The notes under the pieces are model-generated. The model did not search any database. It saw nothing but the letters and a program-made list of their open reading frames with translations, and had not been told where the DNA came from. 64,000 nt of DNA, from the IMG/VR virus record IMGVR_UViG_3300045107_000413, positions 32,001-96,000 of that record. The stretch is one strand, 5' to 3'. The translations under genes and the position numbers were made by a program. Shown piece by piece: positions 1 to 64,000 of the stretch; the first letter of the stretch is position 1; each line of letters begins with the position of its first letter. The stretch comes from a virus.

Positions 1-15
1 CCGGAAAGGCATTTT

Positions 16-204
16 ATGAAGCTCTACACCACCTCCGAGGCCGCCCGCATACTGGGTATCGCCCCCGTCACCGTGCGCCGCCATATCGAGCAGGGGCATC
101 TCCATGCTGAAAAGCAGGGGCGTGACCGCCTCATCACGGATGAGGAGTTGGCGCGCTTTGCCGCCGCGCGTCGTGGGCGGGGGCGGCCTGAAAAACCTCA
201 CTGA
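16..204 (+). CDS. Excisionase-like HTH DNA-binding protein (copy 1)
   Basis: YTTSEAARILGIAPVTVRRHIEQGHL motif; near-identical to 53512-53712. Confidence 0.8.
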   Translation: MKLYTTSEAARILGIAPVTVRRHIEQGHLHAEKQGRDRLITDEELARFAAARRGRGRPEKPH

Positions 205-260
205 GCAACAAACAGCCGGTCACGGATAGATGTCAGTCGTGACCGGCTGTTTGTTGCTCA
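202..260. terminator. 23-bp perfect inverted repeat between convergent genes
   Basis: tgagcaacaaacagccggtcacg ... cgtgaccggctgtttgttgctca. Confidence 0.7.
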
Positions 261-408
261 CAACCGGTGCTTATTCCAGTCCACGCACGTCACGCGCCAG
301 CGCGCATTCGTCATCCGGCTTGCTATCACCAGATAGGCCCGCCGCCGCTTGCCTCTCAGTTGCCGCTTCTCCCACCACGCCCGCACCCGCCGCCACATAT
401 CCGCCCTC

Positions 409-768
409 TCATAACCCCAAATGCACAAACAACACGATGAGTAGCCCGTCATAGATGCCGAAGGCCAGCATGAGCAGGATGAGTGCCACCATGACGACTT
501 TCAGCCAGAACAGGATATCCTCCTTCTGTGCCAGCACCGCCGCAAGGGAGGCCCCTGCTTCCTGTCCGTAGCCATGCACATCTTCCCCAAGCCCTGATAG
601 CACGTTCTCTATGCGCTCCATGCGCTCTATCAGCAGGGTGTTGAGCGTAGGCGGCTTGCCTGGCGCTATCTCCGAGAGCAGGGGGCGGCTCATGTCTCCT
701 CGCGCCATTTCCGGCGCGCTCTGCTCCGTCGCTGTTTCCTGATCTCCTGGCATCACTTCTCTCTCCAT
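409..768 (-). CDS. Hypothetical membrane protein
   Basis: Hydrophobic C-terminus; ATG at 768 overlaps the upstream stop. Confidence 0.55.
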   Translation of the reverse strand: MEREVMPGDQETATEQSAPEMARGDMSRPLLSEIAPGKPPTLNTLLIERMERIENVLSGLGEDVHGYGQEAGASLAAVLAQKEDILFWLKVVMVALILLMLAFGIYDGLLIVLFVHLGL

Positions 769-1124
769 CAGGCCCCCTCTTCCAGCACCGAGAGCCAACG
801 AACAAGCACCGTCACCTGCTCACGGCGCACCTGGTAGTAGGCATAGAGGCCGTGTTTGTATCCGCTGATGAGGCCAGCCTCACGCAGTACGCGCAAGTGG
901 TGGGAAATGGTAGCCTGCTCCAGCGTAAAGGCATTCACCAGTTCCCCCACACAGAGACGGCCCTCATGGCGCAAGAGCAGGGACAGCAGTTGCAGGCGTG
1001 TCGGGTCGGCGAGGGCCTTGAAGCGCCGCGCCTGTGCGACTGCCTCCTCTTCTGCAAGCGGGGCTTCCAGTTGCACGGGCGGCCTCCATGACGGCTCAGC
1101 GCGAAATGTGGTATGCACGTCCAT
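768..1124 (-). CDS. ArsR/SmtB-family transcriptional regulator
   Basis: FKALADPTRLQLL...LCVGEL...QATISHHLRVLREAGLI; GGAGGAGG RBS before ATG 1124. Confidence 0.88.
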   Translation of the reverse strand: MDVHTTFRAEPSWRPPVQLEAPLAEEEAVAQARRFKALADPTRLQLLSLLLRHEGRLCVGELVNAFTLEQATISHHLRVLREAGLISGYKHGLYAYYQVRREQVTVLVRWLSVLEEGA

Positions 1125-1203
1125 CCTCCTCCTCTGCCAGAACGAAATATGTAGATATGCCATTGCAAGAAGGATAGCACGGCAGACGGGCAAAGACAAG
1201 GGG

Positions 1204-1554
1204 TCAGGGCGATGCGCTCGTATCAATGGTGGCAGGAAGGCGGCTCACACGAATGGTAGCGCCATCTCTGATCGTGATTGAGTCGTCTTCGATCTCAATA
1301 TCCAGGTTGCGCTGCTTCTTGAGGGTATCGATGAGCAGGTTCATCAGGGACTTGAGTTGCTTATATTCCCCCTCGACGCGCTTGATCTGGTTGCGCAGGA
1401 GTTCATTTTCGGCAGAGAGCGCCTCCCGCACGCGCGTCTGCACGCCCACTTCTGCGTTGGCAACGGCGCTACGCAGCGCAATATAGCCCCCCAATACCCC
1501 GCAGATGAGCAAAATAAAGTTAGCAATCGTCAGAATTTGCGCCCAGTTTACCAT
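1204..1554 (-). CDS. N-terminal TM plus coiled-coil protein (possible lysis accessory)
   Basis: One TM segment then heptad-rich region; lies downstream of the tail module. Confidence 0.55.
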   Translation of the reverse strand: MVNWAQILTIANFILLICGVLGGYIALRSAVANAEVGVQTRVREALSAENELLRNQIKRVEGEYKQLKSLMNLLIDTLKKQRNLDIEIEDDSITIRDGATIRVSRLPATIDTSASP

Positions 1555-1681
1555 CGCGCCTGCTCCCGCCGCTCACTCCCGCCTACATGCCGCGCTGCCT
1601 GCTTGAGCAGGATGGCCCCGGCGCCAAAGAGGGCAAGCAGCAGCATGAAATTGCAGAGTGCCAACGCGCCCGCCCAACTTA

Positions 1682-1912
1682 TCATAGATGCCGCTCCTCC
1701 ACAAACTGCCGCCGCCACTCTTCTAAGAGCCGTACTCGCTCCTGCAACGCCTCGTGCGAGAGGCCATAGCGTTTAATGAAGCTGCGCAACTGCATAAAGG
1801 CAACGGGGCCAAAGATCACCAGAATGAGAAACGTGAGGAAAATGGCCCAGCGTACCAGCAGAATCACTACCTCTTGTGACACTTCCCACATCCTTCCATC
1901 ATCCATCACCAC
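1682..1912 (-). CDS. Small membrane protein
   Basis: Hydrophobic stretch VVILLVRWAIFLTFLILVIFG. Confidence 0.5.
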   Translation of the reverse strand: MVMDDGRMWEVSQEVVILLVRWAIFLTFLILVIFGPVAFMQLRSFIKRYGLSHEALQERVRLLEEWRRQFVEERHL

Positions 1913-2348
1913 ACACGCTACAGAGGCAAAAATACGCGCCTCCCCCTAATCCACTACCTGCATGCCGTGCAAGGCCATCTGTTGGGCTTCCTGGTGGCAA
2001 AGAGCGGCACGTGGAGCGACTACCCCCGGCAGGGAGACACGCACTCCCTGCCGTATTGCGTAGAGAAGGAAAGTAACAAACAAGGAAACAGAAACGGAGA
2101 GAAGATATCTTGCACGGTGCTTTCCCTTCCCTTCCACCACTTCACCTGCCACCACCACGCGCCTGCGCGCGACGGGCAAGGCCGTCGCTCATCACAACCA
2201 CGTCACAGTTTGCCCTTGTGGCAAGTATAGCACATCCTTCCTGCCTGTTGTAGGGAAATTGCCCCTTGTCTTTTGTGTTTGCCTGTGGAATACTAGAGAT
2301 AGGGAGATTGAACATTCTCGATACAGTTCTACACAAGAAGGGAGAACC

Positions 2349-3722
2349 ATGCCCGTGAAACACGTGCCTGTTCGTGCCATCCTCATCTCATTCCTGCTCA
2401 TCCTCACTTTTACCGCCTCCGACCTGCTCCCAGGACAAGCACAGGCGGCTTTCCCACACAAGTACACCAATACCACGCCCATCCAGCACGTGGTGTATAT
2501 CGAAAAGGAGAATAGAACCTTTGACGACTACTTTGGCGGGTACCAGTGCCTTGACGCATCAGGGATACGGAGCGTCCCCTGCGTCAACGGGGCCTCAACC
2601 GGACTCATCAAAATCAAGGGGCAAGTGCAGACCATTGCCCTGAACCCGACGCGCGATCAAGAAACCAACTTCTGCCATACCTGGCAATGCGCGCACAAGG
2701 CAGCAGACGGCGGGGCAATGGATGACTTCAATGCCAACCCCAATTGTAGCAAGGCCCCCTACAACTGCTACACGATCGGGGATTGCTCCCTCATCCCCAA
2801 CTACTGCGCCTATGCCGACAATTACGTGCTGGATGATAACGCCTTCTCATCGAGTGAGGCGCCAAGCTTCGTCAACCACCTGGACATGGTGGCCGCAGCA
2901 GCAGGGGACAGCCAGGCCGATAGCGCCATCAACAATCCCACGCTCTCCGGCAAAACGCCGCACCAGTGGGGATGCAACGCGCCTGTCGGGACTACTGTCC
3001 AGTTATATAGCGGCGCGTTGGTCTACCCCTGCGCCGACGGGCAAGCCGGGGATATGGCATCCTTCCCGACCCTTGCCGATGAGATGAACGCTTACGGCGT
3101 CTCATGGAAATACTACACGACGCTCACACAGGCTAACACAGGCTATCAGTGGAATACGCTCAATGCGTTCCCCTCCGTGCGCACAAGCTCCGGCATTGTC
3201 TCTTACAGCCAGTTTGCCACAGATGCCGCCTCCGGCAACCTGCCCGCCTTCAGCTGGCTCACCGCTCCGCAGGCGACAAGCGAGCATCCCTCCGCCTCTA
3301 CCTGCGCCGGGGAAAACTGGACGGTTGCGCAAATCAACGCCGTGATGAGCGGCCCCGATTGGGCAAGCACGGTGATTATCGTGACGTGGGATGACTTCGG
3401 CGGCTTCAGCGACCATGTATCACCACCTTCTATAGATGGTTTAGGTTATGGCTTTCGTGTTCCATTTCTGGTCATCAGTCCATTTGCCCGTGCTACTGAT
3501 AACCCGAACCAACCGAACATTAGCCATGGCCAACTGAGTTTTGAGAGTGTCTTAAAGTTGGCAGAAGAGGTCTATGGGCTTCCTGCTTTAACGGCAAGAG
3601 ATGCCAATGCTGGTGACTTGATGCCCTTGCTAGACTTCAGCGCCAATGACCCGCCTCTACTGCTTTCACAGCGCACCTGTCCTGCACAGACCATGCCGCT
3701 TAACGGGGATTGGAATGACTGA
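2349..3722 (+). CDS. Secreted phosphoesterase / phospholipase C-acid phosphatase family protein
   Basis: [36 protein letters not shown] and [11 protein letters not shown] motifs; signal-peptide-like N-terminus. Confidence 0.88.
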
Positions 3723-3757
3723 GGAGACGGCTTGACAATCTGTCAATGCCTGATATG

Positions 3758-3797
3758 TTGCCCCCTCTGTAGATGATTTACAGAGGGGGCAATTTTT
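3758..3797 (+). terminator. Rho-independent terminator
   Basis: ttgccccctctgta / tacagagggggcaa stem followed by T-run. Confidence 0.7.
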
Positions 3798-3837
3798 CTG
3801 AGTTTCCAAAATTGGCCTCCAAAATGCCAAAAATGGC

Positions 3838-3866
3838 TTGACAACCGTTTGTATCCGTGTTACAAT
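3838..3866 (+). promoter_or_regulatory. Sigma70-type promoter with overlapping palindrome (copy 1)
   Basis: TTGACA-N17-TACAAT; TTGTA-N7-TACAA inverted repeat. Confidence 0.75.
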
Positions 3867-3905
3867 AAGAATATCAAGAGGAAACAAAAAACGGAGGAAA
3901 CGAAA

Positions 3906-4346
3906 ATGACGACCATCGACCAGCTTCTCAGCAAGCACAGCGACAATTATCGCTTTCATGGCGCGGGTGATTTCCTGAGCGACCTGATTGCTCAGGCCGA
4001 GGACGGAGCAATCCGCCTCTGGGGTCGCGACCATGATGACGCGGTGGACGGCGAGGCTGAGTGCGAGTGGGTGCAGGGCGAGGGTTTCCTCTACTGCACA
4101 GACATTCGCGGGGTTGAGGTTATTTATAATAATTTCTCCGGCAATGAGGGCCTTGTTCTCATCCTCGAAAAGCAGGTTGAGAATCCACAAGAATGGTCTC
4201 CTCGCACGGGCGACCGCCGCGAGTCCCTCATCCGCGCCGAAGAGTGGCGCGTGATCGGTGCCATTCGCCCGATCTTTGATGAGGACGGCGAGGAAGTCGA
4301 TCAAGAGGCATTCTCTCTTGAAGAGATTTTGAATGAGGAGTTCTAG
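3906..4346 (+). CDS. Acidic hypothetical protein
   Basis: GGAGG RBS, directly downstream of a consensus promoter. Confidence 0.7.
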   Translation: MTTIDQLLSKHSDNYRFHGAGDFLSDLIAQAEDGAIRLWGRDHDDAVDGEAECEWVQGEGFLYCTDIRGVEVIYNNFSGNEGLVLILEKQVENPQEWSPRTGDRRESLIRAEEWRVIGAIRPIFDEDGEEVDQEAFSLEEILNEEF

Positions 4347-4882
4347 TGGAAGAGAGGAGTTGTTCAAAGTGTGGTGGCCCAAGCCCATTTCCCAACGGGC
4401 GGGGCCGCATCTGCAAGACGTGCCGCACTGCCTATAAGGCGGCATGGTATCAAAGCAGAAAGATGCCCAAGACGCCGCCGACAGAGGAGGAGCGGCGGCG
4501 TCTCCGCAATGCATCGAAAAACCGCTATGCACGGAAGCGGTATCCAATCGATGCAGCGTATCGGGAGAAACAATGAGAAGCTGTGCGTCGCTGGCAAAAG
4601 GCGCATCCTGAAAAGAATCGGGAAAAGGTTGCGCGCTTTCGCCAGCGACAGAAAGCGAGGAAGATTATGCAAAATCCAAAGCTTGTCCAGATCGTGCAAG
4701 AGGCGATCTCTGAGGCTCGCGCCACGGGCCTCGATGACGACGATGCCAAGTGGCTGGCCGTTGGCGCGCTTATCCGTGAGGCGCGTAAAGAGGGCGTCAT
4801 CGGGGAAGTGATCTCCCCAGAGATGAACGCCGCCGCACAGGCCCTCGTCAATCAGGAGTTGAAAAATGGCCGCTCCTCGTAA
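4346..4882 (+). pseudogene. Zn-finger (CxxC..CxxC) basic ORF broken by an in-frame TGA
   Basis: ORFs 4346-4576 and 4583-4882 share a frame: AAYREKQ*EAVRRWQKAHPEK. Confidence 0.45.
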
Positions 4883-5105
4883 TAATACGAATGCGCGGGG
4901 CAAGCGCACACCCAACCCGCGCATCTCCCTCAGCATGGGCATCTCAGGCGAGTTGCGAGAGTTATTCTCCCGCTATCTCACCAATGAGGGGGTAGAGCCA
5001 TCTGAGGAGCATATCAAAGCTCAAGCCCGCGCATGGGCCTATGCCAATTGGGAGGCGCGGCTCAGAGAGGGCCTTGAGCGGCAAGAACAGGCAATTGTCA
5101 TATGA
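4866..5105 (+). CDS. Small putative DNA-binding protein (ribbon-helix-helix-like)
   Basis: RISLSMGISGELRELF pattern, basic N-terminus. Confidence 0.45.
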   Translation: MAAPRNNTNARGKRTPNPRISLSMGISGELRELFSRYLTNEGVEPSEEHIKAQARAWAYANWEARLREGLERQEQAIVI

Positions 5106-5141
5106 GTTTTTAAGGGGAGCGCAAAATTCCCCCAAAACCCC

Positions 5142-5170
5142 TTGACAAGCATTTGTATCCGTGTTACAAT
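5142..5170 (+). promoter_or_regulatory. Sigma70-type promoter with overlapping palindrome (copy 2)
   Basis: 5141-5170 is 28/30 identical to 3837-3866. Confidence 0.75.
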
Positions 5171-5318
5171 TCTTAGTGAAGGGGATGAGTTCCCCGATAG
5201 TCGCGCCCCGTCAGTGTGACGGGCGCGTGAAGGAGCGGTGAGTGCCGCCCCGCAACGTTCGCCGGGTGCCGAGTCGCCCGGCATGGCCTCGCAAGGGGCC
5301 GGAAAGGATTGATGAAAA

Positions 5319-5591
5319 ATGAGTAAATTTTCCCGCTACGAGCAAGTCCCATTAAATGAAATCCAGTCTATCGCCCTCTTGCGGGCGAGCGTCGGCCCGC
5401 ATGATATGTGCATCGAAGTCGATCCGTACTATGATGCGGATGATTGGCATGAGGCGGCACGGGGCGACGGGCGCTCCTACGGTGGCAGCGTCGAGACCGT
5501 TCACCGTCTCCCCGGCGAGTCCTTCAAAGAGTTCAAAGCCCGTGCGGAGCGCCGGGCCGATGAGTTAGACGCGGCAGAGTACCGCCGCTAG
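5319..5591 (+). CDS. Hypothetical protein
   Basis: ORF with AAGGA RBS downstream of promoter copy 2. Confidence 0.6.
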   Translation: MSKFSRYEQVPLNEIQSIALLRASVGPHDMCIEVDPYYDADDWHEAARGDGRSYGGSVETVHRLPGESFKEFKARAERRADELDAAEYRR

Positions 5592-5636
5592 CCCCTCTCC
5601 ATCGCCCCGCTGGTCGGGCCACTCAGAAGGCCAGCC

Positions 5637-5683
5637 AGCCAGCAACGTCAAGGCGTTCAGGCGGTTCGAGTCCGCCGCTGGCT
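5637..5683 (+). ncRNA. Minimal tRNA-like element (acceptor stem, one hairpin, T arm)
   Basis: AGCCAGC/GCTGGCT stem, AACGTC-AA-GGCGTT hairpin, GGCGG-TTCGAGT-CCGCC T arm. Confidence 0.5.
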
Positions 5684-5781
5684 TTTCCGTCAGTTTGGGA
5701 CTGACGGAACTCAAATCGCCTCCATTGAGGTAGCTGCCCGTTCATCCGTTCCGGGCGCAAATGGAACGGCTTCTTTGGGCC

Positions 5782-6147
5782 CTAAATCACCGGAAGTATC
5801 ACCAGTTCCTTACAGTCCCCATGAACAGGTCTGCCATTGCCATCCGTGATCGTGATATAGAGTGTCCATTCCCCCACCGTGTTCACGTCGGTACTCTGCC
5901 ACTGGTACTGTGCCTTGCCGTTCTCTGCGTCCAGGATTGTCCACGCCCCACTGCACGTCTTAACACTCCCATCCGGCCCCATCTCTCCATTCGGCCCGCC
6001 CATCTTCATGCTAATGGTGACGCCTACCAGCGGGAAGGGTATCGTATTGCCGTATGCATCCGTTGTCTGGAAGACGGGTAAGAACGGGAGGGAGTCATCC
6101 CCCGCAAAAATTGGGCTGTAGTTCTCTTGAATGATCGTACTTGCCAT
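5782..6147 (-). CDS. BppU N-terminal-like small baseplate/tail protein
   Basis: GDDSLP...ILDAENGKAQYQWQSTDVNTVGEW pattern; follows the fibre-like gene. Confidence 0.6.
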   Translation of the reverse strand: MASTIIQENYSPIFAGDDSLPFLPVFQTTDAYGNTIPFPLVGVTISMKMGGPNGEMGPDGSVKTCSGAWTILDAENGKAQYQWQSTDVNTVGEWTLYITITDGNGRPVHGDCKELVILPVI

Positions 6148-9100
6148 CTATGCCACCTCCACCTGTGCCACTCCACTGCGTACTGTCACACTACTCACCC
6201 CGCTTCTCATACTGACTCCCGCAACCCCGCTTCTCACCTTCACCACAGCATTAGGCGGCGCGGAGAGCCGGAAACGCGCCGAGACATCCCCTCGTTGCCA
6301 GGCACTCATCAACCGCACTCGTAGTGCCATATCCCGTATCGTCGTCGTGTCCTGAATAACGAGCCGCGTACTGACATCCCTGAGCAAGGCAAGCGGGAAG
6401 AAGGTAAGCACGTCTTTTGCCTGCGCCGCGCTCATCAGGCGCAAGCGGAGTGCCATGTGACGCAACTGAACGGCTGACTGAATACGGAAACGACTACTCA
6501 CATCCCCCTGCCGCGTTGCCATGAGGCGCAGTCGGGCGGGAGTATCCCTGTCTTGTGTTGCGCTCATCAGTCTGAGCCGTGAGGGTGTATCCCGTTCCTG
6601 TGTGGCACTCATGAGGCGCAAACGCGCAGACACATCATCCAGCACAGCCATACTCATCAAACGCAGCCGACTTGCCACGTCCTTCTGCTGATTGGCACTC
6701 ATCAGCCGGATGCGCGCGCTACTGTCCTTTGCCTGATTTGCCGACATCAGGCGTAGCCGCCCCGCCCCGTCTCTTTGCTGGCTGGCAGAGATGAGTCTGA
6801 GCCGACTTACTACGTCCTTCAGTTGGCTAGCCGACATGAGGGCAAGCCGACTGGCGACATCTTTTCCCTGTGCCATGCTCATCAGCCTGAAGCGAGAGAG
6901 GGTATCCTCTAACTGGTTGGCAGAGATGAGTGTGAGCCGCGCGCCCGTATCCTTTCTCTGTGCTGCACTCATGAGCCTGAGCCGCCCTGCTACCTCTTCC
7001 AACCGGGCTAAAGCAAGCCGGGATGCTACGTCCTGCTCTCGCGTTGCCATGAGGCGCAGCCGTCCTGCCACATCCAGCAACTTTGCCATGCTCATCAGTC
7101 TGAGCCTGCCTGCCACGTCCAGCAGTTTTGCCAGCCGCAGCCGAGCAGCCACGTCCCGCAGTTGCCCCGCGCTCATAAGCAAGAGGCGGGCTGCTACGTC
7201 TTCCCGGTTGATCGCAGCAATGTGCAGGCGCGCCGCTACATCCCTCTGCCGACTGGCCGACATGAGGCGCAGCCGAGCAGCCACGTCCCGCAGTTGCCCC
7301 GCACTCATGAGACGCAGGCGGGAGGCCGCGTCCCATGCCTCTGCGACCGACATCAGGCGCAGGCGGGACGCGCTATCATGCGCCTGACTGGCGCTCATCA
7401 GGCGCAAACGGGACGCCACATCCTTCAGTTGCCCCGCACTCATCAGGCGCAACCGCCCCGCCGTGTCCATGAGTTTTGCCAGAGTGAAGCGCGCTACCAC
7501 GTCTTCCAGTTTTGCCAGGGAAAGCCGGGATGCCAGGTCATGCAGTCCCGCCACCGACATCAGGCGAAAGCGGGACGCTACGCCTTTGAGCAAGGAAAGC
7601 GAGAGGCGCGTGGTGGCATCCTTTTGCCCGGTAGCCATCAGGCGCAAACGGCTAGCCACGTCCTTGAGTTGGTTGGCCGACATGAGGCGCAAACGGCTAG
7701 CCACGTCCGTCAGCACATTGGCGCTCATGAGCGCAAAGCGAGAGGCCACGTCACGGTACTGCGTCGCCGTCGTCAGGCGAAAGCGCGCACTGGTGTCCAT
7801 GAGTTTTGCCAGAGAAAGTCGTGCCTGGGTATCGCGCAGCAGGGCAAGCGAGAGGCGGGAGGCGGCGTCATGTAGGGCGGCGGGAGACATGAGGCGAAGG
7901 CGGGAGAGGACATCTTTTGCCGTGATTTTGGACGGCAAGAAGGTCGCCAGGATGGTCGTGTTGCCGTTCACGCCCTTGTTGCTCATGGTGGCCCCGGATG
8001 AGGTGGCAGCAGCCCCCACGCCCGGATTGTAGAAGAGGGTGGCCAGGGCTTTGCTCGTCTCCGTTGAGGATGCGCTTGCTGCCATATCCACCACATAGCC
8101 GTTCGTCACGGACGAGTAGGAGAGCGCGTTGTTGGCGCGCACGCCCAGTCCCCATATCCCTAACTCCCCGGCGCTGGCAAGGGCGGGCGTGGTGCCGGTA
8201 GGCGCATTCGTGCCGTTGGCATTTTGCTGGCTGACTACTTGATCGAGCGGGGAAGAGAGGGCTGCGCCGCGCCACTCTTCAAAGGCAATGGCAGCATTGT
8301 AGGCATTGTCAAAGGTGAAGGTGTGTGACGTGACCCCTGCCGTTGAGTTGGCAAGATAGAAGAGGGCCATCGTGCCGTTGCCGCCGACCACGCCTGCGGA
8401 GCTTCCTGCCTGCTGCCAGCCTGCGGGCGGGGTAATCACCGCCCCCGATGAGGCAATGATGGAGACAAAGGCGACGAGCAGGTTGCCACCGCCCGTTCCC
8501 GCCGTACTCACCGTGACCGAGGTCGCATTGGCTGCCCCCACCGAGCCTGCTGCACTCTGCACCAGCGTAAAGGTGACGCCGATTTTGAAGCGTGAGGCCA
8601 CATCCTTGAGGTTGGCTCCGATCAGGCGCAGGCGGGTCGCGCTGTCACGCACGAGCGCGAGGGAGAGCCTGCCCGCCGCGTCACGCAGATTGGCGACCCT
8701 GAAGCGGGAGGCCGTGTCCTTGAGTTTTGCGAGCGAGAAGCGGGAGGCGGCATCTTTCAGTTGGCTGGCGCTCATCAGGCGCAGCCGCCCCGCCGTGTCC
8801 ATGAGCTTTGCCAGCGTCAGCCTGCCTGCCGCGTCCTTTTGCTGGCTTGCTGACATGAGACGCAGGCGGGCGGCCGTGTCCTTCAACTGGTTGGCAGAGA
8901 TGAGACGTAGCCGCGTGGTGCTGTCCTTGACGAGCGCCAGGTTGAGGCGGGAGGACACGCCTTTGAGCAGGCCAAGCGAGAAGCGGGAGGCCACATCTTT
9001 CACCTGACTGGCGCTCATCAGGCGCAAACGGGAAGACACATCCTTCCTGTTCGTGCTGGCGGCTTTGAAGACGGCAAGGATGGTGGTATTGCCCGTCGTG

Positions 9101-9708
9101 CCGGAGCCGGACATGGTGCAGCCAGAAGAGGTAGAGGCCGTTCCCACGCTGGTGTTGTAGAAGAGGACGGCATTGGAGAACGTCGTCTGGTTGCTGTGCG
9201 CGTAAGAAGCCGTGTCCTGGCTGTAGCCATTGGTGACGCTGCTAAAGGTGAGGGCATTGGAGGAAGCCACGCCCAGCCCCCAGATCGCCAGTTCCCCGGA
9301 GGCCGAAAGCGTGCCACTGCTGCCGGTGGTGGCGCTGGTACTCTTGCCGTTCTGCTGCGCGATACTCGTGTCCAGCGGAGAGGAGAGGGCTACGCCACTC
9401 CATTCCTCAAAGGCAATCGCCACGTTGTAGGTGCCGCCGAAATTGAAGGTAAAGGAGGTCACGCCTGCCGTTGAGTTGGCAAGGTAGTACAGGGCAAAGG
9501 AAGCGGTACCGGTGGAGGCTCCCTGCGTCGTACCGACCTGCTGCCAGCCAGAGGGCGGCGTGATGCTCGCACTGGCCTGATTGAAGACGGTCACAAAGGC
9601 GACGAGCAGGTTGCCTGTGCCGGTAGCGCGCGTTGGGACGGCAAGGGAGGTGACGCCCGACGTGTTGCTTGCCGCCCCTGTTGATTGTACCAGCGTAAAT
9701 ATCGACAT
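6148..9708 (-). CDS. Repeat-rich putative virion fibre protein
   Basis: Two ~200-aa paralogous domains starting FTLVQS plus dozens of RLRLMSAxQxKDVAS-type repeats. Confidence 0.7.
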   Translation of the reverse strand: MSIFTLVQSTGAASNTSGVTSLAVPTRATGTGNLLVAFVTVFNQASASITPPSGWQQVGTTQGASTGTASFALYYLANSTAGVTSFTFNFGGTYNVAIAFEEWSGVALSSPLDTSIAQQNGKSTSATTGSSGTLSASGELAIWGLGVASSNALTFSSVTNGYSQDTASYAHSNQTTFSNAVLFYNTSVGTASTSSGCTMSGSGTTGNTTILAVFKAASTNRKDVSSRLRLMSASQVKDVASRFSLGLLKGVSSRLNLALVKDSTTRLRLISANQLKDTAARLRLMSASQQKDAAGRLTLAKLMDTAGRLRLMSASQLKDAASRFSLAKLKDTASRFRVANLRDAAGRLSLALVRDSATRLRLIGANLKDVASRFKIGVTFTLVQSAAGSVGAANATSVTVSTAGTGGGNLLVAFVSIIASSGAVITPPAGWQQAGSSAGVVGGNGTMALFYLANSTAGVTSHTFTFDNAYNAAIAFEEWRGAALSSPLDQVVSQQNANGTNAPTGTTPALASAGELGIWGLGVRANNALSYSSVTNGYVVDMAASASSTETSKALATLFYNPGVGAAATSSGATMSNKGVNGNTTILATFLPSKITAKDVLSRLRLMSPAALHDAASRLSLALLRDTQARLSLAKLMDTSARFRLTTATQYRDVASRFALMSANVLTDVASRLRLMSANQLKDVASRLRLMATGQKDATTRLSLSLLKGVASRFRLMSVAGLHDLASRLSLAKLEDVVARFTLAKLMDTAGRLRLMSAGQLKDVASRLRLMSASQAHDSASRLRLMSVAEAWDAASRLRLMSAGQLRDVAARLRLMSASRQRDVAARLHIAAINREDVAARLLLMSAGQLRDVAARLRLAKLLDVAGRLRLMSMAKLLDVAGRLRLMATREQDVASRLALARLEEVAGRLRLMSAAQRKDTGARLTLISANQLEDTLSRFRLMSMAQGKDVASRLALMSASQLKDVVSRLRLISASQQRDGAGRLRLMSANQAKDSSARIRLMSANQQKDVASRLRLMSMAVLDDVSARLRLMSATQERDTPSRLRLMSATQDRDTPARLRLMATRQGDVSSRFRIQSAVQLRHMALRLRLMSAAQAKDVLTFFPLALLRDVSTRLVIQDTTTIRDMALRVRLMSAWQRGDVSARFRLSAPPNAVVKVRSGVAGVSMRSGVSSVTVRSGVAQVEVA

Positions 9709-9744
9709 GCCCTGTTCCCTACAACCCCACTACAACCCTATCGG

Positions 9745-10278
9745 CTAGACCCCGCGCCAGCCCTGAACCTCAATGCCTAACGCCCCTAACGGGCAAAGAT
9801 TGTCTCTCCAACTCCCAAAGTGGTAAATATTCGTGTGCCACTTGAAGAGGTGCGGCTTACCCGTATCAGGGCGGTAATCCCACACGAAGCACTCCGCTTC
9901 CCCACGCGCTTTGTCCAGCACCCGCCCGATGCACTGAAACTCCATGCCGACGCCTGACGCCCCTAGCATGTCCATCCCCTTTGTCTTGAACTGGAAGGGG
10001 ATGAGGTCGCTGGTGATTTCAAGGATAGCGACCCGCCCATCCGGGCAGTGCAGGCGCAGTTCCTTCATACGGTAGATGTCGCCGGTTGAGCAAAGGTCAA
10101 GCGCCCAATCCAGCTTACGGAGTCCTATCAGGCCGTCACGCACCAACTGATGCTCAGAGACTTCCCGAAAGAGCGTCGTGTTCTGGCGCGAAAGCCCTGC
10201 CTCAATCATGGCCGACCAGTAGGCAAGGCGGGGGTCTATCCTATCGGCTATTGTCTCAAGTGTCGTTGCCAGTCCCAT
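9745..10278 (-). CDS. Hypothetical protein
   Basis: ORF with RBS inside the tail region. Confidence 0.6.
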   Translation of the reverse strand: MGLATTLETIADRIDPRLAYWSAMIEAGLSRQNTTLFREVSEHQLVRDGLIGLRKLDWALDLCSTGDIYRMKELRLHCPDGRVAILEITSDLIPFQFKTKGMDMLGASGVGMEFQCIGRVLDKARGEAECFVWDYRPDTGKPHLFKWHTNIYHFGSWRDNLCPLGALGIEVQGWRGV

Positions 10279-10302
10279 GCCCTATCCTCTTCCCGTCAAT
10301 GC

Positions 10303-10331
10303 TTGACAAATATAGCCAAATGTACTAAAAT
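10303..10331 (+). promoter_or_regulatory. Sigma70-type promoter
   Basis: TTGACA-N17-TAAAAT. Confidence 0.65.
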
Positions 10332-10383
10332 GTAGACACTCATCCATATGATAGCGATGAGCAAGCAAAGGAGAAATGAACAC

Positions 10384-10881
10384 ATGCCACCGTTTGAGAA
10401 GCCCATCTCTATTCGCACATTTGCCGATATGGTGGGTGTATCCCCACGCACCTTGCAGCGATGGGACAAGGAAGGGATACTGAAAGCCCATCGCGGCCCG
10501 ACGAACCGCCGCTACTACACACAGTCCCAACTTGAGGAAGCCATGTCTCACGTTTCGTTTCGTGTAGAGCAGGTGGGAGAAGTCTTTGTTGATGCAGGGC
10601 TTGTCTGGATTGGCGACCCCTGCTACTTTCTGCCAGAAGAGGGCGACTTGACACCACGCCCGGTAGAGAAGGAAGTGGGCAACTGGCAACAGTTCTGTGA
10701 GAAGATTGAGAAGACGCCCTATCCCCACCGCTACAACTTCGGCGGTCTGGGTGTCGCTGTCACTTCTGGCATGGGAGACGGCATCTACCCCGTCTTTGCC
10801 ACCTTCAACAAGGCAGGACAGGTTACGTCTGTCACCGTGCAATTTCTGGATGAAGATGAGGACGGGGAAGAAGAGGAGTAA
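10384..10881 (+). CDS. MerR/IS607-type HTH fused to an acidic C-terminal domain
   Basis: ISIRTFADMVGVSPRTLQRWDKEG...RRYY, then VDAGLVWIGDPCY...SGMGDGIYPV. Confidence 0.65.
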   Translation: MPPFEKPISIRTFADMVGVSPRTLQRWDKEGILKAHRGPTNRRYYTQSQLEEAMSHVSFRVEQVGEVFVDAGLVWIGDPCYFLPEEGDLTPRPVEKEVGNWQQFCEKIEKTPYPHRYNFGGLGVAVTSGMGDGIYPVFATFNKAGQVTSVTVQFLDEDEDGEEEE

Positions 10882-10920
10882 CCCTGCCTCCCATGCTACT
10901 CTCTGCATAGAACTTCCCTG

Positions 10921-10955
10921 TATCACCCCTGCAATACGGTATTGCAGGGGTGATA
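10921..10955. terminator. 17-bp perfect inverted repeat between convergent genes
   Basis: tatcacccctgcaatac-g-gtattgcaggggtgata. Confidence 0.65.
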
Positions 10956-10965
10956 GTATATTCTA

Positions 10966-11950
10966 CTAGACATAACTGTACGTGAAGGTTATTACCGGTT
11001 GAAGGGTGCCACGCATTGTTACTCGCCTTTGCAGGCGGGGTACGTCATTTCTGCGTACCTCCTGTAGTTCCCTACAGGCTCAGACTGTTGCTCCATCCTG
11101 ACGGCATTGTCAGGAGCCTCTCACTCAGTCGTTACGGCTGCCTTGACTTCCTTGTCATGCTTGCCACGGCGTTATCCACTTCTCTCAGTTGGGACGTTCA
11201 CCGTTCTCAGAGAGGTTCTTCGACAGGGATTACTCCCTGAAGGCCCTAGCAGTTAAGGCTCATCCCAGGCCCGGTAAACAAAATCAGGGTAAAGAACATC
11301 TTGCCTGCGGTGGTCGCGGCAGGCGTTCTGCGGTGTGTCACATACGCCTGGACACCTTGCAAATCCTGCCACGTGGTCAGCCATGCTGCCGCACCCGGTG
11401 AGACGCTCCCCGCTGCGTTGCGCGTGGTGGCTGTTGGCAGCGTCCCCACGCTGCCTGCCGTCGGGTTGCCCGTCTGGTCATCCCCATACTCGTTGAACTT
11501 GAGGTAGGAGGTGATCGTGCTGGTACCGGTATCCGGGTTCTGCCCGTTCACGATGGGGGAACCACTTTGCCCGCCCGGCTGTGTGCCAGCAGAGGGGGCC
11601 TGGTGCGTGTTATCCCCGTAGGCCGTAAACGTCGGTGCGGTGGCAAAGGTACCGGTGTTGTCAAAGTCAATACAAAGAACATTGGCCTTCGTGTTGTCCC
11701 CTGTGTAGGTGGCAACCTTTGTTCCCGATGCATCGCTTGAGAACGCCCACAACTCTGGCACTGAGCCGGTAGAGGCAGGGCGGCTATACTGCGGCCAGTT
11801 GGCAGAGGCGGTACCGCCCGCGCCCGCGCCACTTGCGCACCAACGAATCTCGTTGGCCCCGGCAGAGCCGCCGAATGCCAACGCATTCCAGGTGGGACTC
11901 GCATCCGTGTTACTATTATACATGGGACGTATCGTAGTAAAATCTGACAT
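10966..11950 (-). CDS. Putative virion protein split by an intron (exons 11950-11256 and 11011-10966; 246 aa spliced)
   Basis: Removing 11012-11255 restores GPGMSL-GTLQPVITFTYSYV*. Confidence 0.72.
11012..11255 (-). ncRNA. Group I self-splicing intron, ORF-less, 244 nt
   Basis: P1 GCCU/GGGC with U.G at the 5' splice site; P10 UGCUA/UGGCA; P7 GACUG/CAGUC; terminal G; frame restored on removal. Confidence 0.85.
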
Positions 11951-12165
11951 TCTACTTATAATCCTTTCCGCTGTTTCCGTTCCCAGAAACAACTACTCCA
12001 CCCCTTCCGCTTTTCAGAGAGCGAGAAAGAATGCATACGCCGAGAGGGCATGTCGAGGAAAGGATTGAAGCACCTGAAGACAACGCCTGTTCCACCACCA
12101 CTTCACCACTTTCACCACATACGTCATCCCGTCGGCAAAGAAGAAGAGTTTCTACACTACTGAGA

Positions 12166-12810
12166 TTATACCATGTTCCCCGCCTGCGCGCTTTGCTCTG
12201 AGAGCGCCAGCGTCTCCGCAAGCGGGGCAAGGCGTGGCACGCCCTTGCGGTACTGTCCGTACTCCCGGTAGGCTAGCCACCCAAACCACAGCGCAGCAAA
12301 CACGTCATCCGGCATCTCCACGCCTGTCAGCCTCGGCACGGGCGGCATGGGCAACACCGGCGCAAACGGGGTGTTGCCGCGCTCATAGTGCAGAGCGTGC
12401 AAGAGCAGGTTATGCAAATGCCCGTAGCGCAAGCCGTAGGCCCACGTCACGCCCGCCTCATTTGTTATCGGGACGCAGCACTGCCAGACTTCCTTGAGGC
12501 TATAATCGGCTTTGAGGAAGGTCTGCACCCCGCACGTACAGCGCGGCAGGGCAATCACCGCACCCCGTCCACCTGTAGGCATCTCTTGCCGCGTGTCCTG
12601 CTTGCGCCCCCATGCTGGCACAAGGCGGAGAGCGGCGCGTCTGGCACGCCGGACGATCCCCCTGCCCGGTACGGGGGACTCTCCTGCATGCAGAAAGCGC
12701 GTCTCTGCGATATGGGCCGCTTTCTCCTCTCCACAAGAAAGCACTTCCCCGTCGCGGTCAGTGAGCATGCATGTCCAGTGCAGCGTGTCCTCTTCTATCG
12801 CTGTGAGCAT
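12166..12810 (-). CDS. Hypothetical protein
   Basis: ORF with AAGGAGG RBS. Confidence 0.55.
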   Translation of the reverse strand: MLTAIEEDTLHWTCMLTDRDGEVLSCGEEKAAHIAETRFLHAGESPVPGRGIVRRARRAALRLVPAWGRKQDTRQEMPTGGRGAVIALPRCTCGVQTFLKADYSLKEVWQCCVPITNEAGVTWAYGLRYGHLHNLLLHALHYERGNTPFAPVLPMPPVPRLTGVEMPDDVFAALWFGWLAYREYGQYRKGVPRLAPLAETLALSEQSAQAGNMV

Positions 12811-12832
12811 AGTTCCCTCCTTATGGATGAGC

Positions 12833-13261
12833 TTAGAAGTTGGCAGTCCAGTTGCCCCCAACCGTTGCATTGTTCGTTGCCCCCGTCGAGGTAGTGTTCA
12901 CCTGGAAGCCGTACTGATTGAGGTGCGCCGTCGTCGGGTTATTGCAGTTGGTTGCCCCGCCGATGCTCTGGTCAAGGGAGACGGAGCCGGGGGCATTGCC
13001 TTTGGAAAGGGTGTTCAGCCAGAGCGAGACGAACCAGGACGCGCCGCCGCAGCCCTGTGAGAGCAAATACGAGCCGTGTTCCTGTTGCCCATTGGAGCGT
13101 GAGAGTTGCCCATTGATGGAGGAAATATCACTCGTATTGGTCGTAATATTGCTGCTGTTGGTCGTAATATTACTGGTGTTCGTATTCGTCTGCGTAATGT
13201 GAGCGTTCACATCTGTTGCCATAATTTGTTGCCCCGCCTGCACGCTTGAAATGGTTGCCAT
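12833..13261 (-). CDS. Small tail-tip/fibre protein
   Basis: T/N/S-rich coiled segment; C-terminal domain paralogous to 13286-13630. Confidence 0.6.
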   Translation of the reverse strand: MATISSVQAGQQIMATDVNAHITQTNTNTSNITTNSSNITTNTSDISSINGQLSRSNGQQEHGSYLLSQGCGGASWFVSLWLNTLSKGNAPGSVSLDQSIGGATNCNNPTTAHLNQYGFQVNTTSTGATNNATVGGNWTANF

Positions 13262-13285
13262 GCTTTCCCCTCCCTATGGATGAGT

Positions 13286-13630
13286 TTAATAGGCGATACT
13301 ATATGACCCGCCACACATCACCGTATTGGCGCTTTGCGTGGATGTTGTAGCGACGCGAAAGCCGTTGGATGTGAGATGATCGGCGGTCGGGCTGGCGCAG
13401 TTGGAGGGGGCCTGGTCGCTTGTGTCAATCGAGACCGAGCCGCCCGGCGTGCTGTTGCGTGAGAGGCTATTCACATACTCCCCGAAGGACTGCGAGGCCC
13501 CTGATGCGCTCTGCGTCAAAAAGTATTTGCCCGTCTCCTGACTTCCCGCTGGCCGCTGCAATACCTGCACTATCTGGTTAATGTCAGCGGCATTAATGGT
13601 AAAACCGGACTGTACTTGATAGAGTGGCAT
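13286..13630 (-). CDS. Small tail-tip protein
   Basis: Paralog of the neighbouring gene (GSVS.D.S...NC..PT..HL...GF.V.TTST). Confidence 0.6.
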   Translation of the reverse strand: MPLYQVQSGFTINAADINQIVQVLQRPAGSQETGKYFLTQSASGASQSFGEYVNSLSRNSTPGGSVSIDTSDQAPSNCASPTADHLTSNGFRVATTSTQSANTVMCGGSYSIAY

Positions 13631-13641
13631 GCTTCACCTTT

Positions 13642-14484
13642 CTATATAAGATTTATTATATAATCACAGCTTATGGGAAACGCCCCCTTTGTATAGGAGA
13701 ACAGCACGTGCGTACAGAGCGTCCCTGAATTGGCGGTGGATGAGGCACTCCCGCCGAAGAGGCCACTTTCCGTCATGACTACCTGCGCATTGGCTGCCGT
13801 CAGTTGGAAGTTGATGTCTACCTGCGACCCCTGTACCGTGTTGGCGCTCTGGAGTACGCGAAACACTTCATTCACTAACTGCGTATCGGTTGGTGAGGTG
13901 GCCTGAAGCGCGCCTGTGCCGATAGCCAGGTACTTACCGAAAGCAGAGGCATTGCCATTGGTGGCCCCCAGGTACGAGAGGGCGAAGCCACGGCCCTGAA
14001 CCATCAGTTGATTGCGCGCTTCCAGCACGGTGTAGCGTTCTTTCTCTTTTTCTGAGATACGCGGCTTTTGCAGCATGCGCCCCTGCTCGTCTCGCTCCCC
14101 GCACCAGTATTTCAGGTAGTCCGCCTCTGACCACTCTTCTGGGAGTTCCCGTATGCGTAGGAGTCCGCACACCCCTATCGTCTCTTCCAGCCCGCGCAGC
14201 CGCTCGGTACGCAAAAAGACATGCACGCGCCCCCTATACTTCTCTGCTTGCTCCATGTGGGGATTGACCCGCGCCGTCTGCACATCCTCCCACCGCTCAG
14301 GAGCGCGCGCGCCGTCAAGGGGGCCGCTACTGGTACGCACCTCAGTGCGGTGACTCACAGCGCGCCCCTGCCGGTCTAGCAGGTGCGTGACGCGAATCCA
14401 GTAGTAGCCAAGTGCGACGGCGCGTTCAATGTCTTCTTCTGGATAGGGAAGGGTGCTATCAGGGATGGATAGAGTGCTTAACAT
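13642..14484 (-). CDS. Tail/baseplate-associated protein (start uncertain)
   Basis: C-terminal YLAIGTG...SPTDTQLVNEVFR...TESGLFGG phage tail-type motif. Confidence 0.6.
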   Translation of the reverse strand: MLSTLSIPDSTLPYPEEDIERAVALGYYWIRVTHLLDRQGRAVSHRTEVRTSSGPLDGARAPERWEDVQTARVNPHMEQAEKYRGRVHVFLRTERLRGLEETIGVCGLLRIRELPEEWSEADYLKYWCGERDEQGRMLQKPRISEKEKERYTVLEARNQLMVQGRGFALSYLGATNGNASAFGKYLAIGTGALQATSPTDTQLVNEVFRVLQSANTVQGSQVDINFQLTAANAQVVMTESGLFGGSASSTANSGTLCTHVLFSYTKGAFPISCDYIINLI

Positions 14485-14513
14485 GGTATCACCTCTGGTG
14501 TATACTGCTCATA

Positions 14514-14610
14514 GCGGCTGTAGCTTAAATGTGGCATGGGAGTTGGCCGCTCATGCCTGAAGGGGAGAGCGCACGAGAGTGAGGTGCAGGTTCGATTCCT
14601 GTCAGTCGTG
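14514..14610 (+). ncRNA. Aberrant tRNA-like RNA with expanded D-loop and shrunken anticodon arm
   Basis: GCGGCTG/CAGTCGT acceptor, TA-GCTT..GAGC D stem, CAC-GAGA-GTG hairpin, GCAGG-TTCGATT-CCTGT T arm; TATACT -10 at 14501-14506. Confidence 0.6.
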
Positions 14611-14638
14611 GTCAACAAAACAGCATAGAATTTCCTCA

Positions 14639-17600
14639 TCATTGATACCCCACCAGTGGACTGCCATACGTCGCCTGTGCTGAGCCATACGCTGCCGCCG
14701 GTATGCCGCCGATGCCCGTAGTGCCTGTGACCGTGACCGCCACGCTGTCCCGAAAATTCACCGTCTCCGTTGCCATCAGGTCAATGCTAGGCGCGGGCGC
14801 AGTCACCGGCCCGTAGTAGGAGGCCGTTGAGCCGCCGCCCGTCGTGCTGCTCACCTGCATACGCAAGAGCGTGGTGAGGATATTCGTCAACTCCGGGTTG
14901 AAGGCCCCCAGGTCGCACTGGCACTCATAGAGGGCTTGCCCAAGCGAGATGAAGCCCTTCAACACCAGCGTCACCTTCTGGATGATGAAGGACACGCGAA
15001 AGAAACTGTCCGTGCGCGACGTGAAGTAGACGGTATAGCCGGGGGTCATGAACTGGTTGGTAGAGAGGTGGATAATCGGGCGGGAGTAGCCGTATTCGCC
15101 TGCCTCGCCAATCCCCGCGTCAATGGCCGCCTGCACAGATGCTAAGGCGCTGTTATTCACCTGCCGCCAGAACATGCCAGAACTACCGAGGCGCTGGCTG
15201 TAAATGGCAACACTCTGCGCGTCAATCACAATGGCTGCGATCCCTGATGCCCCCGTCACATAGATGGCATTGCCGAGTTGCGTCCCGTCAATGTCACGGG
15301 TGTAGTCATAATACGCAAAGCTCACGATGTCATCCGGGGTATCGGATAACTCGAAGTTCAGCGTATTGTACCCCGGCGGCTGGTAGAAGATCGTCCAGTA
15401 ACTATCTACCCCGTAGATGTAGTTGGAGTTGGTCGCCAGCGCATCAAAGGCATCACGCGCCGTGCCGTTGTACTGGTAGGAGAGCGTATTCTGGAAGCCG
15501 TTGGTGGATGCGACATTCGCCGTTGAGAACACGCCGCTAAAATACTTGCTCACGATGCTCGTGATGATGCTGCTATCCGACTGGTTTGTCCACGTGTCAT
15601 TGAGTATCTGCTTTTGCAGCAGCCACGCATAGCCGGAGACCGTGACCGCCCACTGCCGGTTCGGCCCGATATGCGCCCCGGCAGTGGCTTTGGTGATGAC
15701 GCCGCCAAAGAGGCGCAACTGGCGGATGGCCGTGCCGTTGGGAAGCGCCACGCAGTTCTCTTGCCCGGCGGCGCACCAGGGCGTGGGGTAGGCAAGCTGG
15801 TAGTTCTTGCCTTGCGCAAAGGTCATGGGTTCGAGCATCGCCTGGGTAAAGGTGACGCTGCCGCTATTGGTTGCCCCCGTTGCCGTTGCCAGCAGTTGCG
15901 CTTGCAGGGCGGCTGCCCCTGCTGGCACGCTGACCTGCACGCTGTAGCGCGTCGCGGTGGCGCTCACCGGGGTCGGGCCGTCAAAGCGGACGCTTGAGAG
16001 TTGATTGCCGTACTGGTCAAGCAGGAAGACGCGCAGGGAGGCGGAGAGATTGACCGGGGACGCCCCCTGCACGGTGGCACTCAGCATGTAGGACTGACCT
16101 GCGACGATCATGCCGTTTTGCGTGGTCTGCGTCAGGTAGCCCACGTTGCCATTTGCCGCGTTCGCAAAGGTGATTTTGCCGCCGCCCCCGCTACTCTGGC
16201 TGTAGGAGATGCCCGTCTGGGCTGCGCGCGCGCTCCAGGCCGTCGTGTAGGGATTGAGCGCCGGGTTGAGCAAGAGGTTATGCGTCGGCTCCGGGATTTG
16301 TCCCGCATCCACAAACACCACCTCTTGCAGTTCAGAGAGCGGGATATGGGAGGGGTCATCTTGCAGGGTAAAGCTAAAGGTCGGGATAGGGTCGGATGCC
16401 GTGCGCTCCACGGAGATGCTCTCCTGCAAGAGCGTGGGGTAGAGGACGTCGTTGATAAGCAAAAACACCGGCCCCGGCGTCTGCGTGATGACGGGCGGGG
16501 TAGGCGTCGCGGCAACGAGCGCCAGGCCGTAGGCATAGTGGGATTGCACCGCCGTTGCCGATAAGCCTTTCGCGTAGATCGCGCACTCATCGAGGGTGCC
16601 GGGGAAGAAATCACTTCCCTTCTGCGGGTCATAGCCGAGGGAGAGCGTGCTTCCTGTGTCGTCAATTTGCCCCGTGACCTTGCCCGTCGTGCCGTTTGCT
16701 TGCCCGTTCACATAGAGCGTGATGGTGGTGCCGTCCCAGGTGGCAGCCACATAGTACCACACCCCTGCCTGGAAGGTCTGCGAGAAGGTGGCCTGCCCCC
16801 ACCTGTCTCCCTCCACGCCCACCGCACAGCCGCCGCCAGAGCCGCCTGCCCCAATCCAGAAGTCGATGCCGTCCCCGGAGTTGGTGGGCGTGGTTCCCGT
16901 TGCCCACAGCGTTGCCTTGTGGCTAAAGGTGTTGTTGGCAAGCTTCACCCAGGCTTCCAGCGTGAGCTTGTTCCAGCCGACCGGGGATGGCCCACTGCTA
17001 CAGACGAGGTGGGAGGAGGTGCCGTTGAAGAGGTAGGCCGTGTCGCTATCCCCTGCGAGCGCCCCCGCCTGGGAGTAGGTGATGCCCGTGCAAGTGGCCG
17101 TATTGTTGTTGCCGGAGGAGTCATGGGCGTTGCCTGACGCCTCATCCATGCGGTAGTACGCCTGCGGGCCGTCCTTCAAGATACCGGTCGCGTAGGGGAT
17201 GAAGGTGCCGGGCGTGCCACTACCGCCCCCGCCGCTGCCTGTGCCGCCACTGCTGCTCGTCCAGGTGGGGTACTGCTGCGCGTAGGCGCAAATCATGCCA
17301 TACGTTGGCTCGAAGGTGAAGACGCCGCCAATGGTCTGCGTGACGGACTTTACGGCCTGCGACTGCGCCGGGTTGGTCGTCGTGGTCACGGTATTGAACT
17401 GCGCGTTATCGGTGAAGATGAAGCCATATGTCGCCCCGCCTGCGCGCAGGGCGTCCAGCATGGCTTTGCTGTAGGTGGACTGCACGGCTGTACTGACGGG
17501 CGTCTGTGTGGTCTGCGCGTACACCTGGATACCGGAGGCATGCGTTGAGGCAGGTGTCCAGGGGGAGACGGCGACTGTCCCATTCTGAGAGCCTAATGGA

Positions 17601-19684
17601 TTGGTGGTAATGGGGAGCGTCGTAGCGTTCTTGGCAATCGTCCCGTAGGCATACACCTTTTCCGTCACGCCGGTGTTGCTGTAATCCACAAAGATGGGCG
17701 TGCCATCGCTGATGGAGGCAGGATGGGTGTAGGCGCTGCTCACGGCGAGACTGCTGTAGGCCGTGCCTGCGCTATAGGTCGCAGTCGTTGTGGTGAGTGC
17801 GCCGCCCCCGTCATCATAAATCGACCAGCCAAACTCGGCGCAGGAGAGGAGCGGATTAATCGAGTTGGCAGCAAAGATGGCCTGCAAGTCGAGGAGTTCC
17901 TGCGCGACACTTGGCGCGTTGATTTGTGATTGCGCGGCATCGGCAAAGGTAGATTTCGTCGGGTCTTGTTGCAGCGTCACCGTCCCATCCGGGTTGACGG
18001 TCGTCGTGCCATCTCTATAGTAGTGGAAGTCGACGCCTAAGAGCGTTCCCCCGGAGGCCGCCACCTGGCTGACCAGCCCCGTCATCCAGTTCTGGATATG
18101 CGCGCGCCCCGTCACGGCTGTCTTGCGCACCGCGCAGGCAAAAACCGGCGTTGCCGCGCAGCCCGGCACCGCCGCAATCGCTTGCTGCACCGCCACATAG
18201 GTAGGGGCTAAGATCGCCCCGCCGTTGTCCCACGTGCTGCTCATGTCCCAGGAGGCAGGCGAGCCGCCTGAGGTGTTGTAACTGCCTTGCCCCTGCACGC
18301 GCTGCTGGATGTCGGCGTTCTCGTTGTAGACCTGATAATTCTCGACGGTGCCAAAGCCGGTTTGCCCGTTGTAGCGCGTCGCCACGAGCGTCGCAAAGGC
18401 TACCATATCGGCTGTTGCCACCAGTTGCCCCGTCGCCTGCGTCGCCTCCCGCACCGGCTCGCCGGGGGAGTGCGTGTTGACCGGGTTCCAGCCGACCTGA
18501 CTGCTCTTCGAGGTGGAGATGCCGATAGAGGTTGCGCCCGCCGTGTAGGTATGGTTCGGGTTCCAGATAAATACCGTCTCGGCTGATGCTAAGCCCCAAC
18601 CAACCTGAATTTGATAGCCATGTGGCAGGTAGGCCCCGGCAGGCAGCGCGCTAATCGAGAGGTTGGTGTAGGCGGTGCCGTGCGTGTAGGTGCCATTGAG
18701 CGTCGCATTGGAGCCAAAGGCATCAAGGGTGAGTCGCCACGACGGGGCGTTGTCAAAGGCGAACCAGAAGCGAATGCCGGAGTAGTTGCACTTCTGCACG
18801 TGGTCATCCATCACGCCCCAGTCATAGAAGCCCTGGTAGGGTTCAATCGGCCCCCACTGCAACTGATCGCGCAGGGTCGGACTGGTGGTACTCGTCTTCC
18901 AGCCGGTGCTGCTGACGGAGTTCGGCCCCACCATATCGGTAATGAGTTGGGCGGGAAGGGGCGGCGGCGTCTTGGCGGTAAACCACGTGTTGCCGTATGG
19001 GCCTGCGGCAAGCGTGTTGTAGGCAGGCACGGTCGCAGGCGGCGGGTTATCGGTAACCGTGAAATTGTCAAAGGTCGCGCTTTGCCCGCTCGCAGTCGCC
19101 TGATAGAAGAGGCCGAAATTGCCAGGGCTGGTAAACGTCGTGTCAGCCACCTGTACCATCCAGCCCGCTGGTTCCCCTGAAGGGGTACTCCCTGCGCCCG
19201 CATTGGGGTCGGCCCAGAAGTTGCCCTTGACGTTGTTATTGTCATTGGGGTTATCCCCGAAGCCGCGAATACGCAAGTGCAGCCAGTAGTAGGTAGAGGC
19301 GGCAAAGGTGACAGTCGCGGTTTTGAGGCTTGTCGCGCTCGTGTTGTCTTTGATGAGGGAAAGCGTACTGCCTGTCACACTGAGGCGGTAGTCCTTTGTT
19401 GCCCCTGTCGCGCGGGAGACGAGTCCGACCGTAACCGCCGTGTTGCTCACTAGCACGCGCACATAGAGGTCGGTATCGGTAAACTGATTGGTGCCAAGCC
19501 AGAAGACGTTAGCGGCGGTATCACCGCTCAGTTGCCCGCGCTTCTGCGATGCAGCGGTGATGATCGTGGGGGTAGAGGCCCCGCTTTGTTGCGCCCACGT
19601 TTGCCCGCCGGAGGAGGGGTTCCAGCCGCTCGTCTTGGTATTAGAAAAACTGTCCTGAGCGTAATTTTGCAGGGTGTAGGTCAT
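14639..19684 (-). CDS. Multidomain tail protein (glycoside-hydrolase-like, LamG-like, tail hub)
   Basis: QLQWGPIEPYQGFYDW / YQVYNE / AEFGW; YYRMDEASG...WYYVAATWDG...LYVNG...GTLDECAIY; follows the tape measure region. Confidence 0.75.
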   Translation of the reverse strand: MTYTLQNYAQDSFSNTKTSGWNPSSGGQTWAQQSGASTPTIITAASQKRGQLSGDTAANVFWLGTNQFTDTDLYVRVLVSNTAVTVGLVSRATGATKDYRLSVTGSTLSLIKDNTSATSLKTATVTFAASTYYWLHLRIRGFGDNPNDNNNVKGNFWADPNAGAGSTPSGEPAGWMVQVADTTFTSPGNFGLFYQATASGQSATFDNFTVTDNPPPATVPAYNTLAAGPYGNTWFTAKTPPPLPAQLITDMVGPNSVSSTGWKTSTTSPTLRDQLQWGPIEPYQGFYDWGVMDDHVQKCNYSGIRFWFAFDNAPSWRLTLDAFGSNATLNGTYTHGTAYTNLSISALPAGAYLPHGYQIQVGWGLASAETVFIWNPNHTYTAGATSIGISTSKSSQVGWNPVNTHSPGEPVREATQATGQLVATADMVAFATLVATRYNGQTGFGTVENYQVYNENADIQQRVQGQGSYNTSGGSPASWDMSSTWDNGGAILAPTYVAVQQAIAAVPGCAATPVFACAVRKTAVTGRAHIQNWMTGLVSQVAASGGTLLGVDFHYYRDGTTTVNPDGTVTLQQDPTKSTFADAAQSQINAPSVAQELLDLQAIFAANSINPLLSCAEFGWSIYDDGGGALTTTTATYSAGTAYSSLAVSSAYTHPASISDGTPIFVDYSNTGVTEKVYAYGTIAKNATTLPITTNPLGSQNGTVAVSPWTPASTHASGIQVYAQTTQTPVSTAVQSTYSKAMLDALRAGGATYGFIFTDNAQFNTVTTTTNPAQSQAVKSVTQTIGGVFTFEPTYGMICAYAQQYPTWTSSSGGTGSGGGGSGTPGTFIPYATGILKDGPQAYYRMDEASGNAHDSSGNNNTATCTGITYSQAGALAGDSDTAYLFNGTSSHLVCSSGPSPVGWNKLTLEAWVKLANNTFSHKATLWATGTTPTNSGDGIDFWIGAGGSGGGCAVGVEGDRWGQATFSQTFQAGVWYYVAATWDGTTITLYVNGQANGTTGKVTGQIDDTGSTLSLGYDPQKGSDFFPGTLDECAIYAKGLSATAVQSHYAYGLALVAATPTPPVITQTPGPVFLLINDVLYPTLLQESISVERTASDPIPTFSFTLQDDPSHIPLSELQEVVFVDAGQIPEPTHNLLLNPALNPYTTAWSARAAQTGISYSQSSGGGGKITFANAANGNVGYLTQTTQNGMIVAGQSYMLSATVQGASPVNLSASLRVFLLDQYGNQLSSVRFDGPTPVSATATRYSVQVSVPAGAAALQAQLLATATGATNSGSVTFTQAMLEPMTFAQGKNYQLAYPTPWCAAGQENCVALPNGTAIRQLRLFGGVITKATAGAHIGPNRQWAVTVSGYAWLLQKQILNDTWTNQSDSSIITSIVSKYFSGVFSTANVASTNGFQNTLSYQYNGTARDAFDALATNSNYIYGVDSYWTIFYQPPGYNTLNFELSDTPDDIVSFAYYDYTRDIDGTQLGNAIYVTGASGIAAIVIDAQSVAIYSQRLGSSGMFWRQVNNSALASVQAAIDAGIGEAGEYGYSRPIIHLSTNQFMTPGYTVYFTSRTDSFFRVSFIIQKVTLVLKGFISLGQALYECQCDLGAFNPELTNILTTLLRMQVSSTTGGGSTASYYGPVTAPAPSIDLMATETVNFRDSVAVTVTGTTGIGGIPAAAYGSAQATYGSPLVGYQ

Positions 19685-19831
19685 AGCACCCCCTTGAGAG
19701 AGATGCTACAATGAGCAAAAGCTCTTCCCGATTGGTGGAACTGGTACCACGTCTCACTTTGGATGAGAAGGTTGGAAGTTCGAGTCTTCCATCGGGAGGT
19801 ATCTTTGCAATCAGAGAAGGAGAAGGTATCC

Positions 19832-20077
19832 ATGAAAGATGACGTGCGTGACGCATTAGGGAAAGCGGCATATGAGGCAATGCTTGCATATCGCAGGAAG
19901 ACGTACCATGCAGGTGACTTACCGCAATGGGACGCACTGGATGAAGATGACCGGGAAGAAAACCGATATGCAGCAGAGGCCGTGGTGAACAAGTTGGCAG
20001 AGATGCTCTTGCCTGTCATGGTCAATACCCTGCTCACGGCTTCACAGATAGCAGCAATAGTGAGGAGGATGGCATGA
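19832..20077 (+). CDS. Hypothetical protein
   Basis: AAGGAG RBS; counter-oriented insert. Confidence 0.55.
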   Translation: MKDDVRDALGKAAYEAMLAYRRKTYHAGDLPQWDALDEDDREENRYAAEAVVNKLAEMLLPVMVNTLLTASQIAAIVRRMA

Positions 20078-20382
20078 GTGAAGAGAGAGACAGCCACTTT
20101 GCAGGCTTTGCGCGCCTGCTTATTCCAGAACTGGATGCGCAAGTTGGAGCGGTCACGACGTGGGCAATGGAGCAAGGCGTCGATGATGAGCAAAAGATTG
20201 CGCAGGAACTCGCAGCCCGTTGGCGCCTGCTCCTTGCCCGCCGTGCCTATGATCTGGTAGAGCATGCCCTCAAGGAAGCCGAGGAACGTGACCTGTTTGC
20301 TGATGACCTTTATGGCCGCTTTCGCCTGAGTACCGGGGCGAAAATCAGTGAAATCCCTGACATGGGCGCCCTGCCTGACTAA
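20074..20382 (+). CDS. Hypothetical protein, paralog of 46158-46481
   Basis: Shared ERDSHFAGFAxLLI and RAYD motifs. Confidence 0.65.
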   Translation: MSEERDSHFAGFARLLIPELDAQVGAVTTWAMEQGVDDEQKIAQELAARWRLLLARRAYDLVEHALKEAEERDLFADDLYGRFRLSTGAKISEIPDMGALPD

Positions 20383-21086
20383 CTGCATTCCTTCACCGCC
20401 TTTTGCCCCGTGTGTGCCTGCCAGCGTTGGATAGTTGCTATACAGGCATCGGGGTCTATCTCCATTGCGTAGCAGGTGTATCCCATGCTCTGACAGACCA
20501 CAAGTACCGTGCCACCGCCACAAAACGGCTCATAGATAATCCCGTTCTCAGGAACAAATTTCAAGCAATAAATAGCCCATGAAACTGATTGTTCCCATTC
20601 ATGAAATTTCTTCTGCAAAGGCGCGTTCTCAAATCCGTCTCGCACAAAGCCACGACCTCGAGGCCATGAGCCATTCACCCACCAGACAATTGGCTTCCAC
20701 ATGATTTCTATACCCATTGCCATACGTGGATGAGAACCATTTGCTTGCCACATACTGATAAGCCAACGGTATTTGAGATGCTTGCCTACATCATTAAGAA
20801 CTTCTGGTATGAGGTAGTGGGGTACGATAGACAGGAAGCTCCCACCATCTTTCAAAAGACTCGGAAGGTGACTCGCTACACATCTGTAAAGATGGGCGTA
20901 TTCTCGAGGGTAAGGCGGGTCAGTGATACAGGCATCTGCCGTTTCCCCGCCCATCAGGCGCGTGACATCCTCACTATTCGTCGAGTCACCACAAAGCAGG
21001 CGGTGCCGTCCCAGTGCAAAGAGATCGCCGCGCTGTACTGTGACCGGTTCTGTCCACATATTCCCCTGTTGTGGTGTGCCTATCAT
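20379..21086 (-). CDS. DNA N6-adenine/N4-cytosine methyltransferase
   Basis: HRLLCGDS, ITDPPY and EPFCGGGT motifs. Confidence 0.88.
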   Translation of the reverse strand: MIGTPQQGNMWTEPVTVQRGDLFALGRHRLLCGDSTNSEDVTRLMGGETADACITDPPYPREYAHLYRCVASHLPSLLKDGGSFLSIVPHYLIPEVLNDVGKHLKYRWLISMWQANGSHPRMAMGIEIMWKPIVWWVNGSWPRGRGFVRDGFENAPLQKKFHEWEQSVSWAIYCLKFVPENGIIYEPFCGGGTVLVVCQSMGYTCYAMEIDPDACIATIQRWQAHTGQKAVKECS

Positions 21087-21106
21087 CCCACTTCCCCCTC
21101 CCTCTG

Positions 21107-23776
21107 CTAAATATTGCCGAATTGCGCGCGCAGCTTATCCCCCAGGTTGCGCGCCAGTTGACTGACCTCACTGCTGCTGCCTGATGCCATATTGACACTC
21201 ACGTTGAGCGTAACCGGGCCGTGCGTGATGTTCGTGGTGTGTGCCGCCTGCTGTGGGGCCTTAATCATGGCATTGAGTTGCGCCTGTAGTTGCGGTTGCG
21301 CCTGCTTCATGCCCTCTACAAAGCCCTTGACTGCGTTTTGCCCCCACTCGATGATGTGCTGGCCTTCCCCCATTTTGGCAGGAGAGTGGAAGCCCAGAAA
21401 GGAGGCAACGGTGGAGATGATATTTTTTGCGGCGTTACCCACGGCACCCACCATGCTCATGATACCCGAAATGAAGCCGGAGATCACATTTTTGCCCCAC
21501 GTGATAGCGATTGAGGCCAGATTACTAAACCAGGAAGAGATGTTGTGCCAGATGGAAGACAGCGCCCCGGAGATGCCCGCCCAGGCGGCGCTAAAGACGC
21601 CCGTGATGGCTGACCACGCCGACTGTACCAGTCCTTTGACCGTCCCCCACAGCGTAGTCCAGCCTGCCACCTGCTTTGCCCACCAGGCAGAAATGGCCCC
21701 CCACAGGGCAGAGAGGACAGCCATGATGGCCCCGGAGATAGCCGTCCAGATGGACTGGGCAAGACTCTTCAGATTGTTCCAGACCCCCGTAAGCCAGGTC
21801 ATGACGGCATTCCAGATGGTGACAATGCCCTTCCACTCCGTCTGTACCGCCGCCTGAATAGCCGTCGTGAGCGCCGTCCAGATGGCCTGTGCGCTGGTTT
21901 TGAGGTTCTGCCACGTGGTCGTCACCCAACTGACAATTGCCTTCCACGTGCTTTGCAGCCAGGTACTCACGCCCGTAATGACCGTGCGGATGCCGTTCAC
22001 CAGATCATGGAAATAATAGTTGTGGTTGTAGAGCCAGCTAAACCAGCCCACAACGGTCTGGATAGCTGTCTTGATGGCCCCGACGATATTGCCCCATACG
22101 CTCTTTGCCAGTGAGACGATGCCGCCCCAGACGCCCGCCAGGAAGGATTTCACCTGGTTCCAGTGCGTGACGATAAAAAGGACGGCCATGCCCACCGGGC
22201 CGATGATGACGGCTAGCAGGATGAGGGCGGCGACACGCACTATTTGTACAATTACTGACCAGGCGGCAGAAGCGGCAGATTGTATCCCCGACCAGATAGC
22301 ATGCATACGAGTACCCAGGCCAGAGAAGAAATTCCCGATAGCGGTGACGGCATTGTGCGCAAAGGTGCCAATAGCGGAGAAAATATTGCCGAAGAAGCTA
22401 GAGATGCCTGACCAGACGCCCTTGAGCCAGGCCGTGATTTGCCCCCAGTGCTGGATAGCCAGGATGAGCAGGGCAACGGCGGCAATGACTGCCAGGACAA
22501 TGGCCCACAGTGGCGCACCGGCAATAGTTACCGCAAGAAAGCCGCCCGCCATCGCAATGAGGGAGGGTACCACTGCTGCCAGGACAATCACGGCCAGCCC
22601 TGCCAGCACACCGCCCAATACGGCAAGCACGGGGGAGTTGGCTTGCAGCGTAGCAGCCCATTTCGCAAAATTCGTGATGAGCGGGGTGACGGCCCCCAGG
22701 ATTTTCCCCAGGACGGGCAAGAGTTTGGTGCCGATTTCAATGGCGGCGACCTGGACGGCGGCGCGCGCCTGATCCATCTTGAAGTTGAAGGTCTGCTGTA
22801 CCGCACTCCAACCAGCTACTGATCCCTTGTTGGCATTCATCACCCCCGACACGTTCTTCATGTTCGCCTCGAAGGTCTGCAAGTGCGTCCCGGTCAGGTC
22901 AAGCAACCCCTGCATTTGCTTGGAGCCGCCCGCAATGGCCTTGAGGGCCGCCACGTACTGCGGGGAGCCGACCTTGTAGGTCTGGGCTAAGTGCTGCATA
23001 ATCATGGAGAGCGCATCCGGCAGGCTCTTCTTCATCTCCGCGCTCACCTGACTGGTAGTGAGGCCAATGGCCTTGAGCGCATCCGAGCCTGCTTTGGCAG
23101 GGGCGGAGAGGGCAATCAAGAGCTGGCGCAAATAGGTCGCGGCGTTGGCAGCAGGCACGCCCTCCGCCGTCATGGTCGCCATCGCCGCCCCCACGTCAAT
23201 GAGATGCACCCCCACCGCAGAGGCGGTCGGCAGGATTTGCGACATGGAGCCTGCTAAGTCCTGCATCGTCGTCTTGCCGTTTTGCACGATGGCCGTCAGA
23301 AAGTTCATGGCCGTGGCCGCGTCCTTCGCCTTGATGCCGTAGTCCGTCATGACGGTGGTGAGGGCATTCGCCACGACAGCCAGGTCGGCATTACCGACCT
23401 TACTGCCCTCGGCTGCTACCCGCATCACCTCAAGGCCCGCCGCCCCGTGATAGCCCGCGCTCTCGATCATGAACATACCCTGGATAAGTTGCTGCGTGGA
23501 TGTACCCGTATCGACCGACATTTGCAGGAGGCTCTGCCCCACCATGCCGATGGCTTTGCTGGACTCACCCGCCCCCGTCACCAGCGTGGTGAGGCCACTC
23601 TGAAAATCTGCCGCCGCCTTGACGGAGTAGCCGACTGCCGCCCCGAAGGCCAGCAGCGCCGCCCCCGCCGCCATTGCCGCTGGTTGCACGGCGCTCATGT
23701 ACTGGCTGAATTGCTGCATCGCACCTGAAGCGTTGTTTTGTGCATTAATGATGATACGCAACGTAATATCTGGCAT
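21107..23776 (-). CDS. Tail tape measure protein
   Basis: TP901-type N-terminal region, TM stretch, Trp-periodic helical repeats, FHSPAK motif. Confidence 0.92.
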   Translation of the reverse strand: MPDITLRIIINAQNNASGAMQQFSQYMSAVQPAAMAAGAALLAFGAAVGYSVKAAADFQSGLTTLVTGAGESSKAIGMVGQSLLQMSVDTGTSTQQLIQGMFMIESAGYHGAAGLEVMRVAAEGSKVGNADLAVVANALTTVMTDYGIKAKDAATAMNFLTAIVQNGKTTMQDLAGSMSQILPTASAVGVHLIDVGAAMATMTAEGVPAANAATYLRQLLIALSAPAKAGSDALKAIGLTTSQVSAEMKKSLPDALSMIMQHLAQTYKVGSPQYVAALKAIAGGSKQMQGLLDLTGTHLQTFEANMKNVSGVMNANKGSVAGWSAVQQTFNFKMDQARAAVQVAAIEIGTKLLPVLGKILGAVTPLITNFAKWAATLQANSPVLAVLGGVLAGLAVIVLAAVVPSLIAMAGGFLAVTIAGAPLWAIVLAVIAAVALLILAIQHWGQITAWLKGVWSGISSFFGNIFSAIGTFAHNAVTAIGNFFSGLGTRMHAIWSGIQSAASAAWSVIVQIVRVAALILLAVIIGPVGMAVLFIVTHWNQVKSFLAGVWGGIVSLAKSVWGNIVGAIKTAIQTVVGWFSWLYNHNYYFHDLVNGIRTVITGVSTWLQSTWKAIVSWVTTTWQNLKTSAQAIWTALTTAIQAAVQTEWKGIVTIWNAVMTWLTGVWNNLKSLAQSIWTAISGAIMAVLSALWGAISAWWAKQVAGWTTLWGTVKGLVQSAWSAITGVFSAAWAGISGALSSIWHNISSWFSNLASIAITWGKNVISGFISGIMSMVGAVGNAAKNIISTVASFLGFHSPAKMGEGQHIIEWGQNAVKGFVEGMKQAQPQLQAQLNAMIKAPQQAAHTTNITHGPVTLNVSVNMASGSSSEVSQLARNLGDKLRAQFGNI

Positions 23777-23809
23777 TATTTCTGTACTTTCATAGGAATA
23801 CTACCAGAC

Positions 23810-24474
23810 CTACCCCACGCTGATTTTGCGTCCACCACCTGCTCCACCATCCTCACCACTTCCCTTGCGCTTCATGTCCTCAATCTCTGCCTGCTGCTGC
23901 GCGTAGAGTTCATACTCGTACTCATTGCGCGCCACGAGATACATCCGTACCCGCCGTACCAGTCTATCGGGGGGCGGCTTGCCGTAAATGTCGCGGTAGC
24001 CTGCAAAGGCATTCCACACCTGGATTTCCAGGGCTTCCGTTACGGGGTCGTCATCGTCGCTGCACTCGTTCCTGACGAACCTCTGGCAGAGGGCAAAAAA
24101 GCTTTATCTTGCTCCTCCGTATCCGGGTTGAGGTCATTGATGACGGCAATGACAAAGGCGGAAAGCCGGTCACTCATGCGCTCAATCGTCTGCTCGGAGA
24201 GCGGGATGGGTACCTGTTGCCCGCTCTGTTTGTCCAGTTTCGTGCGGTGCCACGCCACAATCATGCGCTTGAGCAGGGCAAGGTTGACGTTGCCGGGCGT
24301 CAAGTCCATCTGCGGGTTCTTCTGGCTCCCTGTCACCGTTGAGGCGTGGTTCATTATCCAGGCCCGGTCTGCCGCGCTCATCTCCGCCTTGACCTGAATG
24401 TACTCATGAGGCGCAAGCGGCCCGCCCGTAATCGTGTAGAGGTCTTCGTCGTCGTATGGTTGACTGTAATTCAT
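23810..24474 (-). CDS. Tail assembly chaperone (24040-24474) with -1 frameshift extension to 23810
   Basis: Immediately upstream of the tape measure gene; slippery T TTT TTG at 24094-24100; -1 frame open into ORF 23810-24019. Confidence 0.8.
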
Positions 24475-24499
24475 AGGGTTCTCCTTTATGGCTGTGTTG

Positions 24500-24880
24500 T
24501 TACATCGTGCCAACTTGCGCCCGTAACTGCTCAGAAAGCCGCCCGCAGGCTTCCTGCTCTGCCTGCACCTGCTCGGCATGAACGCCACAGGCGCGCGCCG
24601 CCTCCTCCATTTGTCCCGCCACGAGCGCAAGCAGCGTGCCGCCCGTGCCATGCAAGAGCGCAAGGGCGTACTCCCGCGCCAAATCAAGGGCGCGCTCAGG
24701 GGCAAAGCCCGTTCTGAGTAGCGTTGCCAGGTACTCCTCAAGGGAAAGCGGTGTCTGTTGCATATGTTTCCCCTCAGAGGGTTGCGCACACCCTGCATTC
24801 AGGTTCAGGAAGATATCTCTTGTTGAGCGTGAGACGAGCATGGATTGCTCCGTCTCTTTGCCGCAGTGGGGACACATCAT
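24500..24880 (-). CDS. Hypothetical protein with N-terminal CPHCG
   Basis: ORF between tail tube and chaperone genes. Confidence 0.5.
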   Translation of the reverse strand: MMCPHCGKETEQSMLVSRSTRDIFLNLNAGCAQPSEGKHMQQTPLSLEEYLATLLRTGFAPERALDLAREYALALLHGTGGTLLALVAGQMEEAARACGVHAEQVQAEQEACGRLSEQLRAQVGTM

Positions 24881-25035
24881 AGGAAGCCTCTTTCTTTTTG
24901 TGGAATAGGATAAAAGGGCATGAAGTTGCATGGGAAGCGGGTTTGTGGTATACTGTAGAAAAGATGTTCGCCAGCAGGGGCGTTGGTAGCACCCCTGCTA
25001 ACTAGACAACGAACCTGAAGTGGAGGCTCATTGCC

Positions 25036-25713
25036 ATGTCTGATAGTATACCTTCTGATACCCCGCAAGACAATCATACCCCGAAAACAACATATATCTA
25101 CATCCTGAGAGACCCCGAAACAAATGCTATTCGCTATGTCGGCAAAGCCGATAATCTTGAGAAGCGTTTGCAAAGACATCTTCAAAAGGATGTTGATTCG
25201 CACCGTTCGCGTTGGGTGAATAGCCTGAAGCGGCGTGGTCTCAAACCAGTTATTGAACTGGTTGAGGAAGTGCCATATGACCAGTGGCCTGAACGGGAAC
25301 GCTACTGGATTGCCCGCTTTCGCGCTCAAGGTTGTGACCTCACAAACACCGCAACCGGCGGCAATGGTGGCAGTGGCCCCGTCTCTCCTGAAGTTCGCGC
25401 CAAGATTTCTGCCGCAAATAAGGGGCGCAAATTTCCACCTATGTCAGAAGAGACCCGACGTAAGATGAGTGAATCCCGTAAGGGGCGTAAGAACTCCCCT
25501 GAAGCTATTGCAAAAACGGCGGCTGCTCTAAGAGGCAGGAAAGCCTCACCAGAGACCCGTGCAAAACTCTCAATGGCGCATAAGGGGCAGATTCCAACTT
25601 TCGGAAAGGGTGCTAAGCATACCCCTGAAACACGTGCTAAGATGTCTTTGAGCAAGAGACAGAAACGTTTCATGCGTGAAAATCCTCCCGATAGCCCTAC
25701 TCTATGGAATTAG
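25036..25713 (+). CDS. GIY-YIG homing endonuclease with NUMOD3 repeats
   Basis: YIYILRDP...RYVGK..R...H; repeated SPETRAKxS motifs. Confidence 0.85.
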   Translation: MSDSIPSDTPQDNHTPKTTYIYILRDPETNAIRYVGKADNLEKRLQRHLQKDVDSHRSRWVNSLKRRGLKPVIELVEEVPYDQWPERERYWIARFRAQGCDLTNTATGGNGGSGPVSPEVRAKISAANKGRKFPPMSEETRRKMSESRKGRKNSPEAIAKTAAALRGRKASPETRAKLSMAHKGQIPTFGKGAKHTPETRAKMSLSKRQKRFMRENPPDSPTLWN

Positions 25714-25723
25714 ACTATACATG

Positions 25724-27394
25724 CTATGATGTATAGGTAGGTGGAATTTGTGAAGTCATACTCATCTGGAAAGCATAACCCAACTCTGTCAATGAGTACT
25801 CTGTAATGTACTTGTAGGTCACCTCGACCGGGTCCTTGCCCCGGTCACTTTTTGCCGACTCCACCTTGACCGGGAAGGTGAACTTGATGCCCTCGTAGTA
25901 GGTACTACTCCCGTAGGAGCCAAGCAGCGTCCCCTGAAACTGCACGCCGAGCGCGAACTTATTGTTCTGCTCAAAAAATGTGCGGTAATTGCCGTAGTTC
26001 TGATAAATCGCTACGGCATCCAGGTCCACGCTCGGCTCCCCGCCATAGGTCATGGCCGACCAGCGTTGCATGCCGTCCCCACTATAGAAGCCCTTGAGGC
26101 CGGTAGAAATGGCAATCTTGAGGCTAATAAATGAGCCGTCCTGCGTCGTGAAGGGCGTGCCAGGCAGGGCATCTACCCAGAACTGCGCCGGGAAGCCCGG
26201 CCAGGGCATGGCCGTTGGCTGCGCAAGGGTGGCAAAAGGGTTGGTACCGGAGGGGTAGTTGCTGACCGGGTTAGGGTCGCCTACAATCAAAAAGTCCTGC
26301 GCCTCCCCCTTGCCGGAAAACGTCAACTCTTTTTCCTTCTCCCAACTGAATGTCCCTTCAGAAAGGTAGCAAAAGGGCATGACCACGCCCTGCACGCCGT
26401 CGAAGAGTTCGATGGTCGCGGTACTCTTGGCCGTGTTGGTCAGGCCATCCCACGTGCCGGTGTACGTCCAGGCAAAGACGCCGGTTACGGCAATGGTTGC
26501 CCCCACCGATAAGCCTGTCGTGGTGAACTGGTTTGCGCCGGGGGAGGTGAGGGCGCTGTAGCGTTTGGTCGAGTAGACCGTGTTGTTATTGGCTGCGACT
26601 GGCACGGTTTCACTCACCGTATTGCCGTAGTTATCCTTGCCGGACAGCGTGATCGTGCCGGTGGCGCTGTTTCCGGTCAGGGCGAAGATCAAAAACATGC
26701 CGGGAGAGGACGGCGCGCTGGTCAGCGTCATGGTGGACGCCTTTGTCGTGGCCGCAAGCAAGGTCGGCGGGGCGGCTGGCACCGTCGTGACGGTCGGGTT
26801 GCTCGTAATGAGCATGTACAGCAGCCAGAGTTGATCGGCGTAGACCGATTGATCGAGTTTGTCCAGCGTTGCCCAGCGGTGCGTCTGCTGCACGCGGAAG
26901 TCTTTCCAGAGAATGCCGCGCCGGTCAGAGGGCGAAAATCTACCGATATGCTCTTCCGCATCGGCCTCACAGGGGATGAGGTACTTGCCGGCGGGACTGG
27001 CAAAGACCATCACCTGGCAGGGCAAGAGGCCCGCAGAGAGCGCGAGGCCGGAGGCACTCACCGTCAGGAACGCCTCTGTCGTGGTAAACTCGACAAAGCC
27101 CTGCGCGTTCTGCGGGGCGGCTGCCAGGTGATAGGTCTGTGACGTGAGCGGGGAACCGGCCACGTTCGTCCCCGTGATGATGACATTCCCGGAGCCGGGA
27201 TTGCCGATGATGTAGACGTGCAGGTGCGCCCCCGTCGTTGCCATGCCTGCCTGATTCGGCTGCGTGGTCAGGCTCATCGTCGCCGCCCCTGCCGTCTCTG
27301 CTAACAGTAATTGTTCCCCCTGGTTCTGTTCCAGCGTGAGCCGCACCTGTTGCGGGATACCGGAAAAACCCTGTACGGTTGGTGGATAGGGCAT
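25724..27394 (-). CDS. Putative major tail (tube) protein
   Basis: Position between neck genes and chaperone; T/G/S-rich beta-type sequence. Confidence 0.65.
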   Translation of the reverse strand: MPYPPTVQGFSGIPQQVRLTLEQNQGEQLLLAETAGAATMSLTTQPNQAGMATTGAHLHVYIIGNPGSGNVIITGTNVAGSPLTSQTYHLAAAPQNAQGFVEFTTTEAFLTVSASGLALSAGLLPCQVMVFASPAGKYLIPCEADAEEHIGRFSPSDRRGILWKDFRVQQTHRWATLDKLDQSVYADQLWLLYMLITSNPTVTTVPAAPPTLLAATTKASTMTLTSAPSSPGMFLIFALTGNSATGTITLSGKDNYGNTVSETVPVAANNNTVYSTKRYSALTSPGANQFTTTGLSVGATIAVTGVFAWTYTGTWDGLTNTAKSTATIELFDGVQGVVMPFCYLSEGTFSWEKEKELTFSGKGEAQDFLIVGDPNPVSNYPSGTNPFATLAQPTAMPWPGFPAQFWVDALPGTPFTTQDGSFISLKIAISTGLKGFYSGDGMQRWSAMTYGGEPSVDLDAVAIYQNYGNYRTFFEQNNKFALGVQFQGTLLGSYGSSTYYEGIKFTFPVKVESAKSDRGKDPVEVTYKYITEYSLTELGYAFQMSMTSQIPPTYTS

Positions 27395-27460
27395 TGTCTA
27401 ACTTCCTCTCATCCCCACTACTCTCCTCATCCTCACCCACTGAGGAAGAAACACTTGTGT

Positions 27461-27700
27461 CTACTCGCCCGCAGTTTGCCCCGCTACAGTCTCAGGGGCG
27501 GGCGGCGTGCGTCCCTCGATTGCCCCGGAGGTCTCTGCGTCCTGCCCGCTTGCCTCACCCGCTTGCGGCGCTGGCAGTATCTCCGTCGCCGTGCGCGCGT
27601 CGTAGTCCACCAGAAAGGTGCCGGGGCCGTGCGAGGCTCCAGGAATACCGGGGAGCGGCCCCGGTGAAACCAGCGTTACCGTCTCTTGCATAGATATCAC
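27461..27700 (-). CDS. Small neck/tail hypothetical protein
   Basis: Co-oriented ORF, tight spacing. Confidence 0.5.
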   Translation of the reverse strand: MISMQETVTLVSPGPLPGIPGASHGPGTFLVDYDARTATEILPAPQAGEASGQDAETSGAIEGRTPPAPETVAGQTAGE

Positions 27701-27701
27701 C

Positions 27702-28211
27702 TCAAGGGATACTGAGCAAAATGTTGTACTGTTGTTTGACTAAAACTGTAAAATTCCACAATAAATAGACGCGGCCATTGGGAAAGCGCGATGGTACTGC
27801 CTGATCGGTCTGCCCGTTGTCTTCTAAAAGTGAGAAGACGGAGGCAATGGGCTGACTCGGATTATTCGGGTCAGGCACCATGACGTGACTGGCAAAGGTC
27901 GGCAGCACAATGTCCTGCGCCGTGAGCATGCTCACCATCGCGGCTTCAGAGTCCTGTTCGTACTCCCAACCGGAGGTCATCTTAAACATCACCTCATCCT
28001 GCACGCGCCAGCCGATTTGCGTGCCACCTGACCCCATATGCGCCACTTTGCCGCGTGGGTCAACGACTTCCACAAAACTGCTGTAGGGCGTCGGGTCAAA
28101 AACTGCTCCGAGTTTTGCGATACCGTAGACGGGCTGGTTCGTCGCCGGGTTGATGATGCCCTGCAAGAGCAGCACTAACCCCTGCCCGATAGCGAGCCGG
28201 TTACTAGCCAT
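27702..28211 (-). CDS. Putative tail terminator/completion protein
   Basis: Synteny and size. Confidence 0.55.
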   Translation of the reverse strand: MASNRLAIGQGLVLLLQGIINPATNQPVYGIAKLGAVFDPTPYSSFVEVVDPRGKVAHMGSGGTQIGWRVQDEVMFKMTSGWEYEQDSEAAMVSMLTAQDIVLPTFASHVMVPDPNNPSQPIASVFSLLEDNGQTDQAVPSRFPNGRVYLLWNFTVLVKQQYNILLSIP

Positions 28212-28620
28212 AAGCAATGCGTCCAAGTGCAGTTTCTACTGCTATCTCCACATCCGTCAGCACCGCCTGCTGGTTAGCATTCATGGCAGGGATGAGATAC
28301 GGCTCTGCCGGGTCATTGGGGAATACCCTGCCCAGTGCATCTGGGCCATGAAAAGAGAACTCTCGCCTGTGTCCATAGGGAACGCCCACACTGACCTGTA
28401 TCTCATAGCGACTATCAGGGACAACTTCAATAGACCCCGCCAGTGTCCCCTGCGGGTTCCTGAATGCAGACCAGGTATTGGCAACGGCGGCGTTCTTTAC
28501 CGTCTCCGCCCCCTTTAGCAATGCCGCCTGCACGGCAGGGGAAAGATAGGCTTCCCAACCTGAGAAGCGCGCAATCTCTGCGAGGGATTGCGGGTCGAGT
28601 GATACACTCCACGGCCCCAT
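28204..28620 (-). CDS. Neck/tail component (HK97 gp10-like)
   Basis: GTLAGSI...VGVPYG..REF...AEPYLIPAM pattern. Confidence 0.7.
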   Translation of the reverse strand: MGPWSVSLDPQSLAEIARFSGWEAYLSPAVQAALLKGAETVKNAAVANTWSAFRNPQGTLAGSIEVVPDSRYEIQVSVGVPYGHRREFSFHGPDALGRVFPNDPAEPYLIPAMNANQQAVLTDVEIAVETALGRIAYG

Positions 28621-28636
28621 CTGTTCCTATCCTTCC

Positions 28637-28768
28637 CTAGCCCCCACTACAGCGCGACGTGGTGCTGCGGGAGGAGGAACTACTCGACTTGCGTGAGGCC
28701 GTTGAGCGTGAGGCCGAGGAAGACGACTTGCGACTCGTGGTGGAGCGCGAGGTGCTACTACAGGCCAT
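28637..28768 (-). CDS. 43-aa Ser/Thr/Arg-rich peptide (absent from the ORF track)
   Basis: MACSSTSRSTTSRKSSSSASRSTASRKSSSSSSRSTTSRCSGG; AAAGGA RBS; fills the gap between co-oriented genes. Confidence 0.6.
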   Translation of the reverse strand: MACSSTSRSTTSRKSSSSASRSTASRKSSSSSSRSTTSRCSGG

Positions 28769-28926
28769 GTTCGTGCGTCCTTTCTTTCAGGTTCATTTCG
28801 ATGTTGATGATAAACAACTGGACGGCATAGACCGCCAGGATGACGATGAGGCCAAGTGAGATACCTGCCCGTAACTCCCTGCACAGGTGGCAGGAGGGCC
28901 AGAACATATCTTTCATCTCCATAGGG

Positions 28927-29196
28927 TTACACTTTCTCAATCCAGTGCCACGTGTGATGTATAGTACCTGCCGCATCATAGTGCGCCGATGTTGCCCAGA
29001 AGAGGCCCGGCGGGGAGACAATTCCCAGGATAGCCCCGGCGTCATTGGTACCGTCGGCAAAGACGATGAGATTGACCATGCCATCACTGCCAGTAACATG
29101 CGGGTCACTCCAATCCCGCACCACAATCGCGGGTCGGTGCTGCCCGTTGGAGAGGACGTAATGCACAATACGCCCTGCTATGAGTCCATCCATCAT
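28927..29196 (-). CDS. Phage hypothetical protein
   Basis: GRIVHYVL...RPAIVV...VNLIVFADG...TWHW pattern; AAGGAG RBS. Confidence 0.65.
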   Translation of the reverse strand: MMDGLIAGRIVHYVLSNGQHRPAIVVRDWSDPHVTGSDGMVNLIVFADGTNDAGAILGIVSPPGLFWATSAHYDAAGTIHHTWHWIEKV

Positions 29197-29206
29197 CTTT
29201 CTCCTT

Positions 29207-29506
29207 CTAGGGCGTGACGCCCGTATACTGACTGACTCTGGATTCCCAATGCGTCGAGTAGACGGCGGCGCGCCCAAACACGCTGTACATGACCTTGCTC
29301 GTCTGGTCAATCAGGTAATCCCCGCGCTCTGGGATGCTCTCTGCAAAGTCAGGCGCATCACAGTAGACCTCAAGGCTATCGGTGGGGATTAGCCCGCCCG
29401 CGTTCATGACCAGTTCGATGTTGACCGTATCTATTTGTACCGGAACATCCCGTGCAATGATGCGCCCGTTGCGCTGAAGTGATATGGTATTCGTCACAAA
29501 TGCCAT
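29207..29506 (-). CDS. Putative head closure protein
   Basis: Synteny after the adaptor gene; about 100 aa. Confidence 0.55.
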   Translation of the reverse strand: MAFVTNTISLQRNGRIIARDVPVQIDTVNIELVMNAGGLIPTDSLEVYCDAPDFAESIPERGDYLIDQTSKVMYSVFGRAAVYSTHWESRVSQYTGVTP

Positions 29507-29521
29507 TACTGCCCACTCCTC

Positions 29522-30703
29522 TCAGGCGACGGCAATACTGCTATAGGACGATAAACACAGCAGCGCCTCCTGACACAAAAACTCATACGTGGTGCCAGCG
29601 ATGTAGCGCCGCCCCCGGTCTACCTTGCGCTTGCCCATCTGAATGCTCTCCAGGCCCGCCAACCCCTGCTTGTTCAGCGCGCGTTGCCCTAAGATGTAGG
29701 ACGTTTGCGCAATGGTCGCGGCGGTGACTTGATCGGGGATTTGCGCCGTGTAGTCCGCCGTCACCACGTCGCTAGAGAGCAGGGGACTGGCAAAGGTCAC
29801 GCGCCCCTCGGTGTAGTTTGCGCTGTACCCACTGGCAAATACCGTGCCTGCCGGGTACGCAACAGCAGGGGTGAAACTGCTGATCGGCAGCGTCGTTGCC
29901 CCGGCACTTGCCCCAGGACTGGCAACGGTGACGATGAGGGCCGTTTGCCCCGTGCCGTCATTCACAATCAGGCTGCTCCCCTGTGTGATGGCCTGTGGCA
30001 GTGCCACCACAGGCAGTGACGTATAGGGCGTCCCTGCGGTAAGCGCGCTAGAAAGGGATGCTGCCACCTGCGGGATGCCGTTTTTGTAGATGACGGGCGG
30101 CACCGGCGGGAGCGTCTGCGGCTGGATAGAGAGGGCTTGCGTGTACGTCGTTGCCCAGAAGCCACGCGCAGCCGTGTAGTTCTTGAGATCACCGCTTGAG
30201 ACCGAGCCGTTCATGGCATAGGTGTTTGAGAGCGTATCCCCGTAAAAGGGGAGGTAGTACCCGCGTTCGTAATCAAGCTGAACAATAGGTGGATCGAGGC
30301 CAAGCATGGTGAGGACGGGCGCAAGGCTGTACGTGATGGAAGTCAGTGGCACAATCTCAATGTACCAGCCAAATTGATTATAGGCCACATCGCTATTTTG
30401 AATCGTTGCTACAAAGGGCGCACCGGTATTTGACATATTTGCAACCTGAATGTTATACCTGAGCGCACGTCTCACTGGTACGGGTACATTCGGGATACGT
30501 ACACGTCTTCTCTGTGGGTCCCACGGAAATTCAACCCATGCTACGCCTGGCTCGAAGCCCCCTAGACGGGGATCAAATGCCATAAATGCATCAACGTCCG
30601 TTTCTGCACGAGCAATAGAACGGGCAAGTACAGTATCAGTGATGTCAGAGGAAAAGAGTGCATCATCATATAAGCGTGCCATTGCAGGGGTGAGGTACTT
30701 CAT
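29522..30703 (-). CDS. Putative head-tail adaptor
   Basis: MKYLTP start with GGAGG RBS; C-terminal ADYTAQIPDQVTAAT; synteny. Confidence 0.7.
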   Translation of the reverse strand: MKYLTPAMARLYDDALFSSDITDTVLARSIARAETDVDAFMAFDPRLGGFEPGVAWVEFPWDPQRRRVRIPNVPVPVRRALRYNIQVANMSNTGAPFVATIQNSDVAYNQFGWYIEIVPLTSITYSLAPVLTMLGLDPPIVQLDYERGYYLPFYGDTLSNTYAMNGSVSSGDLKNYTAARGFWATTYTQALSIQPQTLPPVPPVIYKNGIPQVAASLSSALTAGTPYTSLPVVALPQAITQGSSLIVNDGTGQTALIVTVASPGASAGATTLPISSFTPAVAYPAGTVFASGYSANYTEGRVTFASPLLSSDVVTADYTAQIPDQVTAATIAQTSYILGQRALNKQGLAGLESIQMGKRKVDRGRRYIAGTTYEFLCQEALLCLSSYSSIAVA

Positions 30704-30861
30704 GCCGCACCTCCAAAAGTTCCATAACCTTGCTTCTGATGTGGCATGAGGCTTGACAGGCGAGCGGCTTTGTAGTATACTTGTTCTAAATAAACAAGTG
30801 TTTGCCTCTGCGAATGTGTCACCATCCCAGAGGCGTGACGATATGAAAGTGAGTTCATACC

Positions 30862-31896
30862 GTGAGTGATATTGTACCACAAAACCCGCCTGAACAAACT
30901 CCTCAACTTCCAAGAACTCCTGGCATCTATCATCTGCTCAACATCATTACGGCGCATTCTTACATCGGGTCTACCACAAACCTTCATAAACGAAAGACTG
31001 AACACCTGAATTCCTTGAAGAAGAATGTTCATCCCAACATTCACCTGCAACGTGCTTTTAACATTGATGGAGAGGCGGCATTTACATTTCAGGTACTTGA
31101 GCATGTGAGTGACCCCTCCCTTCTTTTAGAGCGTGAGCAGTATTGGATTGATACACTCAAGCCCGAATACAACATCAGCAAACTAGCCGCTACTAATCTT
31201 GGAACAAAGCGCACTCCTGAGCAACGTGAAAAAATGCGCAAAGCCCAACTAGGGAAGAAGCATCCTCCTGAATTTGGAGCTAAGATATCTGCTGCTAATC
31301 GTGGACACAAACATACCCCCGAAACTATTGCCAAGATATCTGCTGCAAAGAAGGGCAAGCCCTCAAAAAGTAAAGGGAGACCCAAGAGTGAAGAGACAAA
31401 AGAAAAGATACGTAAAGCCCAGGCTGGTAAACCACGAAATCCTGAATCTATTGCAAAGGCAAAAGCCACTCGCAGGGAGAGACCATATAAGCACACCTCT
31501 GAGGCCCGTGCAAAGATATCAGCAGCATCAAAAGACAGAGTAGTTAGCGAAGAAACACGTGCAAAACTAGCAGAGGTAAACAGGGGAAGAAAGCACACTT
31601 CTGAAGCACGTGCCAGGATGAGAGAGGCCCATAAGGACAAGCCTGGCCCTAATCTTGGGAAGCAATTTACCTCTGAGCATCGGGCAAATCTAAGTACCGC
31701 CCATAAAGGGAAACCAGCCTGGAATAAGGGAAGGACTTGTACCCCTGAAGAAAGAGAGAGGAATAGTGCTAGCAAAACAGGAAGTACATGGAGTCCCTTG
31801 CGCCGCGCCCGCTTTGAAGCCAAAAAGGAAGCCAAGAAAAAGGCACAGCAAGAAAACCAGCCTCCTACTTTATGGGACAATGAAGGCACTGTATAG
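30862..31896 (+). CDS. GIY-YIG homing endonuclease with many NUMOD3 repeats
   Basis: PGIYHL...YIGST..R...H...LQRAF...EREQYWID...PEYN; HTxEARAKIS repeats. Confidence 0.9.
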   Translation: MSDIVPQNPPEQTPQLPRTPGIYHLLNIITAHSYIGSTTNLHKRKTEHLNSLKKNVHPNIHLQRAFNIDGEAAFTFQVLEHVSDPSLLLEREQYWIDTLKPEYNISKLAATNLGTKRTPEQREKMRKAQLGKKHPPEFGAKISAANRGHKHTPETIAKISAAKKGKPSKSKGRPKSEETKEKIRKAQAGKPRNPESIAKAKATRRERPYKHTSEARAKISAASKDRVVSEETRAKLAEVNRGRKHTSEARARMREAHKDKPGPNLGKQFTSEHRANLSTAHKGKPAWNKGRTCTPEERERNSASKTGSTWSPLRRARFEAKKEAKKKAQQENQPPTLWDNEGTV

Positions 31897-32006
31897 TCCG
31901 TCTCCGCACGGGCAATGCTGCGAGGGAGAACAAGGTCAGTCACGTCACTGGAAAACAGCGCGTCATCAGAAAGCCGGGCCATTGCCGGTGTCAGATACTT
32001 TGGCAT
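31896..32006 (-). pseudogene. Stranded duplicate 5' fragment of the adaptor gene
   Basis: PKYLTPAMARLSDDALFSSDVTDLVLPRSIARAETD versus KYLTPAMARLYDDALFSSDITDTVLARSIARAETD. Confidence 0.8.
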
Positions 32007-32043
32007 GTCCTCATCCTCCCTTCCACATCACTCCCTCAATGCC

Positions 32044-32604
32044 CTACACTACCCCATCAATATAGGTGAGCGTATAATCCCCTGCCGTACCAGACAGCAC
32101 GGTATAGAACAGGCCATGGTCACAGACGCACGCGAACTCGAACACCTGCCCGGCTGCTGAGGGCTGGATGACCGCAAAGACGCCCGCGCTGGCAGGAAGG
32201 TCAGAGAGGCCCGGCGCGCCATTACGCAAGGTGATCGTCACGCCACTGCCCGGCTGATTGATGAGCAGCCGCCCCAGGTAGGTTGGGCTGCGGGAGACGA
32301 TGCTGTAGGCCCCGCTATGGTTGTTGGCGAAGTCGGCGCTAAAGGTGCCAGCCGAAAGGTTGACTGCACTCACCCGCACATTTTCTGCCGTCCCCGTTCC
32401 CCCTGCGATATTGAGCAGTTTACCTACCACGATGCCGGACATGCTGGCAGGGGTCACGACCACGCCCGCCCCTGCCGTAATTGTGGTGGCAGAGGTGGTA
32501 TTGACCGCCTGCCCTGCGCCAACAAAGGCGCTGCCACTGGTGAGCGCGTTCAGATGGAGGGGCGTGTATTCCCCGATGGGGGAAAGTGGCTGAAAACGTC
32601 CCAT
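32044..32604 (-). CDS. Putative capsid decoration protein
   Basis: Shares a VNTTSATTITAG...FANNHSGAY domain with 32608-33327. Confidence 0.6.
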   Translation of the reverse strand: MGRFQPLSPIGEYTPLHLNALTSGSAFVGAGQAVNTTSATTITAGAGVVVTPASMSGIVVGKLLNIAGGTGTAENVRVSAVNLSAGTFSADFANNHSGAYSIVSRSPTYLGRLLINQPGSGVTITLRNGAPGLSDLPASAGVFAVIQPSAAGQVFEFACVCDHGLFYTVLSGTAGDYTLTYIDGVV

Positions 32605-32607
32605 GCC

Positions 32608-33327
32608 CTAGCCTCGCGGTTGCAGGTTATTGATGCTTACATAGTCCAACTGTACCGTTGCCGCCGGGGAGGCCAGGCCCGTCGCGTCATTGCTGAGGCG
32701 TTGGATGGTCAGCACGTCCCCCGGCTGGATGATGGTGGCACTCGTGGGGGCAAGCACCTTCAACTGGCGTGGGGCATAGGCCGTCTCCGTCACGCCCGTC
32801 CCGTTGTAGGAGATTTGTGCCAAACCCGTCCCGACAATGGTGTATGCGCCGCTATGGTTGTTGGCAAAGGTTGCGGTGAAGGTGCCAGCCGCATAGGAAA
32901 CGGCGGTCACCACCACATACTCTGCCGTACCGGTGCCACCGGAGACGTAGAGGATGCTCCCGACCACAATGTTCTGCATACTGGCAGGCGTCACGACGAC
33001 GCCGGAGCCTGCCGTGATCGTGGTGGCGCTTGTCGTGTTCACCTGATTGAGGACCGTTCCCGCCCGGTACTGCCGGATGAGCCAGCTATAGAAGTGGGCG
33101 CTTGCCCCCGTCACTGCCGCCTCCGGCACAATCGTGACCGCCCGCAGGGAGATGGCATTGTAGGGAATGACGCCCTTATTGGTAGCGGACAACTGCGTCA
33201 GATCAGGGATGGTGAAGAGCGCGTACTCGTAGTCATTGGCTGAGCCTGCCGTCCCTGCCGGAATGCGTACCGGCGGGGCAAGCGGCAAGTCCACATAGGC
33301 CCCCACTAAACTCTGCACATGTACCAT
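32608..33327 (-). CDS. Putative capsid decoration protein
   Basis: Downstream of the major capsid gene; shares a domain with its neighbour. Confidence 0.6.
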   Translation of the reverse strand: MVHVQSLVGAYVDLPLAPPVRIPAGTAGSANDYEYALFTIPDLTQLSATNKGVIPYNAISLRAVTIVPEAAVTGASAHFYSWLIRQYRAGTVLNQVNTTSATTITAGSGVVVTPASMQNIVVGSILYVSGGTGTAEYVVVTAVSYAAGTFTATFANNHSGAYTIVGTGLAQISYNGTGVTETAYAPRQLKVLAPTSATIIQPGDVLTIQRLSNDATGLASPAATVQLDYVSINNLQPRG

Positions 33328-33329
33328 TG

Positions 33330-33794
33330 CTACACCTCTTCCTTGCGGCTGGTCAGTTCATTGAGCATCTGCCGCGCTAAGGCCTCGGCCTTTTCGCGCC
33401 CAACGAGGGCAATGAACTTCTCCGGGTCAAGCATGGCAAGGGCCTGTGCCACATTGCCGGGGGCAAGCGGGTCGCGTCCGAGCGCGCGCGCAAAATCGGC
33501 GGGTTCGGCGTTATTGGGGAAAATGTGGGATTTATCGACCAGGCCGCGCTTTGTCCAGGCCAATGCATCCTTGTAGGGGATGTTACGCAGCACGCCGCCG
33601 GTTGCCGTGTAGCCGTCAAAGAGGCTCACACGGTCAAGGGGGAGTGCTGGCGTACCCCAACCCCTGAGTACCACGCACACAGGGTCATCTGGCTCAAAGG
33701 TGGGTGCGGCGGGCTGTGCGGGTGCCACCTGCTTGACTGGCATTGCCGCGTCCTGAACTGGCTTTGTCTCTTCTTTTTCTAAGAGAACTGTCAT
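33330..33794 (-). CDS. Head-region hypothetical protein
   Basis: GGAGG RBS; co-oriented. Confidence 0.55.
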   Translation of the reverse strand: MTVLLEKEETKPVQDAAMPVKQVAPAQPAAPTFEPDDPVCVVLRGWGTPALPLDRVSLFDGYTATGGVLRNIPYKDALAWTKRGLVDKSHIFPNNAEPADFARALGRDPLAPGNVAQALAMLDPEKFIALVGREKAEALARQMLNELTSRKEEV

Positions 33795-33884
33795 ACTTCT
33801 TCCTCCCGGCGCGGGCGCGTTTCGCTGCTGCGTTGGCGCCCGCGCGCTTGCACTACTTTTTCTCATCAGACACCAGCCAATTCA

Positions 33885-35141
33885 TTAACTGTAGACGCGC
33901 CTGACCTTGCCCATGAAGAGCGGGGCATTGATTTCCAGACCCCAGAGGCCGAAGATGATATAGCGTGAACTGAGCTGGTTATCCACGCCGGAGGGGATTT
34001 CCAGCACGGTAAAGCCGTCCTTATAGAGCCAGCGCAGCATCGTGTGACGGGTATCGATGACGTAGAGATCTTCTACCGTCGCACCCGTCGTCGGGCTGGT
34101 GTAGGTTCCCATCGTGGAGCCGGGGCAGGGCAAGATGTCCAGCAGGCCATCGGCGGCAAGGATTTGATTGGCGCGCACGCCGGGGATAATCTCATTCTGG
34201 TTATCGTTGTAGCGGCGGTTATCCTGATTCTCCTGATCCAACGCCTCTTTGGCGCGCATGGTGGACAGCACCAGATTCGGATGCCCGCCGTTATCCGCAG
34301 AGCGCGCACTGATGCTCTGAATGGACCTGGTGAGGTTCAGTGTTCCCTGGTCAAGCTGAATGGCATTGTCACTACTATAGTTTGTGCTGGCAACTGCACC
34401 CAGAATCATGCGCATGCCGTCAAAGCCGTTGGCATTGTAGTTGCCTGCCTCGCTGGTCAGGGTACCGGAAGAATAGGAGCCATTGCCCTGAAACAGGTAG
34501 TATTGCACATCACGGGACAGGACAATGAGGCCATTATTTATTTCAGTTGCCAGCGGGTTATAGGGTGCGCCGCCTGCCGCAACTGCCGCCTGCTCCTTGA
34601 AGGACACGCCACGCCCGGTGGCCAGCACCGCAATGGAGGTGGTCTGCCGCGCAAGGGTGGTCTGGTTGTAGCCCACGTTGCCAAGTTCAGAAATGGCTGT
34701 GCTGCCGAGGCTGTTTCCATCAGGTGCAGACATAATATTATAGGCATGCACGAGTCCATTTGACTGCCCATGTGGGATGACATCATATGCTGGAAACTGC
34801 GTCACGAACTGCGCGATGAGCGGGGCTTCCAGGTCTTGTCGAATCATCACCGAGCCGCCGGAGGTCCCGCCGCCGGTTGAGTCAAGGATGGACTTCGTAT
34901 GCACGTTATTGCGCAGGGCGTCCTCCATCCCTTCATAGGAGAGCATTTCACCCAGGACACGTTTGGTCAACTCACGCTGTTCCTCACGCTGCTCTCTGGT
35001 CTGCGGAGTATGGGCAGCATGAACAAAGTAGTCATTGACCTGCTTTGGGGTGAACTCTTTCAAGAGAGTTCGGACTTGCTTATCCCGCTTCTGAATATAC
35101 TGTGGGTCTCGCGGGTGCAAGGTTGTGGTAATAGGTTCCAC
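33885..35141 (-). CDS. Major capsid protein
   Basis: MIRQDLE...YYLFQGN...NGFDGM pattern; size and synteny. Confidence 0.78.
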   Translation of the reverse strand: MEPITTTLHPRDPQYIQKRDKQVRTLLKEFTPKQVNDYFVHAAHTPQTREQREEQRELTKRVLGEMLSYEGMEDALRNNVHTKSILDSTGGGTSGGSVMIRQDLEAPLIAQFVTQFPAYDVIPHGQSNGLVHAYNIMSAPDGNSLGSTAISELGNVGYNQTTLARQTTSIAVLATGRGVSFKEQAAVAAGGAPYNPLATEINNGLIVLSRDVQYYLFQGNGSYSSGTLTSEAGNYNANGFDGMRMILGAVASTNYSSDNAIQLDQGTLNLTRSIQSISARSADNGGHPNLVLSTMRAKEALDQENQDNRRYNDNQNEIIPGVRANQILAADGLLDILPCPGSTMGTYTSPTTGATVEDLYVIDTRHTMLRWLYKDGFTVLEIPSGVDNQLSSRYIIFGLWGLEINAPLFMGKVRRVYS

Positions 35142-35837
35142 CTGGCATCATCCTGACATCACTTCTAACCCATCCACTGATGCCGTGGCTTGCTATCTTG
35201 ACGCCTTAGCTGAGAGGCAGCCGAAGGCGGGAATTGCGCATGCTGCACATTCTTCGGGGTATGCTCTGCCTGACACATCTATCAGGCATCACGGGTCAGT
35301 CATTGCTGTTTGCCCGTCTAGCAAAAGAATAGCACAACAGGAGAGATTCTGCAAGGAGTATGCTAGAATAGAGGCAAAGAGAAGGAGGAAGACTATGACC
35401 GACAAATACCCCGTGACGGAATGTTCCGTCTCTCCATCTGTCCTGTTTCGCTGTCGCTTCTGTCAAGGTTGGATTGAGTCACGGCAAAGCGGCCCCTATC
35501 ACGTCTCAACGACGGACGCTTGTTCATGCTGCGGGGCGGGCTATCAGATAGACTGGCAAGAGGGACGTGACCAACCGGTGATCGTCATGTGGGAGCGGGA
35601 GGCAGAGGAGACAGTATGATACTCTTTTTGCCTCATCCATCCTATACAATCATCACGGTTTGTCGGGGAACTGCCTGTACCGTCTATGAGATTGCGCCAG
35701 CATATCCCCTCTGGTACGTCATTGCCGTCTATGTGCTGGCAGTCTGCGTGATTGTCCTGCTTATTGCTGTGCTGTGGGACATTGGCAGAACGCTCTGGAA
35801 AGAACACAAGCAACAGAAAGAAAGTGAGTGAGACACC

Positions 35838-36335
35838 ATGAGAGAAGCAGATGCATGGGAACAAATACAAACCATAGAACAAGGTATGAAACTCATCCAT
35901 GAGATGAACTGGAAAGACATGACTACGCAGCAGAAAAATCGGTTCATTGCAGAAGCACTCTTCGGGCATGAGATATATGCTGCCTTTGCGCCGGGAAGTG
36001 AAACGGAACTGGACTACGGGATGTTTGTTTCTGATGCTCGTGGAGTGAGGCGTATTGAGGCTATCCCGCCCTATAGCACCAGCATGGATGCAGCATGGCA
36101 GGTGTTACAGGCACTCAAAGAGCAAGAAAAGCGCCTGCCTGAGCGGGAAAAACATCATCTTTCCAGTGCCTTTATGCAAGCCCTTGACACGCACTGGCAT
36201 GACGACTGGGGTTTGCCCGTCCTCGGTTTCTGGAACCTTGTTCATCTCACCCCTGAACGTATTTGCTATGCCGCCTGCCGCGCTATCGGGGTACTGGACG
36301 CGGAGGGCAACGTGCAAGAGAAGGAGACGGTATGA
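35838..36335 (+). CDS. Phage ABA-sandwich-like protein
   Basis: NRFIAEALFG...IPPYSTSMDAAWQV...PERICYAA. Confidence 0.65.
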   Translation: MREADAWEQIQTIEQGMKLIHEMNWKDMTTQQKNRFIAEALFGHEIYAAFAPGSETELDYGMFVSDARGVRRIEAIPPYSTSMDAAWQVLQALKEQEKRLPEREKHHLSSAFMQALDTHWHDDWGLPVLGFWNLVHLTPERICYAACRAIGVLDAEGNVQEKETV

Positions 36336-39300
36336 ACTACCCACAGACCACCGCAGACTTTGAAGCCATCTACTACCCCGACGGGCAATGTGCCGCTGTC
36401 TGGCAATGCAGTAACAGGGGCGTGGTGCTGGCCTATGACCCGTTCTCACCGGAAGTTGCCATGTGGTTCTGTGAGCAGTGCTGGCAAGAGTACGAGCAAG
36501 ATGGGTTCGACTGGCTGACGATTGTTGAGGACAGGAGAGGACAGGGATGATAGTCGCCTTTATTGTTGTGTTTATCATTATTATCCTCACCTGTCTCTGC
36601 ATGGCACTTGCTACCCCGCCTGATGTCAAGCGGTTTATTCCGCCAGCCAGTCACACCCCACAGGTCACGCCTACCCCTGATGCCTTCCCGTTGCACTATC
36701 AGAGTCCCTATCTCCCGCCACAACACCCGCCACAGGTCATTGCTTTGCCCATCTCCCCCTACACCGGACAGGAATATGACCCGGCATGGTTCAGCGAGAT
36801 GGGCGGCGGGCAATCCAACCGCGCCACGCTTGCCCTGATGAAGCACATAGAGCGGGAGATTGACGGGCGCAAGGGCGGCGTACCGAAGGATGAGCCGGAA
36901 TACGAACAGGTACAGGCCCCATATCCAGAAAGTGAGCAGTAGATGAGTCTCTTCCCACAGGATGACATCCGCAGGGCTTTGCGTATGACAGGTATCGCTC
37001 ATACAGAAGAGGATGTACTGGCGATACTGGCAACGGGCGGAGCGTTTGCAGGCAATATATGCCATCTTATTGCGAATAACCCGCTTGCCATGAGCGAGCA
37101 GACGCGCCATGATGCAAAGGAAGTGCTGCAACAGATGCTTGAGGAAGCGCGCACACAGGAGAAGCGCAGGGAGCGACAAAGCCGTGCTGACTTCCTCAAG
37201 CACATTGACCCGGCATCAGGTGGGAAATGCAACTGGAAGGGGTGTGATGCGCTGGCAAAGACACGGGCAACCATCCGCCGTCCTGATGCGCCTGACATGG
37301 AGGTGCGCTTTTGCCGGACGCACTGGCTGGAAGTGACGGACTTCTTCTTTGCATTGGAACGGGAAGAGGCAGATAGACAGGCGTTAGCAGGAGAGTGAGC
37401 AATGGGTGAACGCAACTGGTACCGTCGCTATCATGATGCCCGTGCCTATGCTGATGAGCAGGCAGAGGCATATGAGCGCGGGGAAACTATCCAGAACTGG
37501 CGACAGGTATCCGAACAGGGAACAGATCAGCGTCGTGAACTGCTGACGGGCGCAGCGTGGGTAGCATGGGCCTATCAAATCGCAGCAGAGAACGCCACTT
37601 CGCTGGTGCATGCACGAGGAAAGCAGTGGCAGTACCTTGTTGATGAGTGTGGGCGACTGACACAAGCCTATCAGGAGAAAGCCTCTCATGAATGATGTGC
37701 AATGCGCCTGTCCCGCCGCCGATGCACGGCTCTGTATTGCTATCCGCTATAACTGTGATCTTGAGGATGTAGAACGGGATGAGGAGTACCCGTGCTGTTG
37801 CCATAGCAGAGAAGAGGATGACGATACGGAAGAATGGCAACAGTTCGTAAGAGAAATCGGCACGGCTATTCACCAGTTGCGGGTAGATATGGGCTGGACG
37901 GTGTAGCGAAGGATAGGCAATGGATGAGGAACAGGAAGCCCGACAACTGGCAATGCAGACCATGATGACGCAGAGAGAGGCGCGGGCATTCCTCTCTCTG
38001 GTGGCTGACTGGCAGCGCAATCACCCCGTCAGTGAGGCGGCAATGGCAGAGATCAAACAGACAGCGATAGAAAGCGCCTATTGCAGCAATGACAGCCCGC
38101 TTGCGGTACTTCAGGCGCTCTATCAGGCATACAAATGGAGTTCAAAGCGGGGATGAGGCGGTTAGAACGGGAAGCAGGTCAGAGCCTTGAGGGGCTGAGA
38201 AGCATTGATTTTCAGGCGTGGCTTGATATGACAAAGGAGAGCAATAATGCCTGATAAACTTGACACCGTGCAAGAACTCGCAAAAATTCGCCATGACCTA
38301 CTCGTCTGGGCGGGTTATCATCGTGGCACAGGCATCAGCGAAGAAGCCATGCCGCGCTTTCATGAGATTATTGACCATCTCTCTCTGCTCATCCCTGAGA
38401 CCGTCATCGTACAAGGTGGCACGTGTTGGGCCTGTGGCATGTGGGGGCAAGATATGACATGGTGGCATGTGGGACTGTATGGAGATGACGGCAAGATGCA
38501 TCTCAACAAGCGCATGAGTTATCTCATCCATAAGGGCAAGGAGTGTACGCGACTGGCAGAGGAGAAAGCGACGGCTGAGTACAGAGAGCAGGAGAAACAG
38601 CGTAGCAATGAACAGGATATGGGATATGACCAACGCCCCTGAGTCTGAACAGAGAAAGGCCCTCTTCTTGCTCTCAGGAGATGAGCAATGGTTACAAATC
38701 AGCACGCCGTTAGAAGAGGCTATCCTGAAAGCGGCACAGGAAGGGTCTGATGACCTTGATGCGCTGCTACAGGAAGCATGTGAGCAGTTGGATGAGGACG
38801 TAGCAAATGGCCTGCTGGATAAGGTAGAGCAGATTATGCGGGAGAAAGTATATGATGCACGGAAATGGAGGATAGATGAACATGGACAATAACTTCCTTT
38901 CAGCAGACCAGTTCTGGCATCTCTACCAGCAACAGGACAGACGCCGCTTGCTCTATGGAGAATGGTTGATAGAGACAGAAGAGGAAGCGCAGTTACGGGA
39001 ACTGGCAGCATACTACCATACCATCTGTGACGCCTATGACCGCCGTGTGTGCAGTGGTATCTTACTCCGAACAGGTGAAGCCATGCCCATGACAAGAGAA
39101 GAAGTACAGTTGGTGAACCGTCATGCCTTTGCCGTGCGAACACAGGTCATGCGGATGGCGGCAGAATATGGTTTTACAGAGCGGCAGGTGCATGAGGCAA
39201 TCAAGCGATATGCGAGGTGAGAGATGAAACTGATTGAGGCCCTTGTGGTGGCACAGCAGGAATACGGCATCTATGGGGACTGGAAAGCCATCCACGCCTA

Positions 39301-39471
39301 CAACTACACGCTCGGACGCGCCCCTGGTGGCATGTATCTGGCCTTTGCAGGCGCGGCCCTCGTCTCGCAAAGTGAGCGACTGGAAACAGTGCTTGCCGCA
39401 CTTGGGGAAGAGTACCCGCAGGTGCTAGGAGACGAACGTTGGAAAGTGTCACGGTGGGAGGAGCAAAAACC

Positions 39472-39855
39472 ATGAAGCCCCTCAAATTCCGTGCATGGAC
39501 GGGCAAGCAGATGCTGTATCAGGACAAGCAATATCTTGCCTCCTTTATTCGGCACGTGGTGCTACAAATCAACCTTGACAGTGAGCGTGGTTTTCAGCGG
39601 GCGCATGAGGCGTATTTGCCGGATGGGAAGAGTATTGATGACTACCTGCTGCAATGGACGGGCCCGCTGGACATAGCAGGCAAAGAAATATATGTGGGAG
39701 ATATTGTCCAGTTCCAGACCTTTGATGGATGGGGCATTGTGCGCTTTTGCGCCCCTGCGTTTGTAGCATCAGACCACTCTTTGCGCGGCTATGAGGTAGA
39801 GGTAGTGGGGAATATCTATGAGACACCGGAACTGCTGAAAGAGGTGAGGGCATGA
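39472..39855 (+). CDS. YopX-family protein
   Basis: KFRAW...QWTG..D..GKEIYVGDIV...EVVGNIYETPELL. Confidence 0.88.
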   Translation: MKPLKFRAWTGKQMLYQDKQYLASFIRHVVLQINLDSERGFQRAHEAYLPDGKSIDDYLLQWTGPLDIAGKEIYVGDIVQFQTFDGWGIVRFCAPAFVASDHSLRGYEVEVVGNIYETPELLKEVRA

Positions 39856-40612
39856 TAGAACTGCTCTTGATGGTAAGTCAGGGCAATGATGACTATCAGG
39901 TTGCCAGTGCGCTCATGCTTGCCGTTCCCAGAGTAGGGGAACATCTCAGTGTCAGCATGAGCAGTCCCTATTCAACGGCCAATCCCATCAACGGGGCGCA
40001 CTTTCTTGTCAAGTCAGTGACCTATCACCTACTCAATACTACGCCCGTTCAGGGCTGGATGAACCCGTATCGGGGCATGGAGTCTACAATGGTAGAGGTG
40101 ATAGTAGAGCCATTGGATGAGCAAACAACCGCATACGTTCAGCGCGTCATCCAAGAACAGAGCGAGCAGGCACTATGAGTGAATTGCGAGACGGGGAATA
40201 CCTCGATCATGGTACCATTACCGTCACCTACCACTGGCGGCATGATCGTTCTGTTGAGGATGAAACCAGCCAACTACTGCACCTGCATTTCACGCAGACG
40301 AACACCCGCTTCTTTGTACGCCATGCCACCGTGCAGGAGCCGATACGCGGCATCGGGAAATTTCTGGATGAGGCGATACTGGACTACCTGAAGCATAAAC
40401 TCAGCCCGTTTGATCGGTGAGAGGCAAGAGAATGGAGAGTGACCTGCACTGGCTTCCCATTGAGCCATCACCAGAAGAAATCGCGTGGGCAAAGCATGGA
40501 AGCCGTGCGGCAGGGCTATCTTCAGGCATTTGCCCTGCCGCCTGAACGGCTTGAGGAACTGCTGGCAGAGATGGACACGAACAGGGTGTATGGGCAGCAT
40601 CAGTCTATCACA

Positions 40613-40647
40613 AAGCCACCTTCCCTCGATTAGTGGGAAGGTGGCTT
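40613..40647. terminator. 13-bp hairpin at the distal end of the array
   Basis: aagccaccttccc / gggaaggtggctt between convergent units. Confidence 0.65.
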
Positions 40648-41281
40648 ACTCGTCTTTTCTGTCTGTTCGTTCTGTTTGGCTCACTCTTCTTGTATGCCCT
40701 CTCAGCTTTGTTGGCTCGCTCTGTCTATATACCCGTTCAACACCGATGGCTCATTCACCCATGTTGCCTGCTCACACTCTTTTATTCACTCCGATTATTT
40801 GCCTGCTCAGCCTCAATGGTTCGCTCTTCTCGTATGCTCTTCATTCCGTGTGACTCGCTTACGTCTTTGCCCTGTTCTCATCTCTGGCTCGTTCACATCC
40901 CATTGCCGTCTCTTGCTCGTTGACTCATTCTGCTCCCATGCCCCTTCATTGCACATGACTCGCTTCTGGCTTGTGCCTGTTCACAACCTCTGGCTCACTC
41001 CCTTTTTCCTGCCTGTTCCTCTCTTGTGGTTCACTCTACTTTTGTGTCTGCTCACCTCAAATGGCTCACTCGCAGTCTATGCCTGCTCTGTTGATGTGGT
41101 TCACTCTGCTGATATGTCCGCTCTTCGTTTGTGGCTCACTCAACCACCATGTCCTCTCAGTGTTGTTGGCTCATTCACCTGTTCTGCCTGCTCATTTCCT
41201 ATGACTCACTCACACTCCCTGCCTGCTCGATTCTTATGATTCGCTCTGACTCTCTGGTATCTCAACGCTTCTGATTCATTC
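40642..41281 (-). repeat. TIGR-like dual-repeat guide array, 18 units of ~35 nt
   Basis: Plus-strand consensus TGGCTCACTC-N8-TGCCTGCTC-N8; starts at 40642, 40677, 40712 ... 41237, 41272; variable segments differ between units. Confidence 0.88.
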
Positions 41282-42292
41282 AGATTGCTGCTTGCGCTGT
41301 GCCAGCCCCCGCTTGAAACGGGCAATTTTCACGGCAAGGGAGGCGTGATCGGGCATCTCCGGTGCGCTGACTTCTTCCTCATTCACTGCGTCTAGCACAG
41401 AGAGGTCAACCAGTTCTTCATCCTGTGCCACCTTCAAGTCAGCAGGCAGCGGCCAGTAGGGCGGCTTGATGAGGGCGCTATGCCCTAAATGGGAAAGCAC
41501 ATACGGCTCCGGCGGGGTCTCTTTGTACTCTGCCTCATACCAAACGTAGTGGAGATGCGAAAGAAAAAGTTTGACGGCAAACCGTCTGGCGCGGGCGTGA
41601 ATGTGGGCGGGCGGGAGTTTGCCGGACTCATAGCAGGCGCGCGCCTTTGTATCGGTGCCGTAGCGTTTCTTTTGCAGGGCAAGGGCGGCTTGATCAGCAA
41701 ACAACCCTAACTCATTAGCTTCTATCTCTTGCGCCTTGCGTCTGGCGTAGACATGCCCGTAGATGTCACGGGGTCGGTTTTGTACTTTGCAGAAACTCTC
41801 CCCGGCAAGGAAACAAACGACCTTGAGTTTGGCATTCCAGGGCCGCTTCTGTCCCTTCTCCCACGTCACCGACGGGTTAAAGCCTGCATAGGAGATAATG
41901 TGTCCGGCGTAGGGGGCCTGCGTGATGTCGATATGGGCCAGCAGCCCTGATGCCAGTACGGGGCCGATGCCGGGGAGAGCGCGCAGCCACTCACCTACAG
42001 GGGATTGGGCGCGGCTGTAGGCATCCAGGGCCTTCTGGATGTTTTTTTCCAACCCCTCGGCATTGCCATACATCCACCTGATGAGGTCATGGGGTTCGCC
42101 TGACTCAGCGAGGGCGCGCATCTGGTTGCCGAAACGAATCCGGTAGCCTTGCACGGTATAGTAACTATCGACAAGGTACCGTGCCTCAGCTTGCGTCATC
42201 GTCTCCGCCGCCTTTTTCAAGTCCTTGCTCAGTCGCACAAACGGCTCTAAAGTGGCTTCCGCTAGTTCAAGCGCGGGGTCAGTCGTGGTCAT
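41276..42292 (-). CDS. IS110/Nop-domain RNA-binding protein without a nuclease domain (TasA-like)
   Basis: YYTVQGYRIRFGNQ coiled coil, WLRALPGIGPVLASGLL, SYAGF, HARARRFAVKLFLSHL; no RuvC-like DEDD N-terminus; array abuts the stop codon. Confidence 0.8.
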   Translation of the reverse strand: MTTTDPALELAEATLEPFVRLSKDLKKAAETMTQAEARYLVDSYYTVQGYRIRFGNQMRALAESGEPHDLIRWMYGNAEGLEKNIQKALDAYSRAQSPVGEWLRALPGIGPVLASGLLAHIDITQAPYAGHIISYAGFNPSVTWEKGQKRPWNAKLKVVCFLAGESFCKVQNRPRDIYGHVYARRKAQEIEANELGLFADQAALALQKKRYGTDTKARACYESGKLPPAHIHARARRFAVKLFLSHLHYVWYEAEYKETPPEPYVLSHLGHSALIKPPYWPLPADLKVAQDEELVDLSVLDAVNEEEVSAPEMPDHASLAVKIARFKRGLAQRKQQSE

Positions 42293-42337
42293 AGGTTCCT
42301 TCTCCTTCTTGCAAGAATGATACGTCTTGTTGAGAGG

Positions 42338-42366
42338 AGTATAGCAGGAAGAGGAGCATCGTGCAA
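42338..42366 (-). promoter_or_regulatory. Promoter for the TasA-like gene and array
   Basis: TTGCAC-N17-TATACT with extended TG. Confidence 0.6.
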
Positions 42367-42386
42367 GGGGTGATGAGAGAAAAGTC

Positions 42387-43148
42387 CTATGCAGGCGTTG
42401 GTTGTGCGGAGAGTGAGCAGTAGAAGCGAATCTCCTCAGCAGAGAGCGCGTCTTCCAGCGCCACCTGCTCCCACTCTGGCGGGGCAATGCCGTCTATCTC
42501 ATCGGTGATATTGCCCCCGTGTCTTACGCAGATATAGGCCGATGGGTCACGCACGGCTATCAGCGTCACGTCCCGCTCTAGCAACCCTTGCAAGTAGCGC
42601 GCATCTTCCCCCCTGTTCACCTCCGCAAAACGCAGGCCATCTACCCAGAAATCACGCCAGAACATGAGCGTTCCCGCGCGTACCCCATGCCTGAAGAGGG
42701 CATCATGCACGCGCGCGGAGGGCTGCCAGAGCGTCATATTACGGGTTCTGAGCAACCTGTCCATGTGCAGGGCGCTCACTTCCCCTTCCTGACTGAGCAG
42801 GGGCGCAACTTGCACAGAGAGGCGGTGCGGTCTATAGACATCATCATCGTCCCAGAGGGCAATGATATCCCCGTGTGCTAGCCCGCAGGCCATGTTACGT
42901 TTTGCGCCGAGGGTAAGGCCGGAAAGATCGCCGGAGAGCAGGCAATAGAAGATGTTGGGTTCGACGGTCATGCTCATCATGGTAAGCGGGCCGAAGCCTG
43001 CATGTTCGTCAATGATGATGAGTTCTTTCGCGGGATAGTCCTGCTTTTTGAAAAGTTCAATAGCATGCGCAACAAAACGATGTCTGTTTTTCGTTGGCAT
43101 AATGCAGCTAATACGAGGATATTCCACCACATCCACCTCTTCCACCAC
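42387..43148 (-). CDS. Glycosyltransferase family 2
   Basis: ISCIMPT..R, QDYP..ELIIID, LGAKRN, WDDDD, GED. Confidence 0.88.
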   Translation of the reverse strand: MVEEVDVVEYPRISCIMPTKNRHRFVAHAIELFKKQDYPAKELIIIDEHAGFGPLTMMSMTVEPNIFYCLLSGDLSGLTLGAKRNMACGLAHGDIIALWDDDDVYRPHRLSVQVAPLLSQEGEVSALHMDRLLRTRNMTLWQPSARVHDALFRHGVRAGTLMFWRDFWVDGLRFAEVNRGEDARYLQGLLERDVTLIAVRDPSAYICVRHGGNITDEIDGIAPPEWEQVALEDALSAEEIRFYCSLSAQPTPA

Positions 43149-43283
43149 GTTTTAAGGCTATGATAGCACAGCCAATGACAAACAGGCAAAGTGTCCATTC
43201 AGGCTATGCATTGGATTCTTTGCCTGTTCCCTCGTTTCTATAGGCAGGGAACAGTCCCGAATAGTTCTATGAAGGAGAAAGAG

Positions 43284-43940
43284 ATGACTACGCAACCCGC
43301 ACAAGCACGCCTTGCCCCTGATACTCGTCCGAAGGAGCCAGTACTGGTACAGGACATCACCGGCTCCTATGATGACCCTGCCTCACCTGTCGCAGGCTCC
43401 CCTTCCAAACGCTATCTTGCCACCAGCATTGCCCGTATCCTCGTTTCAGAACTCTCTGAGCAGGACGCTGCTGCTGCCGATGAGAGTGCAGAGAGCGGCA
43501 AGGGAGGACTCCTGACCTACTGGTTTGCCAACGGCACCGCCGATGAGTTAGGCGACCTCACGCCTGCAAACTTCAGCCAGAAGTGGGATGAACTGGATTG
43601 GGGCGGGCCAACCTACATCATGCCCGCTCTTCAGAAAATGGAGGCCAGTTATCACGAGGAGTTTGACCGCCTGCCAGAGTCTATCCGCCCGATTCTCATG
43701 GCCGTCATCAATACTGACGGCGCGCTCGCTGACCTCAATGCTGCCACCCGCTATCTTCAAGCGGCGTCCGGCTGGCTCTACTGCTATGTCGTAGTGCTTG
43801 GCTACGGCCCAGAGCATGACCGCGCCCTTGCCGCATGGCAGCAGATAGCCGCCAGTAATCCCCATGTGCGCGTGGAATCCGTCAATGCTTCTACCGATGC
43901 CCACGCTATCGCACAACGTATCCTGGCAATGGTACAATAA
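43284..43940 (+). CDS. vWA-like domain protein
   Basis: DITGS MIDAS-like start, GGPTYIMPAL, INTDG. Confidence 0.65.
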   Translation: MTTQPAQARLAPDTRPKEPVLVQDITGSYDDPASPVAGSPSKRYLATSIARILVSELSEQDAAAADESAESGKGGLLTYWFANGTADELGDLTPANFSQKWDELDWGGPTYIMPALQKMEASYHEEFDRLPESIRPILMAVINTDGALADLNAATRYLQAASGWLYCYVVVLGYGPEHDRALAAWQQIAASNPHVRVESVNASTDAHAIAQRILAMVQ

Positions 43941-43959
43941 GCAAGCGCAGACACACAAC

Positions 43960-43990
43960 GGGATGTGTTGACAAACTGTCAACACATCCC
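43960..43990. terminator. 14-bp perfect hairpin between convergent genes
   Basis: gggatgtgttgaca-aac-tgtcaacacatccc. Confidence 0.7.
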
Positions 43991-44016
43991 TCTTGAGGCC
44001 GCCTGTAGAGCCAATG

Positions 44017-44661
44017 CTATCGCTTGCGCACACTCACCTGCATATCTCCCCACGTCAACTCAACATCCTGCTTCACCCCCTCTAGCAAGGAGTCTCCCAC
44101 CACACGGCAAGCGAGCGCCGCCAGCACCTGCGCAAATGGCCTCGTCAACGGATACTCACACGGCCCCTCTATGCCGTCTTGCGGTATCAGGTAATCTGGC
44201 TCCCACAACCCAGAGCCATACAGCCCGTCAGCACTGAAACCCACATGCAGACAGGGGATATCATAGCACAACGCGCTTGCAGAAACCGCCTTGCGTCCTG
44301 CACGGTTATCCAGCGCGTCAATAATGAGAGCAGCACTCACTAAATGCCCGCCTGCGCTGTTCTCATCCAGCAGCACAGCAACGGGCGTGATTTTTGCAGC
44401 AACGGCGCGATAGAGCGCATTTGCCAGCGCCTTGACCTTCCATGCGCCGATATCCGCGCGGACATAGGGCTGGCAGGACAGGTTGCGCTCCTCTACCCGC
44501 CCGTTGTCAATCAAGGTCAGGCGGGCATAGCCCATGCGGGCAAGGTTTTCTGCAATCGGGCCACCGAGGGAGCCAACGCCGCAAATGGTGATGGGCATGT
44601 CACGCACCTGCGCGAGACTCCGGTATTGTTCTTCATGGTAGAAGGGGCTTTGCATGTTCAT
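44017..44661 (-). CDS. ThiF/MoeB/E1-like adenylyltransferase
   Basis: ICGVGSLGG..AENLARMG...LID..RVEERNL..Q; DALDN; C-terminal PCEYP. Confidence 0.88.
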   Translation of the reverse strand: MNMQSPFYHEEQYRSLAQVRDMPITICGVGSLGGPIAENLARMGYARLTLIDNGRVEERNLSCQPYVRADIGAWKVKALANALYRAVAAKITPVAVLLDENSAGGHLVSAALIIDALDNRAGRKAVSASALCYDIPCLHVGFSADGLYGSGLWEPDYLIPQDGIEGPCEYPLTRPFAQVLAALACRVVGDSLLEGVKQDVELTWGDMQVSVRKR

Positions 44662-44945
44662 GTGATATTCTCCTTGTACCAGTCTGGTCTAGGAAACCTA
44701 CCGCTAAAGGTGATTTGCTCCTCTGCTGTGCAGGTAATGTCCGTAGCATCATCCCAATAGCGTTCTAGCGGTTCCCCTTCAGGCAAGTAGGCCACAATGA
44801 TAGCAAAACGGTCATCCCCTGCGGTACCCGTATGCCACCAGGGATAGGCAGGGTTGAAGACGAGCGGGCGTACATCCTCAACTGATGCCGTCTGAAAGCG
44901 GTACCGCCGCCACTGTGTACTAGTCATCGTCCTCATCTCCTTCAT
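44658..44945 (-). CDS. Hypothetical protein
   Basis: Overlapping co-oriented ORF. Confidence 0.55.
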   Translation of the reverse strand: MKEMRTMTSTQWRRYRFQTASVEDVRPLVFNPAYPWWHTGTAGDDRFAIIVAYLPEGEPLERYWDDATDITCTAEEQITFSGRFPRPDWYKENIT

Positions 44946-45840
44946 ACTGTTGCCAGCCAGGGCGGTGTTCCATCACGCTCACTAAACTGGTTAAGTCGAA
45001 TTTCCTATCCTCACCAGAGAGGCATATCCCTGATGAGATCACGGTCATATCCCGTGCGACGGTAGAGCGGTAACGGTGCGTCTCACTGCCATCGCTCCAC
45101 TCAACCACCAGATAGCCCGCCTGTCCCTGTGTGGCTTCCATCTCCCGGAAACTGATGAGTCGCCCGCCCGCCTTTGCGAGCGCATGCCGGAGCATCTCCT
45201 CTACCGCCCGCCCGCGCTGCCTCGCTTGCACTCGTGCCACATCTACCTGATGGAGTTGGTCCAGTACCAGCACGCGCCGCTCAGAACTGGACAGGCCCGT
45301 AAGGGAGACGCCCGCCTGTGCCTCCCGCAGCCGCTCGCCGTGTTCCGGGTCAGCGCGCATATCCGGGCCATCGTACCAGCACGTCGCGCCATCAACGCGC
45401 ACAATGACGCGCTCGTATCGCTCTGCCCCGTCTGATGGGTCACAGAGGTAGACGGGGAAGGGGTCATCGGGCATCTGGAAGCGCGTCATTGCATCAGAGG
45501 CATTGTAGGGGAGGGCGTACCAGGCACCGGCGCGCTTGCGGCGCTCATCAGGCCAGAGCAAGAGGGCGCGAAGCGCAGGGAACTGCTCTAAGTATTCGGC
45601 CCGTTGCCAGGGGAGTGCCTCTGCTACCAGCATTACGCTCCGGCTATCACGCGGGCGGAAGCACCCCCAACCCACAAAGGGGCGTTCAGGGATGAACTCA
45701 TAGACCATGCCGCCGTCTATGCGCGTCCTTACCTTGCCATGAGGAAGCAGGGGCGCGATGATGGAACGGGCAAGCAGGGAACGCTCGGACTCGGCCATCT
45801 GGGTGATGAGACGTAGGGCATCATGATAACGTTTGGGCAT
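44920..45840 (-). CDS. Hypothetical protein of the TROVE-ThiF unit
   Basis: 306-aa ORF; C-terminal SSGICLSGEDRKFDLTSLV with one Cys. Confidence 0.7.
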   Translation of the reverse strand: MPKRYHDALRLITQMAESERSLLARSIIAPLLPHGKVRTRIDGGMVYEFIPERPFVGWGCFRPRDSRSVMLVAEALPWQRAEYLEQFPALRALLLWPDERRKRAGAWYALPYNASDAMTRFQMPDDPFPVYLCDPSDGAERYERVIVRVDGATCWYDGPDMRADPEHGERLREAQAGVSLTGLSSSERRVLVLDQLHQVDVARVQARQRGRAVEEMLRHALAKAGGRLISFREMEATQGQAGYLVVEWSDGSETHRYRSTVARDMTVISSGICLSGEDRKFDLTSLVSVMEHRPGWQQYEGDEDDD

Positions 45841-46141
45841 CTTTTTTCTTTGTTCGCTGCTCTATTTCTTCCGCAAGGGCAGAAGAGACAGGGAGTTGAT
45901 AGAACTTGAGGGCAAGAAGCGCCTTATCAACGGCTCCATAATCAAAACCATGCTCACTGACAAAGAGGGTTGTTATAGCATCAAGGGCTTGATGGAGTTG
46001 CATGACATCATACTCCAAACAACGGGCATAAGTACGCAGGGAACTTACCTTCTGTTCCGTTTGGCTCATACTCTCAGCATACTGACTGAAAAGCCGATCA
46101 CTGTCAAATCCTCGTGTCGTCATCTGCTCCTCCCTGTTCAC
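45821..46141 (-). CDS. Hypothetical protein
   Basis: Co-oriented ORF. Confidence 0.5.
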   Translation of the reverse strand: MNREEQMTTRGFDSDRLFSQYAESMSQTEQKVSSLRTYARCLEYDVMQLHQALDAITTLFVSEHGFDYGAVDKALLALKFYQLPVSSALAEEIEQRTKKKDAQTLS

Positions 46142-46157
46142 GCATCACGTCGCCTGC

Positions 46158-46481
46158 TCAAGACGCTCCTCCACTTTCCGGCAAGGGTGCTTCGAGTTGT
46201 TGTATCCTTTTCTGTATTTTCTCCATGTCAGGCCAGCACTCCATATCTGATATTTCATCAAGACGGCGTTGGATAATGACAGGAGAAGCAAAAGGCGAAG
46301 CAGAACTCAGGACATGGAATGCGAAATCATAGGCGCGGCAGGCAATGAGGTGTTGCACGCCCTGAAAATACTCCTCATAACTGGCAATCCAGGTATTTTC
46401 TCGGTAATGATTCCATGCTTCATCGAGTTCCTGAATGAGCAACGTTGCAAAGCCTGCAAAGTGGCTGTCACGCTCACTCAT
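46158..46481 (-). CDS. Hypothetical protein, paralog of 20074-20382
   Basis: MSERDSHFAGFATLLI. Confidence 0.65.
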   Translation of the reverse strand: MSERDSHFAGFATLLIQELDEAWNHYRENTWIASYEEYFQGVQHLIACRAYDFAFHVLSSASPFASPVIIQRRLDEISDMECWPDMEKIQKRIQQLEAPLPESGGAS

Positions 46482-47947
46482 GCCCTCACCTGCTCTTTCT
46501 GGTCAGGACGCACTGGAAGGGGTGTCGCCATGATGGTATCGATGAGTTCTTGCCGTGAAGGAGCAGCGAGGAGTGCAAGCAGAGACGGGTACGAATAATA
46601 GTCGCTCTTCTCAACGGGAAAGGTACTAAACTCGATGCCTGCCTTGCGCAAGCCGTCCTCAAACTCCCTATTCGGTGTTCTCGTTGCCACAATACATACT
46701 GCTGGTCGGATATGCAATGCCTCGCTATACTCCCGGTAGGCATCGACAAAGCGCGGGGCGGTGACTTCTTCCTCATCCGTCACAATCACAATCTGCTCTA
46801 CCAGTACCCCGTCTTTGCGCATCTTGACCAGGGGCGCGCCAATGGCAGTAGAGCCGTTAGCCTTGATGTAGCGAAATGCCTGCTCCCAATCAGAAAGCAG
46901 TGGGCGGCGTCCCTCTGGCACTGTCACCGTGATGGGGAACGCCTCACTGTCAAAGGCGTAGACGAAGAGGCCGTGCGTAGCGACTGCTGAGACCAGGGCG
47001 GCAATCTGCTTTGCCACCTCAATGGCCGCGCTCATGGAACTGCTCTTATCGGCAAAGATGGCCGTCGGGCGCGTAATCTCTGTCTTCTCAGCGATACGAG
47101 CATCTGTCACTTCCAAGAGCTTTGCTTCCGTCTCTGCGTCCAGTGCGACCTTCTCCGCCGCTTTCTTTGTCTTGAGGGTCGAGACCCGCCTGTCCTTCTT
47201 TGCCCCCTCAAGCTTGCCGTCAATAAGCTTTTTCAGGTCGGGGTGATCGAGCGCGCCGCGCCGCTTCAGCATGCCCATGCTATTGATGACCTCCTGCGGG
47301 GTCATGGCCTCCACCAGTGCTACCAGCAGCGCAGGGGTGACAGACTTCACGGCGGCAATGGCGGTAGGATAGGGGATGCTATGCGCAAGGATGAGGCGCG
47401 CCTGCTCGGTGCTGTCCTCCGTCTTTGCAAGCTTCTTGAGGGCTGCCTGTGGGCTTCCCTCCGGCGGTAGCCCATCAAAGAGGATGGCCTGGGCGCGGGG
47501 GCTTGGGTGAATGTGCAGGGAGGCATAGAGGTGCTTCATCGCAGCACGGGCGCGCAACACCGCCCCGTCGAACTGCTTCTCGTTCTGCTCACGGGTTGAG
47601 AGATAATGAGCAATGGCCGTGCGCAGGGAACGCGGGACTTTCTTGCACTCTTTCGTGGCATGATCTAACACGCGGGCGACCTCATAGGGGGCAAGCGATT
47701 GCAAGAGCATCCAGGCCGCGCCGCGAAACTCTGGATACTCAGAGGTGGCAAGGTGCGCCACAAAGAGGACTTTGTGGTCGCGCACTTCCCCACGCGCAAA
47801 GTACCAGGGGGCGAGGTGCGCATAAAAGAGCGGGTCACGGGCAAGGGCGTCGGTGTGCAGGGGTGCCAACTCTGCCAACTTGCGGTGCGGCGTCGTGAGA
47901 AAACTGTTGAGGATGCCGAGACGCACATCCGTTTCAGTCTGTTCCAT
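46478..47947 (-). CDS. Divergent TROVE/Ro60-like protein with C-terminal vWA domain
   Basis: Helical N-terminus (DPLFYAHLA, VRD, LYASLHIHP, MTPQEVINSMGML) then DKSSSM, GSTAIG, IVTDEE; adjacent Y-RNA-like RNAs. Confidence 0.78.
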   Translation of the reverse strand: MEQTETDVRLGILNSFLTTPHRKLAELAPLHTDALARDPLFYAHLAPWYFARGEVRDHKVLFVAHLATSEYPEFRGAAWMLLQSLAPYEVARVLDHATKECKKVPRSLRTAIAHYLSTREQNEKQFDGAVLRARAAMKHLYASLHIHPSPRAQAILFDGLPPEGSPQAALKKLAKTEDSTEQARLILAHSIPYPTAIAAVKSVTPALLVALVEAMTPQEVINSMGMLKRRGALDHPDLKKLIDGKLEGAKKDRRVSTLKTKKAAEKVALDAETEAKLLEVTDARIAEKTEITRPTAIFADKSSSMSAAIEVAKQIAALVSAVATHGLFVYAFDSEAFPITVTVPEGRRPLLSDWEQAFRYIKANGSTAIGAPLVKMRKDGVLVEQIVIVTDEEEVTAPRFVDAYREYSEALHIRPAVCIVATRTPNREFEDGLRKAGIEFSTFPVEKSDYYSYPSLLALLAAPSRQELIDTIMATPLPVRPDQKEQVRA

Positions 47948-48290
47948 CGGGTTTCTCCTTCTTCTTGTTTCGTATCACCTTCACAATGGTGACAATGGCC
48001 TCAATTACGTCTTTCGGCATGTCCAATTCTTCTAAACACAGATAGAGCCATGCCCATTGTTCTGCCTCGGTAGGGATGCCTTCGGGGTTATGGAGAAACA
48101 GGTTCGCATCTATCCTGAGCCACTCTACCAGTTTCGTAAAACTCTCAATATCAGGGAGTTTGCCACTGGCAATACGGCTCATGGTTGCCACACTCACCCC
48201 CGCCTCTTTTGCCGCTTCATGGATGGAGAGGCCGTTTTTTGTGAGATGAGATTGCAGGGTCGCACTGAAGAGGGTACGGTCAAAACTCAT
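47934..48290 (-). CDS. XRE-family HTH regulator
   Basis: LSIHEAAKEAGVSVATMSRIASGKLPDIE. Confidence 0.85.
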   Translation of the reverse strand: MSFDRTLFSATLQSHLTKNGLSIHEAAKEAGVSVATMSRIASGKLPDIESFTKLVEWLRIDANLFLHNPEGIPTEAEQWAWLYLCLEELDMPKDVIEAIVTIVKVIRNKKKEKPDGTD

Positions 48291-48305
48291 CCCTGATCTC
48301 CTTCT

Positions 48306-48737
48306 CTACAAAAAGATGGCATTTCCTTCCTGATGATGCACGAAATTTTCTTCAAGCATCTGTTTCCACTGCTCTGCCGTCGCACCATAACTCCCAAACG
48401 TGGTAGCATGCTCAGCACACCACGCACATAACTCATCGAGACTGGCAAAGACAGGGGATTGTGGGGAGCCTTCCGTCGTGGTTTCCCATAATTGATAGCC
48501 TTCCCCTTCTGGCGGCTCTAAACAGGTGTAGTTGACATACTCATTGCCATACCCATAGTTCACGGTAGGGAACTTGAGGAGTCTACCAAAATGCAGTTCC
48601 AGCCCGTGCCGTTCCTCATAACTCATCTCAGGGAAGTATTGCTCAAGCAGGCTTTCAAAGGATATCATGTACCCCGGCCATATCTTATCAAGCGGCCAGT
48701 CAAAGTCTAATGGAACACGTTTTAAGACTCGACCCAT
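48306..48737 (-). CDS. Phage hypothetical protein
   Basis: MGRVLKRVPLDF...GYQLWETTTEGSPQSPVF. Confidence 0.65.
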   Translation of the reverse strand: MGRVLKRVPLDFDWPLDKIWPGYMISFESLLEQYFPEMSYEERHGLELHFGRLLKFPTVNYGYGNEYVNYTCLEPPEGEGYQLWETTTEGSPQSPVFASLDELCAWCAEHATTFGSYGATAEQWKQMLEENFVHHQEGNAIFL

Positions 48738-48769
48738 GATCTTCTCTCCTTCTCTTCAGTACAAAATTA

Positions 48770-49363
48770 TCACCGTGACCGTATATGCATGACGCGCTTC
48801 TCCCAGAGTGCAGGCAACCGCTCAAGCACAGCCTGATTGGCCTGCCGCACCGCCTCTGTAAGATGGACGGCGCGTTTCTGGTAGTGGGGTGAGGCCAGCC
48901 AGTCCGGGTACTCCGTGCTTCCCCTGTCCTTATTGCATTTGCGACACGCTGTGAGCAAATTCTCAGGGATAGTTGGCCCGCCGCGTTCCCAGAGGAGAAT
49001 GTGGTCAACGGAGAGCGGAACGCCGTCACGCCCACAGTAGCGGCAGGTGTAGTTATCTCGCTTGAAGACGGCCCACTGCATATGCATATCAATCTGGCGC
49101 TGGCTCTTGCGCAGGATAGCCTTGCTGAGCGTGCCAGAGGCGTCCGTGAGCAGGATTTCTGTTTCCAGCAGGTCAGTTTGCCGTAAGAAGACTTCCCACT
49201 CAGCAAGGGTCATGGGAAGCAGGCGCATTTGCGCGATGCCCTCTTCTTTGTCAGGCAGCAGCGTGAGCAGGCAGTCATCAGCACTGGCCCACAGCGCGCC
49301 TGCAATCTGGTAGCGCGTGCCGATGTCGTAGAGGTTGATGTCTGTCAATGTAGTTGTGTCCAT
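48770..49363 (-). CDS. HNH endonuclease
   Basis: RDNYTCRYCG...VDHI....GG....NLLTACRKCNKDRG. Confidence 0.88.
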   Translation of the reverse strand: MDTTTLTDINLYDIGTRYQIAGALWASADDCLLTLLPDKEEGIAQMRLLPMTLAEWEVFLRQTDLLETEILLTDASGTLSKAILRKSQRQIDMHMQWAVFKRDNYTCRYCGRDGVPLSVDHILLWERGGPTIPENLLTACRKCNKDRGSTEYPDWLASPHYQKRAVHLTEAVRQANQAVLERLPALWEKRVMHIRSR

Positions 49364-49397
49364 GTGTCTCCTTCTCTCAAAAATGGGTACAACAAAT

Positions 49398-49559
49398 CCG
49401 GGGCGTACAAGTTGCGTGAGCAGTCAAACAACGGTGCGTCTACCAGTTTCGCCACATGTTCACAGGAACATGAGAGGACTCGAACCCCTACACCCTATCA
49501 GGTACCTGCTTTTAAGAGCAGGAATGTATGTATGCTCATGCCGTCGGGGTACGCCCCGG
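49398..49559 (-). ncRNA. Y-RNA-like RNA 4, permuted tRNA-Leu-like module
   Basis: 11-bp terminal stem; CUUAAAA loop, long variable arm, T arm, closed acceptor, D arm GGCGAAACUGGUAGACGC. Confidence 0.8.
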
Positions 49560-49570
49560 CATAAAATAGC

Positions 49571-49716
49571 CTGGGACGCGCAAGTTGAGCGGGCCGATAA
49601 CACGCCTTTACCATTTGGCTATCCGGGCAAGGAAAGAAAGCCCGGACTAGGAATCGAACCTAGATACTGCGAGAAGCAGATTGTTTGTATGCCTGCCCTG
49701 TTATGGCGCGTCCCAG
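49571..49716 (-). ncRNA. Y-RNA-like RNA 3, permuted tRNA module
   Basis: CUGGGACGCGC terminal stem, CAUAAC/AACUU, T arm CUAGG-UUCGAUU-CCUAG, closed acceptor, D arm. Confidence 0.8.
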
Positions 49717-49731
49717 AAAGATGAGACCGGT

Positions 49732-49872
49732 CTATTCCGTCTGAGTTGAGCGAGCCGTGTTTCCGGTTTCCCGGCAACGATGGGACTTGAACCCATTACA
49801 CTAACCTTAAGAGGGTTATGCTCTACCAGATGAGCTACGTTTGTAGGCTTGCTCTGTTATGAGACGGAACAG
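49732..49872 (-). ncRNA. Y-RNA-like RNA 2, unpermuted tRNA-Lys(CUU)-like module
   Basis: Same scaffold; D arm, UAACC-CUCUUAA-GGUUA and T arm in normal order. Confidence 0.78.
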
Positions 49873-49910
49873 GCAAAGAATAAGAGCAAAGAAAAAGAAT
49901 AGTATGTGTA

Positions 49911-50055
49911 TGAGCCGCGCAAGTTGTGTGGACTGTGAACCGTAGGCGCTCTACCACTGAGCCAATCCCCCTCGTGGGGGATGATGGATTCGAACCACCG
50001 ACTTCCTGCTCCAAAAGCAAGGGTTTGTACGTCTACACCGTTATGGCGCGGCTCA
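49911..50055 (-). ncRNA. Y-RNA-like RNA 1, permuted tRNA module with a UUG anticodon-like loop
   Basis: GAGCCGCGC terminal stem, CAUAAC/AACUU, T arm, AUCCCCC-ACGA-GGGGGAU, D arm GCUCAGUGGUAGAGC. Confidence 0.8.
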
Positions 50056-50066
50056 ATATGTGTTAT

Positions 50067-50279
50067 TTACCCATACACCGCTTCAGGGCGCACGATGATA
50101 GCCGTCTGCTCGCGCACCACGACGTGCGCGGCTAGCTTGTCGGCAGGCATATCCAGGTATGCTGCCGCCGCCTGCTTCAGTCGGGCGTCGGAGGCGGCTA
50201 CCGGAATATCCAGCAGGCCGTAATCGCTGATCTCATGACTGCGCCCGTCTACCCGCACGTGAACCATCTGTGTTGCCAT
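50067..50279 (-). CDS. Small ubiquitin-like (beta-grasp) candidate ending in Gly
   Basis: 70 aa, VHVRVDGRSHEI...IIVRPEAVYG*; AAGGAG RBS; same unit as the ThiF/E1 gene. Confidence 0.65.
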   Translation of the reverse strand: MATQMVHVRVDGRSHEISDYGLLDIPVAASDARLKQAAAAYLDMPADKLAAHVVVREQTAIIVRPEAVYG

Positions 50280-50331
50280 CGTCGCGCTCCTTCCACTATC
50301 TTCCCGTGTTGTGAACAATCTTCTATGGAGA

Positions 50332-50360
50332 ATAATACTACGGTCTGTCAATGGGGACAA
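50332..50360 (-). promoter_or_regulatory. Candidate promoter of the Ubl-Y RNA-TROVE-E1 operon
   Basis: TTGTCC-N17-TATTAT. Confidence 0.5.
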
Positions 50361-50509
50361 GGGATGGGACTTTTGGGCAAGAAGAAAGCCTGCTCATTGA
50401 TACCGGTGCGAACAGGCTCAGGAACACCGTTGAAAGGAAATTTCAATGGATACTGCGATCAGTGTTGTCCAAACCTCCCCAAAGAGGTTACTTGTAGTAT
50501 AGCACAGCC

Positions 50510-51022
50510 TTACCCCTCTGTCTGCCGTGCAGGCTTTGCGCGTTTGCGTGGCGTCGGCTGCTCAAGCTTCTCAAGGATGGTCAGGAGACGGGCGTCCATC
50601 TCCAAAATGCGCGCGTCCTGAGCATCTAAGTGGTGGACAATCTGCTCAATATCATGGTAAGAGCGCATCGTCGTATGATACTGCTCATCGGCCTGAAGTT
50701 CCTGATGGCGGGAGAGAACATTCTGGGAAACCATGATGACGGGCAAGAGCGTGAGTTGGATGAGCGTTTGGGAAGTCCACGCGACGAGGAGCGCCACCAC
50801 CGGCGGGAGAATGCCTAAAATACCGAGCAGGCCGACAAGGGCGAGCAGCACAAAGAGATAGGCGGTTGGCATCGTCCCAACGGTGGTTGTCAGCCAGAGG
50901 GCAAGGGTATCATTGAAACTCTGCCGCTCCTCTGCATGCATCTCATTGACGTTGACCGCCCGGTGAGGGTGTTGAGTATGCACATAGAGCGTCTTTTGCT
51001 TTTCTCTGTCTTCATGTTCCAT
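50510..51022 (-). CDS. DUF1003-like membrane protein
   Basis: SFNDTLALWLT..VGTM...QLTLLPVIMVSQN. Confidence 0.75.
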   Translation of the reverse strand: MEHEDREKQKTLYVHTQHPHRAVNVNEMHAEERQSFNDTLALWLTTTVGTMPTAYLFVLLALVGLLGILGILPPVVALLVAWTSQTLIQLTLLPVIMVSQNVLSRHQELQADEQYHTTMRSYHDIEQIVHHLDAQDARILEMDARLLTILEKLEQPTPRKRAKPARQTEG

Positions 51023-51263
51023 AGTCTATCCCTTCTAGTCGCTTCCATTCCTTGCCGTCAAGGTCATAGCGCCACTGATACCACGCCCGCACGGGCGGCA
51101 GATGCGCGTCTTCTGAGACGGCAGGGATAGCCGGGTGTTCCACCAGCACAAAGAGCGTCTGCTGTAGTGGCTGGTGTTCGATACTGAAGATGCGACACCC
51201 CTCCGGCAACTGCAATACCCGCGCTAACTCTGCATAGGAGAAGCGGATAGAGCCCTTGCTCAT
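51012..51263 (-). CDS. Hypothetical protein
   Basis: Co-oriented overlapping ORF. Confidence 0.5.
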   Translation of the reverse strand: MSKGSIRFSYAELARVLQLPEGCRIFSIEHQPLQQTLFVLVEHPAIPAVSEDAHLPPVRAWYQWRYDLDGKEWKRLEGIDYGT

Positions 51264-51439
51264 GCCTCACCTCACCACCAACGCCAGTACCAGCGCAATA
51301 AGGGCAAACAGGGCAAGGATACCGTAGATGACCGCCCGCAAGATGTCCCGCCTGACCCCTGCGCTGATGGCGATGTCCCCCGCCCGCACACAGACAAAGA
51401 GCAGGACAATCACCGGAAATTGCAAGAAATGGGTCATAC

Positions 51440-52048
51440 CTACCTCGCTTTCACCAGTTCCCAGAGTCGCTTGATATGCCGCGCATCATCTATTGCCCGG
51501 TGGAGTCCTGCTTCCTGTGGTGGCAGCATATCATCCGTGATCCCCTGCGCATCAAGGATAGCCTGAAGCTCATGAATATAGTGCGGCAAGCCAGCAGGAA
51601 CGTCTAGCATGGTGCCAAACACCTGAGCAAAGGCTACATAGTCATAGGCCGTAATCCAGCCCCGTAACTCAATACCTTCAGGGGTACCGGAGGAAAAACC
51701 GAAGAAGCCGAGAAGATCACGTCTCATTTGCGCCCGTGTGCGCCAGGGACAGCGATGACGCAGGCCGTAAATCTGGTCTACGCATTGCCCCTTCCTGTGC
51801 TGTGCTTGCGCGCCGTAGAGCGTTCCCAGAGAATAAAGCGGGCCGGGAGGTTGCTGGATATAGGGGCAAAGGTCAAGATGCATGATGACATTATCCTTCA
51901 CCCACTGGCTGGCTTTGTCGATGTTGAACTCGCTGGATTGCAGGTAGAGTTCGCGTCCATCCTCACACACAATGCCAATGCTTATCAGATCAACGGTTTT
52001 CCCGTCATCAATGAACTCGCTGTCCACATAATAGATCGTTCGCTTCAT
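51440..52048 (-). CDS. DEDDh 3'-5' exoribonuclease (Rv2179c-like)
   Basis: YVDSEFIDDG...LISIGIV...AYDYV...HRAIDDA. Confidence 0.85.
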   Translation of the reverse strand: MKRTIYYVDSEFIDDGKTVDLISIGIVCEDGRELYLQSSEFNIDKASQWVKDNVIMHLDLCPYIQQPPGPLYSLGTLYGAQAQHRKGQCVDQIYGLRHRCPWRTRAQMRRDLLGFFGFSSGTPEGIELRGWITAYDYVAFAQVFGTMLDVPAGLPHYIHELQAILDAQGITDDMLPPQEAGLHRAIDDARHIKRLWELVKAR

Positions 52049-52348
52049 TGCTTGCCCTCTTCCCGCGCAATCTCCCGCTCCGCCTCTTCATAGGAGACGC
52101 CTGCTATGCAGGCCCTCCGCTCAATGCCCTGCATCCGCGCCTTATACGCCAGTTGCCGGTTCACCTCATCGGCAACACGGCGCACGTCGCTCGGCGTAGC
52201 ATTCTGCACCGTCACAATGGTTGGTGCTACTGGCATATCGGCAAGGGCGCGGCGCACCTCTTGCCGGATGAACTGCCGGATAGCCTCCACCTGCTCAGCA
52301 GCAAAGGGTGACTCAGGGGATGGGGAATAGTCGTCTGTATCTGTCATT

Positions 52349-53020
52349 TCAATTCTCCAGATAGCCGTTGTGTAAAAAGCCATGATAGCGTTCCGTTGCA
52401 ATGCTTCCCACACCTGCGCCACAAGTTACCCCGGATTTGTCTACCGTGACAGTGGGGGCTTCACCGTGTCGTATCCAGCAATGGTGTTTCTCCTGTTTGT
52501 GGTCATCAGGCATGGTACAGTTGTTTGCCTGACTATCGATAGCCCAATCACCGCCGGGTGTTTTCACCATCAGGTTATGCTTGCCCTGTGGAACATGAAA
52601 CCGATCAAGCCAGGGTGCTTCCCACATCGCCCCGGCAGGAGCCTCCGCTATCGTCATTTCCTCTCCGGTATCCGCCCGTCGCCAGAGTTGCTCATCAAAG
52701 CGTTGCCATGCATCACTCTCCTGAAAAGCGTAGCCACAGGTACAGGTAAGCGGCCAGCGCGGGTCATCATGCGCTGGAATGGGCTTGAGGCCGTTGATGA
52801 TAGACCCCTCTTCATTGCGCTCTATTGGCTCTTCACACAACGGCGTACTGGCTGAGTGATAACTGTATTTGCCGGGATAAGCAGAGCAGCAGTCCGGTGT
52901 ATTGTTGCGGGAAAAACGGCGCAACTTGACCCTGACTCGCTCCGTCGGCTCCAACAGGAAACACGGAATACGTCCCATGCTATCCCCTTCCATATGAGCG
53001 ATGCTCACTATCATTTTCAT
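52349..53020 (-). CDS. Cys/His-rich hypothetical protein (start uncertain)
   Basis: PAGAMW...WAIDSQANNC...HHCW...YHGFLHNG. Confidence 0.6.
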   Translation of the reverse strand: MKMIVSIAHMEGDSMGRIPCFLLEPTERVRVKLRRFSRNNTPDCCSAYPGKYSYHSASTPLCEEPIERNEEGSIINGLKPIPAHDDPRWPLTCTCGYAFQESDAWQRFDEQLWRRADTGEEMTIAEAPAGAMWEAPWLDRFHVPQGKHNLMVKTPGGDWAIDSQANNCTMPDDHKQEKHHCWIRHGEAPTVTVDKSGVTCGAGVGSIATERYHGFLHNGYLEN

Positions 53021-53136
53021 TTGTCGGGTCGCCAGAGAGCCGCTTTGCTGCCAGAAGCAGCAGGAGCAGCGCCAGCCCGATCACTACGAATTTTCGTGAC
53101 TTTTGCAACATTGCCCCAAATTCATACCCAAAACCC

Positions 53137-53165
53137 TTGACAATTTCTAGCGTATGCGCTATAAT
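53137..53165 (+). promoter_or_regulatory. Consensus sigma70 promoter
   Basis: TTGACA-N17-TATAAT. Confidence 0.8.
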
Positions 53166-53232
53166 AAAACTATCAGAGGTGAGGCGATGGGCCTCCCCCA
53201 ACACCTAAACAACCAAATAAAGGAGGTCACAA

Positions 53233-53448
53233 ATGACCACATCCATCAAAAACCCTACTCTTATCATCACCATCCAGCCCCGGTGGGCAGGGAAGCGGGA
53301 CACCTACGAAACCTGCCTCTTCACCGCCGAGGAAATGGAGGAGAAGTTGGAGGAGAGCGGGCGCAAGGGAAATCTCTCCTGGGCCAGCATCACCCCCAAG
53401 AAGGGCGGGGAAACCCGGTACCTGTACTTCGACAGGTACCACTACTAA
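53233..53448 (+). CDS. Hypothetical protein
   Basis: AAGGAGG RBS; followed by a hairpin at about 53458-53490. Confidence 0.65.
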   Translation: MTTSIKNPTLIITIQPRWAGKRDTYETCLFTAEEMEEKLEESGRKGNLSWASITPKKGGETRYLYFDRYHY

Positions 53449-53511
53449 ATCCCCTTCAAGCCCCGGCAAACGCGCCGGGGCTTCTCTCTTTGCCCAAAGA
53501 AAGGATATCCC

Positions 53512-53712
53512 ATGAAACGCTACACCACCAGAGAAGCGGCAGAGCGGCTCGATATCGCCCCCGTCACCGTGCGCCGCCATATCGAGCAGGGGCATCTCTC
53601 CGCTGAAAAGTGCGGGCGTGACTACTTCATCACCGATGAGGAGTTGGCGCGCTTTGCTGCCATTACTCGCAGGCGCGGGCCACGCCCGAAAGGGTTGCCT
53701 GCTACTCAGTGA
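53512..53712 (+). CDS. Excisionase-like HTH DNA-binding protein (copy 2)
   Basis: Near-identical to 16-204. Confidence 0.8.
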   Translation: MKRYTTREAAERLDIAPVTVRRHIEQGHLSAEKCGRDYFITDEELARFAAITRRRGPRPKGLPATQ

Positions 53713-56700
53713 ACGGGTCATCAATGAACGGGACATCCACCACGCCCGTTGCCTGCTCATAGGCTTCCCAGTCATCCATACGCATATTCGTGCGCTGCTC
53801 TGCTGTAAGCGGCGGGCGTTGCCCCTTGCCGACACCTACGGGCCATCTGCGATAGCGGGCGGGCATCATGCCACTCATCGTTGGCACCTGTTTGGTGATG
53901 AGTTGGGTGAGGGCGGCTAACTCTTCCCTGCTGTACTGCTTTGTCTCACCGCCCGTCTGAAGCAATTCCTCAAAACTGGCGATATTATCAATTGCCATGC
54001 TGGAAACGGGCGTCACCGTGCGGCTAAAGGTGGTGGGACGGCCAAGCGGCATATCCTTGAGTTTGCCGACCGCCTCCAGCGTGGCGCGTACCTCGTTCTG
54101 CAAGCCTGCGAGCTTCGTGCGCGCCTCCCCCATTGCGCTGTCCACGGCTTTTGTGACGTTGGCGGTGATGATGTCCTGTGCGCTGACACCGGCAAAGGTC
54201 TGCTGGATTGCGGCCTTGATGGCATTGGAGAGTTCAGCAGAAGCGAGCATGGAGTAGTCGGGGCCTTCACCCATCTGTCGTGCCTCCGCCTGCGCTTCCT
54301 CGACCGTGGTGCCGTTGCCCTGGTGCGCCGTGCCATCGCCTGAGACACCCTTGCAGGCGTCAGGATGCATGGCGGCGACCATATCATGAATGCTCTGCAA
54401 CCGTTGCCGGTTCGTGGCATTGATTTCACGCCCCTCTTTGCGCTTGACCCCGTTGGCATCCATGCTGTAGAGGCCGTAGGGAGCCGCCTGTGCCTGACCT
54501 GCGCTCTCCTCATCGTCATCACTATCTGCGTCGAGGTCAGGCACGTGCATGAGGGTCATCAGGCCGTCCACGTAGCCGTCAATGCGCCCTGAGAGCATTT
54601 CCAGCGCGTCACTACACTCATCTAACTGCGAAAGCGTGGAGATGACCGTCTGCGCATCGGCGTCATTCTGCACGAGGTTGCATTTGGTGGCAAGCATGGC
54701 AGGGGTGACTTCCAGCAGGCCGAGGGACTTGCCGATGTCATTGTAGAGGCGCAGGGCCGCGTGCTGAATATCGGTGAGTGCGGGCGCAGCTTTGCCGGTC
54801 AAGGCCATTTCTTGCCCTTCTACAGGGCTTCCAGGGGCATGTGTGAGAGCCTTGCTCGCTGTGCGGGATTCGCACTTGTCACAGCAGTCACAGTCAGGCT
54901 TGCCCGTGCAGGCATCGCAGCAGCCACAGCCGACAGCTTTGGTAGCGTCTGGCGGGTCTATTGTCTTCTCCTCATCGCTATGGTGATCGTGCTGGCTATC
55001 ATTGGAATGCCGATGGACATGAGAGTGCTGGTTATCTCCTCCCTGGCTTGAGTATGCATGATGAGAATGCTCATGCTCACCAGTAAATGCAGCGTGAGAG
55101 CCGTCTTCATTGATCGTGACGCTGCCCGCCTTTGTCGTGTCTTCCTCCTCCACGATGTCCTGCCGGATGAGGGCCTCCCCATTCTCCGTATCCAACACAC
55201 CCTCTGCTTTGCTGGCAAGCCAGGGAATCCACCCGCCGCCGGACTCCTTCACGTAGAGGATGCCGCCATGCTCCTCCGTCTCAAAACCGAGCGCCTGCAT
55301 ACAGGCCGTTTCCTCAGCATAGAGGGCATCCATACTCTTGTCTTCCTTTTCCCACGGAACCACCCATTTCGGGTCGGGGGAAAATTCGCTGTTGATGCGC
55401 CCGTACATGGTTTTGACTTTTGCTTTCATCGCAGCGTCATCCCCGCCAAATTTGCCGCCGCCCATGCCCCCACTGAGTACGCCCGCACAGGCCCGGCAAC
55501 CAAGCGGGACAATCTTGGGAGAGCCATCTGAGACGTAGCAGAAGGGCATCTTGAAGCCGCTCTGCTTATCGCTATTGTCGGGGTCATACCAGAGGAAGCA
55601 CTGACGAGCCTTACTTGCCACAATGTCCCCATCATCATTCTTTGCCCAGGCGAATATCTGCTGCTCCGCTTTACTGCCTGTCCACTCTGTCTTTATGTCC
55701 ATGAGCGGCCATGAGGTTTTGCCCGATGCCGCCTTTGTACTATCCAGATCATCATTATCAAGGGATTGCTGCTCTACATCCATTGCGGTAGTATCCTGTG
55801 GAGTTGCTGTTTTCTGCTCTACGACATGCTGCGCTAAGAGGGAAGAGACTTCATCACGGGAAAGGGATTTCTTGGTACCGGTACCAGCGTCGAGGTAAAA
55901 GCCCTCTTCTCCATCGAGGGTATACATCACCCGCGCCGTCTGCGCGCCACGCGCCTTGATACGGGAGAGGTCGCTTTTCAGGCCATCACTGGTGATGTTG
56001 TCAACAATGGAGGCATAATCACGGGAGAAGAGGGACTTGAAGGCGGGGGCAAGTTGCTTTGCCGTCTCAGCATCACCATCTACCAGTGAGCGAGCAAAAC
56101 GGCCTTTGATCGCGTTCTCAACCCAACAGCGTTGATTCGCAGGCAAAGAGACAATTGAGAACTCAACGGCCTGTACGCGCTTGATGATAATGGGTGAGTT
56201 CGGGTCATTGGGGTCAGCAAAGTCCCATTCCAGTACCAGACAACCAACGGATGTTCCTAAGCGCAGTTTCGATTTGATGATGAGGTTATAGGCCCGTTCC
56301 GCCGGAGGATGGTCAACCGCCATTTCGGTTGCCAGCCAGAGATCAGCAATATGGTTTTGCAACTGAATCATGGGTTGCCCGTAGAGTTTGCCCATGATAT
56401 TGTCGAGGTTATACGAGTGATCAGAGAAGATCAAGAAATCAGGGTCAAGGTGCGTCATATCCTCTAATGCAGAGAGGGCCATGATGTCGCCTTGCAAGTC
56501 CATGATGGTAGAGGAGCCGCGCATCTGCACGATGGGGCGGCTCCTATCTGCATCTGGAATAGGGATAAGCCCGGCTGTCTTCATCGAGCCGGTATAAATG
56601 CTGAAGTCTGCGCCCACCAGTTTGCGGGACTGCGCAAACTCCCGCGAGAGTAAAGACGTATCTACCGCCACATTCACCACCACTTTCACTACCCACCACA

Positions 56701-56713
56701 TCCCATGTGGCAT
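53702..56713 (-). CDS. Prohead protease/scaffold fusion (start uncertain)
   Basis: DLQGD, FSDHSY, GTSVG, EFSIVSLPAN HK97-protease motifs; long acidic, His-rich and coiled-coil C-terminus. Confidence 0.8.
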   Translation of the reverse strand: MPHGMWWVVKVVVNVAVDTSLLSREFAQSRKLVGADFSIYTGSMKTAGLIPIPDADRSRPIVQMRGSSTIMDLQGDIMALSALEDMTHLDPDFLIFSDHSYNLDNIMGKLYGQPMIQLQNHIADLWLATEMAVDHPPAERAYNLIIKSKLRLGTSVGCLVLEWDFADPNDPNSPIIIKRVQAVEFSIVSLPANQRCWVENAIKGRFARSLVDGDAETAKQLAPAFKSLFSRDYASIVDNITSDGLKSDLSRIKARGAQTARVMYTLDGEEGFYLDAGTGTKKSLSRDEVSSLLAQHVVEQKTATPQDTTAMDVEQQSLDNDDLDSTKAASGKTSWPLMDIKTEWTGSKAEQQIFAWAKNDDGDIVASKARQCFLWYDPDNSDKQSGFKMPFCYVSDGSPKIVPLGCRACAGVLSGGMGGGKFGGDDAAMKAKVKTMYGRINSEFSPDPKWVVPWEKEDKSMDALYAEETACMQALGFETEEHGGILYVKESGGGWIPWLASKAEGVLDTENGEALIRQDIVEEEDTTKAGSVTINEDGSHAAFTGEHEHSHHAYSSQGGDNQHSHVHRHSNDSQHDHHSDEEKTIDPPDATKAVGCGCCDACTGKPDCDCCDKCESRTASKALTHAPGSPVEGQEMALTGKAAPALTDIQHAALRLYNDIGKSLGLLEVTPAMLATKCNLVQNDADAQTVISTLSQLDECSDALEMLSGRIDGYVDGLMTLMHVPDLDADSDDDEESAGQAQAAPYGLYSMDANGVKRKEGREINATNRQRLQSIHDMVAAMHPDACKGVSGDGTAHQGNGTTVEEAQAEARQMGEGPDYSMLASAELSNAIKAAIQQTFAGVSAQDIITANVTKAVDSAMGEARTKLAGLQNEVRATLEAVGKLKDMPLGRPTTFSRTVTPVSSMAIDNIASFEELLQTGGETKQYSREELAALTQLITKQVPTMSGMMPARYRRWPVGVGKGQRPPLTAEQRTNMRMDDWEAYEQATGVVDVPFIDDPFTE

Positions 56714-56941
56714 CCTACTTGACAGTATAGCTTATTTGCCCGCTTCCTGCGAGACCTCAATCACGCGCCAACTCGGATGTAACGCCTGCTCTGCTGACAC
56801 CAGGGAAACACTCAACACCTCAAAGTCCGTGATAACACGCACACCTTGCTCATTGACGTGGCTTTTCTGGCGCATGCCGCTCAGTGCCAATCCTACTTGT
56901 GGCGCATGCTGACGCCGATACCTGCGATGCGCTTTCATGTG

Positions 56942-57241
56942 CTAGTCCTCATCTAATGCCCGCTCATGACAGTTCGGGCATGTCCAATCCGCCATCTGTC
57001 GCTCCATCATAGTACGGTATTGCATATTCCTGATCTTCTTTGCCGCCCGTTCTACTTCACGAGCAATCACTTCCCGCAGTGAGATATGCTCCTGTTCTCC
57101 TTCACCATACGGCATGAGGGTATCGAGATCATCAGAAAGCAACTCGTCTTCCCAATTGAGCAAGAAGCGGAGCGGATTGTAACTCTTGCTCCAATAGTCA
57201 TCCTGCTGCCAGCCACACTGATGGCAATGAAGATAGGCCAT
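56942..57241 (-). CDS. Zn-ribbon hypothetical protein
   Basis: HCHQCGWQQDDYW...CPNC. Confidence 0.6.
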   Translation of the reverse strand: MAYLHCHQCGWQQDDYWSKSYNPLRFLLNWEDELLSDDLDTLMPYGEGEQEHISLREVIAREVERAAKKIRNMQYRTMMERQMADWTCPNCHERALDED

Positions 57242-57409
57242 TAGCCATTTCCCCCATCCGTGATCATACTATTCTCATCCTTGTGTAATGGCTCACAGGA
57301 CAGGAAAAGCCGGAGCAATGCCTGCTCAAACCGCTCACTACAGAGACGCTCTGGCGGTATCGGGTCATCCAGTGCATCATGGAGTTCCCGCAAAAGAGCT
57401 TTTCTCTTC

Positions 57410-57838
57410 TCATCCATTGCTGGTACCCTCTGTACTTGCACTCTCACTCCCCTCCTTCTTCCCGTTCGTCTTTGCCGGCGTCGGGTCAACACTCTCCCCA
57501 CTACCCGCATCAGCACTCACTGGCACACTTGCCGCCTCAGCACTCTCCAGCACGGCCTGCTCCGCTTCCGGTGGCTCGGTAGTGCTGGCAGGGGCAACGG
57601 CAGGAAGCTCCACCGTCTCCTCGAACATGAGGCTGTCCTGTGGGTGTTCGGGGTAGAACATGCGCGGCTCACTAGGGAACTGGATGAGCAGAGCAAGCGG
57701 GTCAGGGTCATAGGCGCGGGATGGGTCAAGCCGAAACGCGCAGGAGTAGACTGGCATGCCGTCCACCTCGATGAGAGAGTGCGTAAGCATGCCCTGGAAA
57801 TCAGATGCTTCAATGATTTTCGGATTGTTCAGTGTCAT
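57410..57838 (-). CDS. Hypothetical protein
   Basis: GGAGG RBS; co-oriented. Confidence 0.55.
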   Translation of the reverse strand: MTLNNPKIIEASDFQGMLTHSLIEVDGMPVYSCAFRLDPSRAYDPDPLALLIQFPSEPRMFYPEHPQDSLMFEETVELPAVAPASTTEPPEAEQAVLESAEAASVPVSADAGSGESVDPTPAKTNGKKEGSESASTEGTSNG

Positions 57839-58214
57839 GGGAATACCTCCATACTATCTTGTTCAGGACACTCATCGGATGCCTTCCGTGAATAGTGTGC
57901 AAGAAACCGCTCTGCTACCTGCATGCTCACTTCTCTTCCCCAGTCTTCCAGTTCCTCCCATGTCCAGAGAGGGGGAGCGCCAGGGCGCGGGACGGTCGCA
58001 AGAACCTCATTATACAGATCATGCAGCACCTTGCCATGCATTTCACGCTCATCCACGGTAATACCTCCACTACTTTACAAACAACAAACGGATTGCGCTA
58101 ATGACATGCTTCATATCAGCTAGCATGGCGGCTTTCAAGCGCATACAGGCAGCTTGCAGGTCACGCACCGCGCCATTGAAGGTATGCGTTCGCAGATATG
58201 CCTCAATTTCCTCA

Positions 58215-58775
58215 TCATTCATGCTTTGCCTCCAATGGTTCCAACACTTCCACATAAAACGGGCCGCGCACGCCCGCGCTATGCCGCTCTGCTCCAGCAA
58301 GGGCTAGCTCAAGCCGGATCAATGGCTTGAGGGTAGGGGTGGCATAGAGAACGCCGAGCGCCACATCTTCCCCACAGCCAACGGCATCATAGCCGTCAAG
58401 GGATTCTCCCACCTGATAATCTGCATCAATGGTGAAGAGGTGGCCTGCAATGCCTACCAGGAAATGCCCCGCCGACTCCTGCTCATTGTTTTTCTGTGCG
58501 TAGCCGCCAGATTTCAGGCATTCCCGCACCGCGTCAATGAAGGTGGTTGCCATGAAGCGTTCGAGGTCAACTGTACTGTCATATACTGGCGGCGTGAATG
58601 CAAAGCGGAGCAATTGCAGCATTCTAAACGAGGTGGTCGCCCCGAAGAGATAGCCGCCATTGTGAAACACCTTCCTGTCTTTACGGATGGTGAGGCTATA
58701 GCCACCCACGCCCGCGCTATCACCGCCGATGTAGACACGCCCATCGTCATCGATTAGCCCAACAATACATGTCAT
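58215..58775 (-). CDS. Proteasome-beta/HslV-like Ntn hydrolase
   Basis: N-terminal MTCIVG, GGDS, RKVF, AVGCG..ALG. Confidence 0.78.
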   Translation of the reverse strand: MTCIVGLIDDDGRVYIGGDSAGVGGYSLTIRKDRKVFHNGGYLFGATTSFRMLQLLRFAFTPPVYDSTVDLERFMATTFIDAVRECLKSGGYAQKNNEQESAGHFLVGIAGHLFTIDADYQVGESLDGYDAVGCGEDVALGVLYATPTLKPLIRLELALAGAERHSAGVRGPFYVEVLEPLEAKHE

Positions 58776-59016
58776 ACGCTTCTAATTATCCTCTTCTATG
58801 GCAAAATACGTCATCTCTCGATACAACGGTTCTCCCACCAGCATCTCCGTCCGTTCCCCTATCGGCACGACAATAGGAGACACTGGCATGATGTAGCCCT
58901 GCTGTGCCTGCACTATCCGGCGTAAGACGAGCGTCACCGACGGCGGGAGGGGAATGCATTGCCCGTCTTCAGTGCGTAGGGCAAGGGTTTCTGGCAAGTT
59001 CAGCATCATTTTCCTC

Positions 59017-59691
59017 TTATACCTGAACGATATCATAGCCATGCGGACAGCCGCCGTGAGCGGGCATTTCGGGCAATTCCGACCATTGTGACAGGTCAAA
59101 AAGCTGCCCTGCCACCTCAGCACAGATATCATTGCTGGCGGTGTCGGGGCTACACAAGATGGCGTAGTCACCGCCTTGAATAACTTCCCCCGTCTCGCTA
59201 TCTACGACATCTCCGCTCTCTACGTCCATGATAAACGCATCAGTCCCATCGTAGTTGCCCTGCCCGCACGTATAGTTTGCGACCTGTTTGCTCTTCCACA
59301 GAGCAAGCCCGCTCACAAATGCGCTTACCTTCCCCACCAGATCACGCACCGCCTCTCGCACACTGCCATAGAGATCAGCCCATCCCGCCGTAAGCAACCC
59401 CTTCTGCTGCTTCTCCACCTCTAATACCCGCTCTAAGAAATGCGAAAGAAGCGTCTGGTACGTCTCTGCAATGCTCTCTGCTGCCTTATGCGCTTGCTTT
59501 TGCGCCCGTTCAATGTCACGCTGAGATGGCTCCCAGATGGGAAGGGCATGGACGGTGTGCTGTGCTTTCCGGTAGGCGCGCTGCATGGCAGAGAGGCGCG
59601 CCGTTGCCAGATGACTGGCAAGGATGGTCACGTCCTGCTCGGTCATGGCATAGGCTTTCATGATAAGCGCAATCAAGGCAGCATCGGTCAT
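59017..59691 (-). CDS. Putative minor head morphogenesis protein
   Basis: Downstream of portal; C-terminal ICAE..GQ...PAHGGCPH. Confidence 0.6.
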   Translation of the reverse strand: MTDAALIALIMKAYAMTEQDVTILASHLATARLSAMQRAYRKAQHTVHALPIWEPSQRDIERAQKQAHKAAESIAETYQTLLSHFLERVLEVEKQQKGLLTAGWADLYGSVREAVRDLVGKVSAFVSGLALWKSKQVANYTCGQGNYDGTDAFIMDVESGDVVDSETGEVIQGGDYAILCSPDTASNDICAEVAGQLFDLSQWSELPEMPAHGGCPHGYDIVQV

Positions 59692-60667
59692 GGGTTATGG
59701 CTCCAGTTCCCCTTCTGCAAACGCCTGCTGAAATGCCTCTTGCTCCTGTGCTGGCATTTCTATCACCTCAACACCCTCATCAGTACGCAGGGCAATGCCA
59801 ATGCCATTCACACCCTGCATATGCAGCATCCTCATCAGTTCAGTGATGGCTTGCCGGTCGAAGTTGCCCTGAAAGATGAGCAGATATTTCCTGTCAGGTT
59901 TCAGTTCAATGACATTGGATACCGCCCGTAGTGGGTCGGTAGTCATATGCTCACTCACTCCTGTTCTCCTTCCTCGCAGCCAAAGCCGCCCTCTTCTGTC
60001 TCCCCTGCTGCGTATTGCTGCTTTGCGACCTCGGCCAGTTGCGCCAGGCCCGCCTGCACATGGGGCTTGCTCCACGTCTCATCCCATGTCTGTTCCTCCT
60101 CTCGTACCAGCCGTTGCAGCGTCTCCCGCTCTGCCTCTAGCCATGCCAGCAGATTGAGGGCGGCTTGCGGGGAGAGGTCAAGGATGCGCGTGCGACGGGC
60201 ATAAGCAGAGGCCGGAATGGTCAGTGTGACTTTCTGCCAGGAGCGCACGGTATGCGCGTCTCCATTGAACCTACCCCCATAATAGGCGTTATACTCGACT
60301 TCCAGGGGGCGTGTGTCATCACTGATGCGCGTCGTTTTGTGGTCAATCTCCTGCTGTAGCGGGATCATGCTGCCTCCCTACTATAGCCGTGTATCAGGGG
60401 AAGTCAGCACGTTGTCAATAGCCTGACATAAGGCATCTACCAATGCCAACTCATGCGCTGAGAGTTCCTGTTGCTCTGCGGGCAAGGAGAGCGAGAAGGT
60501 GACAACGACGCGCTTACTCACCTCCCCGTCACGCAGGGAATGTACACCCCGCCCCACCGCACCGACAAGGCGCATAGCTGAGGCTGTCTCTGTGGAAAAA
60601 GCGGTAGAGAGCCGCTCAATCTCTGCCTGTAGTTCATCTAGCCGTGTGGTTGCTTTCATGTCCATGC

Positions 60668-62743
60668 CTATGCTCCTTCTTGCTCTTTCAAGGCGTGCGC
60701 CCCGCGCCGTTCCACATCTCCAAACAAGGCTTTGATCGTCGCTTCAAGCTGCGCCCGCGCCGCCAGTTCCTCACTGCTGCGCCGGTGTTGTGCTGCTCCT
60801 TCCTGTGGCACGGCGCGCCCATCAGCTTTTGCCAGGTGCGCGGGCGACCAGGCGACACCGGGGCGGCGCAGGTCATACGCACTTCTCGTATACGAACGCT
60901 TGAGCAGGGCCTTTGCTGTGCTTTCTGCGCCAGCCTCACCAGATGGGCTACTTCCCGCCTCACCCCCGCCTGTTGCGCTGCCTGTCGCGTCTGCCTGCGC
61001 GGCGGAGGTAGCGGCTCCATCATCGGACTTGCCCATGTCATCATCACTGGCGTCATCACTGCTAATGCCCTCGTCGCTATCTGCGTCGATGCCACCGGAG
61101 GCGTCCTGTGTGCCAACGGGCGGGGCATAGGCACCGTAATCTCCGTCATAGGAAAGCCAGGGAATTGGGCCATTCTTCGAGGGGACGTAGTAGGTGTTGC
61201 CGCCAGGAACGGGTTCCTCCCCGCGCATGAGCAGCATTTGATTAAGCGTCGCGGCAGGAAGGCCCGCCAATCCGTCTTTGGCAATCGCCATATCACGCTC
61301 AAAATGCATGCGCCGTGCGACTTCCGAGACCTCTGGGAAGACGATGCGCAAATTGAGGCTATCAATCCCCTGTCGCCACGCCGGGCCGTATTTACGCGGC
61401 GCAAAGTCGGAGAGCAATTCCAGGTTGAGATAGACTTCAATCAAGAGCAGCAGGGGGATGTAGCCCTTGTCATTGGAGATTTCCTGCTGCGTCTGCGCGG
61501 TGGCCCGGTTGACGTCCCCGACAAAGCTGAGATCAGCCAGCGTCAGGCCGAAACACGAGGTGATCTTGTGTACCATGTACTCCTGGTAACTCATGAAGAG
61601 TTGGTCGCTCATGGAATAGATGACGGGCAGCACCTGCGCCGCCTGCGGCCCGCCTAAAAACATCAGTTCGCGCCGCCCGGCAATCTCGCTTTCATAGATG
61701 CTCTGCAATTGCCGGATTTGCTGCGTCGAGGCACCGGGCAGGTTGACGATATTAGGCGGCGGCTTGTCATCCACCATGCGCATGGCCCGCTCGGTGGCTT
61801 TCAGGTCGCTCACAATCGTATCGGCCAGCACCTGTACCGGGCCTAACCCGAAGCGGTAAGACGTGGGGTCATTGAAGGCCACAATCGCCTCGTCATTGCG
61901 TAGAGGGACTTTCTTGCCAAGCCCGCTATAGCCCGGCTCCTGGTAGAGATAGCGCGGCTCGGCAGGGTCGCCTGACCAGGCCGGGTAAATCTTGATGTTG
62001 GCGGCGTCCTCACAGTAGATGGCCTGCGGTACCCGTCCCTTGAGCGTCATGCTCTTGGTGAGGCACCCTTGCCCAAGTGTCAAGAGGTCGCGCACGAACT
62101 CCCCGATCAGCATCGGCCACGTATCCCTGACCTCATTGGGCTGGTCAAGGAGCGCCTGTACCTGCTTCAGCACCGCCTTGTTGTAGGGCTTGCGCTCATC
62201 GGCGGGTAGCACCGCCAGGTCAGCACGCGCGACTTTGCGGGAGAGAAAGTTGAGCGCGGAATTCACCCAGACATCCCCCTCTGACCAATCTCGCAGGCGC
62301 CGCGCATTGTTGACACCGACAGGGTTGTTCTTATCCGTCTCAGTACCCGCCCAACCGGAAAGCGTGCCTTGATTGCCTCCCCGGCTCCCGCCTGTGGGGC
62401 TGGCAAGGGTCACATCAGGGCTGCGTAGGGCCGCTTGCCGCAGTTCTTCACGGGAGGCAATGTCTTGCAGGTAGTGCGCCAGTTGCGGGTACTGATGCAG
62501 GAGCCGCGAGGCATAGGTGAGGTCAGGCAGCGCGGGCGTCTTTGTGCTGAGGGCGCGTTCGTCGGCGGCGCGCTGGGCAAGGGCAAGCGCACGTGTCAAC
62601 TCTAGCCAGCCTGTGCGCAGCGCCGCGTCGTCATAGAGGGTCTGCCAGTTGACTTCTCCCCCACCGGAGGATGGCGCAATCGCTGGTTGCTGTGCCTGTC
62701 TTCGCTGCTGCTGTTTGCCCCTACGGGCATGTTTGCCGCCCAT
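60668..62743 (-). CDS. Portal protein
   Basis: LLDQPNE...VRDLLTLGQG, FGLGPV, ITSCFGL, VNRATAQ; follows terminase. Confidence 0.85.
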   Translation of the reverse strand: MGGKHARRGKQQQRRQAQQPAIAPSSGGGEVNWQTLYDDAALRTGWLELTRALALAQRAADERALSTKTPALPDLTYASRLLHQYPQLAHYLQDIASREELRQAALRSPDVTLASPTGGSRGGNQGTLSGWAGTETDKNNPVGVNNARRLRDWSEGDVWVNSALNFLSRKVARADLAVLPADERKPYNKAVLKQVQALLDQPNEVRDTWPMLIGEFVRDLLTLGQGCLTKSMTLKGRVPQAIYCEDAANIKIYPAWSGDPAEPRYLYQEPGYSGLGKKVPLRNDEAIVAFNDPTSYRFGLGPVQVLADTIVSDLKATERAMRMVDDKPPPNIVNLPGASTQQIRQLQSIYESEIAGRRELMFLGGPQAAQVLPVIYSMSDQLFMSYQEYMVHKITSCFGLTLADLSFVGDVNRATAQTQQEISNDKGYIPLLLLIEVYLNLELLSDFAPRKYGPAWRQGIDSLNLRIVFPEVSEVARRMHFERDMAIAKDGLAGLPAATLNQMLLMRGEEPVPGGNTYYVPSKNGPIPWLSYDGDYGAYAPPVGTQDASGGIDADSDEGISSDDASDDDMGKSDDGAATSAAQADATGSATGGGEAGSSPSGEAGAESTAKALLKRSYTRSAYDLRRPGVAWSPAHLAKADGRAVPQEGAAQHRRSSEELAARAQLEATIKALFGDVERRGAHALKEQEGA

Positions 62744-63473
62744 TGTCCACCTCTTCCACTTTCCATGCCCCTGATTGCACGTGCTTCAGGGTCTGGATGA
62801 GTGCGGGTATCGCTTCCCTGTCAATCAGTGTATTGCCGCCCGTATCATCACGCAGGGTAATAAGCCCATCGTCGTATTCGGGCGGGACATCCTCCACCAC
62901 AACCCAGAATGACGGGTTGACCTCAAGGATAACCTCACTCATGGTCATGCTCTCCTAGATAGGAACGCCACTCAAAGGCGGCATTTTCGAGATGCCCCAT
63001 TGCCTCAAGTAACTCCTGCGCCCCGTGCAGGATGTCCCAGTACCGCGCCCCATCCGGGCCAATCTCTTCCATGACTGCCGCAGTGCGCAGGAACGCATCG
63101 TGCAGGGGATGGAGCAACTGCTCAAAGGCATCAGGGTCACGGGGTAGTGCTAGCATGCCTGCCGCCCCTTCAAGTGTTGCCCCTGGCGCTTTATCTCCCG
63201 CCACTACCTGGGTAGCATTGCCACTCTTTTCCCATTGCAGGGGAGCGATGGGCATATCCTGTATATCCATTCTATCCTCATCCATACTTGTTAATCACAC
63301 TTGCCCCGCCAGTCCGCTCACAGGTATGCCGAAACGTGCCTCTGGCCTGTACGGGGAGCCAGTAGGTGCGGTGGCAGGAGAGGCACGTGGTCTCGATAGC
63401 GATAATGCGCCCGCCCTGCATCTGCACCCGACTCTTGCCAATCATGGTGATGGTGATAGCGTCTTTATTCTGC

Positions 63474-64000
63474 TCAGTGTCCATAGTAGGTTCCTCCCTG
63501 TATTTGACGCAATACCCGTGAGAGTTGCGCCTGTCGCTCGGCTATGCGCTGCCCTTCCTCATCATCAGGTGTCTCGTGCATGGGGGGAAGCGTCTCTGTG
63601 GCATGAGAAGAGGCGGAGACGAGGGCAATCTCTGTCCCGGCAATAGCCAGTTCTGTGATTGCCCACACCAGCGCGTCCATGCGGTTGGGGGAGGGCTTGC
63701 CAACTTCCCAGGTACATTGTTCGTCCTCTAAATAGGGCAAGTTACCCACGTGATGCGCCCTGTTCTGCTCATAGAGCGCCACGACAGGTTCTGCGCGCAG
63801 GTGCTTGCCCCGACTGGCGTGTACGGACTTGTAGGAGACGCTCTCATCAATAGTACGCAGCACGGTTTCTATCAGGTCGCCCCCGTTGTTAGCTTCCCCT
63901 ACGACGCGGTCGGCCTTGAAGAGATAATAGGCTGTGATGACCGCCTGCGCCCAATCGAGGGGCGAGCCTTTGAGGGTGTAGTCGGCCAGCACATAGGCAT
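63474..64000 (-). CDS. Terminase large subunit, C-terminal part (runs off the window)
   Basis: VVGEANNGGD, VHASRGK..RAEPV, SPNRMDALVWA. Confidence 0.92.
   Translation of the reverse strand, partial: AYVLADYTLKGSPLDWAQAVITAYYLFKADRVVGEANNGGDLIETVLRTIDESVSYKSVHASRGKHLRAEPVVALYEQNRAHHVGNLPYLEDEQCTWEVGKPSPNRMDALVWAITELAIAGTEIALVSASSHATETLPPMHETPDDEEGQRIAERQAQLSRVLRQIQGGTYYGH

What the first reader, a model, noticed from the sequence alone, without database searches (positions are those of the whole stretch)
49398..50055. One RNA scaffold loaded with four different tRNA-derived modules, three permuted and one not
Seen: each RNA reads terminal stem, CAUAAC (CCCGAC in one), inner stem, UACA(A/U)AC, tRNA module, inner stem, AACU(U/C), terminal stem. 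Stem sequences differ between copies yet still pair, and G.U pairs favour the minus strand. Three modules run hairpin, T arm, loop-closed acceptor, D arm; one is a normal-order tRNA-Lys(CUU)-like body. Anticodon-like loops (UUG, CUU, UAA with a Leu-type variable arm) are retained. Known: YrlA-type Y RNAs have permuted tRNA domains. Inference: the retained anticodon hairpins and this internal-loop motif suggest a distinct Y-RNA class assembled repeatedly from different tRNAs, perhaps a decoy panel.
Basis: partly seen in the sequence, partly recalled or inferred. Interest (0 to 1): 0.82.

Follow-up and report, generated by a model that had tools for sequence, protein, structure and literature searches.

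The report
Four Y RNAs beside hidden Ro60
A soil or hot-spring phage carries four small RNAs that mimic transfer RNAs on a shared stem, next to an unrecognised relative of the Ro60 RNA-binding protein, which extends the known Ro60/Y-RNA partnership to a large new bacterial and phage lineage.

Summary
Four tandem 139-162-nt units lie on the minus strand (50055-49398). They share a terminal stem, a 7-nt/5-nt internal loop, an inner stem and a UACA(A/U)AC junction. Three carry circularly permuted tRNA-like bodies and one a normal-order body without an acceptor stem.

A 489-aa ORF 1.45 kb downstream on the same strand has no Pfam TROVE match, yet it is a divergent Ro60 by profile and by fold.

The same protein sits next to the same kind of scaffolded RNA in 13 of 16 related phage loci. 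It also does in 64 of 80 metagenome loci, whose closest named homologs are Ktedonobacteria. A covariance model found 201 matches there, 199 on the Ro60 gene's strand. Stems covary strongly.

These are therefore Y RNAs of a distinct lineage. They score below Rfam YrlA threshold, lack the GNCGAA motif and have their own conserved loops. Heads vary: permuted, unpermuted, with or without anticodon-like hairpins, or mini-hairpins.

The operon also encodes a small protein with an invariant C-terminal Gly and a ThiF/E1-like enzyme.

I found no expression or binding data, and the "decoy panel" idea is untested. Verdict: new variant of a known kind.

The parts
49911..50055 (-). Y-like RNA R1: scaffold plus permuted tRNA-like head. 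The head runs anticodon-like hairpin (loop UUUUGGA), T arm, 7-bp acceptor closed by ACGA, D arm.
   Evidence: Sequence and fold. Rfam YrlA 29.1 bits over model positions 23-86. Covariance model R1 114.1 bits (this unit was in the training set). In-silico un-permutation is called tRNA-Gln(UUG) by ARAGORN.
49733..49871 (-). Y-like RNA R2: same scaffold with a normal-order tRNA-like head. The head runs D arm, anticodon arm CUU, T arm. A 4-bp connector replaces the acceptor stem, followed by a GAAA-capped hairpin.
   Evidence: Rfam tRNA 49.7 bits over model positions 4-67 of 71. ARAGORN makes no call. Covariance model R1 43.4 bits, E=7e-7, full length, and this unit was not in the training set.
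49572..49715 (-). Y-like RNA R3: scaffold plus permuted head. The head runs a short 4-bp hairpin, T arm, 7-bp acceptor closed by an 11-nt loop, 3-bp D arm.
   Evidence: Rfam YrlA 16.6 bits. Covariance model 102.2 bits (trained).
49398..49559 (-). Y-like RNA R4: scaffold with 5' loop CCCGACG and junction UACAUAC, plus a permuted class-II-like head. The head runs a hairpin containing UAA, a variable-arm hairpin, T arm, 7-bp acceptor closed by CUGU, D arm.
   Evidence: Rfam YrlA 16.5 bits. Covariance model 93.4 bits (trained).
46478..47947 (-). Divergent Ro60 (TROVE-fold ring plus vWA) protein of 489 aa, the inferred partner of the four RNAs.
   Evidence: No Pfam TROVE match. A profile of 20 homologs hits phage phiLo Ro60 (9l5y/9kop) at E=3e-7, human RO60 at 1.1e-5 and D. 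radiodurans Rsr at 7.6e-5. AF2 pLDDT is 84. The top 12 Foldseek hits are all Ro60/Rsr, E 2e-11 to 8e-9. The MIDAS D300/S302/S304 residues are invariant. phrog_850 'RNA-binding protein' matches at 9e-5.
50067..50279 (-). Small ORF (~70 aa) directly 5' of the array. Its C-terminus ...VRPEA(V/I/L)(Y/F)G ends in an invariant Gly, suggesting a ubiquitin-like or sulfur-carrier-like protein (inferred).
   Evidence: tblastn finds homologs in 41 loci. 23 of 23 aligned sequences end at the same Gly. No Pfam match.
50332..50360 (-). The only sigma-70-like promoter match on the minus strand near the array. It lies upstream of the small ORF. No terminator-like site occurs in 49200-50500.
   Evidence: This is a consensus match only.
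48770..49363 (-). HNH endonuclease ORF (197 aa) that begins 35 nt after R4. Together with the next two ORFs (48306-48737; HTH 47934-48290) it separates the array from the Ro60-like gene. These ORFs are absent from that position in the metagenome loci.
   Evidence: Pfam HNH 8e-11. Homologs follow the RNA arrays in related phage loci L048-L051. In metagenome loci the units abut the Ro60-like gene.
44920..45840 (-). Conserved operon partner of 306 aa. The model shows several beta-barrel domains with weak S1/OB-like fold matches, and the alignment shows an invariant G-I-C-L motif near the C-terminus.
   Evidence: tblastn finds homologs in 41 loci. Alignment. AF2 pLDDT 86. Best Foldseek hit is ribosomal protein S1 domains D3-D4 at E=7.9e-4 with TM only 0.15-0.24, so this is tentative.
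44017..44661 (-). ThiF/E1-like adenylyltransferase (214 aa), a conserved operon partner.
   Evidence: Pfam ThiF 8.7e-22. PADLOC E1-E2 models up to 3.4e-15. Homologs in 25 loci.

Best explanation
The four units are Y RNAs. They are small non-coding RNAs whose paired 5' and 3' ends form the docking site for a Ro60-type ring protein, and whose distal 'head' mimics tRNA.

The docking site comprises the terminal stem, the asymmetric internal loop, the inner stem with one mismatch and the UACAMAC junction. The partner is the phage's own divergent Ro60 (489 aa, 46478-47947), encoded downstream on the same strand.

The array and its neighbours form one module whose closest named relatives are in Ktedonobacteria. 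The module runs small Gly-ended protein, Y RNAs, Ro60-like, OB-like protein, E1-like enzyme. The phage probably captured it from its host.

Inferred steps:
- One transcript from upstream of the small ORF is processed into four RNAs.
- Each RNA binds the Ro60-like ring through the conserved scaffold.
- The tRNA-like heads present different tRNA surfaces, some with anticodon-like hairpins, to tRNA-binding factors. This either tethers such factors to Ro60 or gates Ro60, as proposed for other Y RNAs.
- Heads with 7-bp closed acceptor stems (R1, R3, R4) may be nicked by RNase P, as shown for M. smegmatis YrlA.

Shown here: the structure, its conservation and covariation, and the genomic linkage to a Ro60-fold protein. 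Not shown: expression, binding, or any effector.
For: (1) Anatomy and non-chance recurrence of the scaffold.

(2) Ro60 identity of the neighbouring ORF.
- Profile against PDB: E=3e-7 to phage phiLo Ro60, plus human RO60 and Rsr.
- All 12 top Foldseek hits are Ro60/Rsr/TROVE.
- The vWA MIDAS motif is invariant.

(3) Linkage.
- A covariance model built from 30 permuted-type units finds exactly 4 hits in the whole 122.5-kb phage.
- It finds 201 hits at E<=0.01 in 80 metagenome loci fetched by the protein alone. Of these, 199 lie on the protein's strand, and 64 of 80 loci have a hit (the 64 is my hand tally of that listing).
- Among the 58 loci with at least 400 nt upstream, 54 have a hit (same hand tally).
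- In 35 other loci, full-length hits occur in 13 of 16 with a Ro60-like gene and in 1 of 19 without one.

(4) Covariation on a MAFFT alignment of 30 units.
- 94.6% of cells are paired, against 36-50% when the partners are slid.
- 30 of 35 pairs show changes on both sides.
- 0 of 500 shuffles reach the observed values.
- The outer five terminal-stem pairs, which no filter required, are 91-100% paired with 4-5 pair types each.

(5) Sequence-conserved single-stranded positions (A15 of the 5' loop, UACA.AC, ACU) and a conserved CGCGC/GCGCG clamp suit a protein-binding site.

(6) The scaffold consensus changes with the protein clade.
- Loci with 44-67% identical protein have 7-nt loops and UACAMAC.
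- Phage loci with 26-35% identical protein have YACU or UGACUG loops, UACAYG and (C)GACUY.

(7) Precedent. YrlA RNAs lie within 4 kb and on the same strand as Ro60 in 254 bacteria and 22 phages. M. smegmatis YrlA is cut by RNase P and receives CCA (PMC4201824, sections read). Thermus phage phiLo Ro60 binds two upstream Y-like RNAs (PMC12135203, passages).
Against: - There are no expression data. No RNA run holds the stretch (reported only as a blank).
- There is no binding evidence.
- Pfam TROVE does not recognise the protein.
- The YrlA motif GNCGAAN0-1G is absent in 0 of 30 units.
- Rfam YrlA matches only the tRNA-like core, at 16-29 bits in the window and at most 41 bits in relatives, against a gathering score of 69.
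- In this phage three ORFs (HNH, 143 aa, HTH) separate the array from the Ro60-like gene.
- 4 of 58 loci with upstream sequence have no model hit (hand tally against the 58 loci). One full-length weak hit lies in a locus with no visible Ro60-like gene (L060).
- The units used for covariation were picked by filters that demand pairing in the inner stem, the five inner terminal pairs, the T stem and the acceptor stem. Only the outer terminal pairs are free of that bias.
Confidence: 0.8

Rival explanations
1. They are circularly permuted or split tRNA genes. The flanking stem would be a processing or splicing signal, and the products would be functional tRNAs, either re-joined or acting as two non-covalent halves.
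For: - Un-permuting R1 in silico gives a cloverleaf that ARAGORN calls tRNA-Gln(UUG). 44 units in all give some call.
- Acceptor stems are 7 bp.
- In two related phage units the acceptor loop starts with N-CCA (L049, L051).
- Related phages also carry tRNAs with the same scaffold inserted as a hairpin in the D-loop region and with an open CCA end (L048, L050).
Against: - R2 has no acceptor stem at all.
- R3 and R4 lack a canonical 7-nt anticodon loop.
- By my heuristic classifier, about 36 of 144 units across the family have no T arm and 9 are 36-44-nt mini-heads.
- The scaffold is conserved in sequence, not only in pairing.
- The RNAs are tightly linked to a Ro60-fold protein.
- I saw no bulge-helix-bulge or known ribozyme core by eye, and Rfam found none in the region.
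- The ARAGORN test tried many trim points and is permissive.
Confidence: 0.06
2. They are free-standing tRNA decoys, for example against anticodon nucleases or other tRNA-targeting defences. They would act without the Ro60-like protein, and the shared stem would serve only stability or processing.
For: - Heads carry anticodon-like hairpins with many different triplets across relatives. Normal-order units in phages show UGA, AGU, AAU, AAA, AUA, UGU, UAU, UCA, CGU, GCC and CUU (my reading of the sequences printed).
- The element is in a phage, and related phages place such units inside tRNA arrays.
- Earlier notes of this scan report YrlA-like RNAs in phages with no detected Ro60 (unchecked).
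Against: - The same RNAs are abundant in loci whose closest named homologs are chromosomal in Ktedonobacteria, always with the Ro60-like gene.
- Scaffold loops are sequence-conserved and change with the protein clade.
- Many heads have no anticodon hairpin.
Confidence: 0.1
3. The long flanking helices are merely RNase III-type processing stalks that release tRNA-like RNAs from a polycistronic transcript. The proximity to the Ro60-like gene would be operon hitch-hiking.
For: - The terminal and inner stems give about 20 bp with an asymmetric internal loop.
- There is no terminator and only one promoter-like site for the whole array.
Against: A processing stalk does not explain three things.
- The loop nucleotides and the UACAMAC junction are invariant over proteins only 44-67% identical.
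- The scaffold motif changes together with the Ro60-like clade.
- 199 of 201 hits lie on the protein's strand.

Processing and Ro60 binding are also not mutually exclusive.
Confidence: 0.04

Closest known systems
YrlA (Rfam RF02553) of Salmonella Typhimurium, M. smegmatis and mycobacteriophages (Chen et al. 2014, PMC4201824; structure preprint 10.1101/312249)
   Same: - The 5' and 3' ends pair into a stem with an internal loop.
- The distal domain is a circularly permuted tRNA mimic running T arm, loop-closed acceptor, D arm.
- The RNAs are encoded within 4 kb of a Ro60 ortholog on the same strand, often in multiple copies.
- A 7-bp acceptor stem occurs, as in the RNase-P-cleaved M. smegmatis RNA.
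   Different: - Scores are far below the Rfam threshold, and only the tRNA-like core aligns.
- The GNCGAAN0-1G motif is absent in 0 of 30 units. It is replaced by YCYNACN, RACUY, UACAMAC and a CGCGC clamp.
- Several heads keep a separate anticodon-like hairpin. In YrlA, by contrast, the 'anticodon stem' is only the connector.
- One unit here, and about a quarter of the family, has normal tRNA order without an acceptor stem.
- The partner protein is too divergent for Pfam TROVE.
Deinococcus radiodurans Yrn1 (as described in PMC4201824)
   Same: It is a Ro60-bound RNA. Its tRNA-like features include an 'anticodon arm'-like hairpin, and its T and D arms are oriented differently from YrlA relative to the RNA ends. 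This shows that both orientations exist among Y RNAs.
   Different: Here both orientations sit side by side in one array on one shared scaffold. Yrn1 keeps the metazoan-like Ro60-binding helix. I did not compare sequences with Yrn1.
Thermus phage phiLo Ro60 with Yrl1 and Yrl2 (PMC12135203)
   Same: It is a phage-encoded Ro60 with Y-like RNAs upstream of its gene. It is the best sequence-profile hit of the protein studied here (E=3e-7).
   Different: The phiLo RNAs were defined by a CGAA-containing bulge and a stem-bulge-stem shape. In the passages I read they are not described as tRNA-like. The protein here shares only a remote profile match.
Permuted tRNA genes of Cyanidioschyzon merolae and some archaea (recalled; only listed in search results)
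   Same: The gene order is the 3' part of a tRNA, then a loop-joined acceptor, then the 5' part, flanked by a helix formed from leader and trailer.
   Different: Those use a bulge-helix-bulge motif with a splicing endonuclease and ligase, and they yield real tRNAs. No such motif was seen here, many heads are incomplete tRNAs, and the elements are linked to Ro60.

Membership tests
YrlA (Rfam RF02553) | Score at or above the Rfam gathering threshold (69 bits) over the full model | tested here: not met
   Window scores are 29.1 bits (model positions 23-86 of 114), 16.6 and 16.5 bits. Relatives reach at most 40.9 bits.
YrlA (Rfam RF02553) | Permuted tRNA-like domain running T arm, loop-closed acceptor stem, D arm | tested here: met
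   Met for R1, R3 and R4. Not met for R2, which has normal order.
YrlA (Rfam RF02553) | GNCGAAN0-1G motif on the 5' strand of the Ro60-binding module (PMC4201824) | tested here: not met
   A regular-expression search found the motif in 0 of 30 aligned units, including R1, R3 and R4.
YrlA (Rfam RF02553) | Encoded within 4 kb of a Ro60 ortholog on the same strand | tested here: met
   The array ends at 49398 and the Ro60-like ORF starts at 47947, both on the minus strand.
Y RNA (functional class: Ro60-bound ncRNA) | A stem formed by the 5' and 3' ends with an internal loop, plus a distal effector module | tested here: met
   MFE folds and covariation.
Y RNA (functional class: Ro60-bound ncRNA) | Physical binding to Ro60 | not testable with these tools
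   Only genomic linkage is available.
tRNA (RF00005), for R2 | Complete cloverleaf with a 7-bp acceptor stem and a free 3' end | tested here: not met
   The Rfam match covers only model positions 4-67. ARAGORN makes no call. A 4-bp connector and a GAAA hairpin replace the acceptor.
Ro60 / TROVE protein (for the 489-aa ORF) | Pfam TROVE (PF05731) match | tested here: not met
   There is no match in the protein or in the six-frame phage genome. Only a vWA_Ro60 match at E=0.059 appears.
Ro60 / TROVE protein (for the 489-aa ORF) | Helical-repeat ring plus C-terminal vWA domain with a MIDAS motif, and homology to solved Ro60 structures | tested here: met
   Profile hits to 9l5y/9kop, 9nen, 2nvo and 1yvp. 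The top 12 Foldseek hits are all Ro60/Rsr, with TM 0.47-0.63 over about 500 columns. D300, S302 and S304 are invariant.

The most novel reading that the evidence does not exclude
The arrays are a modular display system. One Ro60-docking scaffold carries interchangeable tRNA mimics, many with distinct anticodon-like hairpins. Each RNA would direct the Ro60-like ring to a different tRNA-specific factor such as an anticodon nuclease, a synthetase or a modification enzyme, or would sequester that factor. The genetically linked Gly-ended small protein, the E1-like enzyme and the OB-like protein would act with the ring. The phage would have captured the whole host module as a counter-defence or RNA-control device. 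This would be the first link between Ro60/Y RNA and a ubiquitin-like activation system, and the first anticodon-addressed Y RNAs.
Probability: 0.15. Interest if true: 0.85.

Novelty: new variant of a known kind. Interest (0 to 1): 0.64.

Why it matters
The role of the tRNA-like heads of bacterial Y RNAs is still unknown.

This lineage offers a natural experiment. One conserved docking scaffold carries heads of several kinds:
- permuted tRNA mimics;
- unpermuted tRNA mimics;
- heads with or without anticodon-like hairpins;
- heads reduced to mini-hairpins.

Up to five or more such RNAs occur per locus, in cells and in phages. That variety points to head-specific partners and gives direct handles for pull-downs.

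The finding also shows that Ro60 homologs, and therefore Y RNAs, are under-counted. The TROVE model misses a whole clade, so phage tRNA mimics reported as lacking a partner may in fact have one.

Finally, the conserved linkage to a Gly-ended small protein and an E1-like enzyme suggests an unexplored connection between Ro60 RNPs and ubiquitin-like or sulfur-carrier chemistry.

Tried and rejected
- **Exact motif scan of IMG/VR.** The window's motif, CATAAC-N5-A-N4-TACAAAC followed by AACTY, gave 46 loci. None had a terminal stem of at least 5 bp, so all are chance matches. Relatives were reached instead through the neighbouring HNH protein, a degenerate head motif and the Ro60-like protein.
- **RNA evidence.** No RNA holder is listed for the stretch. 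I did not lay reads, because only DNA contigs were on offer.
- **Splicing or ribozyme readings.** I looked by eye for a bulge-helix-bulge and for hammerhead or hairpin cores and saw none. Rfam at E<=10 found none in the region.
- **R1 as a copy of the phage's own tRNA-Gln (19725-19799).** blastn-short found no match.
- **Long heads resembling rRNA.** Three ~135-nt heads in relatives (L098, L146, L166) reminded me of a 23S rRNA segment. Rfam at E<=0.05 gave no rRNA match there, so this is unsupported.
- **PADLOC and NCBIfam** gave nothing for the Ro60-like, 306-aa, 107-aa, 106-aa, 95-aa, 143-aa or small ORFs.
- **Earlier notes of this scan.** There were none for this genome or this protein.
The host range of the family therefore rests on the names that sources give to homologs.
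- **Annual Review on bacterial Ro60 (PMC10870794)** is not held, so I could not check it for prior mention.
- **Full-text search** for Y RNA, Ro60 or Rsr together with Chloroflexi or Ktedonobacter. Among the 15 of 25 matching papers that were listed, none that treats bacterial Y RNAs uses either word. One unrelated preprint on viruses of Asgard archaea mentions Chloroflexi.
- **Supplementary tables S1 and S2 of PMC4201824** were not opened. They may list Chloroflexi entries.
Full report
**Setting**

The window is bases 32001-96000 of a 122.5-kb virus record that CheckV rates complete. Portal, capsid, tape-measure and tail genes mark it as a tailed phage. ARAGORN finds one ordinary tRNA in the whole genome, tRNA-Gln at window 19725-19799.

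**The observation**

On the minus strand between 50055 and 49398 lie four tandem units: R1 50055-49911, R2 49871-49733, R3 49715-49572 and R4 49559-49398.

Unconstrained MFE folding gives every unit the same frame:
- a terminal stem of 10-12 bp;
- an internal loop of 7 nt on the 5' side (CAUAACN in R1-R3, CCCGACG in R4) and 5 nt on the 3' side (AACUU or AACUC);
- an inner stem of 8-9 positions with one A.C mismatch;
- UACAAAC (UACAUAC in R4), whose 3' part forms a 3-6-bp connector helix;
- then the head.

Heads of R1, R3 and R4 run hairpin, T arm, 7-bp acceptor stem closed by a loop, D arm. R4 has an extra variable-arm hairpin.

The head of R2 runs D arm, anticodon arm (CUU), T arm, then a GAAA-capped hairpin, with only a 4-bp connector in place of an acceptor stem.

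Rfam scores are as follows:
- R2 scores 49.7 bits as tRNA, over model positions 4-67 only.
- R1 scores 29.1 bits against YrlA, over positions 23-86 of 114. The gathering score is 69.
- R3 and R4 score about 16.5 bits against YrlA.

The core motif AC-N10-TACAWAC occurs four times in the window, all here. The expectation is 0.29, and 0 of 100 shuffles reached 4.

- Only R1 and R2 have canonical 7-nt anticodon-like loops.
- The G.U argument for the strand is weak. Only 9 of 176 pairs are G.U, and the plus strand folds at lower energy.

The strand follows from the T- and D-loop motifs, from minus-only model hits and from gene orientation.

**Finding relatives**

An exact scan for the window's motifs in IMG/VR gave only chance hits: 46 loci, none with a terminal stem.

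The HNH protein encoded just after R4 led to phage loci L048-L051. Upstream of their HNH homolog these carry tRNA arrays mixed with partial-tRNA and YrlA-like matches. Reading them showed the same frame with different loop words: 5' loop YACU or UGACUG, junction UACAYG, 3' loop (C)GACUY or CGACUA.

A degenerate head pattern then found 28 viral loci, many with such units.

**The partner protein**

A tblastn of all phage ORFs against these loci showed that one ORF, window 46478-47947 (489 aa, no Pfam hit), is present in 19 of them right after the RNA units.

The evidence that it is a Ro60 homolog is:
- Pfam TROVE finds nothing in the phage.
- phrog_850 'RNA-binding protein' matches at 9e-5.
- A profile of 20 homologs hits Thermus phage phiLo Ro60 (9l5y, 9kop) at E=3e-7, human RO60 at 1.1e-5, D. 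radiodurans Rsr at 7.6e-5 and Xenopus Ro at 8.6e-4.
- The AF2 model (pLDDT 84) has Ro60, Rsr or TROVE structures as its 12 best Foldseek hits, with E 2e-11 to 8e-9 and TM 0.47-0.63 over about 500 columns.
- The MIDAS residues of the C-terminal vWA domain are invariant.

Close homologs (about 60% identity) are named only 'VWA domain-containing' or 'hypothetical'. They come from Ktedonobacteraceae, Dictyobacter, Reticulibacter, Thermogemmatispora and Ktedonosporobacter, some on contigs of 6-9 Mb. The host is therefore probably a member of the Ktedonobacteria, and the protein is also cellular.

**Linkage, tested from the protein side**

I fetched 80 metagenome loci using the protein alone.

A simple scaffold finder gave 110 units in the 112 kb upstream on the gene's strand, against 8 in the remaining about 712 kb of both strands. 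The finder looks for the junction motif, a pairing inner stem, at least 5 pairs of terminal stem and an RAC(U/A) 3' loop.

I then aligned 30 permuted-type units, including R1, R3 and R4, with MAFFT and built a covariance model. Its results were:
- In the whole phage it finds exactly four hits. R2 was not in the training set and scores 43.4 bits, E=7e-7, full length.
- In the 80 loci it finds 201 hits at E<=0.01. Of these, 199 are on the strand of the Ro60-like gene.
- By my hand tally of that listing, 64 of 80 loci have a hit.
- Of the 58 loci with at least 400 nt upstream, 54 have a hit by the same tally. L120, L121, L137 and L138 have none, and in L113 the hits are on the opposite strand.
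- In 35 further loci, full-length hits occur in 13 of 16 that hold the Ro60-like gene and in 1 of 19 that do not. The other hits there are partial matches to ordinary tRNAs.

**Structure support**

On the MAFFT alignment, the five helices (terminal, inner, T, acceptor, D) behave as follows:
- 94.6% of cells form standard pairs, against 36-50% when partners are slid by 1-3 columns.
- 30 of 35 pairs show changes on both sides.
- 0 of 500 shuffles reach any observed measure.

Caveat: my filters required pairing in the inner stem, in the five terminal pairs next to the loop, and in the T and acceptor stems. The five outer terminal pairs were not required. They are 91-100% paired with 4-5 pair types each, and terminal stems mostly run 9-14 bp.

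The conserved unpaired positions are A at loop position 5 (30 of 30), C at position 6 (28 of 30), UACA-N-AC (invariant) and ACU of the 3' loop (invariant). A CGCGC/GCGCG clamp and a GAGC/GCUC box are also conserved.

That pattern, together with the change of loop words between the two protein clades, is what a cognate protein-binding site would show.

**Diversity of heads**

A rule-based sort of 144 units gave (the rules are rough):
- 43 permuted;
- 37 normal-order;
- 25 with a T arm only;
- 24 without a T arm;
- 9 mini-heads of 36-44 nt;
- 3 with T arm and acceptor only;
- 3 long heads.

By my count from that output, about 14 of the 43 permuted units carry a separate 5-bp/7-nt hairpin, either 5' of the T arm or 3' of the D arm. 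About 21 of the 37 normal-order units have one.

When permuted heads are un-permuted in silico, ARAGORN calls cloverleaves with many different anticodons. R1 becomes Gln(UUG), while R3 and R4 are ambiguous (this test is permissive).

The mix of 'three permuted and one not' is thus typical of the family.

**Context**

One promoter-like site (50360-50332) precedes a small ORF (50279-50067), and no terminator-like site occurs in the array.

The small ORF, the 306-aa ORF (45840-44920) and a ThiF/E1-like ORF (44661-44017) recur around the Ro60-like gene in 41, 41 and 25 loci respectively.
- All 23 aligned small proteins end in ...VRPEA(V/I/L)(Y/F)G.
- The 306-aa model (pLDDT 86) gives only weak S1/OB-like fold matches.

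In this phage an HNH gene, a 143-aa ORF and an HTH gene sit between the array and the Ro60-like gene. In the metagenome loci the RNAs abut the gene.

**Comparison with what is known**

- Chen et al. 2014 (PMC4201824; abstract and sections 5, 8 and 10 read) found YrlA RNAs within 4 kb and on the same strand as TROVE-annotated Ro60 in 254 bacteria and 22 phages. They defined the GNCGAAN0-1G motif. [quoted passage not shown] They also noted that Yrn1 and YrlA have opposite arm orientation.
- The YrlA head structure lacks an anticodon loop (preprint 10.1101/312249, passages).
- Phage phiLo Ro60 binds two upstream Y-like RNAs (PMC12135203, passages).
- Earlier notes of this scan describe arrays of up to four YrlA-type RNAs beside rsr, and 'orphan' YrlA-like RNAs in phages (unchecked by me).

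Against this background the present RNAs work like Y RNAs but fail the YrlA membership tests on score and motif. Their partner is a Ro60 clade that the TROVE model misses.

Full-text searches turned up no report of Y RNAs in Chloroflexi or Ktedonobacteria, nor of permuted tRNA genes in phages. The supplementary tables of PMC4201824 were not opened.

**Verdict**

The best reading is a new lineage of Ro60/Y-RNA system that the phage carries whole (confidence 0.8).

Function beyond Ro60 docking is inferred. Expression, binding and the decoy idea remain untested.

Noticed in passing
window 50067-50279 (-), 44017-44661 (-), 44920-45840 (-): The Ro60-like/Y-RNA module is embedded in a conserved operon. 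It holds a ~70-aa protein that ends in an invariant Gly in 23 of 23 aligned sequences, a ThiF/E1-like enzyme, and a 306-aa protein with weak S1/OB-like fold matches and an invariant G-I-C-L motif. This hints at a link between Ro60 RNPs and ubiquitin-like or sulfur-carrier activation.
   Followed up: partly
L048:2383-2636; L050:2352-2476: Related phages carry tRNA genes with anticodons UCA and CAU, open acceptor ends and encoded CCA. The same scaffold is inserted in them as a closed hairpin in the D-arm or D-loop region. This is the circular permutation of the Y-like units. L050 2353-2468 scores 48.4 bits as tRNA over 116 nt.
   Followed up: partly
L049:2288-2364; L051:1895-1970; L057 (-) 1154-1227; L110:1948-2037; L112:3190-3278: Mini units: the full scaffold carries only a 36-40-nt head, made of a short hairpin plus a GNRA-capped hairpin, with no T arm.
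   Followed up: no
L098:2042-2226; L146:3238-3415; L166:1974-2162: Three units carry ~135-140-nt heads that share a UAAGGUAGC-containing stretch. It reminded me of a large-subunit rRNA segment, but Rfam at E<=0.05 gave no rRNA match.
   Followed up: partly
loci L057-L084 (sequences printed): Normal-order units of related phages have nearly identical D arms but very different anticodon-loop triplets. Several begin with A (AGU, AAU, AAA, AUA), which is unusual for bacterial decoding tRNAs.
   Followed up: no
window 14514-14610 (+): There is a 97-nt match to the Rfam tRNA model (34.5 bits, above the gathering score) that ARAGORN does not call. It sits between tail genes and may be an interrupted or aberrant tRNA.
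   Followed up: no
window 41276-42487 (-): A 403-aa ORF has an IS110-family transposase domain (Transposase_20, E=1.3e-5). It lies just beyond the E1-like end of the module, next to a glycosyltransferase ORF.
   Followed up: no
window 30862-31896 (+); 48770-49363 (-): Two homing-endonuclease-type genes are present. A GIY-YIG/NUMOD3 ORF lies among the structural genes, and the HNH ORF is wedged between the RNA array and the Ro60-like gene.
   Followed up: no
L088:3134-3399: A sub-threshold HEARO RNA match (35.6 bits against a gathering score of 83) lies between the last Y-like unit and the Ro60-like gene of one metagenome locus.
   Followed up: no
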